Part shown: positions 1-32,000 of the stretch, one piece after another
Numbering within the stretch: the first letter of the stretch is position 1
Layout: each line of letters begins with the position of its first letter
Source of the DNA: Candidatus Scalindua sp.
Lineage (GTDB): Bacteria; Planctomycetota; Brocadiia; Brocadiales; Scalinduaceae
Length of the DNA stretch: 32,000 bases
Reading direction: 5' to 3'
Assembly: GCA_031316235.1 (NCBI GenBank)
Contig: JALDRA010000001.1
Location: 1,890,001-1,922,000 of the forward strand
Made by a program: the position numbers and the translations under genes
Notes under the pieces: model-generated
Told to the model about the DNA's origin: nothing
What the model saw: the letters and a program-made list of their open reading frames with translations, nothing else
Database searches by the model: none

Positions 1-1
1 G

Positions 2-589
2 CCGAAGGATCTGGCACCTGACTGGAGTGGTCAGCACATATGGAGTTTGAAGATTGGTGCGTACCATGATGGCCCCGAATACGGCGGAAAATCAGGTGAG
101 TCTGGTGAGTTCAGAATGTCGAACTGCTCAGACATTGAAAGGGTCTGTTTTGAGAGTGTTGGATACTGGATGACTTACATATTCAAAGGCATGGCACACG
201 GTTCATGGAACGATGCAACCTACTGTGACGGTTCCTTTGGTATGGACAGATGGCTTGTGAAGGCAAAGGCAGCTGCTGAGCAGGCGAGAAGGTTTACGGC
301 AATAGAGAAGAAGGTTGGAATCAACTGGGTGCCACAGGATTTCTGGAGGCATGGCGATTGGTTAGAACAGTTGTCTGGATGGAAGATAGTGAAGGAGTAT
401 CCTGGAAAGACAATATTCGATCTTTGTCCTGAGCCAGGCTGGCTTGATACACATCATGCACCAGCTGAGGAAGTGGAATACATAAACAGAAAGCTTAAAG
501 AGCTGGGTATGACTGCCGGTTCACACAGTGCGCATGAGCAGCATTCCGGTGACCATGATCCTAATGCAAGATCCATGAAAGCACATTAA
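2..589 (+). CDS. 3' end of a CDS entering from the left edge; product unknown, His-rich C-terminal tail
   Basis: The frame of the 47..589 ORF stays open back to nt 2 (PKDLAPDWSGQHIWS precedes the TTG at 47), so the gene is truncated by the window. The visible ~195 aa contain no CxxCH or other diagnostic motif. GAYHDGPEY and GMAHGSWND faintly recall multihaem-cytochrome C-terminal regions, but that is speculation. A strong terminator lies downstream. Confidence 0.55.
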   Translation, partial: PKDLAPDWSGQHIWSLKIGAYHDGPEYGGKSGESGEFRMSNCSDIERVCFESVGYWMTYIFKGMAHGSWNDATYCDGSFGMDRWLVKAKAAAEQARRFTAIEKKVGINWVPQDFWRHGDWLEQLSGWKIVKEYPGKTIFDLCPEPGWLDTHHAPAEEVEYINRKLKELGMTAGSHSAHEQHSGDHDPNARSMKAH

Positions 590-655
590 TATTTTTCATG
601 GTTTCTTGAGATGTTTAGGTAATGAGCAGTTCTGTTAGCAGTTTATAAGTAGACA

Positions 656-690
656 GGGGAGCCGGGTATATACCCGGCTCCCCTGTTTTG
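656..690 (+). terminator. Rho-independent terminator downstream of the left-edge CDS
   Basis: Perfect inverted repeat ggggagccgggta / tacccggctcccc (656-668 / 671-683), followed by tgttttgtatat. Confidence 0.65.
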
Positions 691-889
691 TATATACTGA
701 AACACTTAAACCAAAACCATCATTTTGGCCCATACATGTACGTTTTTGTTGACATGTTTTGAGAGTTAAAACAAAACCTCCTGGACCTGTCCCTGTACCA
801 TTCTCAACTACAAGTATCATTCTCATAACGTATTACATTTTTTCCTTTATCAATCCCTCTTATGGTACGCTAATTGTGAAAAACACTTC

Positions 890-1573
890 ATGAGACAAAA
901 GAAAATGGAAAATAATATAAACAGATGTATTCTGAATGGAAAATTTTCTCTCTGTCGGGAAGCCAGCCTGCATTACATCTCACAACTGCAGGAGTGTGTA
1001 AACCGGTTTAAGAGAGGGGAAACTGATGCAGCGGAATCTCTAGAAAAGTGCGGAAAAATTTTGAGTCAAATTACCGATCCAGAATTCCCCTTTTTCGCAG
1101 TGAGGCACTATAGAGAGCTTTTCTTATTTATTCTCTACCAGCTTCCAAAAGCATCATCACATGAAAAAGCTACGGCAAGCGAATCTCAAGAACCACTCAA
1201 TGGTAAATTAAGCAACATTTCTCGTATCAGGGAGAGAGAAAAGAGAAAATACCAAAGAGTCAAGCTGCCATTTCCGGTCATGTTCCGATTGAGAAAAAAA
1301 ATATTTCCTTCTTTCTGGAATATGGCAACAACCGAAGATTTAGGAACAATGGGTATGCTTTTCCATTATAAAAATGTCCTCAAAACAGACTCACTTCTTG
1401 ACTTAAAAATAGGTATTTCTCAAACCACACGAACCATAAATTGTATCGGGAAAATAATACGAACGATCAACCACCCAGATACTACCCGGCCCGGTATGGC
1501 AATTCAATTTGTTTACATTGGTGAAAGTGAAAGAATAACGCTCAATCAGCTTATTACGAAACATTCTCCATAG
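890..1573 (+). CDS. PilZ-domain protein (putative c-di-GMP receptor) with an unknown helical N-terminal domain
   Basis: The C-terminal ~110 aa carry RxxxR (R119-K-Y-Q-R123), then D150-L-G-T-M-G155, which is the canonical D/NxSxxG with S replaced by G. This is followed by a beta-rich tail (GMAIQFVYIGESE). An alternative ATG start lies at 905. Confidence 0.6.
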   Translation: MRQKKMENNINRCILNGKFSLCREASLHYISQLQECVNRFKRGETDAAESLEKCGKILSQITDPEFPFFAVRHYRELFLFILYQLPKASSHEKATASESQEPLNGKLSNISRIREREKRKYQRVKLPFPVMFRLRKKIFPSFWNMATTEDLGTMGMLFHYKNVLKTDSLLDLKIGISQTTRTINCIGKIIRTINHPDTTRPGMAIQFVYIGESERITLNQLITKHSP

Positions 1574-1615
1574 CAAACCTTAGCCATGAAATAAACACGG
1601 AATAGACATTTCCCC

Positions 1616-2497
1616 TTATTTAACAACATCCTCAGCGATTATCCATATTCCATAAATCTGAAGAAATCTCCCTTCCACTCCAGAACGAGCCTCGATTAAT
1701 GACCGCGCACTGTCAGCATATTGGAAACGCTCGCTGGTTCTTTGCTTTATCCATGCACCTGAAGACGATGAGAATTCCAGGCAGAAGTTAAAAATTTCGA
1801 TGTTTGCCTTGTCAGCATAATATCGCAAATGAGAACCTGCAACTTCATCCGTACTTAATATATCATCTATATATGAAACTTTTAATCGATAAAAACGTTT
1901 TGTCCCTGTAATCGGTGAAAGAAAATGGGGAGCCAAACCACCAGGTATCATTTTGCTGACTGGTGAATAAGTGGTGCTTGATGTGGCAAAAATATAGTCT
2001 CCCGGGAGGGGGAAAACCTGAAAAGTCTGAGTCCTTGCAGCATCATTCCCATTTACCATTTTTGCTTTTATATTACCATTTACTTCTAATTTTGAGTCAG
2101 GACTCATTGTCCCGACACCAATGTTTCCTTCATTCAAATTATAAATGGAGGTATTATTTGTACCCCATTTACCCTCTCCGCTGCTGGTTGTTGCGGTGGT
2201 CTGCATTGTCCCGTCAGGAAACATAATTCCGTCAACTCCCGGCTTACCGCCAATGTGCAATCTAGCCTGGGGCTCTCTCGTTCCAATTCCCACATTCCCG
2301 CCAAAAAGCGCATTGCCATCAATATTTTCACCACTCTTACTTTCCATATCATCATCACTTGCAAAACTTCTGTTAAAACCGGAAGCGGCGGTAAAACTGC
2401 CTTCTTCTGAAAAAACGACCTTTTGGAAACAACAAAATTCAAAAATCGCCAAAAAAGATACTGCTGCGAAAAACAACCTGCCTGACATAGTTTCCAT
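1616..2497 (-). CDS. Secreted protein with tail-fibre-like GNxGxGT repeats
   Basis: There is an N-terminal hydrophobic signal-like segment (RLFFAAVSFLAIFEF). Two copies of GN[VI]G[IV]GTxxPxx[RK]Lx[IV]xG occur at aa 67-84 and 124-141, plus IMFPDGTMQTTA. This motif pair is common in phage tail-fibre-like repeat proteins. The C-terminal ~150 aa are unassigned. Confidence 0.7.
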   Translation of the reverse strand: METMSGRLFFAAVSFLAIFEFCCFQKVVFSEEGSFTAASGFNRSFASDDDMESKSGENIDGNALFGGNVGIGTREPQARLHIGGKPGVDGIMFPDGTMQTTATTSSGEGKWGTNNTSIYNLNEGNIGVGTMSPDSKLEVNGNIKAKMVNGNDAARTQTFQVFPLPGDYIFATSSTTYSPVSKMIPGGLAPHFLSPITGTKRFYRLKVSYIDDILSTDEVAGSHLRYYADKANIEIFNFCLEFSSSSGAWIKQRTSERFQYADSARSLIEARSGVEGRFLQIYGIWIIAEDVVK

Positions 2498-2993
2498 CCA
2501 AATTATCTCCTTTCAATTCTTAAATGCAGTAAAGCAAGATTTATTTTCAAAGTTTTTGCAGGAAGATGCGATAATACTATCGTTCATTTATTTCCCTCCA
2601 ACTCCCTGAGGGAGGAAAGAGGACGATCCGGCCTCCCCTTCTTTTCGTAAAAAAGAGGGGGAGGTGCAGATTGCAGGTTCGAGTTTAGAACACTATCTTT
2701 TCTACTTTCCAATAATATAACTTAAAGATAAAGGCGGTGCGCTATGGAAACCAACAGGTTCTCACGGAACATATTAACCATTGATCATTTTGATACGGAT
2801 TCAACTGAAAATCAAGAAAATATATTTCAACAGATCCTAGAAGAACAATATTACCTGCTCATGTCATTAGCCCTGGCAACCCAAGAAATACCTGGCATTG
2901 AAGATTCGTGTACATTTAGAAAATACAACAATTTTAATTAAACAGACCCTTACACCTTATAAAACCTGACAACAGCTCTATTGGAGAACTGAT

Positions 2994-3971
2994 GTGAACA
3001 GTAAAGCAAAGGCACTTCTGAAAAATAATCAAGAGCTTCTAATCGTATTTCTCTTAGTAGTTATTACTGGATTAATCTATTTTCTTTCAAACAATCACTA
3101 CTTTCTCGCTACAAATCAAAGGGCGCTCCTTGATTTTTTCTACCTACCCATCCTCTTAGGAGCCTATTTCTTTGGGAAGAAACACGCAACATATTCTGCG
3201 TTTTTGTCAGTACTTATGGTGTTTTCCATGGCATATTTTATCGAAAACAACTTTTTAAATAAAGATTTTACGAACAGCACGCTATCAAAATGGACAGAAA
3301 TTACCACGTGGGGTTGTTTTCTTATATTAACCGGCTATACGATGGGTACCCTTTATGAAAAGAAAGAAACCTACTATAAGGAGCTGGGTTCCACGTATCA
3401 GGGAATCGTCACAATGCTTTCCCTTTTAATAGATTCTGTGGACAAATACACACAAAATCACTCCTATCGTGTCTCGAAATACGCAGAGCAGATAGCAAAG
3501 GATATCGGTCTGACTACTTTAGAGATTGAGGATATAAGGATAGCGGCGCTTCTTCATGACCTTGGAAAGATTGGTGTTAGTGTAGAAATTCTCAATAAGT
3601 TAGGGTCACTTTCTTCTGAAGAAAAAATGGAGATGAACAGCCACACTCAAAAGGCTTCGGACCTATTAGAACCGGTACAAGGCAGAGTACTCAAGATACT
3701 TCCTTTGATAGTGAACCACCATGAAAAGTATGATGGAAATGGATACAATACCTTAATAGGGGATTCTATTCCGATGGGTGCGAAAATAATTGCTATAGCA
3801 GATGTATATGATGCATTGACTACTGACAGGCCTTATAGAAAGGCCCTTTCACCCTTAGAGGGAAAGAAGGAGATACTCAGAGGTGCCGGCACTGACTTTG
3901 ACCCTGAAATTGTGAAACATTTTGAGCATATCTTTCCAAAACTAAATGTAGAGGAACCATTGATTAATTAA
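2994..3971 (+). CDS. Membrane-anchored HD-GYP domain protein (putative c-di-GMP phosphodiesterase)
   Basis: GTG start. The N-terminal ~130 aa are hydrophobic (several TM helices). HD-GYP motifs follow: HSYRVSKYA, AALLHDLGKIG and HHEKYDGNGYN (GYN instead of GYP). Confidence 0.85.
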   Translation: MNSKAKALLKNNQELLIVFLLVVITGLIYFLSNNHYFLATNQRALLDFFYLPILLGAYFFGKKHATYSAFLSVLMVFSMAYFIENNFLNKDFTNSTLSKWTEITTWGCFLILTGYTMGTLYEKKETYYKELGSTYQGIVTMLSLLIDSVDKYTQNHSYRVSKYAEQIAKDIGLTTLEIEDIRIAALLHDLGKIGVSVEILNKLGSLSSEEKMEMNSHTQKASDLLEPVQGRVLKILPLIVNHHEKYDGNGYNTLIGDSIPMGAKIIAIADVYDALTTDRPYRKALSPLEGKKEILRGAGTDFDPEIVKHFEHIFPKLNVEEPLIN

Positions 3972-4042
3972 ATATTTGCAACAAATCAGCCGACTATCCG
4001 GTCCAGTCACCTTTGTTCATGAGCTGAGTCCAAGGATAAAAT

Positions 4043-4513
4043 TTATTTCCGTAATGTAGCTATTAACCGTTTGGGATTTAAAAGCAATTCCAATGCTTCC
4101 CTGGCAGATGTACTTACTATATCCGCACATAATAACGTTGTAACACATGCACCCTCCGCCTGAATCAAACAGATACCAAGAGCCGCTTCCTTTAGCATCA
4201 ATCTATCGTTACGGCCATTTCCAACACAGACGGTAGTCATAGCTCCCAATTTCTCGACGAAAGCCCGCTTGCATTCATCCTGATTCTCCTGCGGAAGTAT
4301 TGACAGACAAACGGGTAACCCTGATACAGAATTTCTCGCTGTTCCAAAAGTGTCAGCTGTTACAATATGAATCTTCATAATTCTTGAAAGTCTTCGGACC
4401 AAAGGAATGACTTCAGACAGTATCGTTCCATCACATGCCAAAGTACCATTATAATCGCAGACAAGGTGTCCGAGAGCCATCTTTCTGAAACCCGGGATGT
4501 CAATTTCTATCAT
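4043..4513 (-). CDS. HAD-superfamily protein, soluble P-type-ATPase-like (COG4087 type)
   Basis: Motifs LVCDYNGTLA, HIVTADTFGTA and VGNGRNDRLMLKEA. I chose the ATG at 4513 (GGAG about 10 nt upstream). The ORF-track start at 4663 adds 50 implausible residues. Confidence 0.7.
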   Translation of the reverse strand: MIEIDIPGFRKMALGHLVCDYNGTLACDGTILSEVIPLVRRLSRIMKIHIVTADTFGTARNSVSGLPVCLSILPQENQDECKRAFVEKLGAMTTVCVGNGRNDRLMLKEAALGICLIQAEGACVTTLLCADIVSTSAREALELLLNPKRLIATLRK

Positions 4514-4681
4514 ATTCTGTACTCCAATAAGGTTTTCGAAAAGTAGTATGGAATATACAGGGAGAAAAAAATTTTTGAAAAGATCATAATCGTATTCCGA
4601 TCTTCGTACTGTGATACCGCAACAAGGACTGTTTAAAAATAGGAAGAGGAGTGACACATGCACCAGTAACTGATGGTGAAT

Positions 4682-6481
4682 TTACCGACCAGCTATCTCC
4701 CTCCCGGTGCCGGCCTCACCTGTCTGAAGTTTCCAGAGTGCGGCATACTTCCCATTATCCAAGGCTATTAAGTCTTCATGGACACCCTGTTCTGCTATCC
4801 TTCCGTTTTCAAGGAGATAAATTCGGTCTACGTTTCGTATTGTGGAGAGCCTGTGTGCAATAATTATGGTAGTCCTGCCATTCATTAGTTTTTCGAGCGA
4901 TCGCTGTATTGCCCCCTCCGTCTCATTATCAACAGAGGATGTTGCCTCATCAAATATCAGGATTGAAGGATTTTTCAACACCACCCTTGCTATTGATACT
5001 CTCTGTCGTTGTCCTCCTGATAATTGTTGCCCTCGTTCTCCCACACGCGTATCGTACCCGTCCTGCAGGCTGCAGGAAAATTCATGTACCTCTGCTAACT
5101 TTGCTGCATCAATAATTTGGTTCAACGGGGTATCCGGTTTTCCATATGCGATATTCTCTCTTATGGTTCCGTCGGTAAGAAATGTGTCTTGACTTACCAA
5201 TCCGATTCCGGACCGCAAATCTTTGAGATTTAACTCCTTAATATCTATACCATCAAGAATGATTTTCCCCTCCTGGGTATCATAGAACCTCAGGAGTAAT
5301 TTAATCAAGGTGGATTTTCCGGCACCCGTTGTCCCGACAAATGCAATAGTTTGTCCAGCATGTATCCGAACACTGAAGTCTTTAAGAATCAGAGATCTCC
5401 CTTTATAACCAAAGGAAATATTATCAAAAAAAATTTCTCCCTTAATCTTACCGGCCTCGAGCCTTTTTTTACCCGATACAATTCTTCTTGGAGTGTCCAA
5501 TAGGTCCAGTACACGTGCCGTTGAGGCCATTACACGCTGGTAGTGGTCAAAAGTCTCTCCTAATCGCGTCAGGGGCCATAACAGCCGCTGAATCAAGAAG
5601 ACGACGACGCTGTATGCGGCAACCTCCAGGCGCCCTTCTAATGTTTGAATCCCCCCAACGATTAACATAGAGATAAAGGCTGCAACTATTACCATACGGA
5701 TGAGCGGGGAAAACGCCGAACTAAGAGTAATTGCATGTCTGTTTGCTTCTTGATATTTTATTGAAGAATCCTTAATCCTTTCTGATTCATACTGCTCATT
5801 TGTGTAACTTTTAATCACCGCAATCCCCGTAAGATTATTGGCAAGCTGTCCGTTTAGTACTCCCACCTTTTCACGCATGTCTGCATAGCGAGGTTCCAAT
5901 TTTTTCTGATATTTTAGAGAAAAAATAAGGATTACGGGAATAGGAATCATTGCAAAAAGGCCAACCTGAGGAGAAAGAAGAAAGAATGAGGTACTAATTA
6001 CAACAACGGTCGTAATAACTTGAATGATGTCATTGGCACCGGTATCAAGAAACCGTTCAAGTTGATTGATGTCGTCATTGAGTACGGCCATCAAACAACC
6101 CGTATGCCTCTCTTCAAAATATTCCAGTTCCAGCTCCTGAATATGATTGTAGGCATCAAGTCTCAGATGATGCTGTACTGTCTGGGCAAGATTACGCCAA
6201 TAAATTTTGTATCGATATTCAAAAAAGGATTCAGAAGCCCAGATGATAAATGTAATGGCACTTAAGAGATATAATTGTGTTCTCAGATTTTCAATCCCCA
6301 CTAAACCGAAGATTGAACCTTCCCGCCTTACTACAATGTCCACTGCCGCTCCTATGAGAACAGGAGGTGCAAGATCAAAAAGTTTATTGAGAATAGAAAA
6401 TATTGTAGCAATCCAGATTTTTCTCTTGTACGGCCTTGCGTACTGGATCAGTCTCTGTAAGGGCGCAGATTTTCTCTCCAT
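4682..6481 (-). CDS. ABC exporter, fused permease/ATPase (MsbA/MdlB-like)
   Basis: A six-TM exporter domain is followed by an NBD with Walker A GTTGAGKST, signature LSGGQRQR, Walker B ILIFDEATS and H-loop IAHRL. The start at the MERKSAPLQRL ATG (6481) avoids overlap with the upstream gene. The alternative start is 6553. Confidence 0.9.
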   Translation of the reverse strand: MERKSAPLQRLIQYARPYKRKIWIATIFSILNKLFDLAPPVLIGAAVDIVVRREGSIFGLVGIENLRTQLYLLSAITFIIWASESFFEYRYKIYWRNLAQTVQHHLRLDAYNHIQELELEYFEERHTGCLMAVLNDDINQLERFLDTGANDIIQVITTVVVISTSFFLLSPQVGLFAMIPIPVILIFSLKYQKKLEPRYADMREKVGVLNGQLANNLTGIAVIKSYTNEQYESERIKDSSIKYQEANRHAITLSSAFSPLIRMVIVAAFISMLIVGGIQTLEGRLEVAAYSVVVFLIQRLLWPLTRLGETFDHYQRVMASTARVLDLLDTPRRIVSGKKRLEAGKIKGEIFFDNISFGYKGRSLILKDFSVRIHAGQTIAFVGTTGAGKSTLIKLLLRFYDTQEGKIILDGIDIKELNLKDLRSGIGLVSQDTFLTDGTIRENIAYGKPDTPLNQIIDAAKLAEVHEFSCSLQDGYDTRVGERGQQLSGGQRQRVSIARVVLKNPSILIFDEATSSVDNETEGAIQRSLEKLMNGRTTIIIAHRLSTIRNVDRIYLLENGRIAEQGVHEDLIALDNGKYAALWKLQTGEAGTGREIAGR

Positions 6482-6491
6482 GAATGGTATC

Positions 6492-7274
6492 TCATTTTCC
6501 ACCTTTATCCGAGAGACTGGATTCCGTAATCTCAAAGATATACCCATAACCAATCTTTGATCTCATAGTAATCTCTCCAATACAATAAAAATATTTGCCA
6601 GGCTCAAGATCAACGTGGCGCAAACCAACATCATTCGAAATTTTCATGTATTTATCATCCATGTCATCGAATTTCCACACCCTCGGTTTGTATTCTATGC
6701 TGCCAATAAGATCCTCCACCTTGATCTTGTAAAGCTTTTTGCCTACCACGAGAGGATTATCCTTTGAATAATCAAGCAACATCATCTTCACCCTGCCTTC
6801 TTCGAACGATTCCTTCGGACAAACGATTTTTGTAGTTTTTCCCTTTACGAAAAAACTAATCTCTTTATCTGTTCGTTCGGAAAAAAACTCTCCATATTCA
6901 ATGCCCTTATAATCATCCCTTCTTACCACAAACATCCCTCCGGACTCGGGCAGCTTCCAGAGATTCAGTTTTTGCATCGGTATTTCAGATGCTTCATGAA
7001 TGTTAAAGGAGAACTTTCGAATTGAGTATCCCTCTTTCTTAAAAGAGATCTCGATTTGTCCAGGAGTGTACCGTATCTCGTATTGACCGTTTTCATCACT
7101 CTTTGTCGTCTCCTTTGTCTTCATTATCGTGATGACAACATCCTTGAGCTCATTCTCAAAGCCGTCTACTACCTGCCCCTTCAGGGTCCCCTGTATGGAA
7201 AAAGCTGTCTGGCTAAACGTGGCCAGAGAGGCAATAATAAAAAACAAAACAATAAATGATTTTTCATACTTCAT
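6492..7274 (-). CDS. Secreted protein with an N-terminal carboxypeptidase-regulatory-like beta-sandwich domain
   Basis: Signal peptide MKYEKSFIVLFFIIASLATFSQTAFS. GTLKGQVVD...SDENGQYEI resembles a CarboxypepD_reg-type domain. Start taken at ATG 7274. Confidence 0.65.
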   Translation of the reverse strand: MKYEKSFIVLFFIIASLATFSQTAFSIQGTLKGQVVDGFENELKDVVITIMKTKETTKSDENGQYEIRYTPGQIEISFKKEGYSIRKFSFNIHEASEIPMQKLNLWKLPESGGMFVVRRDDYKGIEYGEFFSERTDKEISFFVKGKTTKIVCPKESFEEGRVKMMLLDYSKDNPLVVGKKLYKIKVEDLIGSIEYKPRVWKFDDMDDKYMKISNDVGLRHVDLEPGKYFYCIGEITMRSKIGYGYIFEITESSLSDKGGK

Positions 7275-7442
7275 AAGTGCTGCTCCTTGTTCGATCATAT
7301 AATTTTATAAAGGTTCCTCTTGAAATGTTTTTCGACTTCCATGCACACATACAGATACCGCATAGCGATTTCTATTGTACCATACAGGTACGGCCAATCA
7401 AAGTATTCGACAGCGGCCAGCCGCAGGGTTTCTGTTCCAGCA

Positions 7443-7823
7443 CTATATAATGAGCTTTTTTATGACCCGAATTGCCAGAAGGAGAATATGGTCATCATTA
7501 TTCTTAATCATCTCAATGCATGACTCATCGTTTACCCTCTCCTTTACAATTTTCTCAAATTCATCCTTTATAGCACTATCAGCTTCCTTATTCTTCATTT
7601 TGTCTAGTATGCCGCATACCATTGATATTTCAGAATCCTCTAAAGAATTTCTCAATTTCGAAATGAGAATCTGTAAATTATCTTCTGCAACAGTCCCCAT
7701 TCTTTTTGCAAGATTCCTATCAACCAATTTCCGATTGATCATCTCGTCTACTTCATGAAGTTTATCAAGATGAATGGTTGCCTCTTTCTCCCATGATTCA
7801 AGTTGCTCAATTGATAGAGCCAT
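7443..7823 (-). CDS. Hypothetical small acidic, predicted helical protein
   Basis: 126-aa ORF whose ATG overlaps the stop of the upstream nnrD-like gene by 1 nt (TAATG), which suggests translational coupling. No family recognised. Confidence 0.5.
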   Translation of the reverse strand: MALSIEQLESWEKEATIHLDKLHEVDEMINRKLVDRNLAKRMGTVAEDNLQILISKLRNSLEDSEISMVCGILDKMKNKEADSAIKDEFEKIVKERVNDESCIEMIKNNDDHILLLAIRVIKKLII

Positions 7824-8719
7824 TATTTTTTCTCCCTTTTATAGTGCAAAAACGCATCTGGTAAATAATTCAGTATATCTGATGCAATCATTGATATCTC
7901 TCCTTTATTATTCGATGCGATGTCCCCCGCCAGCCCATGGAGATAAACTCCCAGCTGTGCAGCATCAAATACGTCCATTCCCTGCCCAATCAGGGATACG
8001 ATAATACCGGAAAGTACGTCCCCTGCACCAGCCGTTGCCATCCCTGGATTACCGGTATGATTTACGCAGATCTTATCGGGACCTGCAACTATTGTTTGAT
8101 TTCCCTTCATTACCAGAGTAACACTTTTTCCATTTTCTAATGTACTGTTCATGGATTCAACGAACCGAGCAGCTACTTGAAGCCTGTCTTTTTGAACATC
8201 TTTTGTGGAATCAAGATGCAGCAGACGTGACATTTCTCCAGGATGAGGGGTAAGGACCACATTTTTTTTTATCTTTTTTAACGTATCGATGCTCCCCGCA
8301 AGCGCGTTAATACCATCTGCGTCAATTACCATGGTTCGATCTATAGAGGCTATTAACCACAGGATCAGGTCCCTTGTCTCAGGATCCTGTGAAAGGCCAG
8401 GGCCCAAAGCTACGACATCACTCGCTTTACAAAGCTTCAGGATTTTTTCTCTCCCCTTATAGGATAAAGTAGATGCCTTCGTTTCCGGCAATGGATGCGT
8501 CATCACACAGGTCAGTTTCACTTCCATTATCGGATTGAGGCTTTTTGGTATCCCGAGAGTAACCAAACCGGAACCACTTCTCAATGCAGCTTTACTGCAG
8601 AGATATGCAGCTCCGGTCATGCCGGGAGAACCTGCGAGCACAAATACCCGTCCAAAATCTCCTTTGTGGGTATCTGCGCCTCTGGATTGTAATTTAGGAA
8701 GACTTCTGGCTCTACGCAT
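7823..8719 (-). CDS. nnrD: ADP-dependent NAD(P)H-hydrate dehydratase (YjeF C-terminal domain type)
   Basis: Motifs HKGDFGRVFVLAGSPGMTGAAYL, VIDADGINAL, VLTPHPGEMSRL and GNPGMATAGAGDVLSG. Start taken at the internal ATG 8719. No YjeF_N epimerase domain is present. Confidence 0.85.
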   Translation of the reverse strand: MRRARSLPKLQSRGADTHKGDFGRVFVLAGSPGMTGAAYLCSKAALRSGSGLVTLGIPKSLNPIMEVKLTCVMTHPLPETKASTLSYKGREKILKLCKASDVVALGPGLSQDPETRDLILWLIASIDRTMVIDADGINALAGSIDTLKKIKKNVVLTPHPGEMSRLLHLDSTKDVQKDRLQVAARFVESMNSTLENGKSVTLVMKGNQTIVAGPDKICVNHTGNPGMATAGAGDVLSGIIVSLIGQGMDVFDAAQLGVYLHGLAGDIASNNKGEISMIASDILNYLPDAFLHYKREKK

Positions 8720-8794
8720 GAATACTTTAACAAAACACCGGAAAATTCTCAAAAATGGGTAAAAACGTATCACGCATTTATGTGGTATGTGACA

Positions 8795-9544
8795 CTATTT
8801 TGTTCTATTGATAAGAGAAGCCACGGAAGCGGCCCCGAACCCGTTGTCAATATTAACAACGGTAACATTTGAGGCACAGCTGTTCAGCATGGCTAATAAT
8901 GCAGAAACACCCCCGAAGCTCACACCGTATCCAATACTGGTAGGTACTCCGATGACGGGTTTATCTACCATTCCCCCTACAACGCTGGCAAGTGCTCCTT
9001 CCATACCCGCAACAACAATAATTACTCTGGCTTTTGAAAGATCATTTTTGTTTTTCAGGAGACGATGAATACCTGCAACCCCGACATCGCAGAGGACTTT
9101 CACATTGTTTCCCATTATTTCTGCTGTTTCTCTTGCCTCTTCAGCTACAGGAATATCAGAGGTTCCCGCAGTGACAATCAAGATCGACCCCACTTTTTTC
9201 TGTAACTCTGAATTTTTAAGAACGATTGTTCTGGCAAGCTCATTATACCTGGCATTCTTGAGCTTTGCAAAAACAGTCTTATATATTTCCCTATTGGCCC
9301 GAGTGGCGAGTAAATTAGCACCGCTTTTTACAATTTGCTCTGCAATGTTTGAGACCTGCTCTGGTGTTTTACCTTCACACAATATGACCTCTGGAAATCC
9401 GCACCGTATTGACCGGTGGGTATCAACTTTAGCGAAACCCAGCTCTTTATACGGTAAGTCCTTAAAGTCTCGTACCGCCTTGTCAATAGTCAAATCACCA
9501 TCTTTTACTTTCTGTAAAATCTTTTTTATATGGTTTTCATCCAT
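8795..9544 (-). CDS. larB: LarB-like nickel-pincer cofactor biosynthesis protein (AIR-carboxylase/PurE-fold, COG1691)
   Basis: Motifs FAKVDTHRSIRCGFPEVILCEGKT, VTAGTSDIPVAEEA, VAGMEGALASVVGG and NIDNGFGAA. Confidence 0.8.
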   Translation of the reverse strand: MDENHIKKILQKVKDGDLTIDKAVRDFKDLPYKELGFAKVDTHRSIRCGFPEVILCEGKTPEQVSNIAEQIVKSGANLLATRANREIYKTVFAKLKNARYNELARTIVLKNSELQKKVGSILIVTAGTSDIPVAEEARETAEIMGNNVKVLCDVGVAGIHRLLKNKNDLSKARVIIVVAGMEGALASVVGGMVDKPVIGVPTSIGYGVSFGGVSALLAMLNSCASNVTVVNIDNGFGAASVASLINRTK

Positions 9545-9664
9545 GGGGATCTTTAAAAATATACTTTTTCAAATCAATATTGTATAAATAACAGGTGAGT
9601 ATCTCGATTGTAATTCATAAAGCCAGAATTGAAAAATACGTATTCCAGAGCCGGCGGGTCCTGT

Positions 9665-10675
9665 TCAGGGTATTGCCTCCGCTTCTAAACTTGAAAAATC
9701 TTCTGCCAGGTACTTGTGATACGCTAAACCGGCTACCATTGCAGCGTTATCGATACACAGATTTTGTGGAGGATACAAGAGCGGTATATTGTGCTGTCTG
9801 GCAGCTTCGCCAAACCTTTCACGTAGTCTTGAGTTTGCCGCAACACCACCACCGAAGAGTATACTGCTAACAGAAAACCTGAGTGCAGCAGAAATTGTTT
9901 TATCAACCAGGACGTCAACTACCGCTTCCTGAAAACTTGCGGCAACATCTGCTATCTCCTGATCATTGAGTTTTAGACCTCCCTTGCCACTCTTAGAATC
10001 CTGGCCTGTACAATGATACAATACTGCTGTCTTGAGACCGCTGAAACTAAAATCGAGAGACCCCTTTCCCAGGTATGAACGGGGAAAGGCAACGGCCTGC
10101 CCGTTACCCTTTTTCGCGATACTGTCGATCACTGGTCCTGATGGATACCCAAGGCCCAAAAGCTTTCCAACTTTATCAAAGGCTTCACCTGCTGCATCAT
10201 CAATTGTCTTGCCAACAGGAAGATAACTGACTTCGTTCTCCGTGAGAAACAGTGTTGTATGTCCACCGGATACAACAAGGCCAATGGCTGGATACTCTAT
10301 ACACTCATGCGCTAATTTACATGCATACAGGTGAGCATGTAAATGATTAAGGGTTATCAGTGGAATCCTCAAAGTAAGACTTAAGGTCTTGGCAGACGTT
10401 AATCCGATCAGCAACGCACCGATAAGGCCTGGAGTGTTTGCTACCGAAACAGCATCAATTTCATTGATCGTGGTATCTGCCTGGGCCAGAGCATTATCAA
10501 TCACTGATATGATTGCTTTTGTATGTTCACGACAGGCTATTTCTGGAACTACACCACCAAATCGTGTATGCAGGGTTTGTTGAGAAACAACGATATTGGA
10601 AAGAATGTGTGTTCCATCTTCAACAACGGCAGCCGATGTTTCGTCACATGAAGTTTCTATTCCGAGAATTAACAT
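9665..10675 (-). CDS. tsaD: tRNA N6-adenosine threonylcarbamoyltransferase
   Basis: MLILGIETSCDETSAAVV N-terminus, the HLHAHLY metal site, and GGVAAN. Full length is typical of TsaD/Kae1. Confidence 0.95.
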   Translation of the reverse strand: MLILGIETSCDETSAAVVEDGTHILSNIVVSQQTLHTRFGGVVPEIACREHTKAIISVIDNALAQADTTINEIDAVSVANTPGLIGALLIGLTSAKTLSLTLRIPLITLNHLHAHLYACKLAHECIEYPAIGLVVSGGHTTLFLTENEVSYLPVGKTIDDAAGEAFDKVGKLLGLGYPSGPVIDSIAKKGNGQAVAFPRSYLGKGSLDFSFSGLKTAVLYHCTGQDSKSGKGGLKLNDQEIADVAASFQEAVVDVLVDKTISAALRFSVSSILFGGGVAANSRLRERFGEAARQHNIPLLYPPQNLCIDNAAMVAGLAYHKYLAEDFSSLEAEAIP

Positions 10676-10788
10676 AACACTAAAACCTTAATTGGAGAAG
10701 AACACCGAATGCTCGTAAAAAGTAGTAGATGCGTAATGTTATGGTTGTGAAACGAGGGTATCACGAGTTCGCCAGTTGAACCGAAACT

Positions 10789-12072
10789 CTATTCACTCTC
10801 AGCTATTCCGGCATATATCTTTATTCCCTTGAGTATCTCAATGGACCTCACCAGCTGGAGATCAACAAAATCTGTTTTCTCATCACTCTCATCTTCTGCG
10901 TTTTCAACCCGTATGTCTTTCGCATTAATCCGTGACAGGTAAGCGTATAACTCTCGAACTTCTGATTTAGAGAGGCTTACTTTTACATCAGGCTTGATAC
11001 CCTTATGATCAATCTGTGCTCCGGAAGGAGTATAATACCTTGCCGTCGTGAGTTTTAAGGCTGAATTTCTCTCCACAATAGGTATCAGACTTTGAACAGA
11101 TCCTTTCCCGTACGTTTTTGTCCCGAGTAAAAGCCCACGCTTATGGTCTTTTATTGCACCTGCAACGATTTCTGAAGCGCTGGCGCTGCCATTATTAACT
11201 AATATTATCAGAGGAAAAAGAGGAAGTGTTCCTGACCCGTGTGCTTTATACTCATGATTTTGAGATTGATGTCTCCCTTTTGTGGAGACAATTACACCTT
11301 TTTTGACAAATCTGTCTGCCATCTCAACAGCTACATTTAAAAGACCTCCAGGATTAAATCTCAGATCCAGGATCAAGGACTCCATTCCCTGTTGTAATAA
11401 ATCTTCTAACGCTAAATCCAGGTCTGCAATGGTGTTTTCCTGGAAATTTGTAACCGCTATGTAACCGATCTTATAGTCTTCATCCACTATTCTCGAACCA
11501 CGTATGCTCATTACATGGATTTTACCCCGCTCAATCATTATATCTTTTGGCTCGTTTTCTCCTTCATGGACAACTGTCAAGGTGACAGTCGTGTGCGTTT
11601 TGCCTCGGAGCATCTTTGTAGCTTCACGGATTGTAATGTTCTTTGTAGATTTTCCATTAATCTTTACAATCCGATCACCAATGAGAACTCCTGCACGGAA
11701 GGCGGGTGAATCTACAATCGGGGTCAAAACCGTTAAAATTCCATTCTTAACAACAACCTCAATTCCAAGTCCATCAAACTGCCCTTCCGTCTCAATCTTA
11801 AGCTCTTCAAGATTTTCTGAATCAATAAACTGGCTGTAAGGATCAAGACCTGAAAGCATTCCCCTGTATGCGTTCTTAAGTAACTCTTTCAGCTCGATTT
11901 CGTCAACAACATATTTATTTTGTATCTCCTTGACAACCTGAACAAATTCTTCAAAATTTCGAAAGTACTCCTCTGGTTCATACTTTTTCTCTGGTTCAGC
12001 AGGCAGTTCGAACATGCCAATAGAAATGGCAAATAATGTCAACCAAATAATTTTTAACCAGCTTCTTGGCAT
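10789..12072 (-). CDS. Carboxy-terminal processing protease (peptidase S41) with a PDZ domain
   Basis: N-terminal signal/anchor, a PDZ segment (GLGIEVV...GDRIVKING) and the S41 core (NNGSASASEI, TYGKGSVQ). Confidence 0.9.
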   Translation of the reverse strand: MPRSWLKIIWLTLFAISIGMFELPAEPEKKYEPEEYFRNFEEFVQVVKEIQNKYVVDEIELKELLKNAYRGMLSGLDPYSQFIDSENLEELKIETEGQFDGLGIEVVVKNGILTVLTPIVDSPAFRAGVLIGDRIVKINGKSTKNITIREATKMLRGKTHTTVTLTVVHEGENEPKDIMIERGKIHVMSIRGSRIVDEDYKIGYIAVTNFQENTIADLDLALEDLLQQGMESLILDLRFNPGGLLNVAVEMADRFVKKGVIVSTKGRHQSQNHEYKAHGSGTLPLFPLIILVNNGSASASEIVAGAIKDHKRGLLLGTKTYGKGSVQSLIPIVERNSALKLTTARYYTPSGAQIDHKGIKPDVKVSLSKSEVRELYAYLSRINAKDIRVENAEDESDEKTDFVDLQLVRSIEILKGIKIYAGIAESE

Positions 12073-12164
12073 TCAATAGCACTCCTCAGTTCGACCTTTA
12101 CAGCAGATTATGTATTACGTGCTTTCATTAACAGAGAGCCTCTGCAGCTCTTGTTAAAAAGATT

Positions 12165-12240
12165 TGGTGGGCAGGGTCGGGATCGAACCGACCACACCGG
12201 GATTTTCAGTCCCGTGCTCTACCGACTGAGCTACCTGCCC
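12165..12240 (-). tRNA. tRNA-Phe (anticodon GAA), CCA encoded
   Basis: The reverse complement reads GGGCAGG-TA-GCTCAGTCGGTAGAGC-A-CGGGA-CTGAAAA-TCCCG-GTGTG-GTCGG-TTCGATC-CCGAC-CCTGCCC-A-CCA, a canonical cloverleaf. Confidence 0.9.
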
Positions 12241-12356
12241 GAAGAAAACTATTCTATGGGGGAAATATTACCCTTCTGGGTTTAAAAAATTCCCAAAGGG
12301 TGAACATCGATATAAGTTATTCAGATACTTAACCTTGCGCATTATAGAGTGTACAG

Positions 12357-13304
12357 CTAGTCTGTCAAGATCTTTTTGGGAAATCTATCCGCATATGCCG
12401 CTACGTCATTTTCAAGCTGCAGCTTCAGCTCTTCTGCATCCCGAAATCTTATCTCTTCTCTTAATTTATAAAGGAACTGTACTTCCAAATCTTCTCCGTA
12501 GAGAGAACCGTCAAAATCAATTACGTGGACTTCCACCAATGGTTCAGCATCCCGGGAAGCCTCCTTAAACGTTGGCCTCATACCTATATTTGTGAGGGCA
12601 CGGTACTCCCTAGAACCCAATATCGCCCTGGTTGCATAGACACCTGCAGGAGGTCTAATCTCGTGGTGAAGATTCAAATTGGCAGTAGGGTATCCCAAAT
12701 CCCTTCCTCTGCCGTCGCCTCTTATTACGGTACCTAACACCGAAACAGGTCTGCCTAACATCATTTTAGCCTTTTGCAGATCTCCCTGAACAATACTTTT
12801 TCGTATTGCAGTACTGCTTATCACCTCGCCTTCAAGTTTTACCGGTTCACAGGAGACAACTTCAAAGTCACACTCCTCTGCAAAATTACGAACCATGGAA
12901 GCATCCCCTCTTCTCCCCTTTCCGAACCTGCAGTTGAATCCAAGTACCACCACTTTAGCGCCAAGCCAACCATGTATTATATCAGCGATAAAGTCCTCTG
13001 CTTCAGTTTCAGCAGTCTTTTGATTAAATTCCAGAACAACCGTTATGTCAACACCTAAACTTTTGAACAGGACCAGACGATGTTCAAGCGATGTAATGCA
13101 TGACTGCGAATTTTTTAAAACATAGCTCCTTGGATGGCGATCAAAGGTAACCACAATTGATCCGCCTCCCTGAGTGTTTGCAATCCCTATAATCTCCTGA
13201 ATAACCTTCTGGTGGCCAAGGTGAACACCATCAAACATACCTAAAGTAACAACGGGAAGAGTGAACCTCTTTGGTAATTCCCTTATACCAAAAACTGTAT
13301 CCAA
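12357..13304 (-). CDS. ribF: Bifunctional riboflavin kinase / FMN adenylyltransferase
   Basis: GMFDGVHLGHQ in the FAD-synthetase domain. GYPTANL and the EVHVIDFDGSLYGEDLEV riboflavin-kinase C-terminus. Confidence 0.95.
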   Translation of the reverse strand: MDTVFGIRELPKRFTLPVVTLGMFDGVHLGHQKVIQEIIGIANTQGGGSIVVTFDRHPRSYVLKNSQSCITSLEHRLVLFKSLGVDITVVLEFNQKTAETEAEDFIADIIHGWLGAKVVVLGFNCRFGKGRRGDASMVRNFAEECDFEVVSCEPVKLEGEVISSTAIRKSIVQGDLQKAKMMLGRPVSVLGTVIRGDGRGRDLGYPTANLNLHHEIRPPAGVYATRAILGSREYRALTNIGMRPTFKEASRDAEPLVEVHVIDFDGSLYGEDLEVQFLYKLREEIRFRDAEELKLQLENDVAAYADRFPKKILTD

Positions 13305-13324
13305 TGTATCCTCTCTGTCTGAAT

Positions 13325-15028
13325 TTAGCTTCTATCATTCCCTAGCTGAGCCTTCTGATTTAACCATGGTTCCCATTCCTGCAAAAAGGCGAATTGTTTT
13401 TCCGCCAGATACTTTGCCATTATGGACTCTTTCTCTTTCTCAAATCCAGCAGGATCAATTTTTTTCCTGTCGACCAACGTTACCAGGTAACAGGCACGTT
13501 CACCTTTTTCTTTTACGGAAATGGCTGACTCCCCAATTTCCAGGCCAAAAACCGTTGCGGCGAGTTCCGGGTTATCCTGCCCGAGTACAGCCACATAGCT
13601 ATTTTCACCGAAAATACCGGGTCTCGTGAAATAGTCGGTTTCTACTATCTTCAGCTCGCCTGTACCACTATCAATAGATTTCACACCCTCTTCAAATGTT
13701 GACTGCTTGATCTTTTCAAGACATTTTTCTGCAAGTTTTTGAGCAGCGATGGAAGCCTTTTCGTACCGAAGATCCTCTGCAACCTTATCGTGGATCTGTT
13801 CAAAGGGGGGGATTTCAGGTTGAGTTTTCGCTATAACCCGAAACATAAGCGGACCCTCTGGTGAACCAATCGGTGGTGAAGGGTCATTTACCTCCCTTTC
13901 AAAGACCAGCTGTGGCAGTTGAATCAGACCAGGAATCACTGTATCCAGATCTTCTCTGGCGAAATAATTCGTTCCATCGACTTGATTTGTTGGAACCACA
14001 TAAGTTAGTCCGAATTTTTTTGAAAGCTCGGCAAAACCTACAAACTTATTGTTACCCATCATTTCATAAATTTCATTATCAGCATCACCTATTTTCTTAT
14101 TTGCCAGCGCTTCACTCTTCTGCCTCTTCAAGGTTACAAGTATCTGCCCCTTAACATCATCAAAAGGCCTGAACTTTGGTTCGGAAGTTGTGTCTTTTTC
14201 CTCAGGGTCTGACGTATCACCCGGTTCCTGTATATCAGAAACAACCTCTTTGAACAGCTCATCTTTATTTTCCTCGTAGTACTTATTAATTTCTTCTTCA
14301 GGAATGGTTATTTCGTTCTGCATCGCATCGAAACTTGCAATAACATATTCCAGCTTAACCTTCTCAGGCTCTTTGTACCCCCAAACACCCTCTTCTTTAT
14401 CTGGGAAATTTCCTCCATGCTGATCATAAAAAGACTTAATTTCTTCTTCGTTTATCTCAACAGAATCCATCAACTCTTTTGCCGGGAGGGCTGCGTACTT
14501 GATCTTTACCTGTTCCTGTTCCTTGGCATACCGCTGAAAAGCCTCTTCCCTGGTAATCTTGATCGAATCCTTGAGAAGGTATCTTAGCTTTTTGGCCAAT
14601 AAAAATTCTCTGATAGTTTTTTCAAACTGATATTCTGTCATATGAAATATGGATCCGATCATACGCTGGTACCCCTCCCGGTTAGAGTACATTTCCTGGC
14701 CGAAAGGGAATAACCGTTGTATTTCCAGCCCAAGCTCTTCATTTGTTACATATACACCCATTTTTTGGGAAAGATGCACCAGTGCCATTTGTTGCCAGAC
14801 TTCCTGGGAAACCTGCTCTTTTGAGTCCCTAAAAAACACTCGCGCCCACCGGACAACGGTATCATTAAACTTTTCCTGAGAAATTTTTTCTCCAAAGATC
14901 CTTCCCATCGAAGGTTTTGGCACCAAATAATTGATTCCGGGGCCAATACCCCAGATTGCCATCAAAAATACAACTAAACTACCAAGAAGTTTTTTCTGAT
15001 TCCGTCGAAACCAATGCGTCGCAGCCAT
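13325..15028 (-). CDS. PpiD-like periplasmic chaperone (SurA N-terminal domain protein); no clear parvulin motif seen
   Basis: N-terminal cytoplasmic stub plus one TM helix (RRNQKKLLGSLVVFLMAIWGI). The rest is a long helical SurA_N-like region with repeated 'EEEI..YY..N...F' segments. I could not find the usual parvulin signature. Confidence 0.75.
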   Translation of the reverse strand: MAATHWFRRNQKKLLGSLVVFLMAIWGIGPGINYLVPKPSMGRIFGEKISQEKFNDTVVRWARVFFRDSKEQVSQEVWQQMALVHLSQKMGVYVTNEELGLEIQRLFPFGQEMYSNREGYQRMIGSIFHMTEYQFEKTIREFLLAKKLRYLLKDSIKITREEAFQRYAKEQEQVKIKYAALPAKELMDSVEINEEEIKSFYDQHGGNFPDKEEGVWGYKEPEKVKLEYVIASFDAMQNEITIPEEEINKYYEENKDELFKEVVSDIQEPGDTSDPEEKDTTSEPKFRPFDDVKGQILVTLKRQKSEALANKKIGDADNEIYEMMGNNKFVGFAELSKKFGLTYVVPTNQVDGTNYFAREDLDTVIPGLIQLPQLVFEREVNDPSPPIGSPEGPLMFRVIAKTQPEIPPFEQIHDKVAEDLRYEKASIAAQKLAEKCLEKIKQSTFEEGVKSIDSGTGELKIVETDYFTRPGIFGENSYVAVLGQDNPELAATVFGLEIGESAISVKEKGERACYLVTLVDRKKIDPAGFEKEKESIMAKYLAEKQFAFLQEWEPWLNQKAQLGNDRS

Positions 15029-15119
15029 ATAGTCCTCATCAAATTTTCATGAAATTCTAAAAAGGTAATCTTTGAATTGAGTGTAAAAGTTGCAATTATA
15101 TAGATCAGCGCGAAAACTA

Positions 15120-15692
15120 TCAACTGCTTTTTACAAAATTATCTTTTACCAAATATTTGAGACAAACCAATACTCCCATATCGTACAGAAAATGCAGTTG
15201 TATGGGAACAAGGAGGCTCTGGTAATAATCTCTTAAGAACCCTAAATAGAATCCCATAATTGTGGCAATTACAAAATAGGCAGGAGATAAACAGTGCAGA
15301 ATCCCGAAAATTACACTGCTCCATACAATCCCAAATTCTGCCTGAACTATTCCCCGAAACAGCAGCTCCTCTGCGAACCCGGCCAGAGCAGAAATTACAA
15401 CAATATCGAAGAGGTTTGCATTGGTAAATAATGCTTTAATATCCTTCATGATTATTTTTCTCAGAGAACCAAAAAGAGGAAGGTTTTCTCCCTTTTCTGT
15501 AAGGGAAAAAGCAAAGATTGCCAGGGGGAAGAGGGTTCCAATGGTACCTAACGCTACATCTCTCGCAATATCAGCTGTCAGAGGAAACAGCCGGATACCA
15601 AAAAGCCTCGAAAGGAGTAATGCCAACAGCAGCAGAAATCCCTCTGTATAAAATATCAGCAGCAAGAGCCTCTTCCTGGAATACGCAATCAC
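15120..15692 (-). CDS. CPBP family intramembrane glutamic endopeptidase (CAAX protease/Abi, PF02517-like)
   Basis: Polytopic membrane protein carrying the FAEELLFRG and FGILH motifs. Confidence 0.8.
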   Translation of the reverse strand: MIAYSRKRLLLLIFYTEGFLLLLALLLSRLFGIRLFPLTADIARDVALGTIGTLFPLAIFAFSLTEKGENLPLFGSLRKIIMKDIKALFTNANLFDIVVISALAGFAEELLFRGIVQAEFGIVWSSVIFGILHCLSPAYFVIATIMGFYLGFLRDYYQSLLVPIQLHFLYDMGVLVCLKYLVKDNFVKSS

Positions 15693-15907
15693 AGAACAAC
15701 CCCTTTCACATCCGCATCTCCTGGCATACTCAACGCCAACCTCATAGTTTGAACACTCCTGGTAAAACTATTGATTATAAGGTAAATACATGGTAAAAGT
15801 AGAAAAAAAATGCAACTAAATTCGGGGCGGTAAGGGTCTTTCCGGAGAGAGACCATTACGCTTAGCCAGTCTTAATCTGGAAATACTTTCAAGAAAGGGA
15901 AAAAGAA

Positions 15908-16741
15908 ATGAAGCGACCAGAAGTCTTGAGAATTTTATCTGTGGGTATCCTGGTTACACTCTTGGTGGTTGGAGTGTCTGAAAAGGTGTATTCAGCACAA
16001 AAGGTGTATGACTTTAAATCCGCAGAAATTGAAATGAGGACTGTAGACCCGATGAGCAACGTGACGACGGAGACGGTACGTATTGATAACTGGGGTGAAT
16101 ACGAATCCCGCCATAGCTCCAGTACCATCAAGATGATGGGAATGGAACAGAAGCATGAGAGCATTACCTACACAGATCGTAACGAAAATGTTGTCTACAA
16201 TTATGATCCGAAGATGAACCAGGCAACAAAAGTAGATATTACAAAAGCCCTGGAGGGTATGAATAAAGGGAACAAAGAGTATGTTTATAGCGAGGAAGCG
16301 CTCAAGAAGTGGGGTGGTACGAAGCTTCGATCTGAAGAATTTTTAGGGTTACAGTGTGATGTCATAGAATTTTCTCAATTTTTTACTACCGTTTGGTTCC
16401 ACAAAAAATTTCCCGTAAAATCGGAGACGAACATGGGCGCAATGAAGGTGAAGACCGAAGCAGTACGTTTCAAGGAAGGTGTCTCGTTTGCAAAAAAAGA
16501 TATCACGTTACCAGAAGGGGTGAAAATTGTCGATGCTCCCGATATCGGAAATATCATGGGCCAGATCAATGCACAGAAAAAAATGCCCGGTAACCGCGGG
16601 GATGCTGAAGGGAGTGACAGTCAACCGAACAATGAATTCGATCCAGAGGAAATGCCTGATTTTGGAGAAATGCCCAACAGGGAAAAGGCGATGGAGGCAT
16701 TTGAATCTATGAGAAAAATGTTCCGGAATCTGGAAAAGTAA
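15908..16741 (+). CDS. Hypothetical secreted protein
   Basis: Signal-like N-terminus (LRILSVGILVTLLVVGVSEKVYSA), an acidic C-terminal tail, and GGGAAAAAG upstream of the ATG. No family recognised. Confidence 0.65.
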   Translation: MKRPEVLRILSVGILVTLLVVGVSEKVYSAQKVYDFKSAEIEMRTVDPMSNVTTETVRIDNWGEYESRHSSSTIKMMGMEQKHESITYTDRNENVVYNYDPKMNQATKVDITKALEGMNKGNKEYVYSEEALKKWGGTKLRSEEFLGLQCDVIEFSQFFTTVWFHKKFPVKSETNMGAMKVKTEAVRFKEGVSFAKKDITLPEGVKIVDAPDIGNIMGQINAQKKMPGNRGDAEGSDSQPNNEFDPEEMPDFGEMPNREKAMEAFESMRKMFRNLEK

Positions 16742-16780
16742 TTGCCAACCAGTATAACGATTCCTGATTATACTAAAACC

Positions 16781-16880
16781 GATTTGGTTTTCGGTTTTAC
16801 CGGAAACCAAATCTTGGTGAAGGTATACTCGCTCAATTTTGTCTCGGATAGTATCCGAAAACCATTGTGAGATGAGTATA
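16781..16880. repeat. Direct repeat copy 1 (degenerate version of the structured element at 21652-21767)
   Basis: Ungapped hand alignment of 16781-16880 to 21668-21767 gives 91/100 identical bases. The copy contains the right arm of the long hairpin and the second hairpin (tcggat/atccga). Confidence 0.85.
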
Positions 16881-17273
16881 GCATCGCATTGAAGAGGAGC
16901 AATGGAGTTGTAATAAGCTTGTTGAAATTTTCAGGAATAAAGAGGAGACACCAAAAACCATGCTTACACATGCGATTAACGCTCTTTGTGGCTAGAGGTT
17001 ATGGAAGAGAGAGGGGCGCCCGGAAAGGCGAAAGAAACCCGATGGGCGGCAAGAGATGCCGGAAAGAAGGATAAGGGTGTTTTTTTATAAGAATTGAATA
17101 TTTACTACCGAGGCAGTAGCAAAGGATACCATTGCCTGAAACATTAAAAAAATGGCTATACTTGATCTTGAATCTATTTAAAGCAAAAAGAACTAATCTT
17201 GTCATTCTTCAGAAATAGCAAGGTATCCTATACTTTGGCCTAGGTAGTATAAGCTATAGCAAAAGGGAAACTT

Positions 17274-18579
17274 ATGAAAACTTCAGAAGTCTTCGGTGTT
17301 TCAAACAAACAAGTTGCTTCATATATTGATCGAGAAGAGGTTGATACAGAATTTATTAAAGGCCTAGAGCGAAATAAGCACATAATAATTTTTGGCGCAT
17401 CTAAACAGGGAAAAACTGCATTAACAAACAAACACCTTCACAAAGACCAATTTGTTAGAGTAAATTGTGCTCCGCAAACAACTTCAATCGATATCTATAA
17501 ATCAATTCTAAGGCAATTGGATGTCGAGTTCGAAGAAGAACGAACGGAAAAAAACCCCATTGAAACTTCCGCAAAAGTATCCTTAAAAGTGAAGGTCAAA
17601 ATACCAATTTTCGCCAGCGGCGAAGCTGGTGCTGAGGGTGGAGGAATACGGGAAAAAGAAACCGAAAAAAAAATATACCTCTATAGAGTACAACCTTACT
17701 CTTCCTCAAGATGTTTCCGAAATATTAAACGCGATTACTTTTAACAAACGAATTATTTTAGAAAATTTTCACTACTTAGACGAAGACATACAGAAAGAAC
17801 TTGCATTCCATCTCAGGGTTTTTGAGGATGCCAACATCCTTTTCATTGTTCTTGGGATATGGAGAGAAAAGAATCGGCTTGCTCAGTATAATGGTGATCT
17901 TCAGGACCGCCTTATTGAAATACCGGTAGAGCCATGGACAAATGACAATTTCAAGAAAGTCGCCAAAATTGGAGAGAATCTATTAAACGCCTCATTAAGC
18001 CAAATAATTAATGATATAATTTCAAACTCATTTGATAGCATCGGAGTTTTCCAGGAATTATGCAAAGAGTCCTGTTTAGCAGGAAATGTAACCGAAATTC
18101 AAAAAAAAGAAGTGTGCCTTACTGCGGATAACTTGAATGTAGCTAAGACCAAGAAGTTAGATGATTACTCAGGTAGGCATATAAGAAGTATAGAAACATT
18201 TGTTGAACAAAGAGCGAAAAGTTCAAACGAGATACCACTGTATATTGCCTATTACTTTATTAAACACTTATTAAGTCTTAATTTTGACAGCATTCAGGAA
18301 GGCATCAGACGGCCTGTTTTGCATGAAGGCATTAAAAGCATACATCATCGCCCTGAGGATGTTAGAGCTTCTGATATAAGTTATTTCTTACACAACATTG
18401 TTTCTACACAGGTAAAGAAAAACATCATTCCTCCCTTATTTGATTATGATAGAAGTACTAGAAAGCTTAAAATTATTGACTCAACCCTTTATTTCTTTCT
18501 ACCGAATGCAAATAAAAATGAAATTCTTGAAGAATTGGATCCGCCAGCCAGTATGAAATTTGATAATAGCGGTCACTAG
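17274..18579 (+). pseudogene. P-loop NTPase (~434 aa if repaired) interrupted by a +1 frameshift in an A9 run
   Basis: ORFs 17274..17744 (frame 0) and 17629..18579 (frame +1) overlap. Both read through the A9 run at 17665-17673 as Lys codons. Joining them gives ...REKETEKK|YTSIEYNLTLPQ. Walker A is FGASKQGKTAL (aa 40-50) and the Walker-B-like segment is RIILENFHYLDED. An AAGGGA Shine-Dalgarno sits 6 nt before the ATG. Confidence 0.7.
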
Positions 18580-18749
18580 ACAACATGATAGGCCCAAACC
18601 TCAGACACCAACGCCCCCATCCACCCAAGAAAACCAGTGGTCAAAGTTGAAGGGGTGGGGTTAGGTTGTTTTTTTATTACCAATATTATTGAATTCATTG
18701 ATTTCACGGTTAGGTGGGAAAATAAAGAAAATTTTATTAAGATCGAATT

Positions 18750-18777
18750 TTGACATTTTGTATAAATCAGCTATTAT
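18750..18777 (+). promoter_or_regulatory. Sigma-70-like promoter candidate for the three-gene operon
   Basis: TTGACA (18750-18755), a 16-nt spacer, then TATTAT (18772-18777), about 45 nt upstream of the 18821 start. The background is AT-rich, so chance matches are likely. Confidence 0.35.
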
Positions 18778-18820
18778 ATAATCATAATCATTATGAAACT
18801 GATTAAATAAAATTACTGGC

Positions 18821-19561
18821 ATGACAAAAGAAAGACATTTATCCAACCCTCCAATTATTGAGGCCGTTATTGATTTGCGTGTTAAACGAAATGTAAATTT
18901 TGAAATTTCTTCTTTAACTTCATTAAAAGACAGTCTTGAAAAATCCTTTCCAAAATGTACAGAGGCAAGATCTTTTCACTTCGCTGTTAAGAATGAACTT
19001 AACTTACAATTTGAGCATAAAAAAGAACTGCTACATGGATATTTATTAAAAACAGAAGACGAAAAAAAGGCTATACAATTAAAGAGAGATGGCCTTTGCT
19101 ATAGCCACTTACAACCGTATACAAAATGGGAAGACCTATTTTTAAAAGCTAAAGAACTATGGGGATTATATAAAAATGCCTGCGATCCAGAAAAAATAAC
19201 AAGAGTTGCACTTAGGTATATTAACCATATTAATGTTCCAAATGAAAAAATTGCTTTCGCTGATTATTTAGAAAGTCCACCTGTAATGCCGAAGGGAAGT
19301 ACCCAAAATATTAATAGTTTTTTATCTAAAATAGTTTTTACTTATTCGCAGCAAAATATCATGGCAAATTTTATTCAATCATATGAATTCAGAGGGAAGC
19401 AGAATTTGCCGACAATAATTATTGATATTGATGTTTATCAAAATAAAGAATACGAACCTGACGATAAAAATGTATGGCCGTTATTTGATCAGTTTAGAAA
19501 AATAAAAAATGATCTATTTTTTGGTAATATTACTGAAAAAACCGTGGAGATGTTCGAATGA
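18821..19561 (+). CDS. TIGR04255-like family protein (uncharacterised, sporadically distributed family)
   Basis: N-terminal NPPIIEAVIDLRV, central RVALRYINHINV and C-terminal TIIIDIDVY match my recollection of the TIGR04255 signature blocks. The ~246 aa length also fits. No function is known. Confidence 0.65.
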   Translation: MTKERHLSNPPIIEAVIDLRVKRNVNFEISSLTSLKDSLEKSFPKCTEARSFHFAVKNELNLQFEHKKELLHGYLLKTEDEKKAIQLKRDGLCYSHLQPYTKWEDLFLKAKELWGLYKNACDPEKITRVALRYINHINVPNEKIAFADYLESPPVMPKGSTQNINSFLSKIVFTYSQQNIMANFIQSYEFRGKQNLPTIIIDIDVYQNKEYEPDDKNVWPLFDQFRKIKNDLFFGNITEKTVEMFE

Positions 19562-20073
19562 ATTATGCAATGAGTTGGTCATGTGCTGAACTTTGGCAAC
19601 ATTTAAATAAAATGCAATTGGAAGATTCGACTAGCCGGGCAATAAGTGAGGACGCTGATCAAACAAAAACACAGCTATCTGAAATTTCTACCGAGCTTCA
19701 CAATAATATTACATTAGGTGAGCCAATTTACAAAAATATAGAGTCATTAATCAATATTTTTGAAGAATGCAGCACTGATAATTGGGATGGCTATGGAGCT
19801 AAAGCCTTAACTGAGTCCTCACTTAACGAAGCTCTTCGTTTTATCAGAAGCTTACCGATCACCATGCCTTCTCCCGAATTGTCCATTGAACCTTCAGGTG
19901 AAATAGCTTTTGAGTGGCATATAGCACCACGTAAAACATTTTGTGTTAGTGTTGACGACAACTTACTTACATATGCTGGCATTTTTGGAAGTAGCAAAAC
20001 ACACGGGACAGAATATTTTGAATATGAAATACCTAAAACAATTATTGATTGCATTCAAAGAGTATTTCAGTAA
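19558..20073 (+). CDS. Hypothetical protein, no family recognised
   Basis: The start overlaps the upstream stop (ATGA), with GGAG about 9 nt upstream. The C-terminal half has NWDGYGAKAL...SLP...PSGEIAFEW. No catalytic motif recognised. Confidence 0.6.
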   Translation: MNYAMSWSCAELWQHLNKMQLEDSTSRAISEDADQTKTQLSEISTELHNNITLGEPIYKNIESLINIFEECSTDNWDGYGAKALTESSLNEALRFIRSLPITMPSPELSIEPSGEIAFEWHIAPRKTFCVSVDDNLLTYAGIFGSSKTHGTEYFEYEIPKTIIDCIQRVFQ

Positions 20074-20476
20074 GAAAAAAACTATAACTCTGCCTGACGA
20101 AATCAATTCTTTGGAACCTTTAGGGAGGTATCTACTTACTAAGAGTCAGTTTTCCCACCAAAAAAAAAGAGTTAAATACACTGCTTTCATGCCAAATCCC
20201 AACAATTTAGAGTTATCAGTTTTTAGAATATCCGGACTTTCGCAAAACAAAATATGGGAAATAGGAGAAAAATATCTCACAAAGAATTTAGAGAGAACTC
20301 TATATGGTATAGCTAGAATTATTGCATTAAAAGTTACTGATAACAAAGTACAGATTAAGTCTGACAACAATCCACCTCGGCATGCTAATATTGTTGGCTG
20401 GCCAAATGAAAAATCAGAACAGAAGTTAATTGCTCAAGAACTTGCTGCAAATGCTCAATTAGAATTGAAAATATAG
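20024..20476 (+). CDS. Hypothetical small protein, no family recognised
   Basis: The only ATG in this frame upstream of the conserved-looking body is at 20024, which overlaps the previous gene by 50 nt, so the start is uncertain. Notable segments are ELSVFRISGL and PPRHANIVGWPNEKSEQKLIAQELA. The gene contains an in-frame A9 run at 20160-20168. Confidence 0.55.
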   Translation: MKYLKQLLIAFKEYFSKKKTITLPDEINSLEPLGRYLLTKSQFSHQKKRVKYTAFMPNPNNLELSVFRISGLSQNKIWEIGEKYLTKNLERTLYGIARIIALKVTDNKVQIKSDNNPPRHANIVGWPNEKSEQKLIAQELAANAQLELKI

Positions 20477-20916
20477 AAACCTGATCGGGTAAAAATACCC
20501 GTAAAAGAGATAAATGAGCTCCTTGAGCATTCCGGCAACTATGCGGTTATCTGGCAAACGTTCCTTCGCTAATTGCTCATAGAAGCACCATCACCTCACT
20601 TGATATTTATACGAAGTGTTACAATGAGGATCTCGTATCCACTATGGATAATATTGATGTAGCAAAGGGCAACCGCTAGAAATTCCTTGCTCATACTCAA
20701 TTACTTTGCTACACTTCCTCCATGGAGCAAGAAAGAAAAAAACAATTTCTGAGCCTATTTTCTATGGTTTTCTTGTGCCCGGATAGTGCCCGCATTTACG
20801 CCGTATTCTGCGACAAATTGCGAAATCTTGCGGCCTTTTGTGTTAAGACATGCCAGGCTTTAAGTTATTTTACTGTTGTTAGTTACAACGTAAATACCGG
20901 CCGTATAACAGCTCAA

Positions 20917-20990
20917 GCGCCCATAGCTCAAATGGATAGAGTAACGGTCTACGAAACCGCAGGTTGCCCGTTCGAATCGGGCTGGGCGCA
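20917..20990 (+). tRNA. tRNA-Arg (anticodon ACG), CCA not encoded
   Basis: GCGCCCA-TA-GCTCAAATGGATAGAGT-A-ACGGT-CTACGAA-ACCGC-AGGTT-GCCCG-TTCGAAT-CGGGC-TGGGCGC-A. The anticodon loop is CT-ACG-AA. Confidence 0.9.
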
Positions 20991-20999
20991 TACTCAGGT

Positions 21000-21485
21000 A
21001 TGACAACTGCAAATACGATGGCTGAATTTCGTTCACACGAATACTATATGCAACAGGCTATTACTGAGGCAAAGATGGCTTATGAGAGAGATGAGGTCCC
21101 TGTAGGAGCGGTAATAGTTCATGAAGGCAAAATTATTGCAAGGGCGCACAACCAGCGGGAGATGCTGCTGGACCCAACGGCTCATGCAGAGATGATCGCA
21201 ATAACGCAGGCTGCATCATTTCTTCAAAATTGGAGATTAAGTAATACAACTATTTACGTTACCCTGGAACCTTGCGCAATGTGCACGGGAGCGTTGGTCC
21301 AGGCAAGGGTCAAAAGCCTTGTGTTTGGGGCTACGGATGAGAAGTATGGAGCGTGTGACGCTGTGCTGGGATTAGTAAATAATCCACGTTTCAATCACCA
21401 GGTACAGAGTATCTCCGGAGTTTTAGAAGATGAATGCCGTACACTTTTGAAACAATTTTTTCTGGAGAGATGCCGGAGCGGTTGA
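21000..21485 (+). CDS. tadA: tRNA-specific adenosine deaminase
   Basis: Motifs EVPVGAVIV, HAEMIAI and LEPCAMCTGAL (the CDA zinc motifs). I chose the ATG at 21000, with an alternative ATG at 21018. The ORF-track TTG at 20964 lies inside tRNA-Arg. Confidence 0.9.
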   Translation: MTTANTMAEFRSHEYYMQQAITEAKMAYERDEVPVGAVIVHEGKIIARAHNQREMLLDPTAHAEMIAITQAASFLQNWRLSNTTIYVTLEPCAMCTGALVQARVKSLVFGATDEKYGACDAVLGLVNNPRFNHQVQSISGVLEDECRTLLKQFFLERCRSG

Positions 21486-21553
21486 ACGGGGCGGTCTCGA
21501 AAACCGTTGTCCATCTTGATGGACCGGGGGTTCGAATCCCTCTCTCTCCGCCA
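21464..21553 (+). tRNA. tRNA-Ser (anticodon CGA), CCA encoded
   Basis: GGAGAGA acceptor stem, anticodon loop CT-CGA-AA, long variable arm TGTCCATCTTGATGGACCG, T-arm GGGGGTTCGAATCCCTC, and TCTCTCC-G-CCA at the 3' end. Confidence 0.9.
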
Positions 21554-21559
21554 AGCTTT

Positions 21560-21652
21560 GGAGAGGTGTCCGAGAGGCCGAAGGAGCACGCTTGGAAAGC
21601 GTGTAGGTGGGTAACCCCTGCCTCGCGGGTTCGAATCCCGCCCTCTCCGCCA
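21560..21652 (+). tRNA. tRNA-Ser (anticodon GGA), CCA encoded
   Basis: GGAGAGG acceptor stem, anticodon loop TT-GGA-AA, a long variable arm, T-arm CGCGGGTTCGAATCCCGC, and CCTCTCC-G-CCA at the 3' end. Confidence 0.9.
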
Positions 21653-21767
21653 GTATACCTTCACCAAGATTTGGTTTTCGTCTTTACCGGAAACCAAATC
21701 TTGGTGAAGGTATACTCACTCAATTTTATCTCGGATTTTATCCGAAATCCAGTATGAGATGAGTATA
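21652..21767. repeat. Direct repeat copy 2: structured element with a 26-bp perfect hairpin plus a second hairpin
   Basis: The left arm agtataccttcaccaagatttggttt (21652-21677) is the exact reverse complement of 21691-21716, with a 13-nt loop between them. A second imperfect hairpin follows (tatactcactca...tgagatgagtata with tcggat/atccga inside). Positions 21668-21767 are 91% identical to 16781-16880. Confidence 0.85.
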
Positions 21768-21855
21768 ACAACTGCGGACGAAAGCTATAAGTATGAAAAG
21801 CCTTTGCGTATTTTCATATTTTTGTTCCAACGATAGAGGTTTACGCAACAACTTT

Positions 21856-22125
21856 GGCCGTGCTAGATGGGGAGCTAGCGGTTCCTTGTACCTGCAATCC
21901 GCTTATGCAGGATCGATTGCTTTTTGGAGGTTTTTCTGACTTTTGATATTTTTTATGTAAGTGGTATTGAAGGCCGGGTCTCAGGAAATAAGGCTATGTG
22001 AACCTGGTCAGGTGCGGAAGCAAGCAGCCATAAGCATTGATTTCTTATGTGCCGTGAGGTAGCCTAGCCGGAGCTAACTGCATAGAAAATTCAAAGGGAA
22101 GTAAATCGAAAAAAAGTGCACGGCC
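21856..22125 (+). ncRNA. ffs: Signal recognition particle RNA, long (Bacillus-type) form with an Alu domain
   Basis: The 5' GGCCGTGCTAGATGGGGAGCTAGCGGTTCCTTGTACCTGCAATCCGCT is an Alu-domain motif. The domain IV core is CTGGTCAGGTGCGGAAGCAAGCAGCC ... GTGCCGTGAGGTAGCCTAGCCGGAGCTAACTGC. The 3' GTGCACGGCC pairs with the 5' end and is followed by a T-run. It is collinear with my memory of B. subtilis scRNA. Confidence 0.9.
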
Positions 22126-22148
22126 TTTTTTCTTAAACTCAACACAAA

Positions 22149-23879
22149 ATGTCTTACCTCGTTCTGTCAAGAAAATATCGCCCCCAAAACTTCCATGAAG
22201 TTGTGGGGCAGTCCCACATTGTTACAACACTCGTACATGCGCTTCAGATGAATCGTGTTGCGCACGCTTATCTATTTGCAGGGCCACGAGGAGTAGGAAA
22301 GACCTCCATGGCCCGGATTTTATCAAAAGCTCTTAACTGTAAGAATGGTCCCACAGAAGAACCCTGCCTGAAATGCTCAATATGCTGCAGCATTACCGAC
22401 GGGAATGACATAGATGTGCTTGAGATTGACGGTGCATCAAATCGTGGTATAGACGAAGTGAGAAGTATTCGGCAAAATGTTCGGTATCGCCCTGCCCTTG
22501 GCAGGCATAAGATTTATATCATTGATGAGGTGCATATGTTGACAAAAGAGGCCTTCAATGCAATCCTGAAAACACTGGAAGAACCACCAGAACATGTGAA
22601 GTTCCTGTTTGCCACCACATCTCCCAATAGAGTTCCCGATACGGTTCAGTCACGCTGTCAGAGATTTGACTTTAAGGCTATATCTGTTGCTGACATAAGC
22701 AATCGACTGTCACAGATCTGTTCAACAGAGAATATCTTGACAGATGACGGAGTACTGCACACCATAGCAAGGTATGCCAGGGGTGGCTTGAGAGACTCAG
22801 AATCTCTTCTAGACCAGCTTGCATCGTTTTGCCACGAGAAAATCACCTTAAGGAATGTTCATGACGTTCTTGGAATTGTTGACGAAGAAAAACTCATAAA
22901 CGTAATAGATAATTTTATCGGGAGGAAACCCGAAACGGCAGTAAAAGTATTGCATGAAATCTCAGAGAACGGAAAAAGTGTTGAAGGATTCATCGATCAA
23001 CTGCTCTCCTACATTCGTGATCTACTCCTTGTTTCAATATGCAGTGAAAACCATAACCTGATAGATACGACTGCAAGGAATCTGGATTTGCTCAAAAAGC
23101 AGGCTTCATCACTTTCACCGGATTCATTGATGTATATGATCCAGATATTATCAGAGGCCAGCAACAAGGCCAGGGATCTGCTGCAGCAAAAAATTTTACT
23201 CGAAGTCGCATTTATCAAATTGGCAACCATGGAAGATTTGAAACCACTTACCACGGTTTTGGACAGAATACAGGATATGACACAACTGCTCGAAAGAGAG
23301 GGAAACGCAACAACCGCAGAAGCAACCAGACACAGAAATACTATAACAGTGCCAAAAACAGTATCAGTAAAAAATGAAGCGCTCTTAAATGAATTACCTT
23401 ATGAAAAACCTTCAGGCAATGCAGGTGGAAATGAAGTCCGCGAACCAATCCACAGCCAGGGGATCCCCGATGATATCGCTCTTGAGAGTACCTGGAGCGG
23501 AGTACTCTCAGAAATACAGAGAAATAAGAAGACATTGTGGGCCCTGTTAAGAAATTCAAGACTGTTAACTCTCAATAAGAGTGAAGCTACCCTGGAACTG
23601 CCGGCGAACTACCTTATCCATAAAAAAAGACTTGAAAAACCAGAGGAAAAGCTGCTGATTGAAAAATGTTTCGAACACGTAGTGGGAAATAAAGTGCAAG
23701 TAAGGTTGACAATATCGCAAAATGGTCGTAGAATGGGAACCGAAAGTACAGGGAACGATTTAATGGCAGGAAATATGCGGAAAGGGAATAAAGAAGCCGT
23801 GATGAGTGAACCTATGGTAAAGAAAACCACGGAAATACTCAATGGTTCAATCGTTAACATAAGGAGGAGAAAAGAATGA
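22149..23879 (+). CDS. dnaX: DNA polymerase III subunit gamma/tau
   Basis: Walker A GPRGVGKTS, a Zn module CLKCSICCSI, Walker B IIDEVHML, and SRCQRFDF. Confidence 0.95.
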   Translation: MSYLVLSRKYRPQNFHEVVGQSHIVTTLVHALQMNRVAHAYLFAGPRGVGKTSMARILSKALNCKNGPTEEPCLKCSICCSITDGNDIDVLEIDGASNRGIDEVRSIRQNVRYRPALGRHKIYIIDEVHMLTKEAFNAILKTLEEPPEHVKFLFATTSPNRVPDTVQSRCQRFDFKAISVADISNRLSQICSTENILTDDGVLHTIARYARGGLRDSESLLDQLASFCHEKITLRNVHDVLGIVDEEKLINVIDNFIGRKPETAVKVLHEISENGKSVEGFIDQLLSYIRDLLLVSICSENHNLIDTTARNLDLLKKQASSLSPDSLMYMIQILSEASNKARDLLQQKILLEVAFIKLATMEDLKPLTTVLDRIQDMTQLLEREGNATTAEATRHRNTITVPKTVSVKNEALLNELPYEKPSGNAGGNEVREPIHSQGIPDDIALESTWSGVLSEIQRNKKTLWALLRNSRLLTLNKSEATLELPANYLIHKKRLEKPEEKLLIEKCFEHVVGNKVQVRLTISQNGRRMGTESTGNDLMAGNMRKGNKEAVMSEPMVKKTTEILNGSIVNIRRRKE

Positions 23880-24217
23880 AGGGTTTCGGGAACATGGGTG
23901 ACATGATGAAGCAGATGCAGAAACAGGCCGTTACCATGCAAAAAAAAATGGAAGAGGTGCAACGGGAGCTCAAGGAGCGAGTTATAGAAACCAGCTCTGG
24001 TGGCGGCATGGTTACGGTTCAAGCAAATGGAAAACAGGAGATATTGAATATAAAGATTGACCCCGAGGTTGTTAACCCGGAAGATGTGCAGATGTTAGAA
24101 GACCTTGTATTAGCTGCGGTTTCCCAGGCTTTAAAAAATTCTCAGGAAATGCACCAGGAGGAGATGTCCAAAATAACTGGAGGTTTAAACGTACCCGGCT
24201 TATCAAACATGCTGTAA
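23876..24217 (+). CDS. ybaB: YbaB/EbfC family nucleoid-associated protein
   Basis: 113 aa with an ATGA overlap with dnaX. It occupies the canonical position between dnaX and recR and has the MMKQMQKQ...GGGMVTV...G pattern. Confidence 0.9.
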   Translation: MKGFGNMGDMMKQMQKQAVTMQKKMEEVQRELKERVIETSSGGGMVTVQANGKQEILNIKIDPEVVNPEDVQMLEDLVLAAVSQALKNSQEMHQEEMSKITGGLNVPGLSNML

Positions 24218-24230
24218 TAGATTATAACAA

Positions 24231-24860
24231 ATGAATTTTTATCCTCAACCACTACAAAAGCTGATAAAGGAATTGGGACGGATGCCTGGAATTGGGCAGA
24301 AAAGTGCAGAGAGGCTGGCTCACCATATTTTGCGATTACCATATGATGACGCCATGCAGTTAGCTCTGGCAGTACGTGACGTTAAAAAGGGCATCAAGTA
24401 CTGCTCAGTCTGTTGCAACATTGGAGAAATGGACCCCTGTTCTATCTGTAAAGACAATAATCGAGACAAACTTAAAGTGTGCGTGGTTGAACAACCCAAA
24501 GATCTTTACATAATAGAAAAATCGGGTTTTTATAATGGCCTCTACCATGTTTTATTCGGACATATAAACCCTTTAGAAAATGTAAATTCTGACGATATTA
24601 ATGTTGAGCGATTAGTAAAAAGAGTCAGGGAACAGGGTGTTTGCGAAGTAATCATTGCTACCAACCCTAATTTAGAAGGGGACGTTACTGCTTTCCATAT
24701 ACTGGAATGCCTGGAACCATTAGGGATAAGGGTTTCACAGCTTGCAAGAGGTATACCTTCTGGAAGTTACCTTGAATATGCCAATTCGGCAATTATAGCA
24801 GAAGCTATCAACGGAAGAAGATTAATGCAAAAGAGTTCGCCTGATTTTATTAAGAGATAA
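24231..24860 (+). CDS. recR: Recombination protein RecR
   Basis: HhH motif MPGIGQKSAERLA, Cys4 zinc finger CSVCCNI...CSIC, and a Toprim region VCVVEQPKD. Confidence 0.95.
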   Translation: MNFYPQPLQKLIKELGRMPGIGQKSAERLAHHILRLPYDDAMQLALAVRDVKKGIKYCSVCCNIGEMDPCSICKDNNRDKLKVCVVEQPKDLYIIEKSGFYNGLYHVLFGHINPLENVNSDDINVERLVKRVREQGVCEVIIATNPNLEGDVTAFHILECLEPLGIRVSQLARGIPSGSYLEYANSAIIAEAINGRRLMQKSSPDFIKR

Positions 24861-24865
24861 AAAAC

Positions 24866-26311
24866 ATGAAAATTGAAACTTCCTTATCTACACGGCTTAC
24901 GCAGCAGATGAAATTGGCACCGCAGGTGATTCAATCCATAGAAATTCTTCAGCTTCCGATAATGGCTTTAGTAGAACAGGTACAACAAGAGTTGGCCGAT
25001 AATCCTGTATTAGAAGAGGTGGTTGATACAGGCAAAGATAATCAAGACTCCACACAAATTGACGAATCTGATAACTCATCGAATAAAGAAGATTCGTATG
25101 AGGAAGAATTCAAAAGGCTTGGAGAGATGGCTGACGAATGGAGGGAATATTTCTCGCAGACAAATATCAGGAGAAGCAATGCTGCTGAGGAACGGGATCA
25201 AAAACAAGATGCCCTGGAAAATACCGCGATGAAATCGATCTCTCTTCAAGACTATCTCCTTGGTCAACTATCAATGGTTGAAACAGATGATTCGCTCGTG
25301 GAAATATGCGAAAACATTATTTACAGTATTAACGACAGCGGGTATCTCTCAGAGTCTCTTGAAGAAATATCAGAAACATTAGAAAATCCTGTGAGTATCG
25401 AAGCGGCAAAAAAAGCTCTCACTGTTGTACAAAACATGGAACCCCCTGGTGTAGGAGCTAGAAACCTGAAGGAATGCCTTTTATTGCAGTTAGACCAGAG
25501 AGATGTAAATTATGCTACAGCAAAAGAGCTGATTTCCAATTACTTGGAAGATGTTGAAACAAAAAAATATAAACTTATTGCTAAAAAATCTGGCTTTAAC
25601 CTGGAAACAGTGAAACAGGTAATAGAATTTATAAAAACACTCAACCCAAAGCCTGGTTCTATTTTCAACAATGAACAGATCCCCTATATCACACCAGAAG
25701 TAAGAGTTGATTACGTAGACGAAAAGTATGAAGTGACCCTGGTCGGAAACAACAATTTACCGCGTATTTACATCAGCTCCTTTTATAAAGACGTACTGAC
25801 CCAGAAAGATGGTGATTTAAATACAAAAAATTACATTCGAAAGAAAATTGAATCTGCAAGATGGCTTATTGATGCCATAGAGCAGAGGAAAAGTACATTG
25901 TATAAAGTTGCAGTCAAAATAGTGGAGCTGCAGAAAAAATTTCTCGATGAGGGAATACTCCATCTTCAAACATTAAAAATGCAGGATGTTGCTGACGTTG
26001 TTGGGATCCATGTATCCACCGTTAGCCGTGCTATCGCCCATAAATATATGCAAACTCCCCAAGGAATTTTCGATATGAAATTCTTCTTTACCGGGGGGTT
26101 CAAGAATGCGAATGGCTTAATGGAATCCTGGGAGGCAATGAGACAGAAACTGGCTAAGATTATAAATGACGAGGACAAATCAAAACCTTTAAGTGATGAG
26201 GAAGTCGCTGCTGAATTAGGGAAAATGGGTGTTGAAATTGCACGAAGAACAGTAACGAAATATAGAAGGACAATGAAGATCCCTTCATCAAGAAAAAGGC
26301 GAGAGTGCTGA
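24866..26311 (+). CDS. rpoN: RNA polymerase sigma-54 factor
   Basis: Region I is QQMKLAPQVIQSIEILQLP. The HTH is VADVVGIHVSTVSRA. The RpoN box is ARRTVTKYR. Confidence 0.95.
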   Translation: MKIETSLSTRLTQQMKLAPQVIQSIEILQLPIMALVEQVQQELADNPVLEEVVDTGKDNQDSTQIDESDNSSNKEDSYEEEFKRLGEMADEWREYFSQTNIRRSNAAEERDQKQDALENTAMKSISLQDYLLGQLSMVETDDSLVEICENIIYSINDSGYLSESLEEISETLENPVSIEAAKKALTVVQNMEPPGVGARNLKECLLLQLDQRDVNYATAKELISNYLEDVETKKYKLIAKKSGFNLETVKQVIEFIKTLNPKPGSIFNNEQIPYITPEVRVDYVDEKYEVTLVGNNNLPRIYISSFYKDVLTQKDGDLNTKNYIRKKIESARWLIDAIEQRKSTLYKVAVKIVELQKKFLDEGILHLQTLKMQDVADVVGIHVSTVSRAIAHKYMQTPQGIFDMKFFFTGGFKNANGLMESWEAMRQKLAKIINDEDKSKPLSDEEVAAELGKMGVEIARRTVTKYRRTMKIPSSRKRREC

Positions 26312-26669
26312 GTTTCTTTGAGATCAACCTCCCTGTCGAGCAGTGTTTCAGAACGAGAAAACAGAATCTGTCAATTTATTTATAGTCAAAATGGGAGTTC
26401 CTGTACAATCAAAACAGGCAGTATTTTATTAAAAAATTCCCAATTTTCACCTTTCACACAAACTTCAATTCAACTTTGTAAGCTCTGTATCCCTGAAATA
26501 TTCACCATAATGCTCCCTTCACCTGTTCTTCGATTTTTTACTTGAACCCGTATACCGAAAACATCTTAAATATGCGGTCGGGCAAAAACGCATTATGGCA
26601 GGAGTGTGAGAGAACCAAAAATTGATTTTTAACTTAGCCTTACGACCATAGGATATTTTTCGGAGCCTT

Positions 26670-28268
26670 TTGTTGAACCAGCGTCTTGATCTTATCATTA
26701 GAAATGGTACCGTAGTTGACGGAACAAACAGCACAAAAAAAGTTGCAGATATTGGAATTCAAGGTAACACAATTGTCACTATAGGCGACATTGATCCGGC
26801 CTCAGATTGTAAAAGTATTGATGCATCTGGCGACATTGTCTCTCCCGGTTTCATCGATATCCATTCACACAGCGATTTCTTCAGCTTAGTGAACCCGAAG
26901 AGCGAAAGCAAAATTTACGATGGAGTCACAACTGAAATATGCGGGAACTGTGGGATCTCAGCCTTTCCCTTAAGAGGACAATTGCTTGAGAGAAGAAAAA
27001 AGGGATTTGCTAAATTCGGTCTGGAAATCGATTGGCAAAACACTGGTGAGTTTTTTGACAGACTCCATTCAGTACCAAGCTCCATGAACAGAGGTTTTTT
27101 GGTTGGCCACGGTAACATCCGATCAAGTGTCCTGGGATATGAAAACCGAGATCCAGATAAAAGAGAACTCGCAATAATGGGTGCAGAATTACATGATGCA
27201 TTGGAATCTGGCGCATTCGGGATGTCGAGCGGACTCGTTTATCCGTCTGGCTGTTACGCTAAGACATCAGAACTGATTGAGCTCTGTAGGATTGTTAGTG
27301 ATTACAATGGCATATATGCAACTCATATCAGAAACGAAGGAGACGAAATTGAAGCAGCCTTGACCGAAGCCGTACATATCGCCCTGTTGAGTAATGTAAG
27401 GACTCAAATATCTCACATCAAAACGTGGGGTGAGCAAAACTGGAGAAAAATAGAATGGATAGAACAACTATTAAATGATGCCAGGGCCAAGGATTCCGAA
27501 ATTTCATGTGATAGATATCCCTATATTGCGTCGGCAACTGACCTGGATATTATTCTACCCAACTGGGTATACGAAGGCGGTGTGACTGAGGAGATAAAAA
27601 AACTTAAAGCCAATCACTCAAAAAATAAAATCATCAAGGAAATGAGACAGGTAAATGAAATACCCGGTTTTTGGGAAAGCATTATGATTTCCTCCGTATT
27701 CAGCGATAATAAGAAACAGTATGAAGGGGCAACTGTTGCAGAAATTGCCAAAACGTTGAAAATGCCTCCTTTGGAGTTTGTCCTTGATCTGTTATGCGAA
27801 GAAGAGTGCAAGGTGAGTGCATTATTCTTCAGCATGTCTGAAAAAAACCTTGACAAAATCCTTAATTGGGATTTTGTAATGATAGGCTCCGACAGCTCTT
27901 TACGTTCCACCACCGGAATATTACATTACGGAAAACCACATCCAAGATGTTACGGTACATTTTCAAGGGTAATAAGAAAATATGTTAACGAAAAAAAAAT
28001 TATTTCTCTTGAAGAGGCGATTCACAAAATGACATCATTACCCGCTCAAAAACTTCATCTGAAAAAGAGAGGTATTTTAAAAGAAGGGTACTTTGCCGAC
28101 ATTACAATCTTTGATCAGAAATCGATTAGTGATCAGGCTACATACTCAAACCCTCACAACTACTCAAGAGGTATTAAACATGTGATTGTTAATGGAAAAC
28201 TTACCTTGACAGATGGTAAACATACAGGTCTATTAAATGGAAAAATTCTGAGAAATTCAATATCATGA
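26670..28268 (+). CDS. N-acyl-D-amino-acid deacylase family amidohydrolase (D-aminoacylase-like)
   Basis: TTG start. Motifs DLIIRNGTVVDGT, PGFIDIHSHSD, SHIK and MIGSDS, plus the C-terminal GYFADITIFD typical of the family. Confidence 0.8.
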   Translation: MLNQRLDLIIRNGTVVDGTNSTKKVADIGIQGNTIVTIGDIDPASDCKSIDASGDIVSPGFIDIHSHSDFFSLVNPKSESKIYDGVTTEICGNCGISAFPLRGQLLERRKKGFAKFGLEIDWQNTGEFFDRLHSVPSSMNRGFLVGHGNIRSSVLGYENRDPDKRELAIMGAELHDALESGAFGMSSGLVYPSGCYAKTSELIELCRIVSDYNGIYATHIRNEGDEIEAALTEAVHIALLSNVRTQISHIKTWGEQNWRKIEWIEQLLNDARAKDSEISCDRYPYIASATDLDIILPNWVYEGGVTEEIKKLKANHSKNKIIKEMRQVNEIPGFWESIMISSVFSDNKKQYEGATVAEIAKTLKMPPLEFVLDLLCEEECKVSALFFSMSEKNLDKILNWDFVMIGSDSSLRSTTGILHYGKPHPRCYGTFSRVIRKYVNEKKIISLEEAIHKMTSLPAQKLHLKKRGILKEGYFADITIFDQKSISDQATYSNPHNYSRGIKHVIVNGKLTLTDGKHTGLLNGKILRNSIS

Positions 28269-28958
28269 TTTTTTACCACAAAGGAAAAAAGAATCCGAAA
28301 GTGTTTTCCCGAACCGTTACCATTTCCTACTCGTCTCTTCTGTGCGGGATTTTTGGCAGAGCTAAACGATTGAAAAGTTTTTCATGCATGTCAAAATTAG
28401 CATGCCGGTTAATCTCCATATACTCGTTAAAAATTCTTCCATTCTTTTAATACTCTAAACTTCATATTGTTACTTTTTAATCAGTTTTTTATTGACAAGA
28501 GGAAATAATTCGTTACATTACTTCTGGAATTTGGCATCCACAGAGTTCCCTCTTTCGGCAAATATCATTTCTCGTATTGCAGAAAATCTGCTTCTACAGA
28601 ACATAACTAAAAAACCGGTTGTAAATATATATAAACCATTAAGAACAGCTGTATCATCGTTCAGTAAAAAAAAGTGGCATGTTAACACGATCAGTTTTCA
28701 GTCAGATCTGATAGGGCTGATTGCCAAGCCTCGGGACCTGAGGCGCCCTGAGAATTCAGCAAATAAATAGCGGACAAAGGTGGTCTGGAAATGAGATGCC
28801 AAAAGGTAATTGCGTTCGCCATCCTCTTCCGTACCGGGAAGGACGAACAGCCAGTAAACTTGCGGGGGCAGGCGGGAATACCAGGATAATCTTTACTGAA
28901 CCCTTGATAATTCCTATCAAAAAAAGCACTACTAAAAATTTTCTTTAAGGAGTCATTT

Positions 28959-29405
28959 ATGGCAAATGTTAAAAAAACCCCAGGTAAAAAGAAAACAACC
29001 GCTGATAACAGTGGCAATTCTCCAGAAAAAAAAGCTGCAAACAAGAGGCGGAGCAGCCAGACGAAGAAGCCCCCAGGAAGAGAAACAAGCTCCAGTGTAA
29101 AAAGGCAGCGGGTAAAAAAATCTCAAAATAGTATTACTCCAAAAAAGAGTACGAAAGTAACTTCAAGCAGAAAAAGGGAAACTGATACAGCCTCAAAAGC
29201 AAAAAAGAACCCTGTAAAGAGGAGCCCCTCCACAAGTATTTCGAAAAAACCTCCTCAAGAACAAGTGTTGATGAGTAGCAGGGGAGGCGAAACAAAAAAG
29301 ACAGAAACTTCAATAACAGCAATATCACCAAAACCGTCAACTAACGGGCAAAAAGTGGTGCCCATTATCGCCATAAAAAACTATATTATGAACTTTTTTG
29401 CTTAA
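28959..29405 (+). CDS. Highly basic Lys/Ser/Thr/Pro-rich low-complexity protein (possible histone-H1-like nucleoid protein)
   Basis: AAGGAG Shine-Dalgarno about 7 nt upstream. By my count there are 28 Lys, 9 Arg and 8 acidic residues in 148 aa. The last ~20 aa are hydrophobic. Coordinates are taken from the ORF track. Confidence 0.6.
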   Translation: MANVKKTPGKKKTTADNSGNSPEKKAANKRRSSQTKKPPGRETSSSVKRQRVKKSQNSITPKKSTKVTSSRKRETDTASKAKKNPVKRSPSTSISKKPPQEQVLMSSRGGETKKTETSITAISPKPSTNGQKVVPIIAIKNYIMNFFA

Positions 29406-29905
29406 CATATGTCTTACTTTAACGATATCATATAAAACAATCAGGGCTTTGCTAATTGATTACAGATACAGGTTTGGATTTTCCATTTTAAATGTCAGGA
29501 AACGTCTCAATTACTTTTTTTTGTTCGTGTGCGGAAAACAGATGCCTCAATGGAGAAAACGCTTGGTGCCCCGGTACGGGTGAATGGTAACCATTCCGGT
29601 AAGGCGCACGGGGTGCCATTTTGGTGTGCCAAGCATCACACAGGCAGACACGGACAGGTGTTCACGCACAGGCAAATCAGGATGTAGTTGATCTGATACA
29701 TCCAATTCGTACCCGATGTTAGTTTATCAGAATTTATAAAGCCCAGCTATTTCCCCCACAAAACATGTAGTTCAATACCTGCTTTCCACCGCAGAAAACT
29801 TTAACTCTGATTATTTATAACAAGAGTCTCTTCCGGCAACTTAAATCAAATTGATTCTGTATCTAAACTTGAAATTATATCTTTGCGATAAGAAGAAATA
29901 TTTGT

Positions 29906-30583
29906 ATGAAAAAAAACGTTACAGGCCTGATTATTATCATTTTTCTCATCATTATGGTGTGTGGTGTCGGATATCAAAAATTTTATCGTTACCGATATGA
30001 AAATACCATTCTAAAGAAAATTATTGATCGATTGGAAGCAGATTCCAAGGTAGCCGAAATCCTCGTCACAGAAGCTAGGGAAGACAAAGAAACGGGTAAA
30101 AAAAAGACAACCATAAAATTCTTAGAATATGATGTTCATGGAAAACCGTTAGAACCGAAATATTTTGAATTTTCAAGTAATATCATTCAATTTCAATCAC
30201 TGGTCATCCGTTTTGAAGATATGTATGTTCGCCAGCATGATCAATTCAGGGGGAAAAGCGCTTTTATTTTCTGGAAAGCATTTTATTTAAATGGGAAAAA
30301 CACCGAAGAGTATGAAATAAACAAAATGTACGAGATTCCTTCAGGATATAAGCTATCGGACAAAGAATTACGGATGGAGAAATCATTATGGAAGAAATTT
30401 TGGCAATATGCTCTCGATCAAAAAGCTGCGAAAGAGCAAGGCATTAAAAATGTTCAGATTGAAGCACCTGGTTCACTGTTTCTACCAGGTTATTTATACA
30501 CATTAAAAATTGAACATGACGGAGGTTTGCGCATCGATTCGAGGCCTTTTTCTCATATTATCCGTGGAGAACATATACCTTAG
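29906..30583 (+). CDS. Hypothetical membrane-anchored protein
   Basis: One N-terminal TM helix (GLIIIIFLIIMVCGVG) followed by a ~190 aa soluble domain. No family recognised. Confidence 0.6.
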   Translation: MKKNVTGLIIIIFLIIMVCGVGYQKFYRYRYENTILKKIIDRLEADSKVAEILVTEAREDKETGKKKTTIKFLEYDVHGKPLEPKYFEFSSNIIQFQSLVIRFEDMYVRQHDQFRGKSAFIFWKAFYLNGKNTEEYEINKMYEIPSGYKLSDKELRMEKSLWKKFWQYALDQKAAKEQGIKNVQIEAPGSLFLPGYLYTLKIEHDGGLRIDSRPFSHIIRGEHIP

Positions 30584-30971
30584 GCATGCTAAAGATCCAT
30601 TTGTAATAACAGAGCCAATGAAATCGTAATAACTCCCTCAATTACTATCTTTCATTCATCTAAAGAAAACTTGAATTGTGAATCAGACTATGTTTTAATG
30701 GACTGAAATCAAAATGAGTTGAGGCAACATGGCGAGAGGTGTATGAAAAAAGTCTTGCCGTATCATAAAACTGCTCTGAAAGAGAATATTTCACATTTTA
30801 TCGTAATGAGTTCTTGAACTAAAACACACTGGTTGAACCAAAGCTGCACAGATACAAGGTCAAATCATTTCTGAGCCGGATTGTATCAATGTGCTTGAGG
30901 ATGAAGAAATTTTTACCGCACCGCAACAGATGGTGAGTTTCCGTTCAGCCGCTAATTTAGGAGAATAAATC

Positions 30972-31571
30972 ATGCTTAAGGCATTGTTGAAAAAAATGGT
31001 AGTACCCGTTGGCCTTCTATCTCTCTTTCTGCTTGGAAGTGTTTATATGCAATCTGCATATGCCGGCACCCCGACATTGGTACAGATGAAGACTTCAAAA
31101 GGAGATATGACGATTGAGCTGTTTGATGAAAAAGCCCCTGTAACGGTAAAGAATTTTTTATCATATGTGACTGAAGGCTTTTTCGACAATCTTATATTCC
31201 ATAGAGTGATATCAGGCTTCATGATTCAGGGTGGAGGTCTTGATTCCGAGATGAGGCAGAAGGAGACCAGGTCACCGATCAAGAACGAGGCGGCAAAAGA
31301 TTTAAAAAACAGAAAATACACCATAGCAATGGCGAGAACCGGTATTATTGATAGCGCAACCTCCCAGTTCTTTATCAACCTCGTAGACAATGAGAATCTC
31401 GATCATAAAAATACTACCCGTGGCGGTTTTGGATACGCTGTGTTCGGGAAGGTTATAGAAGGCCTGGATGTTGTAGACGCTATAGGCAGGGTTAAGACTG
31501 GTGTTAAAAATGGATTCAGTGATGTACCAGTAGAACCTGTCTTTATTAAGAAGATGACTGTTTTAGATTAA
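30972..31571 (+). CDS. ppiA: Periplasmic peptidyl-prolyl cis-trans isomerase, cyclophilin type
   Basis: Signal peptide ending SAYA, then FHRVISGFMIQGGG, IAMAR...ATSQFFIN and the FGKVIEGLDVVD cyclophilin core. Confidence 0.9.
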   Translation: MLKALLKKMVVPVGLLSLFLLGSVYMQSAYAGTPTLVQMKTSKGDMTIELFDEKAPVTVKNFLSYVTEGFFDNLIFHRVISGFMIQGGGLDSEMRQKETRSPIKNEAAKDLKNRKYTIAMARTGIIDSATSQFFINLVDNENLDHKNTTRGGFGYAVFGKVIEGLDVVDAIGRVKTGVKNGFSDVPVEPVFIKKMTVLD

Positions 31572-31663
31572 GTGTGAAATGAGACGGCAAGGAACCTGAC
31601 AAGTTTTTCTTAAGAAAATTCCTATACAATTACATGATGATTACGATAAGGGAGAGAAGCTGA

Positions 31664-32000
31664 ATGAACAAAAAAAGTCTAGAGAAGACAATATTTACAA
31701 TATCACTATTTTTTGGTATTTTTGCCGGTATTACTACTACTTTTGCGGATTCTCTAAGAGTTGACGTTGGAGCTACTCAGGTCCCTGGCTTTAAAAGATA
31801 CTGTTTTCAGGTAATTAATGATGATGAAAATGAGTCCAACCCCAAACATCATATTGAACCTATTGCTTCACTTACTATAAAATACATCGCCAAGGAAGCA
31901 ACTGCCGCTGACCATAGATTCAGAGGAAATATTACCGGTCCTGATCTCTGGAATCCCAATGTTACCATCCTCAGCAAGGAACAGGAAATTACCTGGACAT
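31664..32000 (+). CDS. 5' part of a hypothetical secreted protein running off the right edge
   Basis: The ATG at 31664 is preceded by GGGAGAG. The frame is open to nt 32000 when I translate by hand (MNKKSLEKTIFTISLFFGIFAGITTTFADSLRVDVG...). It is absent from the ORF track because no stop codon falls within the window. Confidence 0.5.
   Translation, partial: MNKKSLEKTIFTISLFFGIFAGITTTFADSLRVDVGATQVPGFKRYCFQVINDDENESNPKHHIEPIASLTIKYIAKEATAADHRFRGNITGPDLWNPNVTILSKEQEITWT

Follow-up and report, generated by a model that had tools for sequence, protein, structure and literature searches.

A low-GC islet beside tRNA genes of Candidatus Scalindua holds a frameshifted P-loop NTPase gene and a conserved TIGR04255-led operon with traits of a conflict module

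Gene content and composition of the islet

The window analysed here is a 32,000-nt stretch of the Candidatus Scalindua sp. genome (contig JALDRA010000001.1, positions 1,890,001 to 1,922,000), and all coordinates are counted within it. Positions 17274-20476 contain ORFs that all lie on the + strand and are referred to as module A, the NTPase, and module B, the three genes g2, g3 and g4. The features of this region and its flank are as follows.

17274..17744, + strand: ORF of 156 aa, N-terminal fragment of the NTPase with the Walker A motif GASKQGKT
17629..18579, + strand: ORF of 316 aa in the +1 frame, C-terminal part of the NTPase with the Walker-B-like motif ILENFHYL and a helical C-terminal region
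17665..17673, + strand: A9 homopolymer tract, most likely the +1 frameshift site, as judged from HMM breakpoints and repair
18658..18677, + strand: G-rich box with a T7 run behind it (GGGTTAGGTTGTTTTTTTAT), located in the spacer that separates the modules, repeat family D13
18750..18777, + strand: sigma-70-like promoter candidate TTGACA-16-TATTAT, a consensus match only (11/12 positions)
18821..19561, + strand: g2, 246 aa, TIGR04255 family by NCBIfam match, first gene of module B
19546-19549 and 19558-19561, + strand: GGAG Shine-Dalgarno sequence and ATGA stop/start overlap, coupling g2 to g3
19558..20073, + strand: g3, 171 aa, second gene of module B; N-terminal part variable, C-terminal domain conserved
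20024..20476, + strand: g4, 150 aa (177 aa from the upstream start at 19943), third gene of module B, overlapping g3 by 50 nt
20917-20990: tRNA-Arg, in the flank of the islet
21464-21652: two tRNA-Ser, in the flank of the islet

The GC content of positions 17274-20476 is 34.0%, compared to 41.2% in the rest of the window, which makes this the lowest-GC 3.2-kb segment of the 32 kb, approximately 4 SD under the non-overlapping windows. GC3 is 22-28% in g2-g4 and 41-48% in the flanking genes. An earlier note on this DNA had described an AT-rich island with hand-counted GC values of 25-33% against 40-48% in the flanks; the contrast is real in direction and significance, but its size had been overstated. 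The tRNA cluster that the note had placed next door consists of the tRNA-Arg and the two tRNA-Ser, beyond which lie the SRP RNA and dnaX. Positions 17274-20476 are a compositionally foreign segment adjoining tRNAs. Two separate Logan assemblies contain the identical sequence, A9 tract included.

The NTPase gene and its relation to the operon

The N-terminal fragment of the NTPase matches AAA_22 (E 1.2e-6) and loses its reading frame past approximately residue 131. The PADLOC candidate profile PDC-S59, which has 428 positions, matches the NTPase in two pieces (positions 4-131, E 2.8e-27, and positions 126-399, E 2.5e-38) that end and start at approximately nt 17669 and 17659, respectively, around the A9 tract. 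When one base is taken out of this tract, an NTPase of 434 aa results, the length that the earlier note had given for a repaired gene, and it aligns end-to-end with intact homologues of 420-450 aa. Across the family alignment (723 representative homologues, typically 420-450 aa), G(A/S)SKQGKT and ILENFHYL show no or almost no variation, in agreement with the Walker A and Walker-B-like motifs pointed out earlier. The intact homologues form a single ORF of 420-470 aa in approximately 75 of 80 metagenome loci, whereas the window copy is broken at the A9 tract. With its reading frame divided between ORFs of 156 and 316 aa, the window copy is a probable pseudogene of the PDC-S59 family, and its product is probably inactive, at best partially rescued via slippage. 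Profile searches found no effector or repeat domain in the NTPase. Assignment as a STAND/AVAST-type NTPase was considered and rejected, as nSTAND6 reached 20.4 bits (cut-off 27.7) and Avs4 only 14 bits (cut-off 1500).

The earlier note had grouped all four genes into one cassette, which would correspond to a single defence system driven by the NTPase: this protein would be the sensor or motor, and the three small proteins would assist it as partners or serve as effectors. The four genes are indeed adjacent, on the same strand and within the same low-GC islet, and an NTPase plus small proteins of no assigned role is a frequent defence architecture. However, NTPase homologues were near g3 in none of 80 g3-anchored genome loci, and among 80 metagenome loci anchored on the NTPase (564 kb), not one carried g2, g3 or g4. 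In the latter set the NTPase had no conserved neighbours, with no neighbour cluster present in more than 2 of the 80 loci, as would be expected of a single-gene "S" candidate such as PDC-S59. In addition, the frameshift affects the NTPase only, the operon genes being intact, and the two modules are set apart by a 241-nt spacer holding the strongest promoter-like site of the region. We therefore regard one system of four genes as very improbable. The interpretation of the earlier note holds in part only, as its four genes do not make up a single system: g3 and g4 do recur near TIGR04255 (in order in 52 of 80 loci), but the NTPase does not. PADLOC profiles identified the NTPase as PDC-S59, gave weak PDC-M32 matches for g3 and g4 and did not match the TIGR04255 protein. 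The three genes TIGR04255-g3-g4 make up the actual unit, an operon that is widespread.

Within the spacer, TTGACA-16-TATTAT is the best promoter-like site between 16700 and 21000, although the total number of such sites is no higher than in shuffles (17 vs 14.4). The G-rich box with its T7 run has a similar box (85% identity) at 17069-17088, upstream of the NTPase. A terminator scan did not call the element at 18658..18677, which may be a terminator or a boundary element.

The TIGR04255-g3-g4 operon and its components

The packing of the last three genes as an operon, as read earlier from the ATGA overlap, the GGAG sequence, the overlap of g4 with g3 and the TTGACA-16-TATTAT site, is supported, with each of these elements found at the position listed above. 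The 4-nt overlap between g2 and g3 is also present in 50 of 56 homologous loci. Among the 80 g3-anchored genome loci, g2-g3-g4 occur in one order and on one strand in 52, covering at least 12 bacterial phyla, and g4 lies directly after or overlaps g3 in 70. The operon is among the more rigidly conserved small operons traceable, and the combination has no name; the earlier note had not recognised it as a named system either. The distribution of the operon is sporadic, with 299 hits among 185,579 species represented by a single genome each. In the cultured Rhodocaloribacter litoris, g2-g3-g4 stand by themselves with sucA on one side and the atp operon on the other, a lone three-gene insert that points to a self-contained unit, and some copies are flanked by housekeeping genes. 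Copies in other Scalindua genomes are 39-40% identical and located at a different locus, indicating that the operon moves horizontally.

The assignment of g2 as a TIGR04255-like protein was confirmed by the NCBIfam profile at 133 bits (cut-off 30, E 1.6e-38), with residues 7-245 aligned to profile positions 2-251 of 252. No sequence relatives of g2 were found in the PDB, and the term TIGR04255 is absent from the main text across a corpus of approximately 8 million papers and preprints. None of 48 TIGR04255 members matched a PADLOC profile. The AF2 model (pLDDT 91.7) consists of two tandem beta-alpha-beta4-alpha units, and TATA-binding proteins lead its Foldseek list (prob 0.95-1.0; top match 1tbp_A, E 2.4e-4, prob 1.0), yet the TM scores are only 0.27-0.38 (approximately 0.3 for the top match). 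The g2 protein is thus predicted to have a TBP-like pseudo-dimeric (double) fold, as in the TBP-domain superfamily of TATA-binding protein, the RNase HIII N-domain and their relatives, but these proteins share no sequence similarity with g2, which is bacterial and operon-linked. The family alignment contains many invariant polar residues (E14, R132, N135, D202, D204, K229 and N230), a pattern that would be more in keeping with an enzyme or a ligand pocket than with a chaperone of a passive kind.

The 171-aa and approximately 150-aa proteins that the earlier note could not assign are both confirmed as ORFs. All 81 homologues of g3 are unnamed, and alignment revealed a conserved C-terminal domain with the motifs NWDGYGA ... 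GEIAFEW ... YAGIFG, termed here the WDGYG domain. Neither a Pfam domain nor a DNA-binding domain was found in the window g3; the single HTH_17-g3 fusion seen is an orphan relative without an adjacent g4. For g4, 58 homologues were collected and no Pfam family was found; its ATG at 20024 is backed by homologues starting with MNYLKQ or MKYLKR. The absence of a known effector domain, remarked on earlier, holds insofar as none is recognisable by sequence. The AF2 model of g4 is a compact alpha/beta protein (pLDDT 94), in whose family alignment S65 and H120 are invariant and R35 and R68 are nearly invariant. The ADP-ribosyltransferase (ART) fold (Tpt1/KptA, HopF/AvrPphF, DarT) leads its weak structural matches in two libraries: in the PDB, AvrPphF ORF2 (1s21, E 0.16) and Tpt1/KptA (9ldi, E 0.24, prob 0.75) with TM scores of 0.38-0.41, below significance, and in BFVD again Tpt1, at E above 1. 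Set against the catalytic triads of ART enzymes (H-Y-E or R-S-E) and the R-H-R-R tetrad of Tpt1, the conserved Arg on strand 1 and Ser on strand 2 may recall the R-S part of the R-S-E motif. However, the alignment lacks the conserved Glu of the classical ART triads, which is catalytic in these enzymes; g4 has an invariant His (RHANI) in the last motif, and the known members of the fold are longer than the g4 family (125-150 aa).

TIGR04255 is also the first gene of operons whose second and third genes are not g3 and g4. The pairs that it precedes comprise g3/g4, an A10/A9-type pair, several others and one with a zeta toxin annotation on its third gene; g3/g4 is the commonest among the TIGR04255-anchored loci examined. 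In the Vibrio parahaemolyticus plasmid CP063527.1, the third gene of the TIGR04255-led operon carries the annotation "zeta toxin family protein" and shares 4 nt with the second gene. Besides this plasmid, the cultured carriers of such other TIGR04255-led operons include Crinalium epipsammum PCC 9333 and Thermus brockianus.

Genomic context and possible role of the operon

Type I restriction-modification (R-M) genes lie no more than 3 ORFs away in 16 of the 80 g3-anchored loci and are absent from this range in 64, as raw counts. One locus reads hsdM-hsdS-[g2-g3-g4]-hsdR (L059; its HsdR matches EcoR124I at E 1e-30), L195/L196 read hsdR-hsdM-hsdS-g2-g3-g4-radC, another copy follows a block of MTase, AAA, S8 protease and ResIII genes, and a further one borders an integrase island. 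PDC candidates were defined by their embedding in R-M loci (doi 10.1101/2024.01.29.577857), and like the R-M-embedded PrrC, RloC and HEC/PDC systems (Payne et al. 2024) the operon lies between or just after hsdM-hsdS and hsdR in the same orientation. It differs in having no ABC ATPase, anticodon nuclease or other recognised domain, and it shows this context in 16/80 loci only. PDC-M32, a two-gene PADLOC candidate cassette (FAM_01821>>FAM_00608) found by guilt-by-embedding, has an R-M-embedded context like that of the operon. The profile PDC-M32A is matched by 24 of 29 g3-family members (best E 1.7e-4) through the C-terminal domain at approximately positions 269-323 of 375; the window g3 matches only positions 269-323, weakly (E 0.037), so that approximately 55 positions are in common and the homology is at the domain level. 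PDC-M32B (123 positions) is reached at positions 17-114 by the window g4, again weakly (E 0.0019-0.0029), and by no other among 31 g4-family members. As the operon has three genes including TIGR04255, it falls outside the definition of this A>>B cassette.

We favour, with moderate confidence, the explanation that the islet was horizontally acquired and carries two independent conflict-type modules, the broken NTPase and the intact coupled operon, the latter as a tripartite toxin-antitoxin-like defence module. The conflict-system footprint that the earlier note had seen in these genes is supported in this respect. Module B would then be a three-component toxin-antitoxin-like abortive-infection or defence module, for which we infer toxicity, neutralisation and phage protection. 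We propose g4 as the effector or toxin, a small enzyme marked by conserved Arg, Ser and His and with a fold that may be ADP-ribosyltransferase/Tpt1-like, and g3 as the neutraliser or adaptor, whose WDGYG domain would bind and neutralise g4. TIGR04255 would be the third component, a sensor, chaperone or regulator serving g3, and would free g4 once triggered, for example by phage infection. In favour of this toxin-antitoxin-like logic we count the homology of the g3 domain to PDC-M32A, the weak match of g4 to PDC-M32B, the orphan g3-domain ORFs of viral contigs and the varying partner genes behind TIGR04255. As in type II toxin-antitoxin systems, g3 and g4 form a small, adjacent or overlapping, co-directional pair (70/80), but the DNA-binding domain that type II antitoxins use for autoregulation is not present in the window g3, and no sequence kinship of g3 or g4 to known antitoxins or toxins was found. 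Three small coupled genes are also the arrangement of omega-epsilon-zeta and of TAC systems (HigBA-SecB-like, CmdTAC). SecB-like chaperones pair with various toxin-antitoxin families, and TIGR04255 likewise serves different pairs, a likeness by analogy only. The third component of TAC or omega systems is SecB-like or a ribbon-helix-helix protein, whereas TIGR04255 comes first in its operon and has the predicted TBP-like fold; no SecB was among the top 50 Foldseek matches listed for g2.

The same gene logic would also suit a selfish tripartite addiction module that stabilises mobile elements or R-M loci and has no anti-phage role. The operon does occur in R-M loci, as cargo of an integrase island and in plasmid contexts beside VapBC, and the zeta-toxin variant is on a small plasmid. 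In tblastn searches, however, g3 had no match in 72,556 plasmids (PLSDB) or 50,697 isolated phages, which one would not expect of a toxin-antitoxin or defence module and which also weighs against the explanation favoured above. The absence of g3-type operons from PLSDB argues against addiction. The operon is also often a lone three-gene chromosomal insert, and orphan g3 in viral contigs would better fit a phage counter-measure. We therefore consider a purely selfish module unlikely.

A role in nucleic-acid repair or modification, in which a TBP-like binder and a Tpt1-like enzyme would act on RNA or DNA ends together with RadC/DprA-type proteins, appears unlikely to a similar degree. It would draw on the TBP-like fold and many invariant polar residues of TIGR04255, on the weak Tpt1/KptA-like matches of g4, and on radC as a 4-nt-overlapping fourth gene or DprA-like ORFs downstream, together in 12 of 80 loci. 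By contrast, the sporadic distribution, the foreign composition, the copies inside R-M operons, the swapped partner genes (one annotated as zeta toxin) and the decayed copies (L021 and L053) are traits of conflict or mobile genes and not of housekeeping repair.

The viral occurrences of g3 would also be consistent with a role of the operon in anti-defence or anti-restriction, as cargo carried by mobile elements, in which proteins like g3 would inhibit host nucleases. Approximately 20 orphan g3-domain ORFs were found in IMG/VR viral contigs, and g3 relatives weakly match T7 gp5.9/RecBCD-inhibitor families. RadC/DprA-like genes are typical of the leading regions of conjugative elements, which the RadC/DprA-like neighbours of the operon would suit. 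The gp5.9-type matches are marginal (E 1e-4 and 0.0055) and confined to a short acidic stretch, though, the complete operon is present in just 2 of 29 g3-anchored viral loci, and full operons lie inside chromosomal R-M operons in the same orientation. Such an anti-defence role is in our view distinctly improbable.

A broader form of the toxin-antitoxin-like explanation, which we put forward only tentatively, takes TIGR04255 as an unrecognised promiscuous TBP-like third component (sensor or chaperone) heading a class of tripartite anti-phage or toxin-antitoxin operons with swappable neutraliser-effector pairs, g4 as a new minimal ADP-ribosyltransferase/Tpt1-like toxin family, and the orphan g3 proteins of phages as decoys.

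For annotation pipelines, the islet is a case in which an NTPase beside small unnamed genes in an AT-rich segment was not one system. If the toxin-antitoxin or defence model is true, the effector family and the neutraliser domain of the operon would both be new, as would the kind of third component, which is also paired with at least one gene annotated as a known toxin (zeta), and the operon would give a concrete function to the PADLOC candidate PDC-M32. The model is directly testable because cultured carriers exist, Rhodocaloribacter litoris being one for the g3/g4 type.

Layout of the AT-rich islet and its two modules

The source of the window is a Candidatus Scalindua sp. MAG with a 4.15-Mb contig, and the segment 16820-21509 is identical, with zero differences, in two Logan assemblies of SRR28338161/2. 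The low GC content ascribed to the islet in an earlier note was borne out, since 17274-20476 has 34.0% GC versus 41.2% elsewhere in the window and is the minimum among 3.2-kb windows of the 32 kb; GC3 is 22-28% in g2-g4 versus 41-48% in neighbouring genes. On the left lie genes for a PpiD-like protein, a CAAX protease and a 277-aa protein. On the right, within 20917-21485, tRNA-Arg(ACG) is directly 5' of tadA and overlaps the longest tadA ORF, followed by two tRNA-Ser, SRP RNA (21858-22123) and dnaX; the tadA product is the deaminase that edits A34 of tRNA-Arg(ACG). All ORFs of the four genes placed here earlier were recovered at their positions.

Genes of the islet (positions in the window)
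17274-17744, + strand, NTPase N-terminal ORF, 156 aa
17629-18579, + strand, NTPase C-terminal ORF, 316 aa, +1 frame
18821-19561, + strand, g2 (TIGR04255), 246 aa
19558-20073, + strand, g3, 171 aa; NCBI MRK01_08095 'hypothetical protein'
19943-20476, supported start ATG at 20024, + strand, g4, 150 aa; NCBI MRK01_08100 'hypothetical protein'

The frameshifted P-loop NTPase gene is referred to as Module A, and the operon g2-g3-g4 as Module B. Each of the expression signals given in the earlier note is present in the sequence: the ATGA overlap, GGAG and TTGACA-16-TATTAT. The latter matches the promoter consensus at 11/12 positions and is the top-scoring site in the region, in which the total of promoter-like sites was not above that of shuffled sequence. 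An Rfam search over the islet returned tRNA alone, plus one sub-threshold antisense match on that tRNA.

Both NTPase halves match a single PADLOC model, the phage defence candidate PDC-S59, the N-terminal half at profile positions 4-131 of 428 (E 2.8e-27) and the C-terminal half at positions 126-399 of 428 (E 2.5e-38). The frame junction coincides with an A9 tract at 17665-17673, and deletion of one A from this tract yields a 434-aa NTPase that aligns end to end with intact 415-447-aa homologues. The family comprises 723 representatives at E 1e-3 or better, with G(A/S)SKQGKT and ILENFHYL invariant or nearly so. Pfam searches placed AAA_22 just over threshold and nSTAND models below it, and gave only noise on the 316-aa ORF. 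With this family as the anchor, 80 metagenome loci were examined, and in about 75 of them the gene is one unbroken ORF of 420-470 aa; because its reading frame is broken relative to such relatives, the window copy is probably a pseudogene. The break falls in an A9 run, which is of threshold length for transcriptional slippage or phase variation to return some of the molecules to the correct frame, so that either process might still yield the full-length protein. The A9 tract is identical in the two independent assemblies. Judged from the profile matches, the NTPase belongs, in degraded form, to the already known candidate family PDC-S59, and our literature search found no paper naming PDC-S59.

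The earlier note had regarded the four genes as one candidate defence cassette, made up of the NTPase, a TIGR04255-like protein and two small proteins. An alignment of g3 was used to scan one genome per species across 185,579 species, giving 299 relatives from which 80 loci were kept; HMMs made from the window proteins were then run on the ORFs called in each locus. An NTPase homologue was found in 0/80 g3 loci, and relatives of g2, g3 or g4 in 0/80 of the NTPase-anchored loci, where no neighbouring family recurred in more than two of the 80. Modules A and B are independent, and a single system of four genes, as their placement on one strand of the islet had suggested, is extremely improbable.

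Several sequence elements lie around the two modules. A 103-nt direct repeat has copies at 16781-16883 and 21668-21770 with 90% identity. Copy 2 starts 16 nt past tRNA-Ser(GGA) and, with the adjoining upstream bases, forms a 29-bp near-perfect hairpin with one mismatch that folds with a G-U pair, together with a second hairpin (dG -61.9 kcal/mol, z -10.65), and copy 1 is devoid of the outer 5' arm. The repeat had no Rfam match and was not found in 196 loci searched. Because the copies enclose tRNA-Arg, tadA and both tRNA-Ser besides the islet, they do not represent a simple integration scar or att duplication, and their interpretation as att sites was rejected. A G-rich box with a T7 run behind it, GG(G/A)T(T/A)AGG(T/G)TGTTTTTTTAT, occurs at 17069-17088 and 18658-18677, about 190 nt 5' of the NTPase start and about 145 nt 5' of the TIGR04255 start, respectively. 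The box possibly serves as a terminator or marks a boundary ahead of each module; a terminator scan did not call it. Between g4 and tRNA-Arg, 20480-20680 encodes '...KEINELLEHS...' and '...LIAHRSTITSLDIYTK...' in two reading frames, which recall the H-x3-T-x2-Y box, a C-terminal motif of tyrosine recombinases. The motif-based idea of an integrase remnant was dropped, as it found no support from Pfam or phage tblastn.

Conservation and genomic company of the operon

The order g2-g3-g4 on the same strand is retained in 52/80 loci, g4 comes right after g3 or overlaps it in 70/80, and the overlap between g2 and g3 is exactly 4 nt in 50/56. These loci belong to Nitrospirota, Desulfobacterota, Chloroflexota, Planctomycetota, Bacteroidota, Acidobacteriota, Gemmatimonadota, Verrucomicrobiota, Pseudomonadota, Spirochaetota, Calditrichota, Deferribacterota, KSB1 and Desantisbacteria. 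The g3 copies of other Scalindua and Brocadiaceae genomes are only 39-40% identical to the window g3 and located elsewhere, with a fused PGK gene on one side and an epimerase gene on the other. The low identity and the different locus show horizontal movement of the operon. The isolate Rhodocaloribacter litoris (CP076718.1, about 2,637,698-2,639,334) has g2, g3 and g4 on their own between sucA and the atp operon, and the operon behaves as a self-contained unit; decayed copies occur at two loci (L021, L053). By tblastn, g3 matched nothing in PLSDB plasmids or INPHARED phages, and two of the orphan g3 copies from viral contigs were likewise without a match in plasmids or isolated phages.

Type I R-M genes lie within the three nearest ORFs on each side in 16/80 loci, an enrichment of a qualitative kind. 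Among 144 immediate neighbours, Pfam and PADLOC labelled 7 as HsdS and 5-6 as RadC/UPF0758, and ResIII, GIY-YIG, NTP_transf_2 and DprA-like labels appear 3 times each. At locus L059 the operon is inserted in the order hsdM-hsdS-[g2-g3-g4]-hsdR, where HsdR matches EcoR124I HsdR with E 1e-30, and L195/L196 have the order hsdR-hsdM-hsdS-g2-g3-g4-radC with a 4-nt radC/g4 overlap. One copy follows a block of N6_N4 MTase, AAA, S8 protease and ResIII genes, and another is at the end of an island carrying an excisionase-like HTH and an integrase. Some copies of the operon thus lie within R-M loci or in islands. It was by embedding of this kind, in R-M, BREX or DISARM loci, that Payne et al. defined 145 untested PDC candidates (doi 10.1101/2024.01.29.577857).

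A RadC/UPF0758 (JAB) gene is often directly 3' of g4, sometimes with a 4-nt overlap, like a fourth gene of the operon (L195 7245-7904; L038, L039, L015, L026 and others). DprA-like ORFs are 3' of g4 in other loci, and RadC and DprA-like genes together account for 12/80 loci. Such neighbours would suit a role of the operon in repair or modification alongside RadC/DprA, a reading that we consider unlikely.

Proteins of the operon and their relation to PDC-M32

The g2 protein is a full-length TIGR04255 member, and its AF2 model from 48 homologues (pLDDT 91.7) predicts two tandem beta-alpha-beta4-alpha units. Its top Foldseek matches are TATA-binding proteins (E 2.4e-4, prob 1.0), with TM only about 0.3. 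E14, R132, N135, D202, D204, K229 and N230 are invariant polar residues of the family. Profiles of g2, g3, g4 and merged alignments found no real relatives among PDB sequences. The sole PDB match of the TIGR04255 profile below 0.01 (9hnh) is spurious, being a solenoid designed de novo, and an eL13 match of a merged alignment (A8) was judged to be noise.

The g3 protein starts with about 60 variable residues and has a conserved C-terminal domain with the motifs NWDGYGA ... PxPE ... EPxGEIAFEW ... YAGIFG ... HG. It has no Pfam, PDB or informative PHROG match, PHROGs searches giving marginal matches only. Nevertheless, 24/29 members of the g3 family match the C-terminal part of PDC-M32A (best E 1.7e-4), and by these profile comparisons g3 and PDC-M32A have a domain in common. 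PDC-M32B is reached by the window g4 alone (E about 0.002). The operon is not a member of PDC-M32: it has three genes, the similarity of g3 to PDC-M32A is at the domain level only, and PADLOC lacks TIGR04255. The most fitting description of the operon is that of a distant PDC-M32 relative with three genes. The literature search found PDC-M32 in just two places, a survey of prophages and a table in the supplement of the PDC paper, and the term TIGR04255 was not found in searchable literature.

In IMG/VR, the g3 domain appears in 2 complete operons, 4 pairs of g3-like and g4-like genes and about 20 orphan ORFs of 95-135 aa. The orphans consist of the 'WDGYG' domain alone (L085-L095, L097, L098, L101-L104), and one bacterial chromosome (L076) has two more at 4283-4627 and 8100-8450. 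The orphan ORFs had no match in isolated phage genomes or Pfam; one had a marginal match (E 0.005) to a PHROG with no assigned function. In P0072, the g3 domain is fused to HTH_17. This gene is surrounded by small ORFs with no g4 beside it, and as an orphan without adjoining g4 it was rejected as proof of an antitoxin architecture. Some g3 relatives weakly match the T7 gp5.9/RecBCD-inhibitor families (PF25708, E 1e-4; phrog_4790, E 0.0055), on or near an acidic stretch around W-D-G-Y (window g3; L029 7746-8333). If real, such matches would bear on an anti-nuclease reading, but they are probably due to chance, and a role of the operon as anti-defence cargo is very unlikely.

The g4 homologues are 125-170 aa long, with P57, S65, V66, H120, A121, W126 and A137 invariant and R35, R68 and N122 nearly so. 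Pfam gave only noise on g3 and g4. The AF2 model of g4 has pLDDT 94, so that the predicted folds of both g2 and g4 are confident. The best PDB structure matches of g4 are AvrPphF ORF2 and Tpt1/KptA (E 0.16-0.24, TM 0.38-0.41), and weak BFVD matches again include RNA 2'-phosphotransferases. For g4, an ADP-ribosyltransferase-type fold is a recurrent hint from these matches, not a result.

Other TIGR04255-led operons and a possible mechanism

Even behind distant TIGR04255 members, which share 19-33% identity with the window protein, there is a second gene in the same direction, usually with a 4-nt overlap at the TIGR04255 stop, and then a third small gene; these two genes are not always g3 and g4. 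On viral contigs (L210-L214), the second gene encodes 186-229 aa and the third 150-165 aa, the latter with motifs colinear with g4 (R-[HY], PxAF, LSV, HA). The hhalign alignments of g4 with such third genes (A9-type, E 0.33) and of g3 with such second genes (A10-type, E 0.22) were colinear and not significant, and reciprocal HMM rankings were only suggestive; homology is not claimed. Conversely, TIGR04255 is missing from 15 g3-g4 loci, 10 of which have a different 219-240-aa gene directly upstream (L032 59-718, L033 6912-7634, L068 6898-7614, L041, L043, L047, L049, L052, L066, L077). The g3 that follows is longer (190-240 aa). The 219-240-aa gene, for which hhalign showed no homology to TIGR04255, apparently serves as an alternative first component, and the picture is one of recombining modules, a first gene and a pair of second and third genes.

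TIGR04255 genes also reside on plasmids, with genes of 182 and 171 aa on pCRI9333.03 of Crinalium epipsammum and with a 147-aa gene, adjoining VapBC and cas6, on pTB1 of Thermus brockianus. On a Vibrio parahaemolyticus plasmid (CP063527.1; L218 158-2105), TIGR04255 is followed by a gene for a 179-aa protein and a third gene overlapping by 4 nt, which is annotated as 'zeta toxin family protein' and contains a GAGKST P-loop. A pure addiction module would agree with such plasmid copies, and we regard it as improbable.

We lean towards a mechanism in which g4 would be an effector or toxin, g3 would neutralise it, and TIGR04255 would act on g3 as a sensor, chaperone or regulator. This reading, which we hold to be somewhat better than evenly balanced, is suggested by four features: the genes are small and coupled, one variant has an annotated zeta toxin in third place, viral contigs hold orphan g3 copies that may be decoys, and there is an analogy to omega-epsilon-zeta and toxin-antitoxin-chaperone systems. 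The operon is a candidate for a tripartite toxin-antitoxin or defence system, and the Vibrio plasmid offers a natural experiment that ties TIGR04255 to a known toxin family.
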